Shown here: positions 1 through 64,000 of the stretch, piece by piece
How the letters are laid out: the number at the start of each line of letters is the position of its first letter
Numbering within the stretch: position 1 is the stretch's first letter
NCBI RefSeq assembly: GCF_003019035.1
Contig: NZ_CP027447.1
Direction: 5' to 3' (one strand)
Source of the DNA: Escherichia coli
Lineage (GTDB): Bacteria > Pseudomonadota > Gammaproteobacteria > Enterobacterales > Enterobacteriaceae
DNA: 64,000 nucleotides
Translations under genes and position numbers: made by a program
Notes under the pieces: generated by a model
The model's input: only the letters and a program-made list of their open reading frames with translations
What the model was told of the DNA's origin: nothing
Databases searched by the model: none

Positions 1-1967
1 CGCCGCAGGCCCTGACGGCGTTAAGCAATGCCGGTTTTGTTAAGCGCAGTCTTAAGGAACTGGAAAATGGCAACGTCCCGGAAATCAGCCATGAGAACGG
101 CGCTTTAATCGCCACCTTCAGTGACGGTGTCCGTACCCAACTGGCGAGCGGTCAGGCACTGAAAGAGGCCCGGTGCAGTTGCGGGGCCAGCGGCATGTGC
201 CGCCATCGCGTGATGCTGGTGTTAAGTTATCAGCGACTTTGCGCCACCACTCAGCCCACGGAAAAAGAAGAAGAGTGGCAGCCTGCAATCTGGCTGGAAG
301 AACTGGCTACCCTGCCCGATGCCACCCGCAAACGTGCACAGGCGCTGGTCGCTAAAGGCATCACCATTGAGTTATTCTGTGCGCCGGGCGAAATTCCCTC
401 AGCCCGCTTACCGATGAGTGACGTGCGTTTTTATTCCCGCAGCAGCATTCGCTTCGCCCGCTGTGATTGCATTGAAGGAACGCTGTGTGAACATGTCGTA
501 CTGGCGGTACAGGCCTTTGTCCAGGCCAAAACTCAGCAGGCGGAATTTACTCATTTAATCTGGCAGATGCGCAGCGAACACGTCACATCATCTGACGATC
601 CGTTTGCCAGCGAAGAAGGCAACGCGTGTCGTCAATATGTTCAGCAATTAAGCCAGGCATTATGGCTTGGCGGCATCAGCCAGCCGCTTATTCACTACGA
701 GGCCGCTTTCAGCCGCGCGCAGCAAGCGGCAGAGGCCTGCAACTGGCGCTGGGTGAGTGAGTCACTACGACAGCTACGGGCAAGCGTTGATGCCTTCCAC
801 GCCCGCGCCAGTCACTATCATGCCGGAGAATGCTTACGTCAGCTTGCGGTATTAAACAGTCGATTAAATTGCGCACAAGAGATGGCGCGCCGCGACAGTA
901 TCAGTGAAGTTCCTCCCATGCCGTGGCGAACGGTGGTTGGCGCAGGCATTGCTGGCGAAGCAAAGCTTGATCATTTGCGGCTGGTGTCGCTAGGTATGCG
1001 TTGCTGGCAGGATATTGAGCAGTATGGTTTACGCATCTGGTTTACCGATCCCGACACCGGCAGTATTTTGCACCTTTCGCGCAGTTGGCCGCGAAGTGAA
1101 CAGGAAAACTCACCGGCAGCGACGCGTCGGCTGTTGAGTTTTCAGGCAGGCGCGCTGGCGGGTGGACAAATTGTTTCACAGGCAGCGCGTCGCAGTGCCG
1201 AAGGCGAACTGCTATTCGCGACCCGCAACCGCTTAAGTAGCGTTGTGCCGCTGTCGCCAGACGCCTGGAAAATGCTGAGTGCGCCGCTGCGCCAGCCAGG
1301 CATTGTGGCTTTACGTGAATATTTACGCCAGCGTCCCCCCGCCTGCATACGACCACTCAACCAGGTCGATAACTTATTTATTCTGCCAGTCGCTGAGTGT
1401 ATTTCACTCGGTTGGGATAGCAGCCGCCAGACACTGGATGCGCAGGTAATCAGCGGCGAAGGTGAAGATAACGTGCTGACATTATCCCTACCAGCCTCTG
1501 CCTGTTCGCCCTTTGCTGTTGAACGCATGGCGGCGCTTTTGCAACAAACAGACGACCCCGTGAGTCTGGTTTCTGGCTTTGTCAGCTTTGTAGAGGGGCA
1601 ATTGACACTGGAACCACGGGTGATGATGACAAAAACCCGCGCCTGGGCGCTGGACGCAGAAACTGCGCCTGTAGCACCGCTACCTTCTGCCAGCGTTTTG
1701 CCTGTGCCGTCTACCGCTCATCAGTTGCTGATGCGCTGCCAGGCGTTACTTATTCAACTGCTCCATAACGGCTGGCGCTATCAGGAACAGAGTGCTATTG
1801 GTCAGGCAGAGTTGCTGGCGAATGACCTCACCGCGGTGGGTTTTTATCGGCTGGCACATGTGTTGGGACAATTTCGTAATACAGAAAGCGAGGCACGGGT
1901 AGAAGCAATGAATAACGGTGTTTTGCTTTGCGAACAATTATTCCCCATGCTTCAGCAACAAGGATGA
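1..1967 (+). CDS. yehQ: SWIM zinc-finger domain protein YehQ, 5'-truncated by window edge (frame open from nt 3)
   Basis: Frame open from window start to stop at 1967; two CxC..CxH SWIM-like motifs (CSCGASGMCRH, CDCIEGTLCEH); position immediately upstream of yehR matches E. coli synteny. Confidence 0.75.
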   Translation, partial: PQALTALSNAGFVKRSLKELENGNVPEISHENGALIATFSDGVRTQLASGQALKEARCSCGASGMCRHRVMLVLSYQRLCATTQPTEKEEEWQPAIWLEELATLPDATRKRAQALVAKGITIELFCAPGEIPSARLPMSDVRFYSRSSIRFARCDCIEGTLCEHVVLAVQAFVQAKTQQAEFTHLIWQMRSEHVTSSDDPFASEEGNACRQYVQQLSQALWLGGISQPLIHYEAAFSRAQQAAEACNWRWVSESLRQLRASVDAFHARASHYHAGECLRQLAVLNSRLNCAQEMARRDSISEVPPMPWRTVVGAGIAGEAKLDHLRLVSLGMRCWQDIEQYGLRIWFTDPDTGSILHLSRSWPRSEQENSPAATRRLLSFQAGALAGGQIVSQAARRSAEGELLFATRNRLSSVVPLSPDAWKMLSAPLRQPGIVALREYLRQRPPACIRPLNQVDNLFILPVAECISLGWDSSRQTLDAQVISGEGEDNVLTLSLPASACSPFAVERMAALLQQTDDPVSLVSGFVSFVEGQLTLEPRVMMTKTRAWALDAETAPVAPLPSASVLPVPSTAHQLLMRCQALLIQLLHNGWRYQEQSAIGQAELLANDLTAVGFYRLAHVLGQFRNTESEARVEAMNNGVLLCEQLFPMLQQQG

Positions 1968-2091
1968 AATAGTGCTTTTTATTAAGAGTTCTACTCCTGT
2001 TCCGGACTGCTCACGCCACAGTATTAGGCATATCCTATATAGCCCCTGGTGAGAGTCACCAGTTCCTTGATTAAATAAAATGGAGTTTTAC

Positions 2092-2553
2092 ATGAAGGCT
2101 TTCAATAAGCTGTTTTCCCTTGTTGTTGCATCTGTTCTGGTTTTCTCTCTTGCTGGCTGCGGTGACAAAGAAGAATCAAAGAAATTCAGCGCCAATCTGA
2201 ACGGCACTGAAATTGCCATTACCTATGTCTACAAAGGTGACAAGGTGCTTAAGCAATCTTCTGAAACCAAAATTCAATTTGCCTCCATTGGTGCAACCAC
2301 CAAAGAAGATGCCGCCAGGACACTTGAGCCGTTAAGCGCCAAATACAAAAACATCGCGGGTGTTGAAGAAAAATTAACCTATACCGATACCTACGCGCAG
2401 GAAAACGTGACTATTGATATGGAAAAAGTGGATTTTAAAGCCCTGCAGGGTATTTCAGGAATCAACGTTTCTGCTGAAGATGCCAAAAAAGGTATCACTA
2501 TGGCGCAAATGGAACTGGTGATGAAAGCCGCTGGTTTTAAAGAAGTGAAATAA
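2092..2553 (+). CDS. yehR: Lipoprotein YehR (DUF1307), 153 aa
   Basis: ORF 2080..2553; start at internal ATG gives MKAFNKLF..LAGC lipobox signal peptide; synteny. Confidence 0.85.
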   Translation: MKAFNKLFSLVVASVLVFSLAGCGDKEESKKFSANLNGTEIAITYVYKGDKVLKQSSETKIQFASIGATTKEDAARTLEPLSAKYKNIAGVEEKLTYTDTYAQENVTIDMEKVDFKALQGISGINVSAEDAKKGITMAQMELVMKAAGFKEVK

Positions 2554-2593
2554 TCTGTCGGCGGCCATGTTTCGCATGGCCGCCATACCCGTC

Positions 2594-3064
2594 TTAGCTT
2601 TTCTTCACATGCTGGCGCGCTGCCAGTCCACGCAGAAAATAACGTAAAAATTGATCGCCGCATTCGCGGAAGTTTTTATGATCCGGTGCACGCATCATCG
2701 CCGTAATTTCCGGCATCGAAACGCGGAACTGCTGTTCGGTGAGGATCGCCAGAATGTCATCGGTTTTAAGCGAAAACGCGATGCGTAATTTTTTCAGCAC
2801 GATGTTGTTATTAATGCGACGTTCCGGCTCCAGTGCCGGAGCAGACTCATCCTTGCCGCGTTTTTCATAAATCAGGCCATTGAGGAATGAAGACAAAACA
2901 ATGTCCGGACAACGCTGAAAACCCTCTTCGTCTTCTTTACGTAGCCAGACGGCGATCTGTTCCGCGGTGGCTTCGACATTACCCAGCGCCAGAATACGCA
3001 CCAGGTCATTATTATTGGCTTTCAAAATGTAGCGCACGCTGCGCAGAATATCGTTACTTAGCAT
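2594..3064 (-). CDS. yehS: DUF1456 protein YehS, 156 aa
   Basis: ORF 2594..3121 trimmed to internal ATG (MLSNDILRSV...); synteny. Confidence 0.8.
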   Translation of the reverse strand: MLSNDILRSVRYILKANNNDLVRILALGNVEATAEQIAVWLRKEDEEGFQRCPDIVLSSFLNGLIYEKRGKDESAPALEPERRINNNIVLKKLRIAFSLKTDDILAILTEQQFRVSMPEITAMMRAPDHKNFRECGDQFLRYFLRGLAARQHVKKS

Positions 3065-3110
3065 GAGGCCTTCAGGTGTTGATGAGGCAAAAAGCCATTT
3101 TAGCAGTCTT

Positions 3111-3830
3111 TTACAGGCCAATCGCCTCTTTTAAGCTTTTCAGATAACGGCGGCTGACCGGCACGGTTAAGCCATTACGCAAAATCAACTCGGCCTGACC
3201 GTTATCTTCCAGACGAATCTCCTGTAAATGCGCGAGGTTAACCAGATACTGACGATGGCAGCGCAGTAGTGGTGTACGACTCTCCAGGGTACGTAATGTC
3301 AGTTCGGTAAAGCCCTCTTTCCCTTCGTGACTGGTAACGTAGACACCGCTCATCCGACTGCTGACAAATGCCACATCTTTCATTTGCAGCAAATAAATCC
3401 GACTATGCCCCGTACAAGGGATAAATTTCAGCGCCTGTTGATTTTCCGGTAACAACGAAACATCCTGCTTGCTGCGCTCCAGACGCAATCGCGCCAGCGT
3501 TTTCTCCAGTCGCGCTTCATCAATTGGCTTCAGCAGATAATCAAAGGCATGTTCTTCAAAGGCTTTAATGGCGTATTCATCAAACGCGGTGAGAAAAACA
3601 ATATACGGACGATGTTCCGGGTCGAGCATCCCCACCATTTCCAGACCACTGATGCGCGGCATCTGGATATCGAGGAACAGCACATCCGGGCGCAGTTTAT
3701 GCACCGCGCCGATCCCTTCCACGGCGTTTGAACACTCACCAACGATTTCAATATCGCTCTGCTCCTGCAAAAATACGCGCAGGTTCTCCCGTGCTAACGG
3801 TTCATCATCGACAATTAAGACTTTAATCAT
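3111..3830 (-). CDS. btsR: LytTR-family response regulator BtsR (YehT), 239 aa
   Basis: Receiver domain [17 protein letters not shown]-terminal LytTR domain; ATGA overlap with upstream kinase gene. Confidence 0.9.
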
Positions 3831-5512
3831 GCCTCGTCCCTCCATGGTAGTCGTAACGTTATTCGGGTGTAACTATCAGGCTCACAGGCGACGCTTATCC
3901 CATAGTCATCGCCAAACCGTTCACGTAAACGCTTATCCACCAGATTCATCCCCAGCCCACTGGCATTGGTTACCGGTTGATACAAACCGGCATTGTCTTC
4001 GATCTCCAGCATCAAATGTTGCCCCTCACGTCGGGCGCTGATTGCCACTCGCCCTGTATCCAGCAGTTGTGATGTCCCATGTTTAATGGCGTTTTCCACT
4101 ATCGGTTGCAGGGTAAACGCGGGCAATTGCTGCTGGGATAATTCTTGCGGAATAGCAATGTTGACCTGCAACCGCGACTGGAAGCGCGCCTTTTCAATTT
4201 GCAGATAAGCGTTCACATGTTCAATTTCGTCGGCGAGAGTAACAAACTCCGAAGGCCGCTTTAAGTTTTTGCGGAAAAAAGTGGAAAGATACTGCACCAG
4301 CTGGCTGGCCTGTTCGCTGTCGCGGCGGATCACCGCTTTAATGGTGTTAAGCGCATTAAACAAAAAATGGGGATTCACCTGGGCGTGAAGCAGTTTGATC
4401 TCTGACTGGGTGAGCATCGCTTTTTGCCGCTCATATTGCCCGGCGAGGATCTGCGCCGAAAGCAGTTGCGCAATCCCCTCACCCAGCGTGCGATTGATTG
4501 AACTGAATAAACGGTTTTTGGCTTCATACAATTTGATGGTACCCATCACTCGCTGATTTTCACCACGCAACGGAATGACCAGCGTCGACCCCAGTTTGCA
4601 TTGCGGATGCAAAGAGCAACGGTAAGGCACTTCGTTGCCATCAGCGTAGACCACTTCACCGGTTTCAATCGCTTTTAAGGTGTAAGTCGAAGAAATCGGT
4701 TTGCCGGGTAAATGGTGGTCGTCACCAATTCCGGTAAAGGCCAGCAATTTCTCTCGATCGGTAATCGCGACTGCACCAATATCCAGCTCCTGATACAGCA
4801 CCTGTGCCACTTTCATGCTGTTCACTTCGTTAAACCCCTGACGCAAAATGCCTTCCGTCGAGGCCGCCACTTTCAGCGCAGTGGCAGAAAAAGCTGAAGT
4901 GTATTTTTCAAACATCGCGCGTTTATCGAGCAATATACGCATAAACAGTGCCGCGCCGACGGTATTGGTGACCATCATTGGCGCAGCAATATTACTCACC
5001 AGACGCACCGCATCTTCATAAGGTCGGGCGATCGCCAGGATGATCAACATTTGCACCATTTCAGCGACGAACGTAACGGCACCGGCGGTAATGGGGTTAA
5101 AGACTTTATCAGTGCGCCCGCGACGGATCAGGATGCTGTGTACCAGGCCGCCGAGCAATCCTTCAACGATGGTCGAGATCATGCAACTTAGCGCGGTCAT
5201 GCCCCCCATCGAATATCGATGTAACCCGCCGGTCAGACCAACCAGCCCACCGACGACCGGACCGCCGAGTAAGCCGCCCATTACCGCGCCTATCGCACGG
5301 GTATTGGCAATAGAATCGTCAATGTGCAACCCAAACCAGGTGCCCATGATGCAGAAGATGGAAAAGACGATGTAGCAGAGAAATTTATGCGGCAGACGAA
5401 CCGTGACCTGCATTAACGGTATGAATAATGGCGTTTTACTCATTAACCACGCAATGACTAAAAAAACGCACATCTGCTGAAGCAGCAGCAACACCAGATT
5501 AAAATCGTACAT
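3827..5512 (-). CDS. btsS: Sensor histidine kinase BtsS (YehU), LytS family, 561 aa
   Basis: Multi-TM N-terminus, GAF and HisKA_3/HATPase regions; ORF 3827..5527 trimmed to [10 protein letters not shown] start. Confidence 0.9.
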
Positions 5513-5733
5513 ACCCGCAAACCACACTTCCCTTTAAAACGCGTAACATACATTGCCTGCGTTTAACTTTCTTTGAACTCTTGCAGAAAAATGAGAATTC
5601 GTGAGTATGATCACTCAAAATCGCCTGGCAAAAATAAAATCACCCTATAGATGCACAAAAAACGGGCAAAACTACCTGGTTCGCAAAACTGCGTCTAAAG
5701 TTAAACCGGGACCTCGCGAGCAAGGGTGAGACG

Positions 5734-6465
5734 ATGGCGCTTTACACAATTGGTGAAGTGGCGTTGCTTTGTGATATTAACCCTGTCACGTTACGCGCGT
5801 GGCAGAGGCGTTACGGATTGCTGAAACCGCAACGGACAGACGGCGGTCATCGGCTGTTCAACGATGCCGATATTGACCGGATCCGCGAGATCAAACGCTG
5901 GATCGACAACGGCGTGCAGGTCAGCAAAGTTAAAATGCTGCTCAGTAATGAAAATGTTGATGTGCAGAACGGCTGGCGCGATCAGCAAGAAACATTACTG
6001 ACTTACCTGCAAAGCGGCAATCTGCATAGCCTGCGAACGTGGATCAAAGAGCGCGGTCAGGATTACCCCGCCCAGACACTCACCACGCACCTGTTTATTC
6101 CACTGCGCCGACGGCTTCAGTGCCAACAACCGACTCTCCAGGCGCTGCTGGCGATCCTCGACGGCGTACTGATCAACTACATCGCCATCTGTCTGGCTTC
6201 GGCGCGCAAAAAACAGGGTAAAGATGCACTGGTGGTTGGCTGGAATATTCAGGATACCACTCGTCTGTGGCTGGAGGGCTGGATTGCCAGTCAACAAGGA
6301 TGGCGCATTGATGTCCTCGCCCACTCGCTCAATCAACTACGCCCTGAACTGTTCGAAGGTCGTACATTGCTGGTGTGGTGCGGTGATAATCGAACCTCCG
6401 CCCAACAGCAGCAACTCACCAGTTGGCAGGAACAAGGCCATGATATTTTCCCACTCGGCATTTAA
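5734..6465 (+). CDS. mlrA: MerR-family transcriptional regulator MlrA (YehV), 243 aa
   Basis: N-terminal MerR HTH (YTIGEVALLCDINPVTLRAWQRRYGL); length and synteny. Confidence 0.9.
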   Translation: MALYTIGEVALLCDINPVTLRAWQRRYGLLKPQRTDGGHRLFNDADIDRIREIKRWIDNGVQVSKVKMLLSNENVDVQNGWRDQQETLLTYLQSGNLHSLRTWIKERGQDYPAQTLTTHLFIPLRRRLQCQQPTLQALLAILDGVLINYIAICLASARKKQGKDALVVGWNIQDTTRLWLEGWIASQQGWRIDVLAHSLNQLRPELFEGRTLLVWCGDNRTSAQQQQLTSWQEQGHDIFPLGI

Positions 6466-6524
6466 TGATTCGTTAACAAATGCGCTTTACTGTACAATCC
6501 TTTCGTTAACATAAGGAGTGCATT

Positions 6525-6632
6525 ATGCGCATAGCTAAAATTGGGGTCATCGCCCTGTTCCTGTTTATGGCGTTAGGCGGAATTGGTGGCGTCATGCTCG
6601 CAGGTTATACCTTTATTTTGCGTGCTGGCTGA
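6525..6632 (+). CDS. yohO: Small membrane protein YohO, 35 aa ([35 protein letters not shown])
   Basis: Read directly from sequence; below the ORF-track size cutoff; AGGAG Shine-Dalgarno 6-8 nt upstream; single hydrophobic helix. Confidence 0.7.
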
Positions 6633-7344
6633 ACGCCTGCACCAGCCTTTCAAACAGGCGGTCTGCGATGATCGCCGCCAGTGCCACCAGTAATGCCCCC
6701 TGGATCACATACGCGGTATTAAATCCGCTAAGCCCGATGATGATCGGCGTACCCAGCGTGCTGGCCCCTACCGTTGAGGCGATCGTCGCCGTACCAATGT
6801 TGATAATCACCGAAGTTCGCACGCCCGCCAGAATCACCGGAGCCGCCAGCGGTAGCTCGACCTTACGCAGTCGCTGACCACGACTCATTCCCATACCTTT
6901 CGCAACTTCTGTCACGCTGGCATCAATCGCTCCCAGCCCGGCAAGTGTCGCCTGCAGGACGGGTAGCACACCGTAAAGGATCAAGGCGATAATCGCCGGT
7001 TGCAGGCCAAAGCCGATCACCGGAACGGCAATCGCCAGCACTGCAACGGGCGGAAAAGTCTGCCCAACGGCAGCAATAGTTTCCACCAGTGGGCGAAATT
7101 CCGCGCCCCACGGGCGAGTAACAATAATTCCTGCACCAGTGCCAATGATCACCGCAAACAAACTCGAAATTCCCACCAGCCAGAAATGAGCCAGTGCCAG
7201 AGCTGCAAAACTTTCTTGCTGATAAACGGGGCGTGGCAGTTGTGGGAACAAGGCAGCAAACAGCGGCTGGCTGTAAGGCAGCCAGAAAATCAGTGCCACA
7301 AACAAAGCAATGAGCCAGAACAGCGGATCGCGCAACATCTTCAT
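6613..7344 (-). CDS. yehW: ABC transporter permease YehW (osmoprotectant uptake system), 243 aa
   Basis: Polytopic permease ORF; first gene of 4-gene ABC operon; synteny. Confidence 0.9.
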
Positions 7345-7348
7345 ACGC

Positions 7349-8275
7349 TTACGCCTCCACCAGCAGATCCTGAAAATGCAGCGTGCCGCAAGGCTGGCCC
7401 TGCGTGTTCATCACCGGCAGCACCTCGCATCCCCGCGCGACAAACAGGGAGAGCGCATCGCGTAGCGTCATCTCTTCTGCCAGTGCCTCACCTTCTGCAC
7501 GTTCTTCGCGACGCACGTAATCCGCCACACTACGTAACGAAAGCAGGCGCACACCCAGTTCACTACGTCCAAAAAACTGGCGAACAAAATCATTCGCCGG
7601 ACGAGTCAGCATCGTCAGCGGATTGCCCTGCTGCACCACTTCACCGTGATCCATCAATACCAGATGTTCTGCCAGCCGTAGCGCCTCATCAATATCATGA
7701 GTGACCAGCACAATAGTGCGCCCCAGCAAACGGTGAATGCGCGTCATCTCTTGTTGCAACGCGCCGCGCGTTACCGGGTCCAGTGCGCCAAAAGGTTCAT
7801 CCATCAGTAAGACTTGCGGATCGGCAGCCAGTGCGCGCGCCACTCCCACACGTTGCTGCTGACCACCGGAAAGCTGATGCGGATAACGCTCACGTAAATT
7901 TGACTCCAGCCCCAGTAGCGCCATTAATTCGTCGATACGATCGTCAATCCTCGCCCGCGACCATTTTTGTAATTGCGGCACGGTAGCGATGTTTTGCGCC
8001 ACGCTCCAGTGGGGAAACAGGCCAATAGATTGAATGGCATAGCCCATCCGGCGGCGCAACTCCAGCACTGGCAGCGAGCGAATTTCTTCTCCGGCAAAGC
8101 GGATCACGCCACTGTCATGCTCCACCAGGCGGTTAATCATTTTCAGAGTGGTGGATTTACCGGAGCCTGATGTACCAATCAGCACTGAAAAACTCCCCTC
8201 CTGAAAATTGAGATTGAGATCGTTAACGGCTTTTTGTGCGCCGAACAGTTTGCTGACATGGCTAAATTCAATCAT
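7349..8275 (-). CDS. yehX: ABC transporter ATP-binding protein YehX, 308 aa
   Basis: Walker [13 protein letters not shown] signature LSGGQQQR, C-terminal CBS-like region. Confidence 0.9.
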
Positions 8276-9425
8276 TACGTTTCACCTTCAGCAGTGCGAT
8301 AAGCAAATCGAACAGCGCGTCGGTAAGCACCGCCAGAACAATTACCGGGATCACCCCCAGCAACACTAAATCAATGGCACTGCTTAGCAGCCCCTGGAAA
8401 ACCAGCGCACCAAAACCGCCTGCGCCGATTAACGCTGCAATCACCGCCATACCTACAGTTTGCACCATCACCACCCGCAGGCTGCGCAGAAATACCGGTA
8501 ACGCCAGCGGTAACTGAACATGCAGGAATCGCTGCGCCCCGCTCATCCCCATCGCTCTGGCGCTCTCCAGCACATCGCGCGGGATCTGGTTCAAGCCGAC
8601 TACCACGCCGCGCACCAGCGGCAGCAAGGCATAGAGCACCAGCGCAATCAGTGCGGGTGTCATTCCGGTTCCTGCTATGCCCAGCTTACCCAGCCACGGA
8701 AAGGCCGTCACCAGCGCGGCAAGCGGCGCAATCAACAGGCCAAAGAGCGCCACCGAAGGCACGGTCTGAATGACATTGAGTAGCGAAAAAATCGCCCCCT
8801 GCCGCGCGGTGGAAAAGTAGCACCAGACGCCCAACGGCACACCAATCACTAACGCAGGCAGCACCGCACCAAACAGCAACGTCAGATGTTGCGCCAGCGC
8901 GTCATCAAACACATCCTGACGGTTGGCGTATTCTTTCATTAGCGAGAGATCGTTAAGCACGCCGGAATACAGCAACCACAGCGGAATGATGGCAATCTGC
9001 ATATGCAACAACCAGCGCCACAGCGGATGCGTGGAGATTCGTCGGATGGCATCGCTACAGGCAAGCAATGCCAGCGCCGCAGCCAGCCAGAAACCACTGC
9101 CGAGGCTGGTACGCGCCAGCGCACTGCCATTTTGCGCCAGTTGTGTCGCCGCCTTTCCAGCTCCCCACACCAGCAATACGAAGACGAATTGCGCCAGAAT
9201 GAGTGCAAAAATGCTGCCTTTTTTAGCGGGAATAACACAGGCTGTCAGCCAGGCGCAACCAACGCCCACCAGCATCCAGATCGTTTGCGGCCACAGCTGC
9301 CAGAGATGGCGCCCCTCACCCGAAACTAAACGATTAGGCGCGTAACTGATAAACGGCAGCGCCGCTGCGATTGCCGTCAGCAACAGCAGCAGCGCCAGAA
9401 CAGGATTAATACGTAGATAAGTCAC
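8268..9425 (-). CDS. yehY: ABC transporter permease YehY, 385 aa
   Basis: Polytopic permease; 8-nt overlap with yehX; synteny. Confidence 0.9.
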
Positions 9426-9431
9426 GGGAAA

Positions 9432-10349
9432 TTACTTCGTCCACCCTTTTTGTTTCAGGTAGTCGGCAGCCACTTTTTTGGCATCCAGTCCTTCAACTGC
9501 AATGCTGGCATTCAGTTGCTGCAATGTTTTTGCATCGAGGCTGGCGAAGACTGGCTGTAGCCACTGTGCCATTTGCGGATACTCCTTCAGCACCGACTCA
9601 CGCACCACTGGTGCAGGCGCGTAGATAGGCTGCACGCCTTGCGGATCGCTTAAGGTTTGCAACCCCAGTGCCGCGACCGGACCGTCAGTGCCGTAAGCCA
9701 TTGCGGCATTAACGCCAGAAGTTTGCTGGGCAGCGGCCTTGATCGTTACCGCCGTGTCGCCACCAGCCAGTGACAGCAACTGATCCTGACCGAGCTTAAA
9801 GCCATAGGCTTTTTCAAAGGCGGGTAACGCATCGGCGCGTTCGATAAACTCTGCTGAGGCAGCCAGTTTGAAGGTGCCACCCTCTTTCAGATAACGACTC
9901 AGGTCAGCAAGCGAAGTGAGTTTGTTTTTCTCTGCCACATCCTGACGCACGGCGATGGTCCAGGTGTTATTTGCAGGCGCGGGCGTCAGCCAGATTAACT
10001 TGTTTTGCTCTGCATCGAGTTTTTTGACTTTCTCATAGCCTTGCTGCGCGTTTTTCCATGCCGTATCGTTTTCATCTTTAAAGAAAAACGCGCCATTGCC
10101 AGTATATTCCGGATAGATATCCAGCTCACCAGAAGTGATCGCCCCGCGCACTACGGGAGTCGTTCCCAATTGCACTTTATTTACCGTAGGAACGCCGTGA
10201 CTTTCCAGCACCTGCAAAATGATATTGCCGAGCAGCGCGCCTTCGGTATCGATTTTTGAACCGACTTTAACGGGGGAAGCCGCGTGCAGCGGCAGGCTCA
10301 CGGCTGCCAACAAAACCAGTGAACCTGCCCAGACCTTTGAGAGTGGCAT
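9432..10349 (-). CDS. osmF: Periplasmic substrate-binding protein OsmF (YehZ), 305 aa
   Basis: Signal peptide then glycine-betaine-binding-like fold; operon with yehYXW. Confidence 0.9.
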   Translation of the reverse strand: MPLSKVWAGSLVLLAAVSLPLHAASPVKVGSKIDTEGALLGNIILQVLESHGVPTVNKVQLGTTPVVRGAITSGELDIYPEYTGNGAFFFKDENDTAWKNAQQGYEKVKKLDAEQNKLIWLTPAPANNTWTIAVRQDVAEKNKLTSLADLSRYLKEGGTFKLAASAEFIERADALPAFEKAYGFKLGQDQLLSLAGGDTAVTIKAAAQQTSGVNAAMAYGTDGPVAALGLQTLSDPQGVQPIYAPAPVVRESVLKEYPQMAQWLQPVFASLDAKTLQQLNASIAVEGLDAKKVAADYLKQKGWTK

Positions 10350-10497
10350 GATGCTTTCCTCAATCTTTTACTGTTGTTTTCAGCGAATTAAGAGAAAAGC
10401 ATAGTTGATAATGGCGGGGTTAGCCTGAGCGGAAGGAATCAGTTGCAGAATCAGATAAATACTTAAAGGGCGCAAACGTCGCGCCCTTGCTAAAGCA

Positions 10498-12795
10498 TTA
10501 CAGCAACTCAAACTCGCCTTTCTTAACGCGTGCGGAATCAGTGCCGATAAAGACATTGAACTTGCCAGACTCGGCGTCATATTTCATCTGTTGATTCCAG
10601 AACTTCAGCGCCTCGATATCAATCGGGAAGCTGACGGTCTGGGTTTCGCCCGGTTTCAGGGTGATTTTCTCAAAGCCTTTCAGCTGTTTTACCGGGCGAC
10701 TCATGGAAGCCGTCACATCCTGCAGGTACATCTGAACTACCGTCGCCCCTTCGCGCTTACCGGTGTTCGTCACCTGCACGCTGGCGGTCACTTTGCCGTC
10801 ACGCTTCATGGTCGGCGCAGAAAGTTTCACATCAGAGACGGTGAAAGTGGTATAGCTCAGACCATAGCCGAACGGATAAAGCGCCCCGTTAGCTTCATCA
10901 AAATAACGCGAAGTGTATTTGTTCGGCTTGTCGGCATTATACGGGCGACCGGTATTCAGATGACTGTAGTACACCGGGATCTGCCCGACAGAACGCGGGA
11001 AGGACATCGGCAGCTTGCCGGACGGGTTGTAATCGCCAAACAATACATCGGCAATTGCATTACCGCCTTCAGTCCCCGCAAACCAGGTTTCCAGAATCGC
11101 ATCCGCCTGCTGATCTTCTTTCACCAGCGCCAGCGGACGCCCGTTCATCAGCACCAGCGCCAGCGGTTTACCGGTGGCTTTCAGCGCCGCAATCAAGTCA
11201 CGTTGGCTTTGCGGAATAGTGATATCGGTACGGCTGGAGGCCTCGTGCGCCATCCCCTGAGCTTCACCGACCACAGCCACCACCACATCAGATTGCTTCG
11301 CGGTTTGCACCGCTTCATCAATCATCTCTTGCGGCGAGCGCGGATCAACTTTGACCGCCTCTTCATACTGATTCAGGAAATCGATAATGCCTTTGTCACT
11401 GGTAACGTTCGCCCCTTTGGCATACAGCACTTTACCGTTTTCGCCGACGGCGTTTTTAATCCCGGTCAGTACGGTCACAGATTGATCGGCAACACCGGCT
11501 GCTGACCAGCTGCCCATCACGTCACGTTTGCTGTCCGCCAGTGGCCCTACCACCGCAATGGTTGCCGTTTTTTTCAGCGGCAGCGTTTCAAGACGGTTTT
11601 TCAGCAACACCAGGCTTTCGCGCGCCACTTCACGCGCTTCTTTGCGGTGCAGGCGGCTTTCGGCATTGGTATCCACCGGGTCAGACTCTTTCGGACCGAG
11701 ATGGCTGTACGGGTCGTTAAACAACCCCATATCATATTTAACGTTCAGTACATGACGGGCAGCGTCATCCAGCTCTTCCATCGTCACTTTGCCGGATTTG
11801 ATCAACCCAGGCAGATACTTCGAGTAATACTCGTCGCTCATACTCATGTTGATGCCGGATTTCAGCGCCACGCGCACCGCATCTTCCGGGTCTGCCGCCG
11901 TGCCATGTTTAATCAGCTCTTTGATTGCGCCGTGATCGGAAACGGTGATGCCTTTAAAGCCCCACTGGTCGCGCAGAACATCTTTCAGCAGCCAGGAGTC
12001 GGAGGTGGCTGGCGTGCCGTTCAGCGAGTTCAGCGCCACCATCACCGCGCCGCTGCCTGCGTCCAGCCCCGCTTTGTACGGCGGCATATAATCATTAAAC
12101 AGGCGCTGCGGACTCATATCGACGGTGTTGTACTCTTTACCGCCTTCTACCGCGCCGTATGCGGCAAAGTGTTTGACGCTGGTCATCACCGAGTAGCGAT
12201 CTGCCGGGCTTTTACCCTGCATCGCTTCCACCATGGTTTTGCCCATTATTGAGGTGAGATACGTATCTTCGCCAAAACCTTCGGAAGCACGTCCCCAGCG
12301 CGGATCGCGCGAGACATCGACCATCGGTGCCCAGGTCATGTTCAGGCCATCATCTGCCGCTTCATAAGCAGAGACACGCCCGACTGTTTTCACTGCATCG
12401 AGGTTAAAAGACGAGGCCAGACCGAGGCTAATCGGGAACACCGTGCGCTGACCGTGCAGCACGTCGTAAGCAAAGAAAAGAGGAATTTTCAGGCGGCTTA
12501 ATTCCATCACCTGATCCTGCATGGCGCGGATATCCTGACGGGTTACGGTGTTGAAAATCGCCCCAACCTGACCGTCTTTGATCATCTCGCGGATCGCCTC
12601 TTTCGGGTTATCCGGGCCGACGCTGATTAAGCGCAGCTGACCAATTTTCTCATCAACTGTCATTTTCTTAAGCAGTTCGGTGACGAACGCATCCCGCGCT
12701 TCGGGCGTTAATGGATGGTTGCCGAATAAATCATCCGCCAGTGCTGGCTGCAGGGCCAGACTCACCGCGATTCCTACTGAACATAGCCATTTCAT
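10498..12795 (-). CDS. bglX: Periplasmic beta-glucosidase BglX (GH3), 765 aa
   Basis: ORF 10498..12867 trimmed to MKWLCSVGIAVSLALQPALA signal-peptide start; GH3 domains. Confidence 0.9.
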   Translation of the reverse strand: MKWLCSVGIAVSLALQPALADDLFGNHPLTPEARDAFVTELLKKMTVDEKIGQLRLISVGPDNPKEAIREMIKDGQVGAIFNTVTRQDIRAMQDQVMELSRLKIPLFFAYDVLHGQRTVFPISLGLASSFNLDAVKTVGRVSAYEAADDGLNMTWAPMVDVSRDPRWGRASEGFGEDTYLTSIMGKTMVEAMQGKSPADRYSVMTSVKHFAAYGAVEGGKEYNTVDMSPQRLFNDYMPPYKAGLDAGSGAVMVALNSLNGTPATSDSWLLKDVLRDQWGFKGITVSDHGAIKELIKHGTAADPEDAVRVALKSGINMSMSDEYYSKYLPGLIKSGKVTMEELDDAARHVLNVKYDMGLFNDPYSHLGPKESDPVDTNAESRLHRKEAREVARESLVLLKNRLETLPLKKTATIAVVGPLADSKRDVMGSWSAAGVADQSVTVLTGIKNAVGENGKVLYAKGANVTSDKGIIDFLNQYEEAVKVDPRSPQEMIDEAVQTAKQSDVVVAVVGEAQGMAHEASSRTDITIPQSQRDLIAALKATGKPLALVLMNGRPLALVKEDQQADAILETWFAGTEGGNAIADVLFGDYNPSGKLPMSFPRSVGQIPVYYSHLNTGRPYNADKPNKYTSRYFDEANGALYPFGYGLSYTTFTVSDVKLSAPTMKRDGKVTASVQVTNTGKREGATVVQMYLQDVTASMSRPVKQLKGFEKITLKPGETQTVSFPIDIEALKFWNQQMKYDAESGKFNVFIGTDSARVKKGEFELL

Positions 12796-12990
12796 ATGGA
12801 TTTTTCTTCCTCTGTTGCCCGACGTGGCAGCGAAAATGGTGCAAAAACCGTAGTTTGCCATAAGCATGATGGAGAGAGAAAAAGAATGCTCAGTTTATTG
12901 TCTGAATTTTCAAAATATTCACTCGCTGAATTGTCATACAAGGCGCTATTCTAGTTTGTGATATTTTTTCGCCACCACAAGGAGTGGAAA

Positions 12991-14706
12991 ATGTCTTCCA
13001 TGACAACAACTGATAATAAAGCCTTTTTGAATGAACTTGCCCGTCTGGTCGGTCATTCACACCTGCTCACCGATCCCGCAAAAACGGCCCGCTATCGCAA
13101 GGGCTTCCGTTCTGGTCAGGGCGACGCGCTGGCTGTCGTTTTCCCTGGCTCACTACTGGAATTGTGGCGGGTGCTGAAAGCCTGCGTCACCGCCGACAAA
13201 ATTATTCTGATGCAGGCCGCTAATACAGGTCTGACCGAAGGATCGACGCCAAACGGTAACGACTATGATCGCGATATCGTGATCATCAGCACCCTGCGTC
13301 TCGACAAGCTGCACGTACTCGGTAAGGGCGAACAGGTGCTGGCCTATCCGGGCACCACGCTCTATTCACTGGAAAAAGCCCTCAAACCGCTGGGACGCGA
13401 ACCGCACTCGGTGATTGGATCATCGTGTATAGGCGCATCGGTCATCGGCGGTATTTGTAACAACTCCGGCGGCTCGCTGGTGCAGCGTGGCCCGGCGTAT
13501 ACCGAAATGTCGTTATTCGCGCGTATAAATGAAGATGGCAAACTGACGCTGGTGAACCATCTCGGGATTGATCTGGGCGAAACGCCGGAGCAGATCCTTA
13601 GCAAGCTGGATGACGATCGCATCAAAGATGACGATGTGCGTCACGATGGTCGTCACGCCCACGATTATGACTATGTCCACCGCGTTCGTGATATTGAAGC
13701 CGACACGCCCGCACGTTATAACGCCGATCCGGATCGGTTATTTGAATCTTCTGGTTGCGCCGGGAAGCTGGCCGTCTTTGCGGTACGTCTTGATACCTTC
13801 GAAGCGGAAAAAAATCAGCAGGTGTTTTATATCGGCACCAACCAGCCGGAAGTGCTGACCGAAATCCGCCGTCATATTCTGGCTAATTTCGAAAATTTGC
13901 CGGTTGCCGGGGAATATATGCACCGGGATATCTACGATATTGCGGAAAAATACGGCAAAGACACCTTCCTGATGATTGATAAGTTAGGCACCGACAAGAT
14001 GCCGTTCTTCTTTAATCTCAAGGGACGCACCGATGCGATGCTGGAGAAAGTGAAATTCTTCCGTCCGCATTTTACCGACCGTGCAATGCAAAAATTCGGT
14101 CACCTGTTCCCCAGCCATTTACCGCCACGCATGAAAAACTGGCGCGATAAATACGAGCATCATCTGCTGTTAAAAATGGCGGGCGATGGCGTCGGTGAAG
14201 CCAAATCGTGGCTGGTGGATTATTTCAAACAGGCCGAGGGCGATTTCTTTGTCTGTACGCCGGAGGAAGGCAGCAAAGCGTTTTTACACCGTTTCGCCGC
14301 TGCGGGCGCAGCAATTCGTTATCAGGCGGTGCATTCCGATGAAGTCGAAGACATTCTGGCGCTGGATATCGCTCTGCGGCGTAACGACACCGAATGGTAT
14401 GAGCATTTACCGCCGGAGATCGACAGCCAGCTGGTGCACAAGCTCTATTACGGCCATTTTATGTGCTATGTCTTCCATCAGGATTACATCGTGAAAAAAG
14501 GCGTGGATGTGCACGCGCTGAAAGAACAGATGCTGGAACTGCTGCAGCAGCGTGGCGCGCAATACCCTGCCGAACATAACGTCGGTCATTTGTATAAAGC
14601 ACCGGAGACGTTGCAGAAGTTTTATCGCGAGAACGATCCGACCAACAGTATGAATCCGGGGATCGGTAAAACCAGTAAGCGGAAAAACTGGCAGGAAGTG
14701 GAGTAA
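12991..14706 (+). CDS. dld: FAD-dependent D-lactate dehydrogenase Dld, 571 aa
   Basis: N-terminus MSSMTTTDNKAFLNELARLVG recognised; AAGGAG Shine-Dalgarno upstream of the ATG at 12991. Confidence 0.92.
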   Translation: MSSMTTTDNKAFLNELARLVGHSHLLTDPAKTARYRKGFRSGQGDALAVVFPGSLLELWRVLKACVTADKIILMQAANTGLTEGSTPNGNDYDRDIVIISTLRLDKLHVLGKGEQVLAYPGTTLYSLEKALKPLGREPHSVIGSSCIGASVIGGICNNSGGSLVQRGPAYTEMSLFARINEDGKLTLVNHLGIDLGETPEQILSKLDDDRIKDDDVRHDGRHAHDYDYVHRVRDIEADTPARYNADPDRLFESSGCAGKLAVFAVRLDTFEAEKNQQVFYIGTNQPEVLTEIRRHILANFENLPVAGEYMHRDIYDIAEKYGKDTFLMIDKLGTDKMPFFFNLKGRTDAMLEKVKFFRPHFTDRAMQKFGHLFPSHLPPRMKNWRDKYEHHLLLKMAGDGVGEAKSWLVDYFKQAEGDFFVCTPEEGSKAFLHRFAAAGAAIRYQAVHSDEVEDILALDIALRRNDTEWYEHLPPEIDSQLVHKLYYGHFMCYVFHQDYIVKKGVDVHALKEQMLELLQQRGAQYPAEHNVGHLYKAPETLQKFYRENDPTNSMNPGIGKTSKRKNWQEVE

Positions 14707-14711
14707 TAATT

Positions 14712-14737
14712 ACGGATGGCAGAGTATCGCCATCCGT
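14712..14737. terminator. Hairpin between convergent dld and pbpG (9-bp stem ACGGATGGC/GCCATCCGT), likely bidirectional terminator
   Basis: Perfect inverted repeat seen in sequence, flanked by T/A-rich runs. Confidence 0.5.
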
Positions 14738-14744
14738 CATTCAT

Positions 14745-15677
14745 TTAATCGTTCTGTGCCGTCTGCCCCGCCGCCGCCATTTGGGCGGCTTTTTGTTTTT
14801 TATAGCTCAACGCTGCTGCCGGAACAGGCATCACTTTACCGGTTTCAATCCAGGTACGCAGGCGGCTGGCATCGGCAAAATGGGTATATTTGCCAAACGC
14901 GTCCATTACTACCAGCGCCACCGGTTTATTATTGATAACCGTACGCATCACCAGACAATGGCCCGCCGCATTGGTAAAGCCGGTTTTGGTTAACTGAATA
15001 TTCCAGTTATCGCGATACACCAGATGGTTAGTATTGCGGAACGGCAGCGTATACGTCGGGTTAGAGAAGGTTGCCATATCTTCCCGGGTGGTACTTAACT
15101 GCCCGATCAACGGATATTGTTTGCTGGCAATGAGCAGTTTGGTTAAGTCACGGGCAGTTGAAACGTTATGCACCGACAATCCGGTAGGTTCAACAAAGCG
15201 CGTGTTGTTCATTCCGAGCGATTTCGCTTTCGCATTCATTGCCTTAATAAAGGCTTTGTAACCACCGGGATAATGGTGCGCAAGGCTTGCCGCCGCGCGG
15301 TTTTCTGAAGACATCAGCGCCAGCAACAGCATATCTTTACGGCTGATTTCGCTGTTCAGTCGTACGCGCGAATAGACCCCTTTCATCTCCGGCGTCTGGC
15401 TGATATCCACTTTTAGTTTTTCATCCAGCGGCAGTCGTGCATCCAGCACAACCATCGCGGTCATTAATTTGCTGATAGACGCAATCGGACGCACCAGATC
15501 CGGGTGGTTCGAATAGATCACTTTGTTAGTATTCAGATCAACAATCATCGCGCTACCGGAAGCAATTTCCGGTTGTGACGCGGTGGTAGCGGCTGCCGTT
15601 TTCGCAACGGCCTGCGGTGCAAAAGGCACAGCCAGCATCAGGGCCAGGCTAAATAAAGAAACTCGAAATTTCGGCAT
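14745..15677 (-). CDS. pbpG: D-alanyl-D-alanine endopeptidase PBP7 (PbpG), 310 aa
   Basis: Signal peptide, SxxK motif (SISKLMT), class C PBP; ORF trimmed to MPKFRVSL start. Confidence 0.9.
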
Positions 15678-15850
15678 GATGAGCATTCAGATAGTGGTTC
15701 ACGCGCACGGGTTGCGCACCGCCGGAGTAAGGATTTACTGAGGCTAGCGACGCCATCATAACGAGCAAAAAGTGCGATCGTCAAAGAAGAATCGTGAGGA
15801 AATGCTGCATTGCTGACATTTACGCCAGCAATGCAGCGCAAAAGAACTTT

Positions 15851-16438
15851 CTAGAACAAACGATAACCGTAGCCCCATAGTATAACGGTAAGGGCGAGCA
15901 GCACTTCCAGCACCAGCACGCCTATCGCCAGTGTCGAACTGGAGAAGCTAAGTCCTTCCTCTTTGTTGATATTCAGGAAGCTCGGAATACCGAGATACAG
16001 CAGGTAGCCGGTGTAAAACAGCGCCACCGTGCCGACCAGCGCACACAACCAGACCAGCGGGTAAAGCGCCACCAGACCGCTTAAAAACAGCGGAGTTGCA
16101 ACGTAGCCCGCGAAGACCATGCAGTGCGCAAGTGACGGACGCTGCGGATAATTGCGCGCCATCCACCAGATGACCCGCCCCATCACCGCGACCCCAGCCA
16201 GCATAACGCCATAAAACAAGACAGCCAGCGCCAGTCCGGTAAACCAGGATAACTTCAGGATAGTGCCATCGCCAAAATTCCAGCCAATCTGTGTAGTGCC
16301 AATGAAGGCGCAAATCACCGGAATCGCCGCCATCAGCAAAACGTGGTGGGTGTAGTGATGAGAAATCGTTTCGTTTTCGCGATTAATCACCTGCATTTCA
16401 CGATCGGGATGGGAAAACAGTCCCCAGACATGGCTCAT
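15851..16438 (-). CDS. yohC: Inner membrane protein YohC (Yip1 family), 195 aa
   Basis: Polytopic membrane ORF; start trimmed to MSHVWGLF; synteny. Note: my manual base count disagrees with the ORF-track frame by 1 nt in this region; track frame used. Confidence 0.8.
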   Translation of the reverse strand: MSHVWGLFSHPDREMQVINRENETISHHYTHHVLLMAAIPVICAFIGTTQIGWNFGDGTILKLSWFTGLALAVLFYGVMLAGVAVMGRVIWWMARNYPQRPSLAHCMVFAGYVATPLFLSGLVALYPLVWLCALVGTVALFYTGYLLYLGIPSFLNINKEEGLSFSSSTLAIGVLVLEVLLALTVILWGYGYRLF

Positions 16439-16607
16439 ACCGCCCCCTTGTTGTGAGTTCATGAACCTGACAGTTCAAGTATAAGTCAGCTTGTGATTAT
16501 TTTTTGTTCGCTCATGTAATTTGCACCGTCTGATGTACGTCCTTTTTCAGCGTGAATGATTCACAGGGTGTATGCTTACAGGCAAGCAAAGGGAGACAGA
16601 CTGTCCT

Positions 16608-17186
16608 ATGGATCTCAATACACTCATCTCACAATATGGTTATGCCGCGCTGGTTATCGGTAGCCTGGCGGAAGGTGAAACCGTGACTTTGCTGGGAGGC
16701 GTTGCGGCACATCAGGGGCTATTAAAGTTCCCGCTGGTGGTACTTTCTGTGGCGCTTGGCGGCATGATTGGCGACCAGGTGCTTTATCTGTGCGGGCGGC
16801 GGTTTGGCGGCAAGCTGTTACGCCGTTTCTCGAAACATCAGGATAAAATTGAGCGGGCGCAGAAACTTATCCAACGCCATCCGTATCTGTTTGTCATTGG
16901 TACGCGTTTTATGTATGGCTTTCGGGTCATTGGCCCGACGCTGATTGGTGCCAGCCAGCTGCCGCCGAAAATCTTTCTGCCGCTGAATATTCTCGGCGCA
17001 TTTGCCTGGTCGCTGATTTTTACCACTATCGGTTACGCTGGTGGGCAGGTGATTGCGCCGTGGTTGCACAATCTCGACCAGCATTTGAAGCACTGGGTCT
17101 GGTTGATTCTGGTCGTGGTTCTGGTGGTAGGCGTGCGCTGGTGGCTGAAACGGCGCGGGAAGAAAAAGCCGGATCATCAGGCGTAA
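16608..17186 (+). CDS. yohD: DedA-family inner membrane protein YohD, 192 aa
   Basis: DedA/SNARE-associated membrane ORF; start trimmed to MDLNTLISQYGY. Confidence 0.85.
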   Translation: MDLNTLISQYGYAALVIGSLAEGETVTLLGGVAAHQGLLKFPLVVLSVALGGMIGDQVLYLCGRRFGGKLLRRFSKHQDKIERAQKLIQRHPYLFVIGTRFMYGFRVIGPTLIGASQLPPKIFLPLNILGAFAWSLIFTTIGYAGGQVIAPWLHNLDQHLKHWVWLILVVVLVVGVRWWLKRRGKKKPDHQA

Positions 17187-17204
17187 AACCATTGCCCTGG
17201 ATAA

Positions 17205-17277
17205 GGTGTTCGCGCCGCATCCGACATCCGGTGCACCATGCCTGATGCGACGCTGGCGTGTCTTATCTGGCCTAACC
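17205..17277. repeat. REP/BIME-like palindromic units between convergent yohD and yohF
   Basis: Sequence ...GCGCCGCATCCGACATCCGGTG... and TGCCTGATGCGACGCTGGCGTGTCTTATCTGGCCTA resemble E. coli REP consensus (GCCGGATGCGGCG / GCCTGATGCGACGCT type). Confidence 0.5.
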
Positions 17278-17305
17278 CATTGAAATAACCACGCACCTCA
17301 CTGCG

Positions 17306-18067
17306 CTATTCTGGGTTGAACTGCGGATTCGCCAACATAAAGCCGCCATCCACTATCAACGACTGCCCGGTGGTGTAATTTGCGCCCTCCGAACAAAGCC
17401 ATACCACCAGGCTGGCAATCTCATGCGTTGTGCCAAAACGTCGCAAGGGAATCGAAGGCTCCGCGTCAGGCTTCACGTCGCCGCCATCCATGCCGTTCAT
17501 TGGCGTGGCGATCGCCCCAGGTGCGACTGCGTTCACCAAAATTTTATGCCTGACCAGCTCCAGCGCCATTGCTTTGGTTAACCCGCCGAGCGCATGTTTA
17601 GCGGCTGTGTAGGCGCTGGCATCCGGCAGCGGCGTATGTTCATGTACCGATGTAATGTTGATGATGCGACCGCCCTGCCCTTGTTTCACCATCTGACGAG
17701 CCGCAATTTGCGAGCATAAAAATGCGCCATCGACATCAACGGTAAAAATCTTGCGCCACTCATCGAAAGCCATATCAAGAAACGGCGCTTTGGTCATTGC
17801 GCCCGCATTATTCACCAGCACATCAATACGCCCCAGCCGTTGAATAAGTTTCTCCAGCGCCAGTGCCCCTTCTGGTAGATTGCCGAGATCCAGTTGCACG
17901 ATCTCCGCACGTACGCCGTAGCTAACTACCTCACGCGCGGTATCTTTTGCCCCTTCTTCATCTGAGTGCCAGGTAATGCCAATATCAAACCCCTGCTGCG
18001 CCAGTAATAACGCGCACTCTTTGCCGATCCCCGAATCGGAGGCGGTAATTATCGCGACCTGTGCCAT
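17306..18067 (-). CDS. yohF: Short-chain dehydrogenase/reductase YohF, 253 aa
   Basis: TASDSGIG NAD(P)-binding motif, SDR catalytic region. Confidence 0.85.
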   Translation of the reverse strand: MAQVAIITASDSGIGKECALLLAQQGFDIGITWHSDEEGAKDTAREVVSYGVRAEIVQLDLGNLPEGALALEKLIQRLGRIDVLVNNAGAMTKAPFLDMAFDEWRKIFTVDVDGAFLCSQIAARQMVKQGQGGRIINITSVHEHTPLPDASAYTAAKHALGGLTKAMALELVRHKILVNAVAPGAIATPMNGMDGGDVKPDAEPSIPLRRFGTTHEIASLVVWLCSEGANYTTGQSLIVDGGFMLANPQFNPE

Positions 18068-18119
18068 CGAATTCTCCACTTAACGCTCAACAAACGTTAA
18101 GTATAGAAGGCGCATATCA

Positions 18120-19556
18120 TCAGCGTTTGTAACCCCCGCCCAGCGCACCGGTGAGTTGAATGGAAGCATCCAGCCACTGTCCCTGCAAGAGCAGACCATT
18201 GGCCCGCTCACGCAGCGCGGGGATTCTGGCTTCGCTGACGCGGGAACCAGCAATGATGCCCGCGTTAAAGCGCGCCTGCGCAAGACCTACCACACGCAAG
18301 GCATCGTGCTCAATTTGCGCCTGATGCTGGTTTTTCTCCGCCAGTGTCTGAACCTGGCTGGCCGCCCGCGCCACGTCATTTACCGCTTCAACCACCGCTT
18401 TGTTGTAGCTGGCGATAGACAAGTTGCTTTCGGCTTTTGCAATATCGAGGTTGGCGTTAAGACGACCACTATCGAAAATGGGTAGCGTCAGGCCTGCCGT
18501 AACGCCCATTTGCTGCGCGGAATGACGGAACAGATCGCTTAAGTGCAACGCATCCTGTTGCAGGAAGGCCATCAGGTTGATGTCAGGATAAAATGCCGCT
18601 TTTGCCGCATCAATAGTGCTTAACGATGACTCAACGTACCAGTGCGCCGCCTGCAAATCTGCCCGCCGGGCCAGTAAGGAGTACCCCAGTTCATCAGGAA
18701 GCTGGCTTGCCACTTTCGGCAACGCGACCGGATTAAGCTTCAATGCCTTTGTCTGGTGATTTGTAAGTGCGCTTAACCGTGCCTCAATAATTTTCATTTT
18801 CCCCGCGACATCGTTGAGCTGCTGCCGGGTTTTGCTGGCATTAATATCGGTTTCCACACCTTCAACTGCAGAAGTAATCCCGTTCTGATATAGCTGGCGA
18901 TCGGTGGCGATAATGGTGTTCTGCTCTTTTTCGATTTGCTGTAAGACCGTGTTTAACGCCGCCTGGGTTTGCCACTCCCAGTACAGGCGGGCTACGCTGC
19001 CAGCCAGCAATTGGCGGGTTTGCTCGCGTTCCGCCGCCCGTGCTTTAACCGTACCGAGGCGAGCAGTAACCTCCGCCCGATTCTTTCCCCAGATATCGAG
19101 ATGCCAGCCCGCCGTTAAGCCAAAAGTACCGTTGGTGTACCACGGACCGGTCGTACCTGCGGCAGGATCGTTCAGAGCAAACGGCCCCATTAACCCTTCT
19201 GCAGACATTTTTTGCCGCTCCATATCCGCAGAAAAGTCGATCTGCGGACCATCCTGAGTGGCAACTGCCTTCGCCTGGGCTTCAGCCAGCTGAATGCGCT
19301 GTTCAGCCACCTGCATATCCGGTGCGTTCTGTAGTGCGTTATTAATTAATGAGGTGAGTTGATTATCGTGATACTCCAGCCACCATTGGCTGTCTGGCCA
19401 ACCATTTTTCAGCGCCGTGGGTAATGCGGTGTCAACTTGTGTCGCGGGTGTTTGCTGGCTTAACGCCTGGCGGGTTTCATGCATAGGCGCACACCCGGCC
19501 AGCATCAGTAACAGCGGAAAACAGGCGATGGCTGGATAAAAAGAATCACGATTCAT
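18120..19556 (-). CDS. mdtQ: Outer membrane efflux factor (OMF/TolC-like lipoprotein) MdtQ, apparently intact, 478 aa
   Basis: Uninterrupted ORF; start at MNRDSFYPAIACFPLLLMLAGC (lipoprotein signal, lipobox LAGC); OMF family. Confidence 0.8.
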   Translation of the reverse strand: MNRDSFYPAIACFPLLLMLAGCAPMHETRQALSQQTPATQVDTALPTALKNGWPDSQWWLEYHDNQLTSLINNALQNAPDMQVAEQRIQLAEAQAKAVATQDGPQIDFSADMERQKMSAEGLMGPFALNDPAAGTTGPWYTNGTFGLTAGWHLDIWGKNRAEVTARLGTVKARAAEREQTRQLLAGSVARLYWEWQTQAALNTVLQQIEKEQNTIIATDRQLYQNGITSAVEGVETDINASKTRQQLNDVAGKMKIIEARLSALTNHQTKALKLNPVALPKVASQLPDELGYSLLARRADLQAAHWYVESSLSTIDAAKAAFYPDINLMAFLQQDALHLSDLFRHSAQQMGVTAGLTLPIFDSGRLNANLDIAKAESNLSIASYNKAVVEAVNDVARAASQVQTLAEKNQHQAQIEHDALRVVGLAQARFNAGIIAGSRVSEARIPALRERANGLLLQGQWLDASIQLTGALGGGYKR

Positions 19557-19779
19557 GGGGGAATAATCAGGTAAGAAAAGGTGCGCGGAGATTACCGTGT
19601 GTTGCGATATATTTTTTAGTTTCGCGTGGCAATACATCAGTGGCAATAAAACGACATATCCAGAAAAATATACACTAAGCGAATGATATCTTCCGATTTA
19701 TCTTAATCGTTTATGAATAGCGGCAAAGGGCTTCGTTTTTTCCTATACTTATTCAGCACTCACAAATAAAGGAACGCCA

Positions 19780-19863
19780 ATGAAAATTATACTCTGGGCT
19801 GTATTGATTATTTTCCTGATTGGGCTACTGGTGGTGACTGGCGTATTTAAGATGATATTTTAA
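19780..19863 (+). CDS. yohP: Small membrane protein YohP, 27 aa (MKIILWAVLIIFLIGLLVVTGVFKMIF)
   Basis: Read directly from sequence; below the ORF-track cutoff; Shine-Dalgarno-like AAAGGAA upstream; single TM helix. Confidence 0.65.
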   Translation: MKIILWAVLIIFLIGLLVVTGVFKMIF

Positions 19864-19967
19864 AAATCAGATATGGCATATAAGTTGTCAGGTCAGTAAC
19901 TCGATATTTTGTGTACTTGATTTACAAACAGCTCCGGTGTTGGTGGCGTCAAAATCGCTGAAGCGTT

Positions 19968-20140
19968 CCCCGAAGGCCGGGGCAGCCCACATGGATGTGG
20001 GCTGAGGGCGCGTCTTACAAGGACGTTACCTCGCGCCCGACCCGGTAGCCGAAGGGGATAAGCTGAAGGTACCGCGCAGCGGCGATTTTGTTCGCCAGAG
20101 CCCGGGGGTGCAGGGGGAGGAGGCGATTGTCCTCCCCCTG
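19968..20140. other. GC-rich, hairpin-dense intergenic element between yohP and dusC (at least four strong inverted repeats)
   Basis: Hairpins read directly: CCCCG-5nt-CGGGG (19968-19982); CAGCCCACAT-GG-ATGTGGGCTG (19983-20004); GGGCGCG-19nt-CGCGCCC (20006-20038); CAGGGGGAGGA-8nt-TCCTCCCCCTG (20111-20140). Confidence 0.4.
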
Positions 20141-20230
20141 CGCGCTCCTTGCGCCAGTGGCAATATGTGGCTTAGCTCATGAAAGGAGCGCAACAAGATG
20201 ATGAAGCTAAATAAGCGATTCATTGTCTCA

Positions 20231-20265
20231 GATAAGCTGCGATTCCACTATTATCGCAGCTTATC
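20231..20265. other. 13-bp perfect inverted repeat (GATAAGCTGCGAT-9nt-ATCGCAGCTTATC) spanning the dusC stop codon
   Basis: Seen in sequence; right arm encodes the last codons of dusC, left arm lies just 3' of the stop; no U-run on either strand so not a classical intrinsic terminator. Confidence 0.4.
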
Positions 20266-21201
20266 GATATCAATTGCCTGAATAGCCCTTGCAATATCAG
20301 GGGAATTATTCAACACCCGAACATGCTGAAATAATTCTGTTGCTTCATCGTATTCTTTACGCAAATAACTCAACCACTGTTTAATCCGCGCTACGTGATA
20401 TAACCCGGTATCGCCCTGCTTTTCCAGACGGGTATATTTTTGCAGCAAAGCAACCACCTCCGGCCACGGCATTCGCGGTTCGTTATATTTCACCACACGG
20501 CTCAGGTTGGGAATATTGAGCGCCCCGCGACCAATCATCACCGCGTCACAGCCGCTGATCGCCATACACTGTTGCGCGCTCTGCCAGTCCCAGATTTCAC
20601 CGTTGGCAATCACCGGAATATTCAGCCGTTGGCGAATCTCACCAATCGCCTGCCAATCAATATGCTCCGCGCGGTAACCCTGCTCTTTTGTCCGCCCATG
20701 CACCACCAGCTCCGTAGCGCCAGCCTGTTGAACCGCATCGGCGATTTCAAATTTCTTCTCACCGCTGTCCCAGCCCAGACGCACTTTCACACTGACGGGC
20801 AAATGCGCCGGTACAGCTTCGCGCATCGCTTTTGCACCCTGATAGATGAGTTCAGGATCTTTGAGTAACGTCGCCCCACCGCCGCTACCGTTAACCGTTT
20901 TCGACGGGCAGCCGCAATTGAGATCCACGCCCCAGGAACCTAACTCGACTGCACGGGCGGCGTTCTCTGCCAGCCATTGTGGGAACTGGCCTAACAACTG
21001 CACGCGCACCAGCGTACCGGATGGTGTCCGGCTGGCGTTTTGTAGCTCAGGGCAAATGCGATGAAAGACTTTTACCGGCAGCAGTTGATCCACCACGCGG
21101 ACAAACTCGGTGATGCACAGATCGTAGTCGTTAACTTCGGTCAGTAATTCCCGCACCAGAGAGTCAAGCACACCCTCCATCGGAGCCAGTAACACACGCA
21201 T
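20251..21201 (-). CDS. dusC: tRNA-dihydrouridine synthase C (DusC), 315 aa
   Basis: ORF trimmed to [11 protein letters not shown] start; Dus family TIM barrel. Confidence 0.9.
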
Positions 21202-21403
21202 ATCATCACCCGCCAAAAAATGAGGCGCTATGTTAGCGCCTATGGTCAGCGGATTAAAGGTCTGCAAAGAGGGATTGCTGCAAACTGCAATCCCTCTCTA
21301 TGCTTGATGTATGCCTGAGTTCGCTGCGCATTGTGTAATACCGGGGAGCGAAAAAATAAGCGCTGATTTCTTAATGTGATCGGTAGCACGTTTTACGAAT
21401 TAA

Positions 21404-22530
<1,127 letters not shown>

Positions 22531-22584
22531 AATTTGCGATGCGTCGCGCATTTTTGATGTAAGTTTCACGCGTTGCATAATTAA

Positions 22585-22600
22585 TGAGATTCAGATCACA
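22585..22600. promoter_or_regulatory. CRP-like site TGAGATTCAGATCACA in the cdd promoter
   Basis: 15/16 match to TGTGA-N6-TCACA, about 60 bp upstream of cdd ATG; cdd is a known CRP/CytR-regulated gene. Confidence 0.4.
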
Positions 22601-22659
22601 TATAAAGCCATAACGGGTTCGTAAACTGTTATCCCATTACATGATTATGAGGCAACGCC

Positions 22660-24655
<1,996 letters not shown>

Positions 24656-24706
24656 TATTTTCCCTTTTCTGTTAATTATTGAGAATAATTATTACTTCAC
24701 TTAATA

Positions 24707-24737
24707 AGCTGCGGATATAACATTCTGAACCGCAGCT
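24707..24737 (+). terminator. Stem-loop downstream of yeiS (AGCTGCGG-15nt-CCGCAGCT), putative terminator/attenuator before preT
   Basis: 8-bp perfect inverted repeat followed by ATTTGTG. Confidence 0.35.
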
Positions 24738-24848
24738 ATTTGTGAATCCTTTCACAGTTTAAATTTCCCCACGCGCATAGCCTTAATATCAGCACGCAAT
24801 ATTTATTTAGCGTTCGCCTTAATTACTCATAGCATTAAGGAAGATCAC

Positions 24849-26087
24849 ATGCCGCAACAAAATTATCTGGATGAACTCACTCCGGCTTTTACGCCTTTAC
24901 TGGCGATTAAAGAAGCCTCTCGCTGTTTATTATGTCATGACGCTCCCTGTAGTCAGGCTTGCCCGGCGCAAACTGACCCAGGGAAATTTATCCGCTCAAT
25001 TTATTTTCGTAATTTTAAAGGTGCTGCCGAGACAATTCGCGAAAATAATGCCCTCGGTGCCGTTTGTGCCAGAGTGTGCCCGACGGAGAAATTATGCCAA
25101 AGCGGTTGTACACGTGCCGGTGTTGATACTCCCATTGATATCGGTCGCTTACAGCGTTTTGTTACTGATTTTGAACAACAAACCGGGATGGAAATTTATC
25201 AGCCCGGTACTAAAACGCTCGGCAAAGTCGCGATTATTGGCGCGGGTCCTGCCGGATTGCAGGCCAGTGTGACACTGACAAACCAGGGTTATGACGTCAC
25301 GATCTATGAGAAAGAAGCACAACCCGGTGGCTGGTTGCGTAACGGCATTCCGCAATTCCGGTTACCGCAATCGGTGCTGGATGCAGAAATCGCCCGTATA
25401 GAAAAAATGGGCGTGACCATTAAATGCAATAACGAAATCGGTAACACACTCACCCTGGAGCAGCTGAAAGCGGAAAACCGCGCGGTACTGGTCACCGTGG
25501 GGTTATCGAGCGGTTCGGGGCTACCACTGTTTGAGCATAGCGACGTTGAGATTGCCGTCGACTTCCTGCAACGTGCACGACAGGCGCAAGGCGATATCAG
25601 CATTCCACAAAGCGCATTAATTATCGGCGGCGGTGATGTCGCGATGGACGTAGCCAGCACGCTGAAAGTTCTCGGCTGTCAGGCGGTAACCTGCGTAGCG
25701 CGTGAAGAGTTAGATGAGTTTCCGGCAAGCGAAAAAGAGTTTGCCAGCGCCCGGGAGTTGGGCGTTTCGATCATCGATGGATTTACACCTGTAGCCGTGG
25801 AAGGCAATAAAGTCACCTTTAAGCATGTTCGTTTACCAGGTGAACTAACGATAGCGGCGGACAAAATTATTCTCGCCGTCGGTCAGCATGCCAGACTGGA
25901 TGCCTTTGCGGAGTTAGAGCCGCAGCGTAACACCATCAATACACAAAATTACCAGACCCGCGATCCGCAAGTCTTTGCTGCTGGCGATATTGTTGAGGGT
26001 GACAAAACCGTGGTCTATGCCGTGAAAACCGGGAAAGAAGCCGCCGAGGCGATTCATCACTATTTAGAGGGAGCTTGCTCATGTTAA
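24849..26087 (+). CDS. preT: NAD-dependent dihydropyrimidine dehydrogenase subunit PreT (YeiT), 412 aa
   Basis: Fe-S Cys clusters at N-terminus, FAD/NAD Rossmann GAGPAG motif. Confidence 0.9.
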
Positions 26088-27316
26088 CGAAAGATCTTTC
26101 GATTACTTTTTGCGGCGTGAAGTTTCCCAACCCGTTCTGCCTCTCTTCTTCGCCTGTAGGCAACTGCTATGAGATGTGTGCCAAAGCCTACGACACAGGC
26201 TGGGGCGGCGTGGTGTTTAAAACGATCGGCTTTTTTATCGCCAACGAAGTCTCGCCGCGTTTTGATCATCTGGTGAAAGAAGATACCGGTTTTATCGGCT
26301 TCAAAAATATGGAGCAGATTGCTGAACATCCGTTGGAAGAGAATCTGGCCGCCCTGCGTCGGCTGAAAGAAGATTACCCGGACAAAGTATTGATCGCTTC
26401 AATCATGGGCGAAAATGAGCAGCAATGGGAAGAGCTGGCGCGTCTGGTGCAAGAAGCTGGCGCGGATATGATCGAGTGTAACTTCTCCTGTCCGCAAATG
26501 ACTTCTCATGCGATGGGTAGCGATGTCGGGCAAAGCCCGGAGCTGGTAGAAAAATATTGTCGGGCAGTAAAACGTGGTTCCACGCTGCCAATGCTGGCGA
26601 AGATGACGCCGAATATCGGTGATATGTGCGAAGTGGCGCTGGCGGCGAAGCGCGGCGGCGCAGATGGCATTGCGGCGATTAACACCGTTAAATCCATCAC
26701 CAATATCGATCTTAATCAGAAAATCGGTATGCCGATCGTTAACGGTAAATCGAGTATTTCCGGATATTCCGGTAAAGCGGTAAAACCGATCGCCCTGCGC
26801 TTCATTCAGCAAATGCGTACCCATCCAGAACTGCGCGATTTCCCGATCAGCGGTATCGGCGGCATTGAAACCTGGGAAGATGCGGCGGAGTTTTTATTGC
26901 TCGGTGCAGCGACGTTGCAGGTGACCACCGGCATTATGCAGTACGGGTATCGGATAGTGGAAGATATGGCAAGCGGGTTGTCGCATTATCTCGCCGATCA
27001 AGGGTTTGATTCGTTGCAGGAGATGGTAGGTCTGGCGAATCACAATATTGTCCCGGCGGAAGATTTAGACCGCAGTTATATTGTCTATCCCCATATCAAT
27101 CTTGATAAATGTGTTGGCTGTGGACGCTGTTATATTTCCTGTTACGACGGCGGTCACCAGGCGATGGAATGGAGCGAGAAAACCCGCACACCGCATTGTA
27201 ATACCGAGAAATGCGTGGGTTGTCTGCTTTGTGGTCACGTCTGCCCGGTGGGTTGTATTGATCTCGGAGAAGTGAAGTTTAAGAAAGGCGAGAAAGAACA
27301 CCCGGTAACGTTGTAG
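26081..27316 (+). CDS. preA: NAD-dependent dihydropyrimidine dehydrogenase subunit PreA (YeiA), 411 aa
   Basis: DHOD-like TIM barrel plus C-terminal 2x[4Fe-4S] ferredoxin motifs (CVGCGRC, CVGCLLC); overlaps preT. Confidence 0.9.
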
Positions 27317-27327
27317 AACCCGCGTCA

Positions 27328-27375
27328 CATCCGGCATTTGGCACCGAATGCCGGATGCAGCGCATCCGGCAATAC
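27328..27375. repeat. REP-like hairpin between convergent preA and mglC (CATCCGGCATT-8nt-AATGCCGGATG plus GCAGCGCATCCGGCAA)
   Basis: 11-bp inverted repeat with REP-like GCCGGATG core. Confidence 0.5.
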
Positions 27376-27386
27376 CCATATTCACA

Positions 27387-28397
27387 TCATTTCTTACGCG
27401 CGTATTTCAGTGAATCCAGCGCTACGGCGAAGATAATAATCGCCCCTTTGATGATGTACTGCCAGTATGGGTTTACGCCGATATACGTCAGGCCATAGTT
27501 GATGACGGTAAAAATAATTACCCCGGTCACCACGCCAATCACCGTCCCCACACCGCCGCTGAACGATACGCCGCCCACCACGCACGCTGCGATAGCATCC
27601 AGTTCATACATAAAGCCGAGGTTGTTGGTGGCAGAGCCGATACGTCCGGCTTCTAACATCCCGCCGAAGGCATAGAACACACCAGACAACGCGTAGATCA
27701 TCAGCAGGTTCAGGCCGACGTTGACACCAGATACTTTCGCCGCTTCCGGGTTACCGCCAATGGCAAAAATGTTCTTACCGAAGCGGGTTTTGTTCCACAA
27801 CACCCAGACGAACGCCACCGCAATCAACGCGTAGAAGGTGATGTAAGAGAGACGGAAACTCCCCAGTGCGACAAAGCCCTGAGCAAAGGTAGAGAAGCCA
27901 CTGTCAAAACCAGAAATTGGCGACGCCCCGACAAAGTCGTAATAGAGCGAGTTGATGCCATAGACGATGATCATCGTGCCGAGCGTGGTAATGAACGGCG
28001 TCACGTTGAGATAGGCGATAATCAGACCGTTGATCAAACCGATCACCGCACCAATGGCACAGACAATCAGAATAACCAGCACAATCGGCATCGTCGCCAT
28101 TTCCGGGAATACTTTGTTAGCGTTATCCATGGACTGCAATAACGTCGCTGCCACCACGGCTGCCAGCCCTACCTGACGTCCCGCAGAAAGGTCGGTCCCC
28201 TGGGTGACAATTAACCCTGCCACACCAAGCGCGATAATAATACGCACCGATGACTGGGTGAGAATATTACTTAAGTTCAACAGACTTAAAAATGTTGGGT
28301 CCTGGAAAATAATAATTGCCAGCAAAACTAAAAGAACGACGTAAATACCGCCTTCTTTCAGGTAAGTAAGAAAACTTTTCTTATTTAACGCACTCAT
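27387..28397 (-). CDS. mglC: Galactose/methyl-galactoside ABC transporter permease MglC, 336 aa
   Basis: Polytopic permease; operon mglBAC. Confidence 0.93.
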   Translation of the reverse strand: MSALNKKSFLTYLKEGGIYVVLLVLLAIIIFQDPTFLSLLNLSNILTQSSVRIIIALGVAGLIVTQGTDLSAGRQVGLAAVVAATLLQSMDNANKVFPEMATMPIVLVILIVCAIGAVIGLINGLIIAYLNVTPFITTLGTMIIVYGINSLYYDFVGASPISGFDSGFSTFAQGFVALGSFRLSYITFYALIAVAFVWVLWNKTRFGKNIFAIGGNPEAAKVSGVNVGLNLLMIYALSGVFYAFGGMLEAGRIGSATNNLGFMYELDAIAACVVGGVSFSGGVGTVIGVVTGVIIFTVINYGLTYIGVNPYWQYIIKGAIIIFAVALDSLKYARKK

Positions 28398-28412
28398 GGG
28401 AAGCCCCTAATC

Positions 28413-29933
28413 TTAAAGGTGCAAAGACGCAAGACGCAGAATTTCGCTTTGCGTTGTTGTTTTTGTATCGACAATTCCGGAAACGAGACCATTGCTCATG
28501 ACCAGAATACGGTCTGTTATCCCTAACAACTCTGGCATTTCGGAGGAGATAATAATAATCCCCTTGCCTTTCTTCGCCAGTTCGGCAATTAACTGATAAA
28601 TCTCAAACTTAGCCCCAACGTCAATACCGCGCGTCGGTTCATCGAGCATTAATATTTCTGGTTGCGTTAACAGCCAGCGACCAATAATCACTTTTTGCTG
28701 ATTACCACCGGAGAGCGAACCTATTTGCGTCCGATGACCTGGCGTTTTTACCCGCATCGAATCAATGACCCACTGGGTATCGCTTTTCATCCGCGAATTA
28801 TCCAGCAAGCCAACTTTATTTTTGTAGTTGCGAATATTGGAAATTAACGAGTTAAAACCGATATCCAAATAGGCATAAATTCCCGTTGAGCGGCGCTCCT
28901 CAGTTACCAGAGCAAATCCGTGGTTTATGGCTTCATTGGCATTATGGTTATTGATCTTTTTGCCGTGCAACGTAATGGTGCCAGCCGATTTCTCGCGAAT
29001 ACCAAATAACGTCTCAACAATATCGGTACGTTTCGCCCCCACCAGCCCGGCAATACCGAGGATCTCCCCTTTATGCAGATCAAACGAGACATCACGGATC
29101 GACGGCTGGCGCAGTGACGTCAGGTTACGCACCTCGAGGATGACTTCGCCCGGCTTGTTTTCTTTGTCAGGGAAACGCTGGTTAAGAGAACGCCCAACCA
29201 TCATGGCGATGATCTTGTCCATCGTCAGCCCTGCCAGCGGTTCGGTGGCGATCCACTGACCGTCGCGCAATACGGTAACTTCATCACATAACTGGAAGAT
29301 TTCTTCCATTTTATGCGAGATATAAACAATACCGCAGCCGCGCTCTTTTAATTTACGAATAATAGTGAACAGATGATTGACCTCTTTTTCGGTCAACGAA
29401 GAAGTCGGTTCATCCATAATCACAATTTTCGCGTTATAGGAAAACGCTTTGGCGATTTCGATCATCTGCATTTGCGAAACGGATAATGTGCCGACGCGCG
29501 CACGCGGATCGATATCAATATCCAGTTCATCAAAAATCGCTTTGGTTTCGCGGTACATTTTGTCCTGATCGACAAACATGCCTTTGGTGGGATATCGCCC
29601 CAGCCACATGTTATCCATCACCGAACGTTGTAATACCAGATTTAACTCCTGGTGTACCATCGAAATACCATTTTCCAGCGCTTCTTTGGCAGAATGGAAA
29701 TCGATCTCTTTACCCTGGAATAAAATGGTGCCGGAGTCTTTTTGATAAATACCAAACAGGCATTTTAATAATGTTGATTTTCCTGCGCCGTTTTCCCCCA
29801 TTAATGCATGGATAGAATGTGGCCGGACTTTTAAATTAACGTTATCAAGTGCCTTAACACCGGGAAAAGACTTGTTGATACCGCTCATTTCCAACAAGTA
29901 TTCCCCGGAAGACGGAGTCGTTGAGCTGACCAT
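28413..29933 (-). CDS. mglA: Galactose/methyl-galactoside ABC transporter ATP-binding protein MglA, 506 aa
   Basis: Duplicated ABC ATPase with two Walker A motifs ([18 protein letters not shown]). Confidence 0.93.
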
Positions 29934-29993
29934 ATAATTTTACCTTGTTGGCCATACAATAAGGGCGCAGTAAACGACTGCGCCCAATCAGTC

Positions 29994-30992
29994 TTATTTC
30001 TTGCTGAATTCAGCCAGGTTGTCTTTATCTACGCCAACATAAGGTACGCGGACCACTTTGTTGTCGATTTTCCAGTTGGTGCCATCAGCCGCACCTTTGC
30101 CATCGGCCAGGTTTTTCGCCAAATCAAAGGTCGCTTTCGCCTGGTTGTTAGCATCGTTCAGTACGGTGCCCGCCAGTGCACCGGATTTCACCAGCGCCAG
30201 CGCTTCTGGCAGCGCATCGACGCCAAACACCGGAATGCTGGACTTGTTGTGTGCTTTCAGTGCTTCTACCGCGCCCATTGCCATCGCATCGTTGTTGGCG
30301 ATAACCACTTCGATTTTGTTGGCGTTCGGGCCAGACAGCCAGGCGTCCATCTTATCTTTCGCCTGAGCGGTGTCCCACATAGCGGTATCTAACTGTAACT
30401 GTTCAGTTTTGATGCCTTTGTCGTTCAATTCTTTAATCACGTAAGTGGTACGTGCTTCTGCATCCGGATGGCCCGGCTCACCTTTCAGCAGTACGAACTG
30501 AATCTGACCGTCTTTGTTCAGATCCCAACCCTGATTCGCCGCCCAGTGTTTAGCAATCAAATCGCCCTGAATAATGCCGGACTCTTTGGAGTCAGTGCCA
30601 ACGTAGTAGGCTTTGTCGTAGCTATCCAGCGCCTTACGAGACGGTTCTTTGTTGAAGAAAACCACCGGCACGTTTTGCCCACGCGCTTTCTCAATCACCG
30701 TACCCGCAGCTGCCGGGTCAACCAGGTTGATTGCCAGTGCCTTCACCCCTTTCGCCAGCAATACGTCGATCTGATCGTTCTGCTTGGACTGGTCATTCTG
30801 AGAATCATTCATCAGCAGCTGAACATCTGGCGCGGCTTTCGCATCTTGCTCAATAGCCTTGCGCACCACAGACATAAAGTTATCGTCGTACTTGTAGATT
30901 GTTACACCAATGCGAGTATCAGCAGCGTGTGCAGCGGCACCGAATAACATGCTGGCCATCACAGCAGACAGGGTTAACACCTTCTTATTCAT
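29994..30992 (-). CDS. mglB: D-galactose/D-glucose-binding periplasmic protein MglB, 332 aa
   Basis: Signal peptide [23 protein letters not shown] recognised; length. Confidence 0.93.
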
Positions 30993-31243
30993 GGTATCTC
31001 CGGTTTTTCTTATGCAGGGTAGTGCTTGAGATAAATGCTCGGCGGGGCAGTAGAGTTAATGAAGTGTTACTGAACGCCGAAGCTCACTTTTTAAAATTCG
31101 TTCTTCCATGCCCGGTAACGCTCCAGAAAACGGCTTTAATTGTTGTTATGACGCTATTACCTCGGTGAAAGTGATTATTCACTGTTACATACGGGTTACA
31201 ACGTTAAAACGGTGCAATCATAGCTATCACATTGTTAAGATAC

Positions 31244-31259
31244 TGTGAAATCACTCACA
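31244..31259 (-). promoter_or_regulatory. Consensus CRP site TGTGAAATCACTCACA upstream of mglB
   Basis: Perfect TGTGA-N6-TCACA; mglBAC is known to be CRP-activated. Confidence 0.5.
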
Positions 31260-31260
31260 G

Positions 31261-31277
31261 ATTGAAAGCGGTTACAT
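31261..31277 (-). promoter_or_regulatory. GalR/GalS-type operator (ATGTAACCGCTTTCAAT on the minus strand) overlapping the galS stop codon
   Basis: 14/16 match to gal operator consensus GTGnAAnCGnTTnCAC, adjacent to the CRP site. Confidence 0.45.
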
Positions 31278-32312
31278 CGCCTGATTTGTTGAGTTAGTGA
31301 TCGCCGCCGCATTCTGGCGTGTTGCGACAGAATGGCGACGCACTAACGTCGGCATAAAACAGTGGCTGGCACGAGGATCAATATTGCCTGCTGCCCCCAG
31401 CAAGGCCAGTTCGGTGGCTAATTTCGCCATTGAAGCAATGGGATAACGCACGGTCGTTAATTGCGGGTCGGTGTAACGGGCGATGGGAATATCATCGAAA
31501 CCGATGATGGAGAGATGTAACGGAATCGCAATGCCATTATCTTTTAATGCTGTCAGTGCGCCAGCGGCCATATTGTCGTTATAAGCAAATACAGCGGTAA
31601 GTTGTAGATTGCGCCCCAGCAGTTCAACCATCGCCGCCTCACCGCCCGGCATGTCAGGCGTGCCAGTGCCAATCCAACTTTCCGGCGGAATAATATCCTG
31701 CTCTTTCAACGCACTCATCCAGCCTGCTTTACGCATGGCGTCATCTTCAATGCCGTGGCTGGAAGAAAGATAACCAATACGTTGATGGCCGTTATTCAGC
31801 AACATGCGCGTCGCCATTCGGGCACCACTGAGATTATCCAGGCAAACGCAACGATGGGCGTACCCCGGCACAACGCGGTTGATTAACACCATACCGGGAA
31901 TGTTATCCATAAATTGTGCCAGTTCATCATCACTCAATGCTTTTGAGTGAACAATCAACGCATTACAACGCTGGCGAATTAACACCTCAATGGCATGACG
32001 CTCTTTTTCCGCTTCATGATAGCTATTACCTATTAGCACATATTTCTGGTGCTGCTGGGCGACCAGATCCACCGCTTTTACCAGCGCGCCGAAAAACGCA
32101 TCAGAAACGTCCATCACCACCACGCCAATGGTGTCGCTAACCTGAGTTGCCAGCGCCTGGGCATTGGCATTTGGTCGATAATCCAGCTCACTAACGGCTT
32201 TCATTACTGCTTCACGCGTGTCGGCACTGACCAGCGTGCTGTTATTGAGCACTCGGGAAACCGTTGCCACAGAGACGCCAGCCTGACGCGCTACATCACG
32301 AATGGTGATCAT
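31272..32312 (-). CDS. galS: LacI/GalR-family repressor GalS, 346 aa
   Basis: N-terminal [26 protein letters not shown]; periplasmic-binding-like effector domain. Confidence 0.9.
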
Positions 32313-32453
32313 ATTCACTACCTGTTATGAGATTGCAGTAAATGACTGCTTGCTGGCGGCTATTTTGTCAGCACTGAATACAGGACTTCGTGAATCGAGT
32401 CACAGCAATGGAAACGGTTACAGCCGTTTTGTTAACGAATGTGATCCAGATCG

Positions 32454-33611
32454 TTATCTTGATGTTTTAGATCTTGCCGGCCCAGCTGCACGCAAAGTTA
32501 ACTGACGCCAGAGCCATTCCACCGGCCCCTGGCGGAAGTAACGCAGCCAGATAACAGAGAAGAGAATATTCGCCAGCCATACCGGAATAACAAACGCCAG
32601 CAATTCCAGACGGTCAAACAGCATAAACAAACCGAGGTGGTAAAAAAGCGTGGTACAAATCAGCGTTTGCAATAGATAGTTGGTCAGTGCCATCCGTCCG
32701 ACGCAGGCGATTGCCAGAACCAGCTTAAAGCGGCTTAATTGCGGCCAGAAGCCATAAAATAGCGACGCATAGCCAATCGCCTGAAACGGCGCACTCAGTT
32801 CCCGCGGCATCTGAAGTAAAAAGGCGCACCAGCGATAGGCCCAGTCCAGCTGCCATTGCAGGGCGATGGCAGGAAGGTTAATGGTCACCCCAATCGCCAC
32901 CAGCACAAAACCAGTACGACGATAGTGACGTAAGCTGAACTGCCCTTTCAGCCAGCCGCTGCGCATCAGCGCCGCACCAATGAGCATCATCCCTGCCAGT
33001 TGCCAGCCATACTGTGCGCCCAGTGCCAGTAAACTGTTGCCAACACCATCGGCACGATTACTGATCGCTTCAACGCCGCCGTGAAGCTTCCAGTATTTTT
33101 CATACAAAATAGCCGATGCATCCGGCGTCCAGGCGCGGCTGGTCTGGCTGTCGGAAATCAGCCCCAATAACAGCAAAACGCCAAGCCCCACCAGATAAAG
33201 CATGACGCCTGTATTAAACAGGCTTTTTACCGATGGCGCATCGCGCACCAGCCGCCAGCAGATTAAGCCCACCAGCCCGTAAGCCAGCAGAATATCGCCG
33301 TCCCAGAACAATAAACCGTGAATAAAGCCCAGCAAGACTAACAGCGTTAACCGCGACTGGATCCAGCGTCTGCCACGGGGCAACAACATTTGTAGGCCAG
33401 CACCAAACAGCAGCGCAAAAAGCGTGAGGAATTTCACCTGGCCGATGAGATCGAGAAATGCCCAGGTCCATGCATCCTGCGGCGTAATAGCGCCGTACCA
33501 GGCGGGATTGAGATAAGCCGCCTTTGGTAGCCCAAAGGCGCTGATGTTTAATAGCAGGATCCCCAGAATGGCGACGCCGCGAACAAAATCGAGCGTGACG
33601 TTGCGCTCCAT
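32454..33611 (-). CDS. yeiB: DUF418 family inner membrane protein YeiB, 385 aa
   Basis: Polytopic membrane ORF; synteny upstream of folE. Confidence 0.85.
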   Translation of the reverse strand: MERNVTLDFVRGVAILGILLLNISAFGLPKAAYLNPAWYGAITPQDAWTWAFLDLIGQVKFLTLFALLFGAGLQMLLPRGRRWIQSRLTLLVLLGFIHGLLFWDGDILLAYGLVGLICWRLVRDAPSVKSLFNTGVMLYLVGLGVLLLLGLISDSQTSRAWTPDASAILYEKYWKLHGGVEAISNRADGVGNSLLALGAQYGWQLAGMMLIGAALMRSGWLKGQFSLRHYRRTGFVLVAIGVTINLPAIALQWQLDWAYRWCAFLLQMPRELSAPFQAIGYASLFYGFWPQLSRFKLVLAIACVGRMALTNYLLQTLICTTLFYHLGLFMLFDRLELLAFVIPVWLANILFSVIWLRYFRQGPVEWLWRQLTLRAAGPARSKTSR

Positions 33612-33627
33612 GGTTCCTGCCTTTTAA

Positions 33628-34296
33628 TCAGTTGTGATGACGCACAGCGCGCAGAAATTCGTGGCGCGTATTCTGACTGGATTTGAACAATCCACCAAGA
33701 GAGGTCGTTGTTGTGGCACTGGTTGCGTCGCGGATGCCACGCGCTTTCACGCAGTAATGCACCGCGTCGATAGAGACAGCCACGTTATTGGTGCCCAGCA
33801 GCGTTTGTAGCGCAATGAGAATTTGCTGGGTCAGACGTTCCTGTACCTGTGGGCGCTGGGCAAAGAACTGCACGATGCGGTTAATTTTTGACAGACCGAT
33901 CACCGAATCTTTCGGGATATAAGCCACCGTCGCTTTGCCATCGATGGTAACAAAATGGTGTTCACAGGTGCTGGTCAGGGTGATATCGCGCACGGTGACC
34001 ATTTCATCGACCTTCATTTTGTTTTCAATGAGGGTGATTTTCGGGAAATTGGCGTAATCCAGACCGGAGAAAATTTCATCGACATACATTTTAGCGATGC
34101 GATGCGGCGTTTCCATCAAACTGTCATCAGCCAGGTCGAGATTCAGCAGCTGCATGATTTCGGTCATATGACCAGCAATAAGGCTTTTGCGCGTTTCGTT
34201 ATCCATTTCATGCACGGGCGGGCGCAGCGGTGTTTCCAGTCCTCGCGCAACTAACGCTTCATGAACCAGGGCCGCTTCTTTACTGAGTGATGGCAT
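33628..34296 (-). CDS. folE: GTP cyclohydrolase I FolE, 222 aa
   Basis: Conserved catalytic region (TSTCEHHFV); length. Confidence 0.93.
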
Positions 34297-34519
34297 TTAT
34301 GATTTCTCCTGCAGGTGTGACGCCTCCGCCCTGCGTGGGGGCAAAGTTATTAAGCTGATTTACAGCCGATTATTGTGCGTGAGGCGGCGCACATAATCCA
34401 GTATTCACAGCGATAATTATTGTAATTGCCGCTGCCTTTCATCAGCAGATGTTAAAACATCGTTATGCAAATACGGAAGTGAAAGTTACTCACAGCACAT
34501 TGAATAAACGGTATGATGA

Positions 34520-35389
<870 letters not shown>

Positions 35390-35788
35390 TCACCAGCAAA
35401 GGGTATTTTCCAGCGCCGTACTAAAATCACGGTCATCTGCGTGCGGGGCTGGAGACTTCTGGTTTAAATCTGTCAGTTGCTGGCGCACCTGAAGTCGCCC
35501 TGCCCCTTCGCCGCTGGAAGAATTTTCGTTGAAATTACGCATTTCAGCTTCGAACAATATGGCATCGAGATTTTGCAATTTATTCAGCGCGCGCAGAAGA
35601 GAAATGAGGGTATCAAGATTTAAACTTCCTCCCTTTTCAATCCGCTTGACCGTTGCAATGCCCACCAATGCACGATCGGCTAACTGCTGTTGGGTCAATG
35701 ATAATGAGATCCGCGTTTCTTTAATGCGTGCACATAGAGATAAAATAATTTCGTTGTTATTCATCGTATTATATTTCATCTTACGCAT
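35390..35788 (-). CDS. XRE-family helix-turn-helix transcriptional regulator (accessory island gene); start codon uncertain among three in-frame ATGs (35788, 35779, 35764)
   Basis: HTH_XRE signature LTQQQLADRALVGIATVKRIEKG; stop abuts yeiG stop with no intergenic gap; overlaps the 3' end of the upstream dehydratase gene. Confidence 0.7.
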   Translation of the reverse strand: MRKMKYNTMNNNEIILSLCARIKETRISLSLTQQQLADRALVGIATVKRIEKGGSLNLDTLISLLRALNKLQNLDAILFEAEMRNFNENSSSGEGAGRLQVRQQLTDLNQKSPAPHADDRDFSTALENTLCW

Positions 35789-37133
35789 CCTTTTTTCTTG
35801 GCTGCAATTTGCTCAGACAGCCATGATAAGTTTCACGGTATTTAGCGCTCATATCCTTTCCGGTTTCATACATCGCGGAAATTATCTCATCCAGCGTAAT
35901 GCACGGCTCGCTTATGCGACTCAACGCCATCGTCGTTGCGTTGATAGCTTTCACAGCTGAAATAGCATTTCGTTCAATACAAGGAATTTGTACCTGCCCG
36001 CCAACTGGATCACAGGTCAAACCTAAATGGTGTTCCATTGCAATTTCTGCCGCGCTGAGTACCTGAGTCACTGACCCGCCCATAAGTTCTGCTAATCCTG
36101 CTGCCGCCATTGAACTGGCAACGCCTATTTCTCCCTGACATCCAACTTCAGACCCCAGAATAGAGGCATTTTTTTTGAACAGAATGGCGATGGCACCGGC
36201 GGTCAGAAAAAAGCGAGTAACGGAGTAAGTATCAAGTTCATGAATGAATTTATCATACCAACACAGTACGGCCGGGATAATACCGCTCGCGCCGTTGGTG
36301 GGTGCTGTCACGACGCGTCCACCAGCAGCATTTTCTTCGCTCACCGCAATGGCAAAAGTATTAACCCAATTGATCGCAGTCAGGAAGTCATTAGTAAACC
36401 CCTTTGCCTGCAACGATTTATATAAAGCACAGGCACGACGGTTAACCTGATACGGACCTGGAAGTAATCCTTCTGTATGCATCCCGCGATAGACCGCATC
36501 CTTCATTACTTCCCATTTTTTATTGAAATCGTCATGCAAAAAACCAGATGTCTGGCAGTGCAGTTCGTTTTTCATCATTAATGCCGCGACAGATAATCCG
36601 TTTTGCTGACAAAGTTTTAATAATTCGTTTGCGTTCTGGAATTCAAAAGGATGTGGAGTGACTGATGGAGGAATAATCGCCTCTCCTGCTTTTAGCACTT
36701 GACCGTCGCCGATAGAAAACCAGGTTTCTTCATAAAGTGTAAACCAGTCATCTCTGGCACGAAATGTCATCGCATAAGGGTGCCCCGGATGCGCCTGTGG
36801 ATTAGAAAGAATGGATACACTGACGTTGACACCAGGCATAACTTCCAGCGTCGCCTCAGTTTCTGCACGCCTGATGGCGGACATTTCCATGCGGATATCA
36901 ACACTGTCAGGTAAGTGGCCTTGCAAACCGAGATAAATCGCCACATCAACATTATGGCACTTGCGGCTTAATGACAGTGCACCATAAAGTTCGACATCAA
37001 TTTTCCGCAACAAAGGTAACATTTCTCGCTGTTTCAATTGTGAGACAAAATTATAAGCCGCACGCATTGGCCCGACAGTGCGGGAACTGGATGGACCTAT
37101 AACGATTTTGAATATATCTACGCAGCTTTCCAT
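35781..37133 (-). CDS. Fe-S L-serine dehydratase paralogue (SdaA/SdaB/TdcG family), about 450 aa (accessory island gene)
   Basis: Aligns by eye along its length with E. coli SdaA ([62 protein letters not shown]); start set to ATG at 37133 ([17 protein letters not shown]) rather than the upstream TTG. Confidence 0.85.
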
Positions 37134-37188
37134 TTTTGTAAATAATTCCTTCAACGTTGAAAACTCGTTATTCGTTATATCCTAGCAA

Positions 37189-37260
37189 AGATATCAAAAA
37201 TGGTACTTTTAGTATCTTATTATTTCAAGGTATCAAAAAAAGTACTTTTTTATCTTTTAT
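37189..37260. promoter_or_regulatory. Two direct-repeat copies of an approximately 27-bp palindrome-containing motif (TATCAAAAA..GTACTTTT..TATCTT) in the divergent island promoter; putative operator
   Basis: Copy 1 around 37191-37219, copy 2 around 37230-37258; copy 2 contains the perfect 16-bp palindrome AAAAAAGTACTTTTTT. Confidence 0.4.
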
Positions 37261-37343
37261 TTAACATTCACAACTGTGATTGTCAGATACATCAGCCTCT
37301 ACGAAATCTTATTATAATCATCGCAGATAAAAAGGAGCGGTAA

Positions 37344-38231
37344 ATGACGATTATTTATTTCTTGTCGCCAACAGGCATCGACATCACCCAAAAATGTCTG
37401 AAAGATTATCTGCAACATTTAAAGATTTCCCCCTCGGTGTTTTCGTTAACAACGAATTACAGTAGGCAAATAAATAGAGAGTATCTAAAGCTAGTATTAC
37501 CAAATGATGTTACCAACCCTGCTTTTTATGCTGGTTTACGTCACCGTGCTGATCATCATCATTTTGATTTTTTCCGCAAACCTACGGACTTACCGGCTGA
37601 GGGAATTATTGCCTTTGATATGGATTCCACCTTTGTTGAAGAGGAAGGTGTTGATGAAATAGCCCGTAGACTCGGCATCTCTGAAAAAATCACCGCACTG
37701 ACCCGTGAAGCGATGGAAGGGAAAATCGATTTTGATACCAGTTTTACCCGGCGAATTGCCATGCTTAAAGGAACGCATAAAGATATATTGCATCAAGTTT
37801 GTGAACAGATGACTCTTTCACCAGGTCTTGAAACTATTCTTCCCATACTAAAAGAAAAAGGATTCAAGACGGCAATTATATCTGGAGGTTTGGATATTTT
37901 TACTGAGCGATTGAAGGAAAAATATCAACTTGATTTTGCATTTTCTAACTCTGTGCGCATTAAGGAAGATCTGTTAACTGATACAATTACCTTACCTATT
38001 ATGAATGCAGAAAAGAAAAAGCAAACCCTGATAAATTTAGCGACAGAGTTAGCTATCTGCCGTGAAAACATCATTGCCTGCGGAGATGGCGCTAATGATA
38101 TTCCTATGCTTCTGCATGCCGGGAATGGCGTGGCATGGAAAGCAAAACCTAAAACCCGGGAAAAAGTTGCTAACCAGATTAATTTTAATGGTTTCGAGTC
38201 GCTTCTCTTTTTTATAGAAGAAAAATTATAG
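37344..38231 (+). CDS. HAD-superfamily phosphoserine-phosphatase-like protein (SerB paralogue), 295 aa (accessory island gene)
   Basis: HAD motifs DMDSTF (I), SGG (II), GDGANDIPML (III); collinear with SerB catalytic domain; AAGGAG Shine-Dalgarno 8 nt upstream of ATG. Confidence 0.8.
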   Translation: MTIIYFLSPTGIDITQKCLKDYLQHLKISPSVFSLTTNYSRQINREYLKLVLPNDVTNPAFYAGLRHRADHHHFDFFRKPTDLPAEGIIAFDMDSTFVEEEGVDEIARRLGISEKITALTREAMEGKIDFDTSFTRRIAMLKGTHKDILHQVCEQMTLSPGLETILPILKEKGFKTAIISGGLDIFTERLKEKYQLDFAFSNSVRIKEDLLTDTITLPIMNAEKKKQTLINLATELAICRENIIACGDGANDIPMLLHAGNGVAWKAKPKTREKVANQINFNGFESLLFFIEEKL

Positions 38232-38263
38232 CGCCATAAAGTTTACAGAAAAGGAAACTCACG

Positions 38264-39586
38264 ATGAGCTTGAAAAAATTTATTTTCAGCCAGGCCGACC
38301 AACCGGTGGTCAAACGGCAAGAAGAAGTTGATCATACTTATAAAAAATTTCGCATTGAAATCATCACCTCTGTATTTATCTCTTATGCCGTATTTTATTT
38401 AACCCGCAAGAATTTCTCTGCGGCCATGCCGGCGATGTTAACGGATACGTCATTAACTGCACAAGATTTCGCTATCATGTCGTCGGTCTTTTACATTCTT
38501 TATGGCTCCATGAAGTTTGTAGGTGGCATGTTAGTTGATAAAATTAATCCACGCGCGATGACCGGCCCCGTACTTATTGGCGTCGGTATTGTTAATATTC
38601 TTTTCGGTTTTTCAGACAGCGTTGCTGCGTTCTATATCCTGTACAGCCTTAATGCTATTCTTCAGGGTACCAGTTTTCCGCCGATGGCAAAAATTATGGC
38701 CTCGTGGTTCTCTAAAAATGAACGCGGGCGCTGGTGGGCAGTTGTTGAAGCGGCGCATAATATTGGCGGTAGTCTTGCGCCTCTCCTGACAAGCTTTGCT
38801 ATTGCTTTTAGTGGCAGCTGGAAGATGGGCTTTTATGTTCCGGGTGTAATCTCACTGATTATGGGGATTGTTGCCTTGTTTACGATAAAAGATCGTCCCG
38901 GCACGCTCGGTTTGCCTAACGTCGGTAAGTGGCGCAACGACCCGACAGAACTTGCACAAGTTAAAGCAAGTCCGGTTGATCTCAGTTTTTGGCAAATATT
39001 CGTTAAATATATTCTTACCAACCCATTAGTTTGGCTCATTATCCTCGGGGATATGTCGGTCTATATTGCACGCACCATCCTCAATGACTGGCCACAAATT
39101 TATTATTCTCAGGTTCATAACTGGAGCCTGATTAAAGCGAACTCCATTATATCCTGGTTTGAAGCAGGTGGACTTGCTGGGGGATTACTGGCGGGATACT
39201 TGTCCGATTTCATGTTTAAAAGTAACCGCTGGATGACCGGATTAATCTTTGCCATCGCTTTATGTATTTGCATCGTTCTCGTACCGCTGGTGCAGGACGT
39301 CTCCTATACATTAACGGCTATTCTGTTTACAATCATGGGGTTTGCATTGTATGGACCGCATATGTTATTCGCTGTCGGGTGTCTTGATGTTACGCATAAA
39401 GATGCGGCAGGTTCCATTACTGGATTCAGGGGCTTGTTTAGTTATTTAGGCGCGGCAATGGCAGGGCTTCCAGTTATTATGGTGAAAAACAGTTGGGAAT
39501 GGTCAGGAGTGTATATTTACGCCGTCATTACCATTTTGCTGACAACATTTTCACTGGCCTTACTGGCAAAATTTCATCGGTTATAA
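38264..39586 (+). CDS. MFS transporter of the organophosphate:phosphate antiporter (OPA) family, GlpT/UhpT/PgtP-like, 440 aa (accessory island gene)
   Basis: 12-TM MFS; OPA-family signatures (YLTRKNFSAAMP, WFSKNERGRWW, LYGPHMLFAVG, AAGSITGFRGLFSYLGA) resembling GlpT; Shine-Dalgarno AAGGA upstream. Confidence 0.8.
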   Translation: MSLKKFIFSQADQPVVKRQEEVDHTYKKFRIEIITSVFISYAVFYLTRKNFSAAMPAMLTDTSLTAQDFAIMSSVFYILYGSMKFVGGMLVDKINPRAMTGPVLIGVGIVNILFGFSDSVAAFYILYSLNAILQGTSFPPMAKIMASWFSKNERGRWWAVVEAAHNIGGSLAPLLTSFAIAFSGSWKMGFYVPGVISLIMGIVALFTIKDRPGTLGLPNVGKWRNDPTELAQVKASPVDLSFWQIFVKYILTNPLVWLIILGDMSVYIARTILNDWPQIYYSQVHNWSLIKANSIISWFEAGGLAGGLLAGYLSDFMFKSNRWMTGLIFAIALCICIVLVPLVQDVSYTLTAILFTIMGFALYGPHMLFAVGCLDVTHKDAAGSITGFRGLFSYLGAAMAGLPVIMVKNSWEWSGVYIYAVITILLTTFSLALLAKFHRL

Positions 39587-39610
39587 ATCCAGAAACGAAT
39601 TTCTGGCATT

Positions 39611-39637
39611 ATGCCCGGCGGGATCCGCGCCGGGCAT
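39611..39637. terminator. Hairpin ATGCCCGGCG-7nt-CGCCGGGCAT between island transporter gene and cirA (convergent), likely bidirectional terminator
   Basis: 10-bp GC-rich perfect inverted repeat; a second weaker hairpin CCAGAAA-CGAA-TTTCTGG lies at 39589-39606. Confidence 0.5.
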
Positions 39638-39644
39638 CTTCTCA

Positions 39645-41636
39645 TCAGAAGCGATAATCCACTGCCATAAAGTAACGACGTCCGTCTTCGTTATAGCTGT
39701 AGTCGTCACGACTGAGATCCTTGTCGCCAAGGTTCAGCACGCCTGCGCGCAGTTTGACGTCTTTAGTTACCTGCCAGGCCGCACCGGTATTCCAGATGGT
39801 ATAACCGCCCGGTGTTTTAGCCGTCGCGCTGTCGGCGCGTTTCTGCCCGGTATAGTGACCAGAAACATAGAATGACCAGTCTTCCAGCGCCAGCGGTTTC
39901 CAGTCCAGCGTACCGTTAGCAGTATGGAACGGCAGATCGGATAGCGGTTTGTTTTCGCCGTTGCTGACATCACGACCATCGTTGTAGGTGTAGTTGAGTG
40001 ACAGTTTCCATTCATCGTTGAACGGAATTTTCAGCTCGGTTTCCACGCCCTGAATACGTGCTTTGTTAACGTTGTAGTAGCTGAATACCGGTATGCGCCG
40101 TCCGTTAGCGCCCGTCTCAAAACCGACAAAGTTTTGGTAGCCCGGTGCAGCATTGACATCAGACGTACGGCTGATGCTGATGCGATCTTTCACATCGTTA
40201 CGGAAAACGGTAACGCTGGACTCCACCCCTTCCAGCCAGCCGTCTTCACCCATGTAGTAAAGCCCCAGCTCCCAACTTTCGCTGGTTTCTGGTTTCAGAT
40301 CCGGGCTACCCACAATCTTACATGCGCCACGGCAGGAATTGCTCGTCCAGTCAGGGCTAAGTTGCAACAGAGAAGGTGCTTTAAATGCCGTCGCCCAGCC
40401 CCCTTTCACCGTTACGGTGTCGGTGGCGTTATAAACCAGGTAGGCACGCGGACTCCAGTGTTCACCGTAGGTTTCGTGATCGTCCATACGCACGCCGGTC
40501 GTCAGCGCCAGCGGCTCGAAGATCCGCCATTCATCTTCCACAAACAGCGCGTACTGGCTGGCAGACGTTTTGGAGCTGGTTCCCCCGGTCAGGTTCACCG
40601 CATCGCTAAGTTTGTCGTGACGCCATTCACCGCCAACCGTGAGAAACTGATTAATCGCCGTCAGCGGCAACGTGTATTTGCCGTCGACCGTATTGCTTTC
40701 GGAAGTTATCGGGCTGCTGTTGCCAGGGTTTTTGTTCTCGACTTTCTCACCGTAGTATTTCAGTTCGCTGGTGCCGTAATCCCAACGCCCATTATGGCTG
40801 ACGGAGTAGTTCTGGCGTTCCAGGCGGTTTTTGTCCAGCGAGTCGGAATCACGATCCTGACGGTCGAAACCGTATCCGGCAGTAAAATCGTGATTTTGAT
40901 TCGGTGTCCAGGCAAATTCGACATTGCCGTCGCGGCTGGAGAATCCTTCAATACGCGGCGTTTCTCCGGTATCGGTGGTCGTTGAGTTTTGCGGGTCATC
41001 CTTTTCACGTTTTGCCAGGCTGCCGTAAGCTTTCATTCCCAGCACACCATCAATTAATGGTCCACTGGTAAAGAACTGACCGTTATAGGTATCACCGCGA
41101 TCGCGATGTTCCTGAATGGTGGTATCGACGGTAACGGTACCCGACCATTTCTGACCGATTTTTTTGGTGATGATATTCACTACACCGCCGAGTGCATCGG
41201 AACCGTACAGCGACGACATCGGGCCACGGACCACTTCAATACGTTCGATGGAATCGACCGGGATCCAGTTCAGATCGAAATCATTGTGGCGGAAGACGGC
41301 ATTGCGGGAGTTAACGCGTTTACCGTCGACAAGAATCAGGGTGTAGCTGCTGTCCAGACCACGAATACTAACGCCCTTACGGTTATCCCCTTCGTTCGTC
41401 AGTTGTACGCCAGGCACTTCTTTGAGCACATCCTTCAGATTCTGTACCGGTTTTCGCTGCAGGTCTTCCTGGGTAATGACGCTGATACTGGCGGGTGCAT
41501 CTTTAAGGTTTTGCTCAACGGAAGATGCAGTGACAACCATCGTTTCGCCATCATCATCGACCGCTAACACAGGCCATGCACAAGAAATAGCGGACAAACA
41601 CAGCCCGACCCGTACGAAAGGGTTCAACCTAAACAT
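39645..41636 (-). CDS. cirA: TonB-dependent catecholate siderophore / colicin I receptor CirA, 663 aa
   Basis: Signal peptide [25 protein letters not shown], TonB box, C-terminal aromatic residue; length. Confidence 0.93.
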
Positions 41637-41814
41637 TCCATATCTCCATGAGGTAACTACGAAAATAAAATGGGTTATCGCTCACATCTTCTTCATGTCC
41701 CCTTGCGTACGGCAGCATCGCGGTGGACTTATTTGTATGCAGGTGATCATCCCAGAAAGCCGGAAGAGCCTCTGATTTGTCAGCCTTTTTTGATTGCGGC
41801 GTAACGATAATGCA

Positions 41815-41850
41815 AACGATAACAATTATCAATCCAAATGATAAATTTTA
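41815..41850 (-). promoter_or_regulatory. Fur-box-like region in the cirA promoter (GATAATGCAAACGATAACAATTATCAATCC)
   Basis: GATAAT/ATTATC hexamer arrays resembling the Fur consensus GATAATGATAATCATTATC; cirA is known to be Fur-regulated. Confidence 0.45.
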
Positions 41851-41879
41851 TATCCGCATGATTTGTCAGGGAAATGGAA

Positions 41880-41909
41880 TTGAAAAAGCCCTCTCGGTTG
41901 AGAGGGCTT
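41880..41909 (-). terminator. Rho-independent terminator of lysP
   Basis: Hairpin AAGCCCTCTC-GGTT-GAGAGGGCTT followed on the minus strand by a U-run (plus-strand GAAAAA). Confidence 0.6.
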
Positions 41910-41928
41910 AGCAAGGAAGGGAGGAAAC

Positions 41929-43398
41929 TTATTTCTTATCGTTCTGCGGGAACTTCATTTCGCTGTAACGTACGAAGTGTGTTCCTTTAATCAGCTTGTA
42001 GCCGAACCAAATAATCAGGAACAGCGGGATACCAATATACGTTGCCGCTACGCCGCCCCAGTCAATGGTATCTTTCAGGAACGCTTCGTAGTTCTGGCCC
42101 AAAGTGATAATCAGACACAGAATGAATGCGAAGATCGGCCCCAGTGGGAAGAAACCTGAACGGTACGGCAGATCGTTAATGTCGTGTCCCTGCAATACGT
42201 AACCGCGACGGAAGCGGTAGTGGCTAATGGCAATCCCCAGCCAGGCGATAAAACCCGTCATCCCGGAGGTGTTCAGCAGCCACAGGTATACCGTCTGGTT
42301 GCCAAACATGGAGGTCAGGAAGCACAGACCGGCAATCACCGTCGTCGCATACAGCGCATTACGCGGCACGCCACCACGCGACAGTTTAGCGAAAATGCGC
42401 GGCGCTTTACCGTCACACGCCAGAGTGTACAGCATACGAGTAGACGCATACATACCGGAGTTACCCGCTGACAGCACCGCCGTCAGAATAACTGCGTTCA
42501 TCACCGCCGCCGCAGAGAGCAGACCCGCGTGCTGGAACACCAGGGTGAACGGACTAACGCTGATGTCTTTAACATCGTTACGCAGCAGGCTCGGATCGGT
42601 GTACGGAATAATCAGGCTGATAATCAGGATCGCGAACACATAGAACAACAGGATTCGCCAGAACACCTGACGTACCGCGCGTGGAATGTTTTTCGCCGGA
42701 TCTTCGGACTCGCCTGCAGCAATACCGATCAGTTCGGTTCCCTGGAAAGAGAAGCCGACAATCATAGCTACGCCGATCATCGCCGCAAAACCACCAGCAA
42801 ACGGCGCTTCGCCGATTGTCCAGTTGCTCCAGCCTGCAGGCTGCGCGCCTTTGAAGATACCGATAATCATCAGCACGCCAACGATGATAAAGACAATAAC
42901 TGTCGTGACTTTGATCAGTGAGAACCAGTATTCCGCTTCACCAAAGCCGCGAACAGAGATGTAGTTCAACAGGAAGATAACGCCGAGGAACAGCGCACTC
43001 CAGATCCAGCCCGGTGTATCCGGGAACCACCAGCTCATGACTAGCTGAGCTGCAACCAGGTCAACGGCGATAGTCACCGCCCAGTTGTACCAGTAGTTCC
43101 AGCCCAGCGCGAAGCCAAAGCCTTCTTCAACATAGTTCTGACCGTAAGTGGCAAACGAACCGGAAACCGGCATATATGCAGCCAGTTCACCGAGACTGGT
43201 CATCAGGAAGTAAACCATCAGGCCAATCAGCATATACGAGAGCAATGCCCCGCCCGGACCTGCCTGAGAAATCGTTGCGCCAGAGGCAACAAAAAGACCT
43301 GTACCGATGGAACCGCCAATGGCAATCATCGTCAGGTGACGCGCCTTTAATTCACGGCGTAAGCCCGGCGCTTCTGTAGTTTTAGTTTCGGAACCCAT
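41929..43398 (-). CDS. lysP: Lysine-specific permease LysP (APC family), 489 aa
   Basis: 12-TM amino-acid permease; length and synteny. Confidence 0.93.
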   Translation of the reverse strand: MGSETKTTEAPGLRRELKARHLTMIAIGGSIGTGLFVASGATISQAGPGGALLSYMLIGLMVYFLMTSLGELAAYMPVSGSFATYGQNYVEEGFGFALGWNYWYNWAVTIAVDLVAAQLVMSWWFPDTPGWIWSALFLGVIFLLNYISVRGFGEAEYWFSLIKVTTVIVFIIVGVLMIIGIFKGAQPAGWSNWTIGEAPFAGGFAAMIGVAMIVGFSFQGTELIGIAAGESEDPAKNIPRAVRQVFWRILLFYVFAILIISLIIPYTDPSLLRNDVKDISVSPFTLVFQHAGLLSAAAVMNAVILTAVLSAGNSGMYASTRMLYTLACDGKAPRIFAKLSRGGVPRNALYATTVIAGLCFLTSMFGNQTVYLWLLNTSGMTGFIAWLGIAISHYRFRRGYVLQGHDINDLPYRSGFFPLGPIFAFILCLIITLGQNYEAFLKDTIDWGGVAATYIGIPLFLIIWFGYKLIKGTHFVRYSEMKFPQNDKK

Positions 43399-43602
43399 AC
43401 AAAAATGCTATCCATCTTAAAAATGAGGCGCGATTGTAGCAGACGATTGGCAATCCTTCCGGCAGAAATACACGGTTATAAGACACCTTCATGATCGCCC
43501 AGGGATTATAAGTAAAGCAGCCAATCTCTTTTCTGGCGAATGCATGCTGAGGGCGCTGCGTCACGAAATCGACACAGCACCAGCATGTTCTTGTACAGCA
43601 AC

Positions 43603-44484
43603 TTAACGCGGTACATTCGCGGGATCGCAATAGTCCAGAAAGCGCCGTAGCGCGTTGGAAAGGTGTTTTTGCCGATGATGTATACGCCACAACGTACGCA
43701 TCAGGCGCGGCAGAGGGACCGCAACTTCACTTAATGTGCCTGCCTGCAATTGATCTTCAATCACCCGTCGCGACAGGCAACTAATTCCCAACCCATGACG
43801 CACCGCATGTTTGATTGCCTCGGAGTTACCTAATTCCATCGCCATCTCAAACTTCGGTAAATGTGACAGCAACAGATAATCGACAATCTCCCGCGTGCCG
43901 GAACCGCGTTCACGCAGGATCCACGGCGCAGCGGCCAGCTGCTCTAAGGTGACCGGACCACGGGCCAACGGCGAAGTCGGGGCGGCGAAAACCACCAGCT
44001 CGTCTTCCAGCCACGGTTCAGAGATGATTTCAGTGCTGTGGCACGGTCCTTCAATAAAGCCAATATCAACGCGGAAATCCAGCACCGCTTGCATCACGTC
44101 CTGGCTGTTCCCAACGCTAAGTTCAATCGGCAACTGCGGATAATCATGGCGATAACGGGCGATAACTGCAGGCAGAATGTAGTTACCGATAGTACTACTG
44201 GCATAGATACGAATCGCGCCGTTGTCTTCGCGAAACAGTTGTTCGATTTCAACCGCCTGTTCAAGCAGTGCCAACGCTCGCGGATAGAGCAGCCGCCCGT
44301 GTTCATTAACTACCAGTCTTTTCCCCACGCGATCAAACAGTTGAACGCCAAGCTGCCCTTCCAGGTCGGTCAAGGCTGCGCTCACTGCTGATTGCGACAA
44401 CGCCAGCATCACCGACGCCTGGGTGGTTGATCCACTTTTCAATACTTCTGCAAAAACTTCCAACTGCCGGAGGGTGATGTGCAT
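43603..44484 (-). CDS. yeiE: LysR-family transcriptional regulator YeiE, 293 aa
   Basis: N-terminal LysR HTH ([24 protein letters not shown]); divergent from yeiH. Confidence 0.88.
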
Positions 44485-44582
44485 AGTCGCTTACCACTTA
44501 TAAAGATTAATTATAAATATATAATCAATTTTATTTTTAAACCAGTTAGTCGTAACCTTATGCCCGGTTAAAGGAGAGGGTT

Positions 44583-45632
44583 ATGACGAATATCACCTTA
44601 CAGAAACAACATCGTACACTGTGGCATTTTATTCCGGGGTTAGCCCTGAGTGCAGTTATCACCGGGGTCGCCCTGTGGGGTGGTTCCATTCCCGCGGTTG
44701 CGGGTGCCGGGTTTAGTGCCCTCACCCTCGCAATCTTGTTGGGGATGGTTTTAGGCAACACCATCTATCCGCACATCTGGAAAAGCTGTGACGGTGGTGT
44801 GCTGTTTGCCAAGCAATATTTATTACGTCTGGGTATCATTCTTTATGGCTTCCGTCTGACGTTCTCGCAAATTGCCGATGTCGGTATCAGTGGGATCATC
44901 ATTGACGTGCTGACGCTGTCCAGTACCTTCCTGCTGGCTTGCTTCCTGGGGCAGAAAGTGTTTGGTCTGGATAAGCACACCAGCTGGTTGATCGGTGCCG
45001 GTAGCAGTATCTGTGGTGCTGCCGCGGTACTGGCGACTGAGCCGGTAGTGAAAGCGGAAGCCAGTAAAGTAACCGTGGCTGTTGCAACCGTTGTTATCTT
45101 CGGGACCGTCGCGATTTTCCTCTACCCGGCGATATATCCGCTGATGTCTCAATGGTTTAGTCCGGAAACTTTCGGTATCTACATTGGTTCTACTGTGCAC
45201 GAAGTGGCGCAGGTGGTGGCGGCAGGTCATGCCATCAGCCCGGATGCAGAAAACGCAGCAGTTATTTCCAAAATGCTGCGCGTGATGATGCTGGCTCCGT
45301 TCCTCATCCTGCTGGCGGCGCGTGTTAAACAGCTGTCTGGGGCGAACAGCGGCGAGAAAAGCAAAATCACTATTCCGTGGTTTGCCATCTTGTTCATCGT
45401 AGTTGCCATCTTTAACTCGTTCCACCTGTTACCGCAGAGCGTAGTGAACATGCTGGTAACGCTGGATACCTTCCTGCTGGCAATGGCGATGGCGGCGCTG
45501 GGTCTGACTACTCACGTCAGCGCGCTGAAAAAAGCCGGGGCGAAACCTCTGCTGATGGCTCTGGTACTGTTTGCCTGGCTGATTGTTGGTGGTGGTGCGA
45601 TTAACTATGTGATTCAAAGCGTCATCGCATAA
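44583..45632 (+). CDS. yeiH: UPF0324 family inner membrane protein YeiH, 349 aa
   Basis: Polytopic membrane ORF divergent from yeiE. Confidence 0.88.
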
Positions 45633-45648
45633 ACCACTACATCTTGCT

Positions 45649-45696
45649 CCTGTTAACCCGCTATCATTACCGTTTTCCTCCAGCGGGTTTAACAGG
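45649..45696 (+). promoter_or_regulatory. Long stem-loop between yeiH and nfo whose 3' arm contains the nfo Shine-Dalgarno sequence
   Basis: CCTGTTAACCCGCT-19nt-AGCGGGTTTAACAGG (14 bp with a 1-nt bulge); AGGAG of the right arm lies 9 nt upstream of the nfo ATG. Confidence 0.4.
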
Positions 45697-45705
45697 AGTC
45701 CTCGC

Positions 45706-46563
45706 ATGAAATACATTGGAGCGCACGTTAGTGCTGCTGGCGGTCTGGCAAATGCCGCAATTCGCGCCGCCGAAATCGACGCAACCGCGTTTGCCTTGTT
45801 CACCAAAAACCAACGTCAGTGGCGTGCCGCACCGCTCACGACGCAAACCATCGATGAATTCAAAGCCGCCTGTGAAAAATATCACTACACATCGGCGCAA
45901 ATTCTTCCCCACGACAGTTATCTGATTAACCTCGGACATCCGGTCACTGAAGCTCTGGAAAAATCGCGCGATGCCTTTATAGATGAAATGCAGCGTTGCG
46001 AACAGCTGGGGCTTTCTTTGCTCAACTTCCACCCTGGCAGCCATCTGATGCAGATTTCAGAAGAGGATTGCCTTGCGCGTATTGCCGAATCCATCAACAT
46101 TGCGCTGGATAAAACTCATGGTGTGACAGCGGTGATTGAAAACACCGCCGGTCAGGGCAGTAACTTAGGGTTTAAATTCGAACATCTCGCGGCGATTATC
46201 GACGGCGTGGAAGATAAATCCCGCGTCGGCGTCTGCATTGATACCTGCCATGCTTTCGCTGCCGGGTATGATTTGCGTACTTCTGCCGAATGCGAGAAAA
46301 CGTTCGCGGATTTTGCCCGTATTGTCGGCTTTAAGTATCTGCGCGGGATGCACCTTAACGATGCGAAAAGCACCTTTGGCAGCCGCGTTGACCGCCATCA
46401 TAGCCTCGGTGAAGGCAATATCGGTCATGATGCGTTCCGCTGGATCATGCAGGACGACCGTTTCGACGGCATTCCGCTGATCCTTGAAACCATCAACCCG
46501 GATATCTGGGCAGAAGAGATCGCCTGGCTGAAAGCGCAACAAACTGAAAAAGCGGTAGCCTGA
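45706..46563 (+). CDS. nfo: Endonuclease IV (Nfo), 285 aa
   Basis: AP endonuclease family 2 TIM barrel; N-terminus [14 protein letters not shown]. Confidence 0.93.
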
Positions 46564-46565
46564 AG

Positions 46566-47654
46566 ATGAACAACCGGGAGAAGGAGATCCTTGCAATATT
46601 AAGGCGTAACCCGCTGATTCAGCAGAACGAAATTGCGGATATGCTGCAAATCAGCCGTTCGCGTGTTGCAGCGCATATTATGGATTTAATGCGCAAAGGT
46701 CGGATTAAAGGCAAAGGTTACATTCTCACCGAGCAGGAATACTGCGTAGTGGTGGGGACAATCAATATGGATATTCGCGGGATGGCGGATATCCGTTACC
46801 CGCAAGCGGCTTCTCATCCCGGTACCATTCATTGCTCGGCAGGCGGCGTTGGACGCAATATCGCCCACAATCTGGCGCTGTTAGGCCGCGACGTCCATTT
46901 GCTTTCAGTGATTGGCGATGACTTTTATGGCGAAATGCTCCTGGAAGAAACGCGCCGCGCCGGCGTGAATGTCTCCGGCTGCGTTCGTTTACATGGTCAA
47001 AGCACATCGACGTATCTGGCAATTGCCAATCGAGACGATCAAACCGTGCTGGCGATTAACGATACCCATCTGCTGGATCAGTTGACACCGCAACTACTGA
47101 ACGGGTCGCGCGATTTACTTCGTCATGCGGGCGTGGTACTGGCTGATTGCAACCTGACAGCCGAGGCGCTGGAGTGGGTCTTTACCCTCGCTGATGAAAT
47201 CCCGGTGTTTGTCGATACCGTTTCAGAATTCAAAGCGGGCAAAATCAAACACTGGCTGGCGCATATTCACACTCTGAAACCCACTTTGCCGGAGCTGGAA
47301 ATTTTATGGGGCCAGCCGATAACCCGCGATGCTGATCGTAATGCCGCAGTGAATGCGTTGCATCAGCAAGGCGTTCAGCAACTGTTTGTTTATTTGCCCG
47401 ATGAGTCTGTTTATTGCAGCCAAAAGGATGGCGAACAATTTTTGCTGACTGCGCCAGCGCATACGACGGTAGACAGTTTTGGTGCTGACGATGGTTTTAT
47501 GGCGGGCCTGGTGTATAGCTTTCTGGAAGGAAGCAGTTTCCGTGATAGTGCCCGTTTTGCGATGGCCTGCGCGGCAATTTCACGCGCCAGCGGCAGCTTA
47601 AACAACCCTACCCTGTCTGCCGATAACGCGCTTTCATTAGTGCCGATGGTGTAA
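46566..47654 (+). CDS. yeiI: PfkB-family sugar kinase with N-terminal HTH, YeiI, 362 aa
   Basis: N-terminal winged-helix then ribokinase-like fold; parallels psuK. Confidence 0.88.
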   Translation: MNNREKEILAILRRNPLIQQNEIADMLQISRSRVAAHIMDLMRKGRIKGKGYILTEQEYCVVVGTINMDIRGMADIRYPQAASHPGTIHCSAGGVGRNIAHNLALLGRDVHLLSVIGDDFYGEMLLEETRRAGVNVSGCVRLHGQSTSTYLAIANRDDQTVLAINDTHLLDQLTPQLLNGSRDLLRHAGVVLADCNLTAEALEWVFTLADEIPVFVDTVSEFKAGKIKHWLAHIHTLKPTLPELEILWGQPITRDADRNAAVNALHQQGVQQLFVYLPDESVYCSQKDGEQFLLTAPAHTTVDSFGADDGFMAGLVYSFLEGSSFRDSARFAMACAAISRASGSLNNPTLSADNALSLVPMV

Positions 47655-47662
47655 CAATCTTG

Positions 47663-47696
47663 CCGGATTCGACGCTTGACCGCGTCTTATCCGGCT
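47663..47696. repeat. REP-like palindrome between convergent yeiI and nupX
   Basis: GCCGGATTCGACGCTTGACCGCGTCTTATCCGGC, REP-like. Confidence 0.45.
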
Positions 47697-47709
47697 CATA
47701 ACTCGCGCA

Positions 47710-48960
47710 CTACGCTAAGCCAATAAAGAACCCGGCAATGGTGGCACTCATCAGGTTAGAAAGTGTCGCCGCCGCCAGCGCGCGTAAACCAAGCTGGGCG
47801 ATTTCCGGCGCGCGGTGTGGCGCAACCGCAGAAAATGCCCCCACCACCACCCCGATAGAACCAAAGTTAGCGAAACCGCACAACGCGAAGGAAATAATCG
47901 CCACGGTTTTAGCATCCAGAGTGCCAGCTGTTTGCAGATAAGGTGAGAAATTGAGGTAAGCGACAAATTCATTAATCGCCAGTTTCTGTCCAATCAAACT
48001 CCCGGCAAGATTCGCATCACTCCAGTCAACCCCCATCACCCACGCCAGTGGAGCCAACAGGTAACCTAAAATGGACTCCAGCGAGGCATGTTCAAAACCA
48101 AACCAGCCGCCAACGCCGCCGATAATACCGTTAATCAACGCAATTATTGCAACAAATGCCATCACCACTGTCGCTACACCGGCGGCGATTTTCAGCCCGG
48201 TCATTGCCCCTGTCGCAGCGGCTTCAATAATGCTTTTTGGCGGTGTTTCGGTGAAAGAGAGGTTATTAAAGGAAACCTGCGAAGATTCCGTAGCCGGACT
48301 TAACAGGCGGGCAAACAAGATCCCACCAGGGATAGCCATTAACGATGCCGCCAGCAGATATTCCACAGGCACGCCCAGTGCGGCGTAACCAATCATTGTC
48401 GAACCAGCAATCGAGGCCATCCCGCTACAAATCGCTGTAAATAATTCATTGCGATTCAGACGATCGATAAAGGGTTTGACGATTGCCGGAATTTCGTTTT
48501 GCCCGAGGAAAATGGTAGTGACCGCGACGAACGACTCGATCTTGCTGATATTTAACGCTTTCTGGAAGATACCGCCGAGAATGCGAATTAAGATCCCCAT
48601 CACACCGATGTAGTAGAGAATACTCACCAGTGCTGTAACGAAGATAATTGCCGGTAATACCCTGAAACCAAAGATAAATCCTGCACCATCAAATAAGGTG
48701 TCCATTTTCGGTCCGACCAGAGAACCGAAGATAAATGCGCTACCTGCATCGCTGTACGCCATCACTTTATGCACGCCAAAAGCGACTTTTTCTGCGACCC
48801 AACGCCCTGGCGGTAACCAAAGCATAATGCCGCCAATCACGACCTGTAACACTAACGCCGCGCCAACGGTACGCAGGCTGATCTTCTTCTTGTTTACTGA
48901 CAGCAAAAACGCAATTGCCAGCAGTACCACCATTCCCAGAACACTTCTCATGACATCCAT
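47710..48960 (-). CDS. nupX: NupC-family (CNT) nucleoside transporter NupX, 416 aa
   Basis: CNT family; close paralogue of the psuT ORF in this window. Confidence 0.88.
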   Translation of the reverse strand: MDVMRSVLGMVVLLAIAFLLSVNKKKISLRTVGAALVLQVVIGGIMLWLPPGRWVAEKVAFGVHKVMAYSDAGSAFIFGSLVGPKMDTLFDGAGFIFGFRVLPAIIFVTALVSILYYIGVMGILIRILGGIFQKALNISKIESFVAVTTIFLGQNEIPAIVKPFIDRLNRNELFTAICSGMASIAGSTMIGYAALGVPVEYLLAASLMAIPGGILFARLLSPATESSQVSFNNLSFTETPPKSIIEAAATGAMTGLKIAAGVATVVMAFVAIIALINGIIGGVGGWFGFEHASLESILGYLLAPLAWVMGVDWSDANLAGSLIGQKLAINEFVAYLNFSPYLQTAGTLDAKTVAIISFALCGFANFGSIGVVVGAFSAVAPHRAPEIAQLGLRALAAATLSNLMSATIAGFFIGLA

Positions 48961-49059
48961 AGTTATTATCTCTTCATGTCATTTTGGGCGACGGCTTTCT
49001 GCCCATCAGAAATAGCCAGGCTTGCATCTTGCGATACCGGCCCGGCTTGATATCACCAC

Positions 49060-50001
49060 TTAGTGGGTTTTGATGTAGCCGCGCACGCACTCTTCGACTA
49101 ATCCCCAGAACCAGTCGGTATCAATAGTGATGCCGACTTTGGTATTGGCGGGCTTGCCAAGAACGCCCAGCTCGTCGCAGACGGTACGCCCGTAACAAGG
49201 GCCACTGTTGACGTCCACTTCGACGTACATCTCCTGGGTTTTAATGCCATCGGGGTTAATCAGATAACCGATACAGGTGGCGTCATGTACCGGGCCGCCA
49301 GCCAGACCGTAGTTTTCGAACTGCGTTTTGAGAGTGAAGTTCATGATGTCGCTGAACAGCTCTCCGGCGGGGCCGCCTGCTCTTTCCATCCGTGCAATCA
49401 CGTCCGGAGTGCAAACGGTCTGGTTGGTGAGATCGAGGCCCATCATCACTAATGGAACGCCGGAGGTGAACACCACGCGTGCGGCTTCCGGGTCAGCAAA
49501 AATGTTGAACTCGGCAGATGGGGTGAAGTTGCCAGTACCGTAAGCGCCGCCCATCAGTACAATTTCACGGATTTTTGGCAAGATTGCGGGTTGCATACGC
49601 ATTGCCACCGCGATATTTGAAAGCGGACCAACCGGCACCAGAGTGATATCGCCATCGCTTGCCATCAGGGTATCGATGATATATTTCACCGCATGGGTGT
49701 TTTCTGCCTGACGAGTCAGCGGTTCGAATACCGGACCATCCAGCCCGGTTTCACCGTGAATATTATCGGCAACGATTTGTTGACGCATAATGGGTTGCGG
49801 CATCCCCGCATAAACCGGAACATTAATCTCCAGTTTCTGGCAAACATTCAGGCCATTAATTAATGTTTTATCGAGGGTTTGATTCCCCGCCACAATAGTG
49901 ATACCTAATAAATCAATCGCCGGATGTTTCGCTGCCATCATCATTGCAATAGCATCATCATGACCCGGATCACAATCCAGAATAATTTTTCTCTTTTCCA
50001 T
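49060..50001 (-). CDS. rihB: Pyrimidine-specific ribonucleoside hydrolase RihB, 313 aa
   Basis: Nucleoside hydrolase DxDxxxDD N-terminal motif ([15 protein letters not shown]). Confidence 0.9.
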
Positions 50002-50169
50002 TGTTTATTTCCTCTGTTTCCAGTTGCGTTATTTTTTCTACAGCAAAGAAAATTCGACCGGGCCGATGATTGAATCTTAACAACAGCGTACGTATGCTAA
50101 ATATGAGAAATCTCATAGCGGATAAATATCGTGAAAGAAATCCACAATAATGATCTTAAGCAGCAATTG

Positions 50170-50829
50170 ATGAGTGAATCCGCGTTTAAGGATTGCTTTT
50201 CAACGGATGTTTCAGCCGATACGCGGCTGTTTCATTTTTTAGCGCGTGACTACATAGTGCAGGAAGGGCAACAGCCGTCCTGGCTGTTTTACCTGACGCG
50301 AGGCCGCGCCAGGCTTTACGCCACGCTTGCTAATGGTCGCGTGTCGCTGATCGATTTCTTTGCCGCCCCCTGTTTTATTGGTGAGATTGAGTTAATCGAT
50401 AAAGACCATGAACCGCGTGCGGTACAGGCTATTGAAGAGTGTTGGTGCCTTGCGCTCCCTATGAAACATTACCGCCCGCTGTTATTAAACGACACGCTAT
50501 TTTTACGAAAACTCTGCGTTACTTTAAGCCATAAAAATTATCGCAATATTGTTTCTTTAACTCAGAATCAATCATTTCCGTTAGTGAATCGCCTGGCAGC
50601 ATTTATATTACTCTCACAAGAAGGTGATCTTTATCACGAAAAGCATACGCAAGCGGCAGAGTATTTAGGCGTTTCTTATCGACATCTTTTATATGTTCTC
50701 GCGCAATTCATTCACGACGGTTTATTAATTAAAAGCAAGAAAGGATATCTAATTAAAAACAGAAAGCAGTTGTCAGGACTGGCGCTGGAGATGGACCCGG
50801 AGAATAAATTCTCCGGGATGATGCAGTAA
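50170..50829 (+). CDS. yeiL: CRP/FNR-family regulator YeiL, 219 aa
   Basis: cNMP-binding-like domain and C-terminal HTH; ORF-track start 50131 is a GTG, trimmed to ATG ([10 protein letters not shown]). Confidence 0.8.
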
Positions 50830-50852
50830 AAAATAATCTGCAATAGCGCGAT

Positions 50853-50888
50853 TGCCGGATGCAACGCTTAATAAGGCGTACATCCGGC
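50853..50888. repeat. REP-like palindrome between convergent yeiL and psuT
   Basis: GCCGGATGCAACGCTTAATAAGGCGTACATCCGGC, REP-like. Confidence 0.45.
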
Positions 50889-50896
50889 AATGAAAC

Positions 50897-52147
50897 TCAA
50901 GCTAAACCAATAAAGAACCCGGCAATGGTCGCGCTCATCAGGTTGGAAAGCGTTGCTGCTGCCAGCGCCCGTAAACCAAGCTGAGCGATTTCCGGTGCGC
51001 GTTTTGGCGAAATAGCCGAAAATGCCCCAACGACAACACCGATAGAACCAAAGTTAGCAAAACCACAAAGCGCAAAGGAGATAATCGCAATGGTTTTCAC
51101 TTCCAGTGTACCACCCGTTTGCAGATACGGAGAGAAACTCAGGTAAGCGACAAATTCGTTTATCGCCAGTTTCTGCCCAATCAGGCTACCGGCAAGGTTA
51201 GCATCGCTCCAGTCTACTCCCATGATCCACGCCAGTGGCGCCAGCACATAGCCAAAAATACTTTCCAGAGAAGCATTGGCGAAACCAAACCAGCCGCCAA
51301 TTCCGCCGATAATGCCGTTGATCAGCGCAATAATTGCAACAAACGCCATTACCACCGTCGCTACACCAGCGGCGATTTTCAGCCCGGTCATTGCACCGCT
51401 CGCCGCCGCTTCGATAAAGCTTTTTGGCGGCGTTTCGCTGAACGACAGGTTTTCAAATGTCACCTGTGAAGGCTCGGTTGCTGGGCTAAGAATACGCGCA
51501 AACAAAATACCGCCGGGGATAGCCATCAGCGATGCCGCTAACAGGTAGTCAATCGGCACGCCCATTCCGGCATAACCAATCATCATCGAACCGGCAATGG
51601 ACGCCATCCCGCTACAAATTGCGGTAAACAACTCGTTGCGATTCATGCGATCGATAAACGGTTTTACGATCGCCGGGATCTCGTTTTGCCCGAGGAAAAT
51701 AGTAGTGACTGCAACAAAAGACTCGATTTTGCTGATGTTAAGGGCTTTCTGAAAAATGCTGCCAAGAATACGAATCAGCAGCCCCATCACGCCAATGTAG
51801 TACAGCAGACTGATGAGCGCAGTAACGAAGATAATCGCCGGAAGTACGCGAAAGGCGAAGATAAAACCCGCACCGTCAAACAAGACATCCATTTTCGGCC
51901 CAACCAGCGAACCAAAAATGAAGGCGCTACCGGCATCACTGTAAGACATCACTTTATGAACGCCTAATGCCGCCTGTTCTACTGCCCATTTTCCCGGTGG
52001 GAAGTAGAGCATGATGCCACCAATAGCAATTTGCAGCAGCAGCGCGGCTCCAACCGTGCGCAAACTGATGCTCTTTTTATTCACTGACAACAGAAATGCT
52101 ATTGCCAGTAACACCACCATCCCCACAACACTTCTCATTATATCCAT
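50897..52147 (-). CDS. psuT: NupC-family nucleoside (putative pseudouridine) transporter PsuT (YeiM), 416 aa
   Basis: CNT family, paralogue of nupX; operon with psuG and psuK. Confidence 0.88.
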   Translation of the reverse strand: MDIMRSVVGMVVLLAIAFLLSVNKKSISLRTVGAALLLQIAIGGIMLYFPPGKWAVEQAALGVHKVMSYSDAGSAFIFGSLVGPKMDVLFDGAGFIFAFRVLPAIIFVTALISLLYYIGVMGLLIRILGSIFQKALNISKIESFVAVTTIFLGQNEIPAIVKPFIDRMNRNELFTAICSGMASIAGSMMIGYAGMGVPIDYLLAASLMAIPGGILFARILSPATEPSQVTFENLSFSETPPKSFIEAAASGAMTGLKIAAGVATVVMAFVAIIALINGIIGGIGGWFGFANASLESIFGYVLAPLAWIMGVDWSDANLAGSLIGQKLAINEFVAYLSFSPYLQTGGTLEVKTIAIISFALCGFANFGSIGVVVGAFSAISPKRAPEIAQLGLRALAAATLSNLMSATIAGFFIGLA

Positions 52148-52240
52148 AATGATTTTCCCTTCATGCCAGTAAACCCGGCGTCAGCGCCAGGTTTTGGTAT
52201 GTATGATCAGTACGGGCGACGGCTTTCTGCCCGCCAGAAA

Positions 52241-53179
52241 TTAACCCGCGAGACGCTGGTATTCTTTGGCAATTTCGCTCGCCAGAATGGCGTTGTTGAA
52301 CACCAGTTGGATGTTGGATTTCAGGCTGTCACCGCCAGTCAGTTCAGCAACACGAGCCAGCAGGAACGGTGTGCTTTCTTTACCAATAACGCCCTGCTCT
52401 TCGGCTTCGGCGACGGCTTGATCTATGGCTGCATTGATAGATTCCTCCGGCATCGCAAACTGCTCCGGGATCGGATTCGCCACTACCAGGCCGCCGTTCA
52501 AACCGGTTTGCCATTTCACTGCCATTGCACGAGCGATTTCCGTGGCACTATCAAGGCGAATGCTGACGTCAAACGGGCTGGTACGGCAGAAAAACGCAGG
52601 CAGCGCTTTTGTCTGATAGCCAATTAACGGCACACCGAAGGTTTCTAAATATTCTGTTGTTAATCCTAAATCGAGAATAGATTTTGCACCGGCACAAACA
52701 ACGGTGACATTAGTATTTGCCAGTTCTTGCAAATCGGCAGAAATATCGAAGGTATGTTCCGCCCCGCGATGCACACCACCAATTCCCCCGGTGGCAAATA
52801 CTTTAATTCCGGCAAGCGCCGCAATAATCATCGTTGAAGCCACAGTGGTTGCGCCATTTTTTCCGGCGGCAACGACAAAAGGTAAATCGCGACGACTAAC
52901 TTTGGTCACGTTATGCCCTTCGCGACCCAGCAATTCAATTTCTTCTTTGCTTAAACCCACTTTCATCACGCCGCCAATAATGGCGATAGTGGCAGGTACA
53001 GCGCCCTGTTTACGAATAGTTCCTTCAACTTCAATTGCGGTCTGGGCATTTTGTGGGAACGGCATCCCGTGAGAAATAATGGTCGATTCCAGCGCCACAA
53101 CCGGTTTTTTGTTTTTTAAAGCGTCCTGCACTTCCGGGGAAATTTGTAATAATTCAGGGGAAATTTTTAATTCAGACAT
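52241..53179 (-). CDS. psuG: Pseudouridine-5'-phosphate glycosidase PsuG (YeiN), 312 aa
   Basis: Indigoidine synthase A-like family; overlaps psuK by 13 nt. Confidence 0.9.
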   Translation of the reverse strand: MSELKISPELLQISPEVQDALKNKKPVVALESTIISHGMPFPQNAQTAIEVEGTIRKQGAVPATIAIIGGVMKVGLSKEEIELLGREGHNVTKVSRRDLPFVVAAGKNGATTVASTMIIAALAGIKVFATGGIGGVHRGAEHTFDISADLQELANTNVTVVCAGAKSILDLGLTTEYLETFGVPLIGYQTKALPAFFCRTSPFDVSIRLDSATEIARAMAVKWQTGLNGGLVVANPIPEQFAMPEESINAAIDQAVAEAEEQGVIGKESTPFLLARVAELTGGDSLKSNIQLVFNNAILASEIAKEYQRLAG

Positions 53180-54108
53180 TCTGCGTTCTCCACTAACGAT
53201 ATAACGTTGGCAATCGATAAATCGGGGTTATTGGTGTATTCACAGGAGAGCGCCATTGACGAACATCCCTGTGCGAAACGAACAGATTCGGCAAACGGCA
53301 TTCCGTCTACCCAACACGAAGCAAGTCCCGCCATCATGGCATCACCCGCTCCGGTAACATTAATGACATTGGTTTTGATCGGCGCAGACCAGCCACTTTC
53401 ACCGCTGATATCGCTGTAATAAACGCCATCGCCGCCCATGCTCAATACCAGTCGGTTCAGGCCATGTTGATGGAACCAGGCAGCAACTTTTGCCACATCT
53501 TCACGCCCTGACAGCGCAATCCCACTCAGGGTTTCCGCTTCAAGGCGGTTTGGCTTGAGAGTGTGGATTTGATTTAGACGGTCGCGCACTTTGACACATT
53601 TCCACGCAGAAACCGGATCGACAAATACGGGTACGTTGGCGGCATTATCCAGAATCCATGCCAGTGCCTCTTCACTGATATTACAGTCCGCGACAATGAC
53701 CTTTGCCCTCTGAATAAATTCACGATGCTGTGCGAGATATTCAGCTGTAATAGCGTTGCTAATATTCATGTCATTTATAGCAACCAGCATTTCACCGGTA
53801 TTATCGAGTAATGATAAATAGCTCGACGTATTTTCTCCCGGCACAATCAGGCATTTATCGACATAAACACCAGATTGATTGGTTTGCGTTAGCAACGATT
53901 GACCATAAAAATCACTGCCTACTGCGCTCAGTAGCCAGGCTTTATTCCCCAGCAACGCCAGGTTTTGTGCAATATTGCGCCCTACTCCACCAGGCGTAAA
54001 CTTTATTTTACCTGGATTTGAATCCGCATAATTTAATGATTCATGTGAATATCCGGCGACATCAATATTCGCCGAACCTATAATTACGACATAATCCTTT
54101 TCGCGCAT
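53167..54108 (-). CDS. psuK: Pseudouridine kinase PsuK (YeiC), PfkB family, 313 aa
   Basis: Ribokinase-like fold with GAGD motif (VTGAGDAMMAG). Confidence 0.9.
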   Translation of the reverse strand: MREKDYVVIIGSANIDVAGYSHESLNYADSNPGKIKFTPGGVGRNIAQNLALLGNKAWLLSAVGSDFYGQSLLTQTNQSGVYVDKCLIVPGENTSSYLSLLDNTGEMLVAINDMNISNAITAEYLAQHREFIQRAKVIVADCNISEEALAWILDNAANVPVFVDPVSAWKCVKVRDRLNQIHTLKPNRLEAETLSGIALSGREDVAKVAAWFHQHGLNRLVLSMGGDGVYYSDISGESGWSAPIKTNVINVTGAGDAMMAGLASCWVDGMPFAESVRFAQGCSSMALSCEYTNNPDLSIANVISLVENAECLN

Positions 54109-54175
54109 AGCACGTCCTCTGGTAAAAAATTACCAACCCTGTCAATCCACAAGAATATAGATACTGCAAAGACGG

Positions 54176-54211
54176 TTTAAACATGTGTTCATATTTAAAC
54201 ATGTGCTCATA
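54176..54211. repeat. Perfectly abutting tandem direct repeat, 2 x 18 bp (TTTAAACATGTG[T/C]TCATA), in the psuK promoter region
   Basis: Seen in sequence about 68-103 bp upstream of the psuK start codon; each unit contains an ACATGT palindrome. Confidence 0.45.
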
Positions 54212-54344
54212 GTATGCATGTTTTACGTAAAGTAAATTACCGCCAGAGAGGCAAAATGGGCAGATTTGAGCAGGCTCACAAAACGCGATTAAATGCCTGA
54301 ATTATAAAAACGGGGAATTTGTGACGGGAGGCACAGAACAGGAA

Positions 54345-54378
54345 CAATAAAAAAGGGCAGAAAATAATCTGCCCTTGA
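54345..54378 (-). terminator. Rho-independent terminator downstream of fruA (end of fruBKA operon)
   Basis: Hairpin AAGGGCAG-8nt-CTGCCCTT followed on the minus strand by UUUUUUAUU. Confidence 0.6.
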
Positions 54379-54531
54379 GGAAATAACCTTAGTGTTTGAT
54401 GAACATTTCAGGTTTCTACTGAAAGATAAAACCATTTAAATTCATAAAATTACATTCACAAACTGGTCATTCCCTTTGCGCGCATCAAATGTTACAGGGC
54501 AGGAAATTTCTGCCCTGGAACACACCTTTTA

Positions 54532-56223
54532 TTACGCTGCTTTTGCTACTGCGTCCACTTCCGGACGTTTCAGGAAGGCATAGGCCAGACCCGCCACCAG
54601 CGTACCGGCAATAATGGCTACCAGGTAACCCAATACCGGCGTAATCGCGCCAGGGATCAGCAGAACAAACAGACCACCGTGCGGTGCCATCAGTTTCGCA
54701 CCAATCGCCATTGAGATTGCGCCAGTCAGCGCCCCACCCACGATACAGCACGGCAGCACACGCATCGGATCACGGGCAGCAAACGGAATTGCACCTTCCG
54801 AAATAAAGCACAGTCCCAGTACCAGAGCAGCTTTGCCCCCTTCCTGCTGCGCCTTGTCGAATTTGCGACGCGCTACCATTGTTGCCAGCCCCATTGCCAG
54901 CGGTGGCACCATACCTGCCGCCATAATCGCCGCCATCGGGCCATAGGTTTGAGTACTCAGCAGACCCACACCGAACGCGTACGCTGCTTTGTTTACCGGA
55001 CCGCCCATGTCAGTACACATCATGCCACCGAGGATCGCCCCCAGCAGAACCGCATTCGCAGTCCCCATGGTCTGCAGCCAGTGAGTCAACCCTTCGAGAA
55101 TGCCAGCAACCGGTTTACCGATCAGGTAGATCATCGCCAGACCGACCACCAGACTGGAAATTAGCGGAATGATCAGAATCGGTTTCAGCGCCTCCATACT
55201 CTGTGGCAGTTTCAATTGCGTACTGATTAACTTCGCAATGTAACCAGCCAGGAAGCCCGCAATAATACCGCCAATGAAGCCAGAACCGGTGCTGACCGCC
55301 AGCATACCGCCAATCAGACCCGGCGTGAGACCCGGACGATCGGCAATGGAAAAGGCAATATAACCTGCCAGTACCGGCACCATCAACGCAAAGGCTGAAC
55401 CACCACCAATCTGCATCAGCGCCGCAGCCAACGTACCCGGCTCTTTAAACGCTTCGATACCAAAAGCAAAAGAAAGCGCGATACACAGACCACCTGCAAC
55501 GACCATCGGCAGCATGTAAGAGACGCCCGTCAGCAAGTGACGGTAAGCGCCTGCACTCTCTTTCTTACCTTCAGTGGTCGCTGTTTGAGCTTTGCCCGCT
55601 GGTTCATACGGCGTTGCTTCAGCAACCGCTTTATCCAGTTCCTGCGCAGTTTTCTTCAGCGCCAGACCGGTAGAGGTGCGATACATCGGTTTACCAGCAA
55701 ATTTCGCCAGATCCACTTCGATATCTGCCGCCACAATCACCAGATCCGCTGCGGCGACTTCTTCAGGGGTGATTGCATTACCCGCGCCAACAGAACCACG
55801 GGTTTCAACTTTCACCCACCAGCCACGTTTTTTCGCTTCGGTTTCAATGGCTTCAGCCGCCATAAAGGTGTGTGCTACGCCAGTCGGGCAAGCAGTCACC
55901 GCAACTACGCGTTTCGGACCGCTGGCGGCAACCGGTGCTGTCGCAGCGACCGGCGCAGTGTAAGGTTTCGCATGGCCTTTGGCTTCACTCAGGAACAGCT
56001 CAGGGTGCGCAACTGCCCGGGAAATATCGCCCAGCCAGACATTTTTACCGTTCAGCGCGCTGTCATTCGGGATGGAATCACCGAGAACAATCGCCATTTC
56101 TGCGTCGTTCGGATTGTCGATGATTTCCAGTTTTGCTTTTCGCGCCGCCGCGCCCAGCAGGGTCTTCGCCATATAGGCGCGTGCCTGACCGAGATTAGCG
56201 TCAATAATCAGCAGCGTTTTCAT
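54532..56223 (-). CDS. fruA: PTS fructose-specific EIIB'BC component FruA, 563 aa
   Basis: Duplicated IIB domains and IIC membrane domain; operon fruBKA. Confidence 0.93.
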   Translation of the reverse strand: MKTLLIIDANLGQARAYMAKTLLGAAARKAKLEIIDNPNDAEMAIVLGDSIPNDSALNGKNVWLGDISRAVAHPELFLSEAKGHAKPYTAPVAATAPVAASGPKRVVAVTACPTGVAHTFMAAEAIETEAKKRGWWVKVETRGSVGAGNAITPEEVAAADLVIVAADIEVDLAKFAGKPMYRTSTGLALKKTAQELDKAVAEATPYEPAGKAQTATTEGKKESAGAYRHLLTGVSYMLPMVVAGGLCIALSFAFGIEAFKEPGTLAAALMQIGGGSAFALMVPVLAGYIAFSIADRPGLTPGLIGGMLAVSTGSGFIGGIIAGFLAGYIAKLISTQLKLPQSMEALKPILIIPLISSLVVGLAMIYLIGKPVAGILEGLTHWLQTMGTANAVLLGAILGGMMCTDMGGPVNKAAYAFGVGLLSTQTYGPMAAIMAAGMVPPLAMGLATMVARRKFDKAQQEGGKAALVLGLCFISEGAIPFAARDPMRVLPCCIVGGALTGAISMAIGAKLMAPHGGLFVLLIPGAITPVLGYLVAIIAGTLVAGLAYAFLKRPEVDAVAKAA

Positions 56224-56239
56224 TATGCCTCTCCTGCTG

Positions 56240-57178
56240 TCAGTTAAAAGGTTGTAAGTCGACGCGCGCCATCATTGCGGCCAACTGCGGACGATCGGTA
56301 ATACCCACATTGCTTTGACTTACCGCCAGGGCTGCAACAGCTGTCGCCAGACGCAGTGTGTGTTCACTGGATTCACGCATCAGCAAGCCATAAATCAGGC
56401 CACCAACCATAGAATCCCCTGCGCCAACGGTGCTTACGACATCGACTGACGGTGGTTTGGCGATCCATTCGCCGGAGGCATTAACCCAAAGCGCGCCTTC
56501 GGCACCCAGTGAAATAACGACATGCGCGATACCCTGTTCACGCAGCGCATGCGCAGCTTCAATAACATCTTTCATTTCAGGCAGTTTACGGCCCGCCCAG
56601 ATTTCCAGCTCGCGGCGGTTAGGTTTCACCAGCCACGGTGCCGCTTTCAAACCTGCTACTAACGCTTCACGGCTACTATCAAAGATAATGCAAGGACACT
56701 GACTACGCAGGCGAGTCATCCAGTCGGTGAACGCTTCCGGGCTGACGCCTGACGGTAAGCTTCCGCTGACACAGACCATATCGAACTGACCGAGCCAGCT
56801 CAGAGAATCAGTCACAAAGCGTTCCCAGTCGGCGGGGGTGACTTCAAAACCCGAGAAGTTGAAGTCGGTCACTTCGCCGTCTTTTTCCGTCAGCTTAACG
56901 TTAATTCGGGTGCGCCCCTGTACAACCTGGAAACGGTTGGCAATGCCCAGCTCGCTGAACAGTTGCTGAAAACCATCCTGATTGTCTTTACCCAGGAAGC
57001 CGCCAACGGTGACATCAATTCCCAGGTCTTTTAATACTTTGGCCACGTTGATGCCTTTACCCGCCGCATGCAGACCGGTGGTTTTCACCAGGTTCACTTC
57101 GCCGCGTTCAATTTCCGGGCAGAAACCAACAAGGTCATAAGCCGGATTAAGGGTGATCGTAGCAACACGTCTGCTCAT
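56240..57178 (-). CDS. fruK: 1-phosphofructokinase FruK, 312 aa
   Basis: PfkB family; between fruB and fruA. Confidence 0.93.
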   Translation of the reverse strand: MSRRVATITLNPAYDLVGFCPEIERGEVNLVKTTGLHAAGKGINVAKVLKDLGIDVTVGGFLGKDNQDGFQQLFSELGIANRFQVVQGRTRINVKLTEKDGEVTDFNFSGFEVTPADWERFVTDSLSWLGQFDMVCVSGSLPSGVSPEAFTDWMTRLRSQCPCIIFDSSREALVAGLKAAPWLVKPNRRELEIWAGRKLPEMKDVIEAAHALREQGIAHVVISLGAEGALWVNASGEWIAKPPSVDVVSTVGAGDSMVGGLIYGLLMRESSEHTLRLATAVAALAVSQSNVGITDRPQLAAMMARVDLQPFN

Positions 57179-58308
57179 TATGCGCCCTCCCCAAGACCAG
57201 CAGCGATAGCGTCGCCAATGGCTTTCAGCGCCTGTTCAGCATCTGCACCCTGGGCGGTAAAGCGTAGGCGATGACCTTTCTTAACGCCAAGTGCCACAAC
57301 TTTCATCAGACTACGTCCGTTTGCCGGTTTGCCGGTGCCATCAAGGTTTGTCACGGTAATATCACTGTTAAATTGTTTAATGGTATTGACCAGCATGGTA
57401 CCTGGACGAGCATGCAGGCCGTGTTCATTGCGCACCACAAACTCCGCGCTTAACACGTCGTCGGTCGGCGCATCATCGCTGGTCAGCAGCGCCAGCAACG
57501 TTGCAGCATCCGCTTTCAGCAAGCGGTCAGCTTTATTATCGAGCAACAAATCAGCGAGACGCTTAAGAACCGCGATGGGCTGATCGTCATTCATCGCCAC
57601 ACTCACCAGCATGGCTGCCGTTTCGCCGTCCACATCAAAAGCATTTGCCGCACGGCTTACCGCAATCGCGCTACGCAAATTGCCTTCAGCGCTATCGCTC
57701 AGCCAGATGCCCTGTCCGAGGTTCAGCGGTTGTTCATTGATGGCTTTAGTGACGAAGGTGGCGTCAACTGCCCCTGCTTCTTTCAGACGCGCAGCGTTAA
57801 TCGCCTGAAGCGTCAGCAGATCGCTGGCGACAATATCCAGCGTCAGCATTTCGTTATCGAGCTTCAGCTGCTCACTCTGCTTTTCGCCCATCAGCAATGC
57901 GCGAAGTTCTTCTGCTGTCGTTGCTGACTTCAGCTGTTCAGCAACGGAATCATCGCTTAGTACGTGGGTCAGCTGGCGTAACAGACCCAGATGTTCATCC
58001 GAGCTGGCAGCAATACCGATCGCCACGTACGCTACCTGGCCGTCACCCCAGGTGACGCCTTCCGGGAACTGAAATACCTGAACGCCGGTTTTCAGCACCT
58101 GATCGCGGGTGTCGGTAGTGCCGTGTGGAATAGCAATACCATTGCCGAGGAACGTAGAGGTTTGCTGTTCGCGCGCCAGCATGCCATTGACGTAGCCTTC
58201 AGCTACATTACCGGCCTGCACCAGCGCCGCAGCGACCTGGCGAATCGCCTCTTCTTTGTCTCCGGCCTTTTCGCCCGGATGGATGTCCTGTACGGATAAC
58301 TGGAACAT
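57178..58308 (-). CDS. fruB: PTS fructose-specific EIIA-M-FPr fusion protein FruB, 376 aa
   Basis: N-terminal EIIA(Fru), C-terminal HPr-like domain; 1-nt overlap with fruK. Confidence 0.93.
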
Positions 58309-58322
58309 AGTTCTCCTCTCTT

Positions 58323-58343
58323 GCTGAATTGAAACGATTCAGC
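58323..58343. promoter_or_regulatory. Cra (FruR) operator-like site GCTGAATTGAAACGATTCAGC just upstream of the fruB start codon
   Basis: Matches Cra consensus core TGAAWCGnTTCA; fruBKA is the classical Cra-repressed operon. Confidence 0.55.
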
Positions 58344-58394
58344 TTCTATGAGAAAAAAAGCGCCAACCTGGCTTAGGGTTAAAGACAAGATCGC

Positions 58395-58410
58395 GCTGAA
58401 ACGTTTCAAG
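58395..58410. promoter_or_regulatory. Cra (FruR) operator GCTGAAACGTTTCAAG in the fruB promoter
   Basis: Near-perfect match to the Cra consensus. Confidence 0.6.
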
Positions 58411-58675
58411 AAAGCATAATACTTCTGTTTCAGCACGCAAGGAAAGCCGTAAAGTAATGAGCAAAAGTTTGATGTGCTGCACAATTTTTTGTCATTTTTC
58501 CTAATTGCTGATGGGAAAATCCGTTATCAGCAATTTCATTTCAGCAGCGTCAGCAGCCAATCAGCAACAGTGAAATGGCATTTTGATTATTCGTGGCGCT
58601 TTTGATTTCGCTGTCTGTTTATTTTCTAACAAGCAGCGTAAACTCCGCGTCTTCCTCTTCCAGTGATCGACCAGC

Positions 58676-59857
58676 ATGCATAACTCCCCCGCAGTCTCCA
58701 GCGCGAAATCGTTTGACCTGACCTCGACGGCGTTTTTAATCGTTGCCTTTCTCACCGGTATTGCGGGCGCTCTGCAAACCCCGACACTCAGTATTTTCCT
58801 TACCGATGAAGTACATGCCCGTCCGGCGATGGTGGGATTCTTCTTTACCGGCAGCGCTGTCATTGGGATTATGGTCAGTCAGTTTCTCGCCGGGCGCTCT
58901 GATAAGCGCGGCGATCGCAAATCGCTGATTGTCTTTTGCTGCCTGTTAGGCGTGCTGGCCTGCACCCTTTTTGCCTGGAATCGCAACTACTTTGTTTTGC
59001 TATTCGTTGGCGTCTTTCTTAGCAGCTTTGGCTCGACCGCTAACCCGCAAATGTTTGCCCTTGCACGTGAACATGCCGACAAAACCGGACGTGAGGCGGT
59101 GATGTTCAGCTCTTTTTTACGCGCTCAGGTTTCACTGGCATGGGTCATTGGCCCGCCGCTGGCTTATGCCTTAGCGATGGGTTTCAGCTTTACGGTAATG
59201 TATCTGAGCGCAGCGGTAGCGTTTATTGTTTGCGGCGTGATGGTGTGGCTGTTTTTACCGTCGATGCAAAAAGAGCTTCCGCTGGCGACCGGCACGGTTG
59301 AAGCGCCGCGCCGTAACCGTCGCGATACGCTGCTGCTGTTTGTCATTTGTACATTGATGTGGGGCTCGAACAGCCTGTACATCATCAACATGCCGCTATT
59401 TATTATCAACGAACTGCATCTTCCCGAGAAACTGGCAGGCGTGATGATGGGGACCGCCGCCGGGCTGGAAATCCCGACCATGTTGATTGCCGGATATTTT
59501 GCCAAACGTCTGGGTAAGCGTTTCTTAATGCGCGTTGCTGCCGTGGGTGGCGTCTGTTTTTACGCAGGAATGCTGATGGCGCATTCACCTGCCATTCTGT
59601 TGGGCTTGCAGCTGCTAAATGCTATTTTTATTGGCATTCTGGGCGGCATCGGGATGCTCTATTTTCAGGATTTGATGCCCGGTCAGGCAGGTTCAGCCAC
59701 CACGCTCTATACCAACACGTCGCGCGTGGGCTGGATCATCGCAGGATCTGTGGCGGGCATCGTCGCCGAGATCTGGAATTATCACGCTGTGTTCTGGTTT
59801 GCGATGGTGATGATTATCGCCACTCTGTTTTGCTTACTGCGGATTAAAGATGTTTAA
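58676..59857 (+). CDS. setB: MFS sugar efflux transporter SetB, 393 aa
   Basis: 12-TM MFS ORF; length and synteny. Confidence 0.88.
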
Positions 59858-60108
59858 GGCGCGGTCAGCATTTCCAGATCGATAAGCCAGGTCATTGCCT
59901 GCTGACGCGAGTTACCGCACATTTCAGCGCTGGCTTGTAAGCCTGCACAGACTTTCGGCCGCAGTGGCGAGGTGAAAATTTTACAGCGTTGCTGTTCATC
60001 AAGCTGAATGCAGGGCGTATTGGCGGGCTTGCCATCTGGCATACCGGGAATAGGGCTGGAAATTGAAGGGGCAGTGCAACACGCCCCGCAACCCGGACGG
60101 CATTCCAT
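59854..60108 (-). CDS. yeiW: Small cysteine-rich protein YeiW, 84 aa
   Basis: ORF 59854..60240 trimmed to internal start [14 protein letters not shown]...; 8 Cys; 4-nt convergent overlap with setB stop. Confidence 0.65.
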
Positions 60109-60262
60109 ACGTTGTTCTCTTAAGGTTAACCACCGGATTGATGAGCGCGCACAGTACCACCTTTTTTGCACCAGCAAAAGTGCGAATACCACTTGCCCGA
60201 AAGGCCCGTCGCGAGTACTTTGTCGCGATATTTTTGACATTTTCGACTACAGGAATTTTTCG

Positions 60263-60835
60263 ATGCCAAGAGCGAACGAAATTAAAAAAGGTATGGTACT
60301 GAATTACAACGGCAAACTGCTGCTGGTTAAGGATATTGATATTCAGTCGCCCACTGCCCGCGGTGCCGCTACGCTGTACAAAATGCGTTTTTCTGATGTC
60401 CGTACCGGGCTGAAAGTAGAAGAGCGTTTCAAAGGTGATGATATCGTTGACACCGTGACGCTGACCCGCCGTTACGTTGACTTCTCCTATGTCGATGGCA
60501 ACGAATATGTCTTTATGGATAAAGAAGACTATACCCCGTATACCTTCACCAAAGATCAGATTGAAGAAGAGTTGCTGTTTATGCCTGAGGGCGGCATGCC
60601 GGACATGCAGGTGCTGACCTGGGACGGTCAACTGCTGGCGCTTGAGCTGCCGCAGACCGTTGATCTGGAAATCGTTGAAACCGCACCTGGCATCAAAGGG
60701 GCATCTGCCAGCGCCCGTAACAAACCGGCGACATTGAGCACTGGTCTGGTGATTCAGGTACCAGAATACTTAAGCCCGGGCGAAAAAATTCGTATCCATA
60801 TCGAAGAACGCCGTTATATGGGTCGTGCTGACTAA
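60263..60835 (+). CDS. efpL: Elongation factor P-like protein EfpL (YeiP), 190 aa
   Basis: N-terminus [25 protein letters not shown] (EF-P KOW-like fold); ORF-track entry 60008..60835 has a spurious N-terminal extension. Confidence 0.88.
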
Positions 60836-60853
60836 CTTCAGCCGCATGCAGAA

Positions 60854-60881
60854 AAGGGATAGCTCAGGCTGTCCCTTTTTT
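60854..60881 (+). terminator. Rho-independent terminator of efpL
   Basis: Hairpin AGGGATAG-6nt-CTGTCCCT followed by TTTTTT. Confidence 0.65.
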
Positions 60882-61057
60882 AATTTATTATACCAATCTT
60901 CTATTTTGCGCTTCCTGAACACCTTACGCCCGCAATTTTCACTCGTTGATTGATCGCCCTCACACTTCATCGCATTAACAATCCAGACCAATTTCAATTG
61001 CTGTCATATAACTTTACACTGTCATTGTTAATTAATCGTTACTAAGACGTGACTCCT

Positions 61058-62524
61058 ATGAATACAATCGCCTCCGTTACGCTCCCGCATCATGTACACG
61101 CTCCACGCTACGATCGCCAGCAGTTGCAATCACGTATCGTTCATTTTGGCTTTGGAGCCTTTCACCGCGCTCATCAGGCGTTACTGACCGATCGTGTGCT
61201 GAATGCCCAGGGCGGCGACTGGGGGATCTGTGAGATCAGCTTGTTCAGCGGCGATCAACTGATGAGCCAGCTCCGCGCACAGAACCATTTATATACCGTG
61301 CTGGAGAAAGGTGCGGACGGCAATCAGGCGATAATTGTCGGTGCCGTTCACGACTGCCTGAATGCAAAACTGGATTCCTTAGCGGCAATTATTGAGAAAT
61401 TTTGCGAGCCACAGGTGGCAATTGTTTCCCTGACGATTACCGAAAAAGGCTATTGTATTGACCCGGCCACCGGTGCACTCGACACCAGCAATCCGCGGAT
61501 TATTCACGATCTTCAAAATCCTGAAGAACCTCACTCCGCGCCGGGTATTCTCGTCGAAGCACTGAAACGACGCCGTGAACGCGGCCTTGCACCGTTTACC
61601 GTACTCTCCTGCGACAATATTCCCGACAATGGCCATGTGGTGAAAAACGCGGTGCTGGGGATGGCGGAAAAACGTTCACCAGAACTCGCCGGGTGGATAA
61701 AAGAACACGTCAGTTTTCCGGGAACCATGGTCGACCGTATTGTTCCGGCAGCAACCGACGAATCACTGGCGGAAATCAGCCAGCATCTGGGGGTGAATGA
61801 TCCCTGTGCGATTAGCTGCGAACCGTTTATCCAGTGGGTGGTGGAAGATAACTTCGTCGCTGGGCGTCCTGCCTGGGAAGTCGCAGGTGTACAAATGGTG
61901 AATGATGTCCTGCCATGGGAAGAGATGAAACTGCGTATGCTTAATGGCAGCCACTCTTTTCTCGCTTATCTGGGTTACCTCTCAGGATTCGCCCATATCA
62001 GTGATTGCATGCAGGATCGCGCATTTCGCCATGCCGCCAGAACATTAATGCTGGATGAGCAAGCGCCGACACTGCGGATTAAAGATGTCGATTTAACACA
62101 ATATGCGGATAAGTTAATTGCACGTTTTGCTAACCCGGCGCTGAAACATAAGACCTGGCAAATCGCGATGGATGGCAGCCAGAAATTACCGCAACGTATG
62201 CTGGCAGGTATTCGCATACATCTGGCGCGCGAAACGGACTGGTCGTTGCTGGCATTAGGCGTTGCAGGCTGGATGCGTTACGTCAGCGGCGTTGATGATG
62301 CCGGAAATGCCATTGATGTTCGCGATCCGCTTAGCGATAAAATTTGCGAACTTGTTGCGGGCAGTAACAGTGAACAACGCGTAACCGCCCTGCTTTCTCT
62401 GCGTGAAGTTTTCGGTGATGATCTGCCAGATAACCCGCATTTTGTGCAGGCAATCGAACAAGCCTGGCAACAAATCGCACAATTCGGCGCGCATCAAGCG
62501 CTATTAAACACCCTCAAAATTTAA
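61058..62524 (+). CDS. yeiQ: Mannitol-dehydrogenase-family oxidoreductase YeiQ, 488 aa
   Basis: Long-chain mannitol dehydrogenase family Rossmann N-terminus (HFGFGAFHRAHQ); start trimmed from GTG to ATG MNTIASV. Confidence 0.85.
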   Translation: MNTIASVTLPHHVHAPRYDRQQLQSRIVHFGFGAFHRAHQALLTDRVLNAQGGDWGICEISLFSGDQLMSQLRAQNHLYTVLEKGADGNQAIIVGAVHDCLNAKLDSLAAIIEKFCEPQVAIVSLTITEKGYCIDPATGALDTSNPRIIHDLQNPEEPHSAPGILVEALKRRRERGLAPFTVLSCDNIPDNGHVVKNAVLGMAEKRSPELAGWIKEHVSFPGTMVDRIVPAATDESLAEISQHLGVNDPCAISCEPFIQWVVEDNFVAGRPAWEVAGVQMVNDVLPWEEMKLRMLNGSHSFLAYLGYLSGFAHISDCMQDRAFRHAARTLMLDEQAPTLRIKDVDLTQYADKLIARFANPALKHKTWQIAMDGSQKLPQRMLAGIRIHLARETDWSLLALGVAGWMRYVSGVDDAGNAIDVRDPLSDKICELVAGSNSEQRVTALLSLREVFGDDLPDNPHFVQAIEQAWQQIAQFGAHQALLNTLKI

Positions 62525-62541
62525 CGATTTCTGCGGTTAAA

Positions 62542-62585
62542 GCGGATGAAGCTCGCCTTCGTCCGCTCTCCCCTTCTCTTTTCTG
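62542..62585 (+). terminator. Putative terminator downstream of yeiQ
   Basis: Hairpin GCGGATGAAG-5nt-CTTCGTCCGC followed by a T/C-rich tract. Confidence 0.45.
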
Positions 62586-62641
62586 CCTTTTTTAGCCAGG
62601 ATTAACGCTCAGTTAACTTTTAAGAGTATTGCGGAGCCGTT

Positions 62642-63628
62642 GTGACCAGAACCAACCTCATCACCGGTTTTCTCGGCAGCGGGAAAACTACGTCGATTCT
62701 TCATCTGTTAGCCCATAAAGATCCCAACGAAAAATGGGCGGTACTGGTTAATGAATTTGGGGAAGTCGGAATTGATGGTGCTTTGCTCGCCGATAGCGGC
62801 GCATTGCTGAAAGAGATCCCCGGCGGCTGCATGTGCTGCGTTAATGGTTTACCTATGCAGGTAGGGTTGAATACCTTACTGCGTCAGGGAAAACCAGACC
62901 GCTTGTTGATAGAGCCGACCGGGCTGGGCCATCCGAAACAAATCCTCGATCTCTTAACCGCACCAGTCTATGAACCGTGGATAGATCTGCGCGCCACGTT
63001 GTGCATTCTCGATCCACGCCTGCTGCTGGACGAAAAAAGCGCCAGCAATGAAAACTTCCGTGACCAGCTGGCTGCCGCAGACATTATTGTCGCCAATAAA
63101 TCCGACCGTGCGACGCCCGAAAGTGAGCAAGCGCTACAGCGCTGGTGGCAGCAAAATGGTGGCGATCGGCAATTAATTCACAGTGAGCATGGGAAAGTTG
63201 ACGGTCATCTTCTGGATTTGCCGCGTCGCAATTTAGCCGAGTTGCCCGCCAGCGCCGCGCATTCTCATCAGCATGTCGTGAAAAAAGGGTTAGCAGCGTT
63301 AAGCCTGCCAGAGCATCAACGCTGGCGTCGCAGTCTGAACAGTGGACAAGGACATCAGGCCTGCGGCTGGATATTCGACGCTGATACGGTATTCGACACC
63401 ATTGGCATTCTGGAATGGGCGCGACTTGCACCGGTAGAACGCGTCAAAGGCGTGCTGCGTATTCCCGAAGGGCTGGTGCGAATCAACCGTCAGGGCGATG
63501 ACCTGCACATTGAAACGCAAAACGTTGCGCCACCGGACAGTCGTATTGAGCTGATTTCCAGCAGCGAAGCTGACTGGAATGCTTTGCAGAGCGCGCTGTT
63601 GAAGCTTCGTTTAGCGACTACCGCGTAA
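62642..63628 (+). CDS. yeiR: COG0523 zinc-associated GTPase YeiR, 328 aa
   Basis: Walker A GFLGSGKTT, CxCC motif (GGCMCCV); GTG start. Confidence 0.85.
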   Translation: MTRTNLITGFLGSGKTTSILHLLAHKDPNEKWAVLVNEFGEVGIDGALLADSGALLKEIPGGCMCCVNGLPMQVGLNTLLRQGKPDRLLIEPTGLGHPKQILDLLTAPVYEPWIDLRATLCILDPRLLLDEKSASNENFRDQLAAADIIVANKSDRATPESEQALQRWWQQNGGDRQLIHSEHGKVDGHLLDLPRRNLAELPASAAHSHQHVVKKGLAALSLPEHQRWRRSLNSGQGHQACGWIFDADTVFDTIGILEWARLAPVERVKGVLRIPEGLVRINRQGDDLHIETQNVAPPDSRIELISSSEADWNALQSALLKLRLATTA

Positions 63629-63666
63629 GGTTGCCTGCGTTTTTCAGTAAGATAATTAGAGAAAAT

Positions 63667-64000
63667 ATGATTAAAAATTTGCCGCAAATAGTGTTGTTGA
63701 ATATTGTCGGCCTCGCGCTGTTTCTTTCCTGGTATATTCCCGTTAATCATGGATTCTGGTTGCCGATTGATGCGGATATTTTTTATTTCTTTAATCAGAA
63801 ACTGGTCGAAAGTAAGGCCTTTTTATGGCTGGTTGCATTGACCAACAATCGCGCCTTCGACGGTTGTTCACTGCTGGCGATGGGTATGTTGATGCTGAGT
63901 TTCTGGCTGAAAGAAAACGCCCCTGGCAGACGACGTATCGTGATTATTGGTCTGGTCATGCTATTAACTGCAGTGGTATTAAACCAGCTGGGTCAGGCAT
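63667..64000 (+). CDS. lpxT: Lipid A 1-diphosphate synthase LpxT (YeiU), 3'-truncated by window edge
   Basis: ATG at 63667 opens a frame running to the window end (MIKNLPQIVLLNIVGLALFLSWYIP...), PAP2-family membrane protein by synteny. Confidence 0.75.
   Translation, partial: MIKNLPQIVLLNIVGLALFLSWYIPVNHGFWLPIDADIFYFFNQKLVESKAFLWLVALTNNRAFDGCSLLAMGMLMLSFWLKENAPGRRRIVIIGLVMLLTAVVLNQLGQA

Follow-up and report, generated by a model that had tools for sequence, protein, structure and literature searches.

Introduction

The REP hairpins of malE-malF are intercistronic stem-loops that set differential expression within operons, and G+C-rich hairpins past stop codons, whether REP or other intercistronic hairpins, are common stabilisers; the ompA leader stem-loop is 5'-terminal and protective. 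Lambda boxB, the BglG-type RAT sites and the ribosomal-protein operator hairpins are leader hairpins that serve in recognition by proteins. Riboswitches can be very small, as preQ1-I and guanidine-II (mini-ykkC) demonstrate.

The DNA analysed here, a 64,000-nt stretch of Escherichia coli to which we refer as the window, contains two nucleoside-catabolic operons, rihB-nupX and psuK-psuG-psuT, in each of which the final gene encodes a transporter (Table 1). The psu operon allows E. coli to grow on pseudouridine, and its promoter region is repeatedly hit by adaptive mutations during colonisation of the mouse gut (PMC7518454). NupX is a weak uridine/cytidine transporter, while the function of PsuT has been inferred solely from its operon (PMC11241209). 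A first-pass annotation of this DNA proposed that the two transporter genes share a leader block that may be a regulatory site. In our view the block is probably a small, structured mRNA hairpin that acts in cis within the operon messages, as part of the transporter leader. This hairpin, designated hairpin 1, is apparently an undescribed element of a modest, regulatory type, a small addition to the structured leader elements of the best-studied bacterium.

Results and Discussion

A non-coding block shared by two old paralogues

Both transporters belong to the CNT/NupC family. Precomputed domain assignments for proteins 99% identical to the query place PF01773 (Nucleos_tra2_N), PF07670 (Gate) and PF07662 (Nucleos_tra2_C) across a protein of about 400-420 aa, and RefSeq labels the two genes alike, as NupC/NupG-family CNT transporters. 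The gap-free alignment of the two genes gives identities of 88.5% for amino acids and 79.6% for nucleotides, against 48% (92/191) at four-fold degenerate sites; the paralogy is old, and neutral sites are saturated.

Table 1. Genes and leader hairpins of the two operons, in positions of the window
Feature	Positions	Strand	Description	Basis
nupX	47710..48960	(-)	CDS, 416 codons, CNT/NupC-family nucleoside transporter	ORF list, RefSeq annotation of identical strain SCU-301, Pfam
psuT	50897..52147	(-)	CDS, 416 codons, CNT/NupC-family transporter	ORF list, RefSeq annotation (SCU-301)
rihB	49060..50001	(-)	pyrimidine ribonucleoside hydrolase, upstream of nupX on the same strand	ORF list, RefSeq annotation (SCU-301)
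psuG	52241..53179	(-)	pseudouridine-5'-phosphate glycosidase, upstream of psuT on the same strand	ORF list, RefSeq annotation (SCU-301)
nupX hairpin 1	48985..49005	(-)	U-GGGC-A-G-AAAGCCGU-C-GCCC-A	exact motif match, covariation, covariance model (44.1 bits, E = 1.7e-10)
psuT hairpin 1	52212..52234	(-)	GC-GGGC-A-G-AAAGCCGU-C-GCCC-GU	motif match, MFE, covariation, covariance model (44.7 bits, E = 1.1e-10)
nupX long hairpin	49014..49047	(-)	AGCCGGGC...GCCUGGCU, directly past the rihB stop	centroid fold of the 123-nt leader, leader comparison
psuT hairpin 2	52171..52194	(-)	AAACCUGGCG-CUGA-CGCCGGGUUU	alignment gap, fold, consensus structure
psuT hairpin 3	52135..52152	(-)	UCAUUAU-GGAU-AUAAUGA, enclosing the AUG start codon	RNAalifold consensus

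Within the 64-kb window, the 19-mer GGGCGACGGCTTTCTGCCC (on the coding (-) strand, GGGCAGAAAGCCGUCGCCC) occurs exactly twice, at 48986-49004 and 52214-52232, and it still has just these two matches when up to three mismatches are permitted, with 0.02 expected by chance. This core ends 25 nt upstream of the nupX ATG and 66 nt upstream of the psuT ATG. The extended block GGGCGACGGCTTTCTGCCCnnCAGAAAT (48986-49013 and 52214-52241) is identical at 26 of its 28 bases; in the psuT copy, the final T is where the psuG stop codon begins on the opposite strand. The first-pass annotation had located the block at 48976-49003 and 52206-52235; the block is real, with positions shifted by about 10 nt. The extra stretch of about 45 nt that it described between the block and the psuT ATG is also real, and measures 41-42 nt in the pairwise alignment. 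The CAGAAAT portion of the block as first drawn is Escherichia-specific, and wider conservation is limited to the 19-21 nt hairpin. Because the paralogues are old, with only 48% identity at four-fold sites, the non-coding 19/19 match is not neutral (p ~1e-6 per position under neutrality).

Conservation across genera

Metagenomes were sampled independently of the motif by means of a coding-start pattern, which retrieved 32 loci. The element is at the same place in all 31 loci whose upstream region is complete, and the remaining locus breaks off within it. A hairpin is likewise at this place in 11/11 further representatives, although the remaining intergenic region is unalignable; these were fetched as proteins with the source names Buttiauxella, Leclercia, Enterobacter hormaechei, Entomohabitans, Kluyvera, Klebsiella spallanzanii, Salmonella, Enterobacteriaceae bacterium H11S18, Dryocola, K. 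michiganensis and Enterobacter sp. FS01. In the sampled relatives, the element is invariably preceded by an enzyme gene (psuG or rihB) and followed by the transporter gene. The earlier proposal that the similarity of the paralogues reaches into the leader is borne out, since the 19/19 match is far above the neutral expectation and is conserved across genera, and on the same grounds the inference of a functional element shared by both transporter genes is sound.

The same data bear on the suggestion that the block has no function and is a relic of duplication, identical in E. coli by chance or through a short gene-conversion tract. The two E. coli copies do agree at the four variable loop positions (AAA and C), where the orthologues of other genera differ, and mosaic patches show past exchange between the paralogues. 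However, every relative sampled, from many genera, keeps the block amid scrambled intergenic sequence, the changes that do occur are compensatory or wobble, and neutral paralogue sites are saturated. We regard this reading as highly improbable, and the cross-genus conservation brings it close to refuted.

A coding role, as a sense-strand leader peptide or as an antisense 24-codon ORF at 48977-49051, is hardly credible. E. coli nupX does have an ATG-initiated antisense ORF of that length across the motif, in whose frame the variable positions of the motif are codon third positions, but in that genome the matching frame of the psuT copy lacks a start. Among relatives, none of the six frames holds a conserved ORF across the element: each is interrupted by a stop within the motif or lacks an upstream start in several of them, which refutes a small ORF or leader peptide.

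Structure of hairpin 1

Hairpin 1 has a 5-pair G+C-rich stem (N-GGGC / GCCC-N'), at times 1-2 pairs longer, topped by a bulged A, one G-C pair and an 8-nt apical loop with almost no variation at G10, C11, G13 and U14. In nupX a U-A pair (49005/48985) closes the 19-nt core. The psuT hairpin has an MFE structure of -11.4 kcal/mol, and folding of each full leader is more favourable than that of its shuffles (z = -3.2 and -2.6); in the E. coli nupX leader alone, a competing pairing UUCUG/CAGAA is predicted against hairpin 1. The two apical pairs examined are not supported, as 16-22 is pairable in 22/33 sequences and 17-21 in 14/33. Hairpin 1 is short, and a DNA palindrome whose two halves change together could look like a covarying stem.

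Among 33 distinct sequences, the closing pair is C-G in 23, U-A in 7, U·G in 2 and another combination in 1; the next pair is G-C in 31 and A-U in 2; and the inner pair is G-C in 27, A-U in 2, G·U in 1 and other in 3. Five of the eight pairs change on both sides. The covariation score of 0.24, in which identical inherited changes are counted repeatedly and about two to four lineages are independent, is reached by 0/500 shuffles and falls to 0.03-0.15 when the 3' partner is slid. Pairs are therefore kept by compensatory and wobble changes, as in structured cis-acting RNAs generally, through few independent events. The six core pairs comprise 188 Watson-Crick cells, 6 G·U and 0 A·C, and six G·U against zero A·C points to sense-strand RNA. 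Comparison of these sequences shows that the hairpin exists with the pairing described, is under purifying selection and is strand-asymmetric. In nupX of Leclercia and E. hormaechei, extended pairing takes the place of the conserved loop, which speaks for structure alone and tells against a partner of strict sequence specificity.

These features are pertinent to the view of the element as a double-stranded DNA site where a transcription factor would regulate the two transporter genes, whether the site is a roadblock or the operator of an internal promoter. Candidate factors are the neighbouring YeiI (HTH_24 plus PfkB kinase) and YeiL (CRP/FNR family), or a global regulator. Such a site agrees with the shared regulatory site first proposed; its two outer 5-bp arms make up a perfect inverted repeat (CGGGC...GCCCG), and HTH-containing YeiI homologues or YeiL are encoded beside many of the loci. 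However, neither gene is present at all of them: yeiI is absent at the locus in Salmonella, Buttiauxella and Leclercia L117, and yeiL in Citrobacter and E. albertii. The conserved interior (AG...GC.GUC) is asymmetric, and the six wobble-type departures are all sense-strand G·U. The distance from the element to the start codon also varies, from 25 to about 70 nt across leaders, and neither 48961-49059 nor 52148-52240 contains a sigma-70-like promoter (-35 and -10 hexamers 16-18 nt apart). Downstream of the nupX element no promoter fits, because just 25 nt remain to the ATG. The supplement of PMC7815308 lists no transcription starts in either intergenic region, although, with these operons poorly expressed in the laboratory, missing ends carry little weight. 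A DNA operator is, on balance, rather improbable. The element part of the first-pass proposal holds; in nature it is more likely a structured RNA in the transcript than a CytR, NagC or CRP site, because the interior is not dyad-symmetric, the stem covaries and the six non-Watson-Crick combinations that can still pair are all sense-strand G·U.

Hairpin 1 in the context of its leaders

In psuT, the extended stem of hairpin 1 starts 6 nt past the psuG stop codon (52241-52243), and psuT-type leaders in general start the hairpin 6-12 nt past it. This placement, together with the common stabiliser role of G+C-rich post-stop hairpins, would suit a 3'-end element of the upstream gene that shields the psuKG or rihB segments from 3' exonucleases, or weakly terminates, and is unrelated to the transporter. 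Like an intrinsic (Rho-independent) terminator, hairpin 1 of psuT is a G+C-rich stem-loop right past a stop codon. Unlike one, it has no U-tract on either strand, and it is not reported by a scan that requires at least 5 U in 8 starting 0-2 nt past a G+C-rich stem-loop; the tails are AAAAUGAC (nupX) and GUACUGAU (psuT). Moreover, nupX-type leaders already have a separate post-rihB hairpin, with the motif 30-60 nt further on; in E. coli this is the long nupX hairpin, whose sequence is not conserved yet which has counterparts at the same place in the nupX-type leaders of other genera. Hairpin 1 goes with the transporter gene whichever of two unrelated genes precedes it, and an exonuclease barrier does not need conserved loop bases. 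A role confined to the upstream gene is therefore improbable.

The 41-42-nt segment that is extra in the psuT leader corresponds to hairpin 2, which nupX-type leaders lack. Hairpin 2 adds to the strand evidence, with a U·G pair confined to the sense strand in 13/14 sequences of the consensus structure. It is terminator-like, with an upstream A-tract and a downstream UUU, yet only UUUAC follows the stem and it too fails the terminator scan. Hairpin 3 keeps 7/7 pairs in 14 sequences, and since it is almost invariant it exhibits no covariation.

The presence of hairpin 2 downstream in psuT-type leaders would be in keeping with a small riboswitch, in which hairpin 1, perhaps with flanking bases, binds pseudouridine, uridine, uracil or a ribose phosphate and tunes transporter expression. 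Hairpin 1 resembles preQ1-I and guanidine-II in its similar size, its conserved loop and its association with transporter genes, which is strict for those of the two nucleoside-catabolic operons, and the precedent of such very small riboswitches favours the idea. It differs from them in that inspection of the leaders found neither a conserved pseudoknot or second hairpin partner nor a conserved pairing alternative that involves hairpin 2 or the RBS; conservation is limited to about 21-25 nt, nupX-type leaders are without hairpin 2, and the loop is replaced in one lineage. With Rfam 15, cmscan of 46000-55000 gave no match over either motif or hairpin 2, even at E <= 10; its sole hits were weak, REP-related naRNA4 matches in the 3' flanks. 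We judge a riboswitch very unlikely.

Comparison with described hairpins and a possible role

Similar to stem-loops of the REP and ompA type, hairpin 1 is G+C-rich, lies between cistrons of a polycistronic message without a promoter or U-tract, and is at a variable distance from the next start codon; the psuT copy is flanked by an A/U-rich single-stranded stretch. It differs from REP hairpins in having conserved unpaired bases and orthologous conservation across genera at one specific gene. It is also not repeated genomically: by BLAST, for which a bare 19-mer copy is below sensitivity, the leader with the motif has a median of two and a maximum of three places per E. coli genome, whereas REP/BIME membership requires many dispersed copies. 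As with boxB, RAT and ribosomal-protein operators, a short stem carries a loop or bulge with conserved bases, and in psuT it stands upstream of a terminator-like hairpin. Unlike these sites, it has no sequence resemblance to them, no cognate RNA-binding protein gene in the neighbourhood and no Rfam match, and, in contrast to a RAT that overlaps its terminator, it does not overlap hairpin 2.

We infer that hairpin 1 is co-transcribed and acts on the mRNA. It would be transcribed within the polycistronic rihB-nupX and psuK-psuG-psuT messages as part of the 5' leader of the transporter cistron, and has travelled with the PsuT/NupX transporter clade (proteins at least 80% identical, Enterobacteriaceae) whichever enzyme gene is upstream. 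Its action would most likely be post-transcriptional, adjusting transporter levels against those of the upstream enzymes; because the distance to the start codon varies so widely, the hairpin is unlikely to occlude the ribosome-binding site directly. The probable route would be either recognition by a trans-acting factor (protein, RNase or RNA) or a determinant of processing or stability of the transporter segment. Taken separately, factor recognition is a tentative possibility, a passive processing or stability hairpin is doubtful, and other RNA-level roles are quite improbable. It is unlikely that hairpin 1 is the core of a new regulatory RNA class specific to the Enterobacteriaceae PsuT/NupX clade, a sensor hairpin bound either by a small molecule of pyrimidine-nucleoside or pseudouridine catabolism or by a dedicated RNA-binding regulator. 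If this reading were true, transporter synthesis would be gated independently of the upstream catabolic enzymes, in psuT jointly with hairpin 2; if hairpin 1 is merely a stability hairpin, the finding is ordinary. A covarying hairpin before both transporter genes offers a mutable handle on post-transcriptional control of nucleoside uptake.

Recombination between the paralogues

The two genes had also been viewed as potential substrates for a recombination that would delete rihB-yeiL. This expectation is not borne out: at 80% nucleotide identity the longest exact runs in the coding sequences are 26, 23 and 20 nt, and the predicted deletion is essentially absent, with 5,418 of the 5,426 complete genomes of E. 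coli retaining rihB-yeiL. The one large deletion inspected is IS5-mediated, and the common structural variant is loss of nupX itself (about 977 records). The psuT gene of E. albertii has a nupX-type stop codon and 3' flank as well as an internal nupX-like patch, an old mosaicism which shows that exchange between the paralogues happened on an evolutionary time scale. REP-like sequences, seen as weak Rfam naRNA4 matches, lie in the 3' flanks of both genes, at 47651-47696 and 50822-50889.

The Leader Block Shared by nupX and psuT

The nupX and psuT genes both comprise 416 codons and align without gaps, with 88.5% identity at the amino-acid level and 79.6% at the nucleotide level. Identity falls to 55% at third codon positions and to 48% at four-fold degenerate sites, which makes the paralogues old, with their neutral sites saturated. 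As the table of coordinates shows, an exact 19-mer, GGGCGACGGCTTTCTGCCC, precedes each gene; the shared block reads GGGCAGAAAGCCGUCGCCC on the coding strand. The 19-mer has two copies in 64 kb, even with ≤3 mismatches, where 0.02 are expected by chance, and if neutral sites are 0.48 identical, the probability of agreement at 19/19 bases is ~1e-6 per position. In the nupX copy, 25 nt separate the block end from the ATG within a rihB-nupX spacer of 99 nt. In the psuT copy, the 19-nt core begins 8 nt past the psuG stop and leaves 66 nt to the ATG, within a spacer of 93 nt. The first-pass annotation had reported such a block, and its presence is confirmed at positions ~10 nt away from those it gave. 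The insertion of ~45 nt that it described in the psuT leader is likewise real, measures 41–42 nt by pairwise alignment, and forms a discrete hairpin, AAACCUGGCG-CUGA-CGCCGGGUUU (hairpin 2).

Coordinates of genes, leader elements and comparison loci (window positions unless a locus handle, denoting a fetched comparison locus with its own numbering, is given)
Feature	Position	Strand	Remark
yeiI	46566-47654	+	
nupX	47710-48960	-	distal gene of rihB-nupX
rihB	49060-50001	-	
yeiL	50131-50829	+	
psuT	50897-52147	-	distal gene of psuK-psuG-psuT
psuG	52241-53179	-	
psuK	53167-54108	-	
19-mer (hairpin 1), nupX copy	48986-49004	-	
19-mer (hairpin 1), psuT copy	52214-52232	-	
Hairpin 2	52171-52194		psuT leader
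AUG-enclosing hairpin	52135-52152		psuT leader
UUUCUG/CAGAAA pairing	48978-49012	-	E. coli only
Hairpin after rihB	49014-49047		
24-codon ORF	48977-49051	+	antisense, rejected
REP-like palindromes	47651-47696; 50822-50889		3' flanks of nupX and psuT
psuK-fruA spacer	54109-54500		
Terminator-like hairpin	54376-54353	-	
Promoter-like site	54181-54154	-	upstream of psuK
nupX remnant, APEC O1	L003 2658-2723		corresponds to window 47710-48894
psuT, E. albertii	L008 2203-3513		compared with window 47650-48960 and 50837-52147
Deletion, TUM2820	L127 2346-4253		IS5-family element
rihB-linked loci with hairpin 2	L086 1038-1378; L121 2360-2501		K. spallanzanii-like lineage
YeiI homologues	L119 3823-4923; L120 3778-4872; L125 3799-4881; L126 3792-4868		with window yeiI

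Conservation of the Element in Relatives

Scanning genomes with NupX as the protein query returned eight close loci, whose neighbours were assigned by tblastn of E. coli proteins. Two modules were seen: psuK-psuG-motif-transporter beside yeiI and nfo (E. albertii, three Citrobacter, Leclercia), and yeiL <-> rihB-motif-transporter (Superficieibacter). Metagenomes were then searched blind to the motif, with a pattern drawn only from the first 30 coding bases, in a variant excluding Escherichia. Among the 32 loci recovered, which split by neighbour genes into psuG-linked and rihB-linked types, the element occupies the same place in all 31 that have a complete upstream region; the 32nd ends inside the element. 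Eleven more proteins were examined by exact sequence (Buttiauxella, Leclercia, Enterobacter hormaechei, Entomohabitans, Kluyvera, Klebsiella spallanzanii, Salmonella, Enterobacteriaceae bacterium H11S18, Dryocola, K. michiganensis and Enterobacter sp. FS01), and a hairpin lies at the motif place in 11/11, with the remaining spacer often unalignable. Hairpin 1 is the sole universal leader feature, at 25 to ~70 nt from the AUG. Set beside its persistence at these loci, a functionless relic is very improbable.

A covariance model (R1) built from the first 28 sequences recovers both window copies at 44.7 and 44.1 bits. In a search of 75 sources (733 kb), 71 of them around more distant NupC homologues (≤72% identity), R1 found no other convincing copy in the window or beside those 71 homologues, and its best match outside the family scored 17.7 bits (E = 0.04). 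With the 136-nt nupX leader as the query, a median of two places per E. coli genome was found, with a maximum of three.

Structure and Covariation of Hairpin 1

Structure was scored over 33 distinct sequences. Hairpin 1 has an N-GGGC/GCCC-N' stem, a near-constant A after the 5' arm, a G-C pair (19-mer positions 6-15) and, at the apex, a segment of eight nt, N N N G C N G U, with G10 in 31/33, C11 in 29/33, G13 in 32/33 and U14 in 33/33.

Pair composition of hairpin 1 in 33 distinct sequences
Pair	Counts
Closing pair	C-G 23, U-A 7, U·G 2, U·U 1
First G-C pair	G-C 31, A-U 2
Third G-C pair	G-C 32, G·U 1
C-G pair	C-G 31, U·G 2
Inner pair	G-C 27, A-U 2, G·U 1, other 3
Optional outer pair	A-U 13, G-C 6, G·U 3, other 11

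The covariation score is 0.240 against a shuffled mean of 0.159, and none of 500 shuffles scored as high, though the changes go back to no more than a few lineages. When the 3' partner is shifted by 1-3 columns, pairing drops from 86% to 32-50%. Even between the E. coli copies there is a compensatory difference at the closing pair, U-A in nupX vs C-G in psuT, and the U·G intermediate is found in APEC O1 and in E. albertii psuT. An extension of the apical helix (pairs 16-22 and 17-21) was tested across the sequences and is unsupported. In the Leclercia / E. hormaechei nupX lineage, extended pairing takes the place of the loop, GACGGG(C/U)(G/A)AUCCCGG(G/A)UUGCCCGUC.

The six core pairs hold 188 Watson-Crick cells, 6 G·U and 0 A·C. 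This is the pattern expected if the sense strand folds as RNA, and not of an antisense RNA or a DNA duplex. An exact 19-nt match in front of two transporter genes could also be imagined as a DNA operator, a reading that we regard as unlikely in light of this asymmetry. A sigma-54 site was considered in the psuT copy (TGGC-N9-AGC) and discarded, as its GG is GA in K-12 psuT and in nupX. The earlier suggestion of a shared regulatory element is reasonable once it is recast as an RNA hairpin.

In E. coli only, UUUCUG of the 5' flank can pair with CAGAAA of the hairpin, which explains the CAGAAAT tail of the block as first described; this competing structure is predicted at -9.8 kcal/mol in a 41-nt nupX context.

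Interpretation and Alternatives

Hairpin 1 accompanies the transporter gene whether psuG or rihB, which are unrelated, stands upstream. This tracking, the inferred place inside the message, the sense-strand pairing and the conserved unpaired bases together suggest that hairpin 1 is probably a cis-acting mRNA hairpin of the transporter leader, acting after transcription. Candidate roles are recognition by a factor, favoured by the conserved loop, and a structural one (processing or stability, for example), favoured by the varying distance to the AUG and by the single lineage in which the loop has closed up.

Given how closely the psuT copy follows the psuG stop, the hairpin might instead be a 3'-end element of the upstream gene. 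A terminator scan made no call in either intergenic spacer, did not score hairpin 1 as a terminator, and no U-tract follows hairpin 1 on either strand; with the element accompanying the transporter rather than either neighbour, this alternative also appears improbable. A small riboswitch would accommodate the conserved apical bases, and an Rfam scan of 9 kb (E ≤ 10) gave no match at the motif; we consider this reading distinctly doubtful. Candidate pseudoknots or anti-terminators, in which the loop or 3' arm pairs with downstream GAC/AUCAGAC, hairpin 2 or the SD, were rejected, none being conserved across the leaders compared.

A coding role was prompted by an antisense frame (A-T-A-x-C) that places the variable positions at wobble sites. 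Tempting as it was, this frame was rejected for non-conservation, and no small ORF across the motif keeps a conserved frame among all six. An antisense 24-codon ORF with an ATG start (MSFWATAFCPSEIARLASCDTGPA) occurs in E. coli only, and not in psuT or other genera. We give coding almost no credence.

A scan for sigma-70-like promoters found none in either intergenic spacer. No transcription starts or 3' ends are tabulated in either spacer (PMC7815308 supplement), which is weak evidence because the operons are weakly expressed. The same supplement lists an antisense start within nupX and a minus-strand start annotated as antisense to yeiL, the latter estimated to lie close to the psuT 3' end.

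No description of the element was found in the searchable literature on psuT/nupX/yei genes or in structured-RNA surveys, and it appears to be so far undescribed. We know of no convincing likeness to boxB, ops, RAT, the T-arm, the D-arm, the 16S 530 loop or CRISPR repeats. The element is of a familiar sort, a structured leader or intercistronic hairpin, and its importance is modest, barring discovery of a specific ligand or partner.

Other Features of the Leaders

The psuT-type leaders carry hairpin 2, with nine to eleven pairs and a sense-only U·G in 13/14 sequences, and a hairpin enclosing the AUG, UCAUUAU-GGAU-AUAAUGA. Both are near-invariant, so that covariation is no test of either. Hairpin 2 is missing from most nupX-type leaders, several of which read AUCAGA-CCUGGCAU where the psuT-type counterpart is AUCAGACAUACCAAAA-CCUGGCG...GGGUUUC-CUGGCAU; we infer that this difference is of the kind expected had the DNA between the CCUGGC direct repeats, of which there are two, been deleted. 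Hairpin 2 is retained by the rihB-linked transporter of a K. spallanzanii-like lineage, and in the metagenome locus L086 ~340 nt of unassigned sequence part it from rihB. What nupX-type leaders have instead is a separate hairpin immediately after rihB, of non-conserved sequence.

Recombination and Structural Variation

The proposal that nupX and psuT recombine to delete rihB-yeiL is not borne out by the genomes of today: among 5,426 complete E. coli genomes, 5,418 have rihB-yeiL. The paralogues today share 80% identity with a longest identical run of 26 nt, and on these sequences are poor recombination substrates. In the one large deletion inspected (TUM2820), an IS5-family (ISKpn26-like) element stands in place of nfo'-yeiI-nupX-rihB-'yeiL; the psuG of TUM2820 has an internal stop. 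A common variant, in ~977 records of E. coli that make up the 80-90% identity class, APEC O1 among them, has lost nupX save its first 22 codons. In these records rihB survives, and so does the leader hairpin, in which a single variable loop position is changed.

Exchange between nupX and psuT did occur over evolutionary time. In a neighbour-joining tree the psuG-linked transporters form one clade and the rihB-linked transporters are paraphyletic. The psuT gene of E. albertii resembles psuT as far as nucleotide 1242, then has a nupX-type stop codon and 3' flank (TAGTGCGCGA...), and seven informative sites in a row inside it are of the nupX type. This mosaic indicates that the paralogues recombined or underwent gene conversion long ago, and it puts a junction at the ORF 3' end.

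Gene Order and Flanking Features

The window is E. coli DNA and, over 4.7 kb, matches strain SCU-301 at 100% identity. The segment 47600-52300 is unusually polymorphic within E. coli, with ≥99% identity over 4.7 kb in 1/5,430 records, and YeiI and PsuK differ by 12-14% at the protein level between the window strain and APEC O1. The two modules are arranged differently between fruA and nfo from genus to genus (loci L119, L120, L116, L117, L118 and L122). The double-module order of E. coli is found also in Kluyvera and Entomohabitans; Salmonella, Buttiauxella and one Leclercia have yeiL-rihB-nupX only, and E. hormaechei has rihB-nupX followed directly by psuK-psuG-psuT.

In many genera the yeiI homologues are convergent to the transporter gene. 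Their products combine an N-terminal HTH_24 with a PfkB kinase domain, the latter ~39% identical to PsuK, and YeiI is a candidate for a kinase-type regulator acting on the locus. The REP-like palindromes in the 3' flanks of nupX and psuT are weak naRNA4 matches (21-23 bits), and these flanks have ...AAGCGTYGMATCCGGCAA in common. The psuK-fruA spacer contains a strong terminator-like hairpin, presumably the fruA terminator, and the orphan start tabulated on the minus strand at K-12 coordinate 2259533 (PMC7815308 supplement) is estimated to fall inside this spacer, where gut-adaptive mutations are reported to recur (PMC7518454).

Follow-up and report, generated by a model that had tools for sequence, protein, structure and literature searches.

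The psuKGT genes let Escherichia coli use pseudouridine, a nucleoside freed by RNA turnover, and the promoter of psuK has been selected repeatedly, both during mouse-gut colonisation by K-12 and in long-term stationary phase. In the 64,000 nt of E. coli DNA analysed here (from here on: the window), two 18-mers, TTTAAACATGTGTTCATA (54176-54193) and TTTAAACATGTGCTCATA (54194-54211), follow each other without a gap upstream of psuK and are identical at 17 of 18 positions. Does this repeat provide two neighbouring sites for a regulator, does it duplicate a promoter element, or is it a neutral product of slippage? And if a regulator binds there, which one is it?

The abutting units and their single mismatch, first described in a sequence-only reading of the locus, were confirmed by inspection and by Tandem Repeats Finder (period 18, 2.0 copies, 94% matches). 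The distance to the psuK start given in that reading was also right, with the repeat located 68-103 bp upstream of the ATG. At up to three mismatches the 18-mer occurs just at these two sites within the 64-kb window; 0.07 matches were expected by chance, and two or more were reached in 0 of 100 shuffles. The repeat of K-12 MG1655 is identical to that of the window. The intergenic region between psuK and the end of fruA (54532) upstream of it is 100% identical to that of strain SCU-301 and was found in 4232 of 5426 complete E. coli genomes. Another tandem repeat, at 53132-53171 (period 21, 1.9 copies, 89% matches, consensus TTCAGGGGAAATTTGTAATAA), is located at the psuG start and reaches the 3′ end of psuK and the psuK/psuG overlap. 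The features of the region are collected in Table 1.

Table 1 Features at the psuK promoter and genes of the candidate regulators, in window coordinates
Feature	Position	Strand	Remarks
yeiI	46566..47654	+	Winged HTH (residues 1-48) and PfkB kinase-like domain; proposed repressor
yeiL (CRP/FNR family)	50131..50829	+	Rival candidate, disfavoured; 68 bp beyond psuT
psuK (53167-54108), psuG (52241-53179), psuT (50897-52147) operon	50897..54108	-	
Shine-Dalgarno sequence GAGGAC of psuK	54114..54119	-	Conserved
7-bp stem-loop UUGGUAA-UUUU-UUACCAG	54119..54136	-	5′ UTR, just before the Shine-Dalgarno sequence
Operator unit O2 (putative)	54176..54193	-	psuK sense TATGAACACATGTTTAAA; dyad core GAACACATGTTT = 54179-54190, at ~ +13..+24 of the inferred start; centre 18 bp from the O1 centre
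Operator unit O1 (putative)	54194..54211	-	psuK sense TATGAGCACATGTTTAAA; dyad core GAGCACATGTTT = 54197-54208, at ~ -6..+6 of the inferred start; its first 3 nt coincide with the final 3 nt of the -10 hexamer
Predicted transcription start	54202	-	An A, 7 nt past the -10; inferred from the -10 position alone
Inferred -10 hexamer TACTAT	54209..54214	-	Kept gap-free in all aligned taxa; TATTAT/TATCAT in some
Inferred -35 hexamer TTTACT	54231..54236	-	16-bp spacer to the -10; TTTAC invariant
CRP-like box TGTGAGCCTGCTCAAA	54265..54280	-	TGTGA-N6-TCA[A/T]A; centre at ~ -70.5 from the predicted start
Terminator-like hairpin and T-run downstream of fruA	54353..54376	-	

Every 18-bp unit contains a 12-bp dyad, GA(A/G)CA-YR-TG(T/C)T(T/C), with the symmetrised consensus TTTGAACA-YR-TGTTCAAA, or TTTGAACAcaTGTTCAAA as a whole. 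A scan for PsuK in one genome per species yielded 11 loci from Escherichia lineages, E. albertii, Citrobacter and Buttiauxella, the upstream regions of which were aligned in the psuK sense. A block of ~105 bp that comprises the CRP-like box, the -35 hexamer, the 16-bp spacer, the -10 hexamer and both dyads aligns with zero gaps across the three genera; between O2 and the Shine-Dalgarno region the conservation is poor. The two dyad cores are spaced by exactly 18 bp in 12 of 12 Escherichia, Citrobacter and Buttiauxella loci, and the same spacing occurs in a second E. coli allele (allele B, see below) and in [Enterobacter] lignolyticus. The central dinucleotide is CA, TG, CG or TA, a pyrimidine-purine step throughout, and O2 of E. 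albertii is the perfect palindrome GAACATATGTTC.

Near-identity of the two units is confined to one E. coli-type allele (allele A). Outside of it, the units match each other at only 12-14 of 18 positions; the units of C. braakii are TATGAACATGTGTTTGAT / AGTGAACATGTGCTCTAA and those of E. albertii TATGAACATGTGTTTAAA / TCCGAACATATGTTCTAA. Because two dyads occur at the same spacing in taxa whose units are not duplicates, the operator pair appears to be old, and the dyads are best read as ancient operators and not as a recent duplication. E. coli, E. whittamii and two other Escherichia lineages share the 36 bp of allele A without change, the single A/G difference between the units included, although nearby intergenic bases differ. 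We read the near-identity of the allele A units as a secondary homogenisation that was followed by purifying selection on both units. The comparison of orthologous psuK promoters proposed in the sequence-only reading thus found the dyad pair kept across Escherichia, Citrobacter, Buttiauxella and [Enterobacter] lignolyticus, and supports its suggestion of two adjacent regulator sites, as the 12-bp dyads and their 18-bp spacing persist where the units differ. The repeat is very probably a functional operator pair.

Further operator-like sites above chance were not detected by a weight-matrix scan of the 64-kb window, including the region upstream of nfo-yeiI, and of the outgroup loci, and therefore no local regulon beyond psuK can be defined. 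An origin of allele A by inversion of a 30-bp block with both dyads was also considered; compared by hand, the inverted orientation is slightly better than the direct one (25/30 versus 22/30 matches), a difference that does not discriminate between them because the sites are palindromic.

How stable the repeat is within E. coli was addressed by searching synthetic one-copy and three-copy versions against the 5426 complete genomes. Allele A is present in 4222 and the divergent allele B, which includes ST131, in 1200 of them (5422 of 5426 in sum). Allele A was recovered at full length from ~4207 genomes, ~4195 of them with two units (~99.7%), 8 with three units (a record span of 214 bp) and 4 with a single unit (178 bp). 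A single copy in most strains, named in the sequence-only reading as the sign of a neutral duplication, is accordingly not what the genomes contain. The three-copy forms, T-T-C and T-C-C, sit on different flanking haplotypes and the one-copy forms on two, from which it follows that the copy-number events were independent. Unequal exchange or slippage hence occurs at this site, and two copies are strongly maintained. We also rejected a contingency locus, that is, phase variation by repeat number, given that just 12 of the ~4207 genomes depart from two copies.

Allele B is almost identical to the sequence of E. albertii. The dimorphism of the psuK promoter suggests an old polymorphism or introgression that reaches into psuK itself. 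Individual strains carry further changes: strain EA7 has a one-copy repeat and, ~60 bp before the promoter region of psuK, an IS5 element, in CFSAN061769 an ISKpn26-like element stands in place of psuK and part of psuG, and in Z1323CEC0015 psuK is frameshifted.

The dyads overlap the elements of a candidate promoter. Within the alignment, its -35 hexamer varies only as TTTAC(T/A) and its -10 hexamer as TA(C/T)(T/C)AT, and the predicted start would give psuK a 5′ UTR of ~94 nt. Farther upstream, TGTGA and TCA.A of the CRP-like box are invariant in Escherichia, Citrobacter and Buttiauxella, the stretch from the box to O2 aligns gap-free, and E. lignolyticus has the same box. The position of this putative CRP site would be of the class I type. 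The CRP sites tabulated in the main text of the Footprint-seq preprint do not include the box.

Experimental evolution provides information on this promoter. The psuK/fruA intergenic region was a parallel target in mouse-gut colonisation, with changes in 5 of 7 mice in one study, each time the same A->C substitution at MG1655 version-2 coordinate 2257444 (PMC7518454). An A->C change in 'psuKp' was recurrent in three long-term stationary-phase populations. According to the authors of the evolution work, the SNP alters growth and belongs to the promoter region of psuK, and intergenic changes of this kind can alter the expression of flanking genes, with psuK named; psuK qPCR is indicated as given in Supplementary Data 16 of PMC9509342. 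We transferred the coordinate to NC_000913.3 with an offset of 1978, calibrated on four srlR mutations; only this value reproduces all four amino-acid changes, and it assumes that the two reference versions differ by no further indel between psuK and srlR. The SNP thereby maps to 2259422 of NC_000913.3, corresponding to window position 54234, the third base of the -35 hexamer. In the psuK sense it is a T->G change that converts TTTACT to TTGACT. As the only allele selected at this locus improves its -35 hexamer, TTTACT-16-TACTAT is supported as the functional promoter. A 61-mer with the SNP has exact matches in five sequenced genomes, including fEC.1 from a pigeon; the other four (ER1821R, ER2683, S17-1 and ST18) we take to be K-12 laboratory derivatives. 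Since the dyads are located over the predicted start and just downstream of it, and not upstream of the promoter, repression would be implied.

Which protein could bind there? The sequence-only reading had pointed to yeiI, with an N-terminal HTH, and to yeiL as regulator genes in the vicinity; the former is favoured by our analysis and the latter disfavoured. The HTH of YeiI was verified by a match to HTH_24 at residues 1-48 (E = 1e-10). Its PfkB domain is 39% identical to PsuK, with GADD at residues ~303-306 in place of the catalytic GAGD of PsuK (GADE in YeiI of Affinibrenneria), and therefore YeiI may be a poor or inactive kinase. A layout of psuK-psuG-psuT followed by convergent yeiI-nfo, without yeiL, rihB and nupX, was found in 8 outgroup loci (E. 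albertii, five of Citrobacter type, one of them labelled as a Raoultella MAG, and two of Buttiauxella), and the same psuKGT/yeiI-nfo layout is present in E. lignolyticus and Affinibrenneria. Wherever the psuK promoter is readable in these yeiL-less loci, the operator pair is present; YeiL is hence not needed for its conservation. We regard YeiL as a less likely regulator of these sites, because E. albertii, Citrobacter and Buttiauxella have the operator pair but no yeiL at the psu locus. The block of nupX, rihB and yeiL (47710-50829) between psuT and yeiI is restricted to the E. coli-like Escherichia lineages and is missing in E. albertii, Citrobacter and Buttiauxella. Within it, NupX looks like a recent paralogue of PsuT, judged by a protein identity of ~88%.

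Papers from 2022 and 2025 term YeiI uncharacterised, and its listing (b2160) continues to be that of an uncharacterised sugar kinase. The literature searched named neither a regulator nor a start site for psuKGT, while curated regulon databases may list the motif; searches of the literature likewise returned no experiment on binding of YeiI to O1/O2. No solved structure covers the HTH part of the YeiI-type family.

A wider search with YeiI returned 778 relatives, and the genomic context of 12 was fetched. The gene of the YeiI homologue is co-localised with psuG in 12 of these 12 contexts and in the 8 outgroup loci. At 10 loci (Yersinia, Serratia, Photorhabdus, Xenorhabdus, Erwinia, Pasteurella, Chelonobacter, Shewanella, Aliivibrio and a Ruminococcaceae) the gene for an HTH-PfkB protein is the first of the psuG operon, often followed by one for a nucleoside transporter. 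The HTH domain is present in 12 of 13 aligned family members, the exception being PsuK, and YeiI and the fused kinases hardly differ in their HTH segment, SRSxVAxHI helix included. The GAGD motif is intact in PsuK and in all the fused kinases and is replaced by GADD or GADE in each YeiI found alongside a separate PsuK. PsuK is 58-60% identical to the fused kinases of enterobacteria and Pasteurellaceae, 38-45% to those of Shewanella, Aliivibrio and the Ruminococcaceae, and 38-41% to YeiI. Retention of the catalytic motif in most taxa makes it probable that the fused protein combines the roles of enzyme and regulator.

These loci allowed an independent test of the motif. A weight matrix was built from the sites of Escherichia, Citrobacter and Buttiauxella only and was applied to the HTH-kinase loci. 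In 8 of 9 gammaproteobacterial loci it detected a dyad pair, spaced by 18-19 bp, immediately before the HTH-kinase gene. The scores ranged from 10.8 to 24.2 (Shewanella 24.2, Erwinia 22.7, Yersinia and Serratia 20.7 each, Photorhabdus 19.2, Aliivibrio 16.1, Pasteurella 13.5, Chelonobacter 10.8). In 3000 background windows of 300 bp, the 99th percentile was 5.7, a score of 10 was reached by 0.3% and a score of 13 by none. With the same matrix, Xenorhabdus gave no pair but a single good site further upstream, and the locus of the Ruminococcaceae, a Firmicute, gave no match. In Yersinia and Serratia the operator-like sites fall inside the annotated 5′ end of the HTH-kinase gene; judged by the protein alignment, in which other members start at the second Met, the annotated start is probably nine codons too early there.

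The case for YeiI is built on the co-localisation of its gene with the pathway and on the co-occurrence of the motif, and on these grounds we consider it likely that YeiI binds O1 and O2. We propose that O1 and O2 form a palindromic operator pair on and just downstream of the psuK transcription start, within a weak, probably CRP-assisted sigma-70 promoter that would drive psuK-psuG-psuT. Two repressor dimers on O1/O2 would block the binding or the escape of RNA polymerase. The repressor would most likely be YeiI, with its winged HTH and pseudouridine-kinase-like PfkB domain; the latter may sense pseudouridine or pseudouridine 5′-phosphate and release the protein from DNA. To the statement in full, a conserved repressor operator pair over the psuK start that is bound by YeiI, we incline on balance.

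Such a system may have arisen from a single HTH-kinase gene that headed a psuG operon behind the same operator pair, a state that would persist today in Yersinia, Serratia, Photorhabdus, Erwinia, Pasteurella, Chelonobacter, Shewanella and Aliivibrio. In the lineage of Escherichia, Citrobacter and Buttiauxella this gene would have been duplicated, with the operator pair kept before psuK. The PsuK copy would have remained an enzyme, losing the HTH with GAGD intact, and the YeiI copy would have kept the HTH while GAGD changed to GADD. The homogenisation of the allele A units probably came about by unequal exchange, which may still give rise to the rare one-copy and three-copy strains. It seems an even call to us whether YeiI-type proteins are an undescribed class of regulator, winged HTH-pseudouridine kinases that in most Gammaproteobacteria act as first enzyme of the pathway and as its autorepressor at the paired GAACA-YR-TGTTC operator, and that were split in the Escherichia/Citrobacter lineage into PsuK and the pseudokinase-like pseudouridine sensor YeiI. 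If the model is true, it provides a function for the orphan E. coli K-12 gene yeiI and suggests a subfunctionalisation in which a bifunctional enzyme-regulator gave rise to a separate enzyme and sensor. A sequence oddity would be turned into a concrete model with operators at 54176-54211, promoter hexamers, the base of the SNP and a named repressor.

The operators could be genuine and yet serve a regulator other than YeiI, be it YeiL, RutR or an unlinked factor. The gene yeiL is close at hand beyond psuT (Table 1). [quoted passage not shown] Against YeiL and RutR stands the distribution of genes: yeiL is missing from the psu locus not only in E. albertii, Citrobacter and Buttiauxella but also in E. 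lignolyticus and Affinibrenneria while the operator pair is kept, and no CRP-family or TetR-family gene is consistently found at the loci of Yersinia, Serratia, Photorhabdus, Pasteurella, Chelonobacter, Shewanella, Aliivibrio and Erwinia, all of which carry the HTH-PfkB gene together with the motif. In favour of another binder, loss-of-function alleles of yeiI were never reported in the evolution studies, whereas frlR, dgoR, srlR and glpR have many. This counts as a real objection to a simple dedicated repressor, unless the promoter stays too weak even when derepressed or losing YeiI carries a cost. Moreover, under ciprofloxacin, deletion of recA in several clinical E. coli isolates puts PsuG and PsuK in the group of most strongly reduced proteins (log2 FC to ~-6; PMC11039860). 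This strong recA dependence hints at inputs beyond a local sensor and suggests a RecA-dependent or lysis-dependent induction of the psu operon, which the YeiI model does not explain. A LexA box was considered in addition and rejected, since CTGT-N8-ACAG is not present by eye. GAAC-N4-GTTC resembles the SOS box of Gram-positive bacteria, a likeness judged irrelevant for LexA of E. coli. Taken together, a binder other than YeiI appears to us rather improbable.

The remaining readings dispense with repression or with function. If the sites acted positively, as an upstream activator site, or as a different promoter, the gene-proximal unit could supply the -35-like TTTAAA of a TTTAAA(54181-54176)-16-TATATT arrangement, which a consensus scan found on the psuK strand with 9/12 matches. 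This is no better than chance, since 2 promoter-like matches were found in the region versus 1.5 expected. The TATATT segment is not kept in allele B, E. albertii, Citrobacter and Buttiauxella, whereas TTTACT-16-TACTAT is, and the recurrent SNP improves the upstream -35 hexamer, not TTTAAA. The duplicated promoter element suggested in the sequence-only reading, with a match that exists only in allele A, is hence poorly supported, and we regard a positive or promoter role of the sites as very unlikely. A functionless slipped-strand duplication would accord with the one to three copies seen across E. coli genomes and with the independent events behind them, but departures from two copies are confined to the 12 genomes mentioned above, the 36 bp remain identical across E. 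coli, E. whittamii and two other Escherichia lineages between differing flanks, and dyads at the same spacing recur in taxa with non-duplicate units. We give this neutral origin hardly any credence.

As a proposed operator pair for YeiI, the repeat can be compared with known systems. Tandem palindromic operator pairs that accommodate two repressor dimers at promoters are represented by the ARG boxes of ArgR, the NrdR boxes and the PurR/CytR type operators of catabolic and nucleoside operons. Like these, the psuK dyads are short, two in number, fixed in their centre spacing and conserved across genera, and with the predicted start they would cover the -10 hexamer, the start itself and the early transcript. 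The psuK dyads differ in their distance of 18 bp, as compared with 21 bp for ARG boxes and 31-32 bp for NrdR boxes, and in having units that directly abut and are 17/18 identical in one lineage. We know of no E. coli operator consensus that matches GAACA-YR-TGTTC at 18-bp spacing. The psuK promoter would further resemble class I catabolic promoters of CRP, with its conserved CRP-like TGTGA-N6-TCA.A box ~70 bp upstream of the predicted start and its poor -35 hexamer.

Fusions of enzyme-like sensors to DNA-binding domains are known from the ROK-family proteins NagC and Mlc, from BirA, NadR and PutA, and from archaeal RbkR. YeiI is similar to them in combining an N-terminal HTH with a homologue of the pathway kinase and in being encoded among the pathway genes. 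It differs in that a regulator composed of a winged HTH and a PfkB domain is not described in the literature searched, and in that the roles appear to be split in E. coli between the enzyme PsuK and the sensor YeiI with its GADD. The dyad pair itself is functionally an ordinary kind of element, while the assignment of the regulator appears to be new.

Some neighbouring elements of the psuK leader deserve mention. The stem-loop before the Shine-Dalgarno sequence (54119-54136) is kept in all taxa, with one pair being C:G in most, U:G in E. albertii and U:A in allele A; its single-sequence folds have energies of -6 to -10 kcal/mol (z -1.1 to -2.1). RNAalifold gave no consensus for this 5′ UTR hairpin, the automatic alignment being poor, and a search of Rfam with 53900-54700 at E <= 1 returned two chance-level matches only and no RNA family. 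A sigma-54 promoter, considered on account of TGGCA..TTGC before the Shine-Dalgarno sequence, was rejected: its elements are one base too close in most taxa, and the window lacks the GC. On the upstream side, the terminator-like hairpin at 54353-54376 would insulate the psuK promoter from read-through of fruBKA. Past the fruA stop codon a second hairpin is located at ~54497-54525 on the same (minus) strand, and the proximal one at 54353-54376 scores as an intrinsic terminator, so that a double fruBKA terminator seems to precede the psuK promoter.

Follow-up and report, generated by a model that had tools for sequence, protein, structure and literature searches.

Two related hairpins downstream of fruA in Escherichia coli: the fruBKA terminator and an upstream copy, probably kept as an RNA stem-loop

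Introduction

The two hairpins that lie between fruA and psuK in Escherichia coli can be compared with several described types of 3' stem-loop, of which the intrinsic terminator of E. coli is the most familiar. The distal hairpin (H2) corresponds to it in structure and 3' end, with a GC-rich stem of 9 bp, a short loop, six U residues and a 3' end that is found in vivo, whereas the proximal hairpin (H1) has the stem-loop but neither a U-run nor a mapped 3' end, and is not a member of this class. Tandem terminators at operon ends are a further point of comparison. Here, too, two terminator-type hairpins stand in series after the last gene of an operon, but only the second is competent whereas the first is degenerate, and the pair arose by duplication of one hairpin around inserted DNA.

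REP/BIME elements can act as 3' untranslated stabilisers, as exemplified by the REP of malE-malF. H1 has their position, as a hairpin between stop codon and terminator, and the presumed capacity to block exonucleases, and REP-like hairpins occur at its place both in a second Escherichia allele (allele B, see below) and in several of eight loci of other genera. The difference is that H1 and H2 are single-copy, do not follow the REP consensus and derive from a local terminator, not from a dispersed repeat. A BLAST search with H1 found at most two places per genome and not the many copies expected of a REP sequence; two places would result if the palindrome at a single site is matched on either strand, which is how we read them.

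A third comparison is with stable stem-loops that lack U-rich 3' sequence and act in E. coli as a shield of transcripts against PNPase and RNase II (Dar and Sorek 2018, PMC6061677). H1 resembles the members of this class in being a stable stem-loop without a U-rich tract, positioned just past a stop codon and upstream of untranslated RNA. The class is defined by a steady-state 3' end just past the stem on Rho-terminated transcripts, whereas for H1 no such end is reported there. Furthermore, an intrinsic terminator is present 118 nt beyond H1, which thus has only the structural half of the definition.

The analysis described here concerns a window of E. coli DNA, by which we mean the whole stretch of 64,000 nucleotides (64 kb) that was analysed, and follows up a first-pass annotation in which the two hairpins had been pointed out. 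The 3' end at H2 was already known from a public dataset; what is new is the history of the locus, in which the two hairpins are paralogues of one Enterobacteriaceae terminator.

Layout of the fruA-psuK region

In a stretch of 551 bases around the hairpins, the window matches E. coli SCU-301 with 100% identity and some 4,400 further complete genomes with 95-99% identity. The RefSeq annotation of identical or near-identical E. coli records names the flanking genes fruA and psuK. The positions of the features are collected in Table 1.

Table 1 Features of the fruBKA-psuK region, in window coordinates
Feature	Position	Strand	Remarks
fruB	57178-58308	minus	
fruK	56240-57178	minus	
fruA coding sequence	54532-56223	minus	563 aa, last gene of fruBKA; from the ORF list and the RefSeq annotation of near-identical E. 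coli records
fruA TAA stop	54534-54532	minus	
fruA-psuK intergenic region	54109-54531		423 bp
H1, proximal hairpin	54495-54517	minus	without U-run; from the fold and the match to model R1
Spacer between H1 and H2	54377-54494	minus	118 nt, AT-rich
H2, stem-loop of the fruBKA intrinsic terminator	54353-54376	minus	from the terminator scan, alignment A2 and model R1
U-run (T6) of H2	54354-54349	minus	Term-seq 3' end at window 54349
psuK	53167-54108	minus	followed by psuG and psuT

Read in the sense of fruA, H1 is CAGGGCAG-AAATTTC-CTGCCCTG, with a stem of 8 bp (6 G-C pairs) and a loop of 7 nt. The hairpin begins 14 nt past the fruA TAA, and its GGGCAG is 19 nt from the T of this codon. The GC-rich stem-loop expected of an intrinsic terminator is present, but the U-run is not: the sequence 3' of H1 is TAACATTTGATG, and the stem is directly followed by UAACAUUUGAUG. 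Variable flanking pairs allow H1 to be extended to 54490-54522. H2 is AAGGGCAGA-TTATTT-TCTGCCCTT, with a stem of 9 bp (5 G-C pairs) and a loop of 6 nt. Its GC-rich, short-looped stem ends in GCCC followed by TTTTTTATT, an immediate U-run, and the first two T's of the T6 run double as the last two bases of the stem.

According to the first-pass annotation, the locus contained two hairpins of the type GGGCAG-N8-CTGCCC, the second with a U-run and the first without. Both hairpins exist, and the sequences 3' of H1 and H2 agree with what was said about the U-runs. The coordinates given were 1-2 nt off, and the spacing applies to H2 only, as the GGGCAG and CTGCCC arms are N7 apart in H1 and N8 apart in H2.

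Structure prediction, which had been proposed as a check, gave for both hairpins a fold that is far more stable than that of shuffled sequences (z about -5). The fold energy of H1 with its flanking pairs is -19.3 kcal/mol (z -5.0), and that of H2 is -17.3 kcal/mol (z -5.5). When the full 3'UTR is folded, the pair probabilities in H1 are at least 0.95. The fold of the plus strand at H1 is about as stable, at -20 kcal/mol.

The likeness of the two hairpins is well beyond what is expected by chance. Arms of the type GGGCAG-N-CTGCCC were counted in the 64-kb window, in the fetched loci and by BLAST of the H1 segment. With a distance of N4-12 between the arms, exactly two occurrences are present in the window against 0.04 expected, and none of 100 shuffles reached two; the 8-mer AGGGCAGA alone is not enriched in the window (3 found, 1.27 expected). 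Local alignment of H1 and H2 with their flanks gave a score of 28; shuffled sequences averaged 11.7 and never exceeded 21. Only some 25 nt are similar, with no relationship between the sequences to either side.

Termination at the distal hairpin

H2, by its structure a terminator of the intrinsic type, is the working terminator of fruBKA and is used in vivo, as is evident from a terminator scan in combination with a published Term-seq 3' end of strain K-12. In the scan, H2 was the sole match between fruA and the psuK promoter. The 3' end, at K-12 position 2259536 on the minus strand, is printed as ...CTGCCCTTTTTT, i.e. ...CAAGGGCAGATTATTTTCTGCCCTTTTTT, with the end directly before ATTG (Adams et al. 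2021, PMC7815308). When checked on the K-12 locus, this position coincides with the final T in the T6 run of H2, which bears out the earlier proposal that the second hairpin is the operon terminator. The end has a single listing in the dataset, on a tab that, being third in the file, corresponds to M63 glucose, is labelled 'orphan' and has a substantial Term-seq score (Adams et al. 2021, PMC7815308).

Around H1 (K-12 2259600-2259799), none of three growth conditions has a listed 3' end, in a set of curated dominant ends from which a minor end could escape (Adams et al. 2021, PMC7815308). Over K-12 2259300-2259799, both strands taken together, the same lists contain no 3' end except that at H2 (Adams et al. 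2021, PMC7815308). TERMITe has no entry for the fruA-psuK locus. From the missing U-run of H1 and from the Term-seq lists, which contain no 3' end there, we infer that the polymerase continues through the spacer to H2. The first-pass annotation had held that its reading would be refuted if termination occurred only at the distal hairpin and the proximal one had neither function nor conservation. The former is what is observed; the latter is not, as H1 is conserved (see below).

A Rho termination region was reported at K-12 2259533 on the minus strand, corresponding to about window 54346, with a score of 3.5 that is based on 800-nt windows and low counts (Adams et al. 2021, PMC7815308). The numbers of reads upstream and downstream of this position were 44 and 28 in untreated cells and 43 and 97 with bicyclomycin (Adams et al. 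2021, PMC7815308), i.e. the reads on the psuK side go up under Rho inhibition. In view of this region, termination at H2 may not be purely intrinsic. The signal may stem either from read-through beyond H2 or from Rho acting on transcripts that start at the psuK promoter.

Ancestry of the hairpins

For comparison with other genera, 80 loci with close relatives of FruA were fetched, one genome per species, and the sequence after the stop codon was examined. Outside Escherichia, 28 loci carry one terminator, consisting of GGGCAG...CTGCCC and a T-run, that starts 19-31 nt past the fruA stop. These loci belong to Citrobacter, the Klebsiella oxytoca group, several Enterobacter, Leclercia, Buttiauxella, Pluralibacter and Pseudescherichia, and the form of the terminator is (A/G)GGGCAGAG-ATTT-CTCTGCCC-T6-8. 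Salmonella diarizonae and one Leclercia locus (L055) have the same stem minus one G-C pair (GGCAGAG...CTCTGCC), and the remaining lineages possess related GGGC...GCCC stems or another terminator. In 27 of the outgroup hairpins taken together, 99.2% of the cells are paired, and the terminator stem of Pseudescherichia has undergone a double compensatory change from AG/CT to CC/GG. Both observations imply that the fruA terminator hairpin is conserved as a structure.

The order fruA-psuK is shared by 13 loci outside Escherichia. The intergenic region of 12 of these spans about 278-328 bp and that of Entomohabitans (L071) about 618 bp; in Escherichia this region measures about 411-457 bp. In an alignment of these regions (A2), H2 matches the single outgroup terminator column for column, and the downstream flank is homologous up to psuK. 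The extra DNA of Escherichia, about 120-190 nt, is located entirely between the fruA stop and H2, with H1 as its first element. The distance of 19 nt between the stop codon and the GGGCAG of H1 equals that in Citrobacter and falls inside the outgroup range of 19-31 nt. From this spacing and the alignment of H2, it follows that H1 keeps the ancestral position and H2 the ancestral downstream flank.

A covariance model (R1), with the profile AGGGCAGAG-N4-CUCUGCCCU, was built from the 27 outgroup hairpins only and used for scanning the whole window with the filters off. H2 was the top match, with 26.4 bits (E 6e-4), and H1 came second, with 19.8-20.1 bits (E about 0.02), the next match in the 64 kb reaching 10.8 bits. 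The loop of H1 moreover keeps the ancestral ATTT centre. These matches and the loop centre mark both H1 and H2 as copies of the ancestral fruA terminator hairpin. The sequence comparisons thus point clearly to a common descent of the two hairpins from one old enterobacterial fruA terminator, with an Escherichia-specific insertion between them. The duplication that had been suspected from the likeness of the hairpins is borne out by position, model matches and alignment alike.

The spacer and the route of duplication

The spacer is found in 4230 of 5426 E. coli genomes, at 4231 places, with a single genome having it more than once. It is absent from all syntenic outgroups and has no match in the 80 loci of other genera, and its fold, taken alone, is not significant (z -1.4). 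The low copy number and the insignificant fold argue against membership of a MITE or REP family, and together with the lack of matches in other genera led us to reject the spacer as a mobile element of such a family. A duplicated unit larger than the hairpin was also considered. Local alignments of the spacer with the region after H2 and with the 3' end of fruA scored at the shuffle mean (p about 0.46), and gave no evidence for such a unit. The duplication may have come about through tandem duplication of a larger unit followed by decay, through illegitimate recombination with fru DNA that entered the cell, or through an inserted element that left a scar.

A protein-coding role of the region is not supported. 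A 48-aa ORF at 54289-54435 on the minus strand passes through the terminator, and indels between Escherichia lineages argue against its being coding; the same lineage comparison revealed no conserved ORF in the spacer. In E. coli ETEC4088, PGAP annotates a 48-aa 'hypothetical protein' (WP_001300063.1) across H2 and opposite to fruA (positions 1662-1808 of locus L002, about window 54293-54439, plus strand). The ORF list of the window contains no such ORF, and the indels between lineages argue that this protein is spurious.

A second Escherichia allele

Some 78% of the complete E. coli genomes have the intergenic region of the window type. A second, strongly diverged type, allele B, is present in 1194 of 5426 (22%) and is common to E. 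coli and Escherichia albertii (loci L003 and L007). In genomes with allele B, PsuK is only 88.5% identical and the C-terminus of FruA is different. The segment looks like an introgressed or anciently polymorphic one.

In E. albertii, the counterparts of the two hairpins are H1' (GGGGCAGAGATATCTCTTCCCC) and H2' (GGGCAGAGACATCTCTGCCC), and the ancestral GGGCAGAG arm is still present in both. The proximal hairpin, TCATCATCGGGGCAGAGATATCTCTTCCCCGATGATGA, has an outer stem of 12 bp and no U-run, while the distal one has the form GGGCAGAG-ACAT-CTCTGCCC-T5. Fold energies of the proximal hairpin of allele B are -24 to -30 kcal/mol in two examples. Both Escherichia alleles keep a hairpin of -20 to -30 kcal/mol at the place of H1, in allele B by way of a different outer stem. 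Between the hairpins, allele B contains a REP/BIME-type element with up to 11 matches per genome. A TGATGA.CGCAAA block just 3' of H1 is common to both alleles. Since the same layout of two hairpins is found in allele B and E. albertii, the duplication must be older than the split of these Escherichia lineages.

Constraint on the proximal hairpin

Constraint was assessed on 10 Escherichia sequences of the common allele, which are related and not independent. The set includes two deep lineages that differ from the window at 28 of 143 and 49 of 143 sites of the 3'UTR outside the stems. Variable columns number 2 of 16 in the H1 stem and 1 of 18 in the H2 stem, as compared to 67 of 143 in the rest of the 3'UTR, the loops being variable at 5 of 7 (H1) and 3 of 6 (H2) columns. 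In a Fisher test against the remaining 3'UTR, p is 0.007 for the H1 stem and 0.0004 for the H2 stem. In the two deep lineages the H1 stem shows no difference at all (0 of 16), against the 28 and 49 differences found elsewhere. On the evidence of these 10 related, non-independent sequences, the H1 stem is constrained like that of H2, as would be expected under purifying selection.

Two natural variants affect the H1 stem. A C>T change in K-12 and strain 167 gives a G-U pair in the sense RNA. In strain ERL04-3476, a T>C change turns the second pair of the sense RNA into an A.C mismatch, and only the antisense RNA would have a G-U pair there. Since the K-12 variant favours the sense strand and the ERL04-3476 variant the antisense strand, the variants do not fix which strand matters. 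A further natural variant is a deletion in Escherichia sp. MOD1-EC7003 (positions 3520-3560 of locus L005), which begins halfway through the spacer and reaches into psuG. H2 and psuK are missing there, together with the distal spacer and about 50 codons at the start of psuG, and H1 is intact.

Hairpins at the same place are also found elsewhere. In eight loci belonging to six other genera, the fruA stop and the terminator are separated by an unrelated hairpin that lacks a U-run and has a fold energy of -11 to -21 kcal/mol; in several of these loci (e.g. Lelliottia and Huaxiibacter) the hairpin is REP-like. These loci are L013, L028-L030, L038, L056, L059 and L067, from Pseudenterobacter, Huaxiibacter, Lelliottia, Buttiauxella brennerae, Yokenella and Trabulsiella. 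As their hairpins are unrelated, the layout of a stop codon, a stable U-less hairpin and a terminator has arisen repeatedly at fruA.

Proposed role of the proximal hairpin and alternative explanations

The explanation that we consider probable on the whole, if far from certain, combines H2 as the terminator, a duplication of the hairpin in Escherichia, and the retention of H1 as a protective stem-loop. The polymerase would transcribe the GC-rich stem of H2 and let the transcript go in the U-run, H2 itself probably being inherited from a common ancestor of many Enterobacteriaceae. In an ancestor of Escherichia, the terminator hairpin would have been duplicated around new DNA, which amounts to some 120 nt in the common allele, whereas in allele B it comprises the REP/BIME element and has a length of about 150 nt. 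The upstream copy, H1, would have stayed beside the stop codon without a U-run, with the polymerase passing on to H2, and would have been retained by selection as an RNA stem-loop. [quoted passage not shown] By analogy with the stabilising stem-loops discussed above, H1 is most likely a U-less protective stem-loop or a backup barrier. Since the H2 hairpin already protects the terminated transcript, H1 would be needed only upon cleavage of the spacer.

The main rival to this protective role sees in H1 a relic that the duplication left behind without a function, a dead terminator without U-run that persists either because too little time has elapsed or because palindromes resist change. The lack of a mapped 3' end at H1 fits such a relic, as does the A.C mismatch that is tolerated in the ERL04-3476 lineage, and H2 alone is enough in most genera: among 69 loci whose terminator could be scored, 57 have no stable hairpin upstream of it. 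A mere remnant, however, would not be expected to have a stem that is invariant in lineages with 20-34% differences in the 3'UTR (the 28 and 49 of 143 sites mentioned above) while loop and flanks vary freely. Nor is it easily reconciled with allele B, where the hairpin was rebuilt by a new 12-bp outer stem while the inner core decayed, or with the independent gain of U-less hairpins at this place in other genera. We therefore regard a relic as unlikely, though worth keeping in mind.

Alternatively, H1 could be a weak or conditional terminator, acting either on sense transcripts in a non-canonical, factor-assisted way or on antisense transcripts that enter fruA from the intergenic region. Its descent from a real terminator would agree with such a function. 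For the antisense direction, it can be added that TTTTATTA is found on the plus strand 4 nt past the extended stem, that the plus-strand fold is equally stable at -20 kcal/mol, and that the ERL04 variant pairs only in antisense RNA. Nevertheless, neither strand has a U-run directly past the H1 stem, H1 was missed by the terminator scan, and K-12 2259300-2259799 has no listed 3' end on either strand except that of H2. The spacer also lacks a promoter-like site on its plus strand. Such termination at H1 can be given only a small chance.

It can also be envisaged that the arms of the two hairpins have been kept identical since they cooperate, a notion that we regard as very improbable. The 3' arm of H1 could then compete with the 5' arm of H2, or the hairpins could form the ends of a stable 3'UTR RNA of about 165 nt. 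If true, cooperating arms would link the use of fructose and pseudouridine at a repeated target of adaptation to the mouse gut. The corresponding explanations, of equally slight probability, are that pairing between the arms of H1 and H2 serves as a switch for read-through from fruBKA into psuKGT, or that H1, spacer and H2 are released together as a 3'UTR-derived sRNA. The arms of H1 and H2 are indeed 100% complementary over 10 nt, and the tail of H2, with its substantial Term-seq score, resembles a typical sRNA 3' end. The energetics of a switch are nevertheless unfavourable. The local hairpins both form with a probability of about 1, and even when the 5' arm of H1 is blocked, cross-pairing comes out 6.6 kcal/mol less favourable than local folding of H2 (-35.6 vs -42.2 kcal/mol), for which reason the cross-pairing switch was rejected. 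With respect to an sRNA, the spacer is nearly free to evolve (the 67 of 143 variable columns, as well as indels) and has no significant fold, while in allele B most of it is swapped for a REP/BIME element. There is no Rfam match either, a permissive scan of 53900-54750 yielding only sub-threshold chance matches, none of which came near the gathering score.

The idea of the first-pass annotation that the two hairpins share a binding protein, with GGGCAG-N7/8-CTGCCC as a double-stranded DNA palindrome that is bound by one dimeric protein at two sites, is hardly credible: two copies of the same half-sites do occur, 141 nt apart, but the spacing of the arms (N7 vs N8) and the loops vary, outgroups alter both arms jointly and so preserve the pairing and not the sequence, the palindrome is broken in K-12, the core decays in allele B with the hairpin kept, and the arrangement is unlike that of the Cra operator, which is upstream of fruB. 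The consensus of the Cra operator is of the GCTGAA-N-TTCAGC type.

Neighbouring features

Some observations were made on the sequences around the hairpins. A candidate psuK promoter is present on the minus strand at 54209-54236, with TTTACT as -35 (54236-54231) and TACTAT as -10 (54214-54209) separated by 16 nt, and both elements are conserved across genera in alignment A2. In mouse-gut evolution, the recurrent psuK/fruA mutation is one promoter SNP and not a change in a hairpin. After conversion of the old K-12 coordinates, this SNP is located at window 54234, downstream of H2, and turns the -35 into TTGACT, which is a promoter-up change. At 54176-54211, a tandem 18-bp direct repeat, two copies of TTTAAACATGTG(T/C)TCATA, extends over the -10 as well as the 5' end of the psuK transcript. 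It is strongly conserved from Escherichia to Kosakonia (alignment A2) and is probably an operator of a psuKGT regulator.

At the other end of the operon, a strong Term-seq 3' end is listed at K-12 2263539 on the minus strand, about window 58352, in all three conditions, with an intrinsic-terminator score of 9.6 and a Rho score of 0.26 (Adams et al. 2021, PMC7815308). This position is 44 nt upstream of the fruB ATG (58308). The end follows GCCAGGTTGGCGCTTTTTTT and is located between two palindromes of the fruB leader that resemble Cra operators, which suggests a leader terminator or attenuator in fruBKA.

Significance

The 3' end of fruBKA can now be placed at window 54349, cleanly apart from the psuK promoter downstream of it. 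The view of termination or of the function of the fru operon is not changed by these findings; the hairpins are ordinary operon punctuation, and the result is neat but minor. It does carry a caution, namely that hairpins of similar sequence need not mean a shared binding protein. Furthermore, the locus offers a clear, datable case in which a terminator hairpin was duplicated and one copy, though without a U-run, was kept by selection, and it is as such useful for understanding the origins of 3'UTRs and of protective stem-loops.
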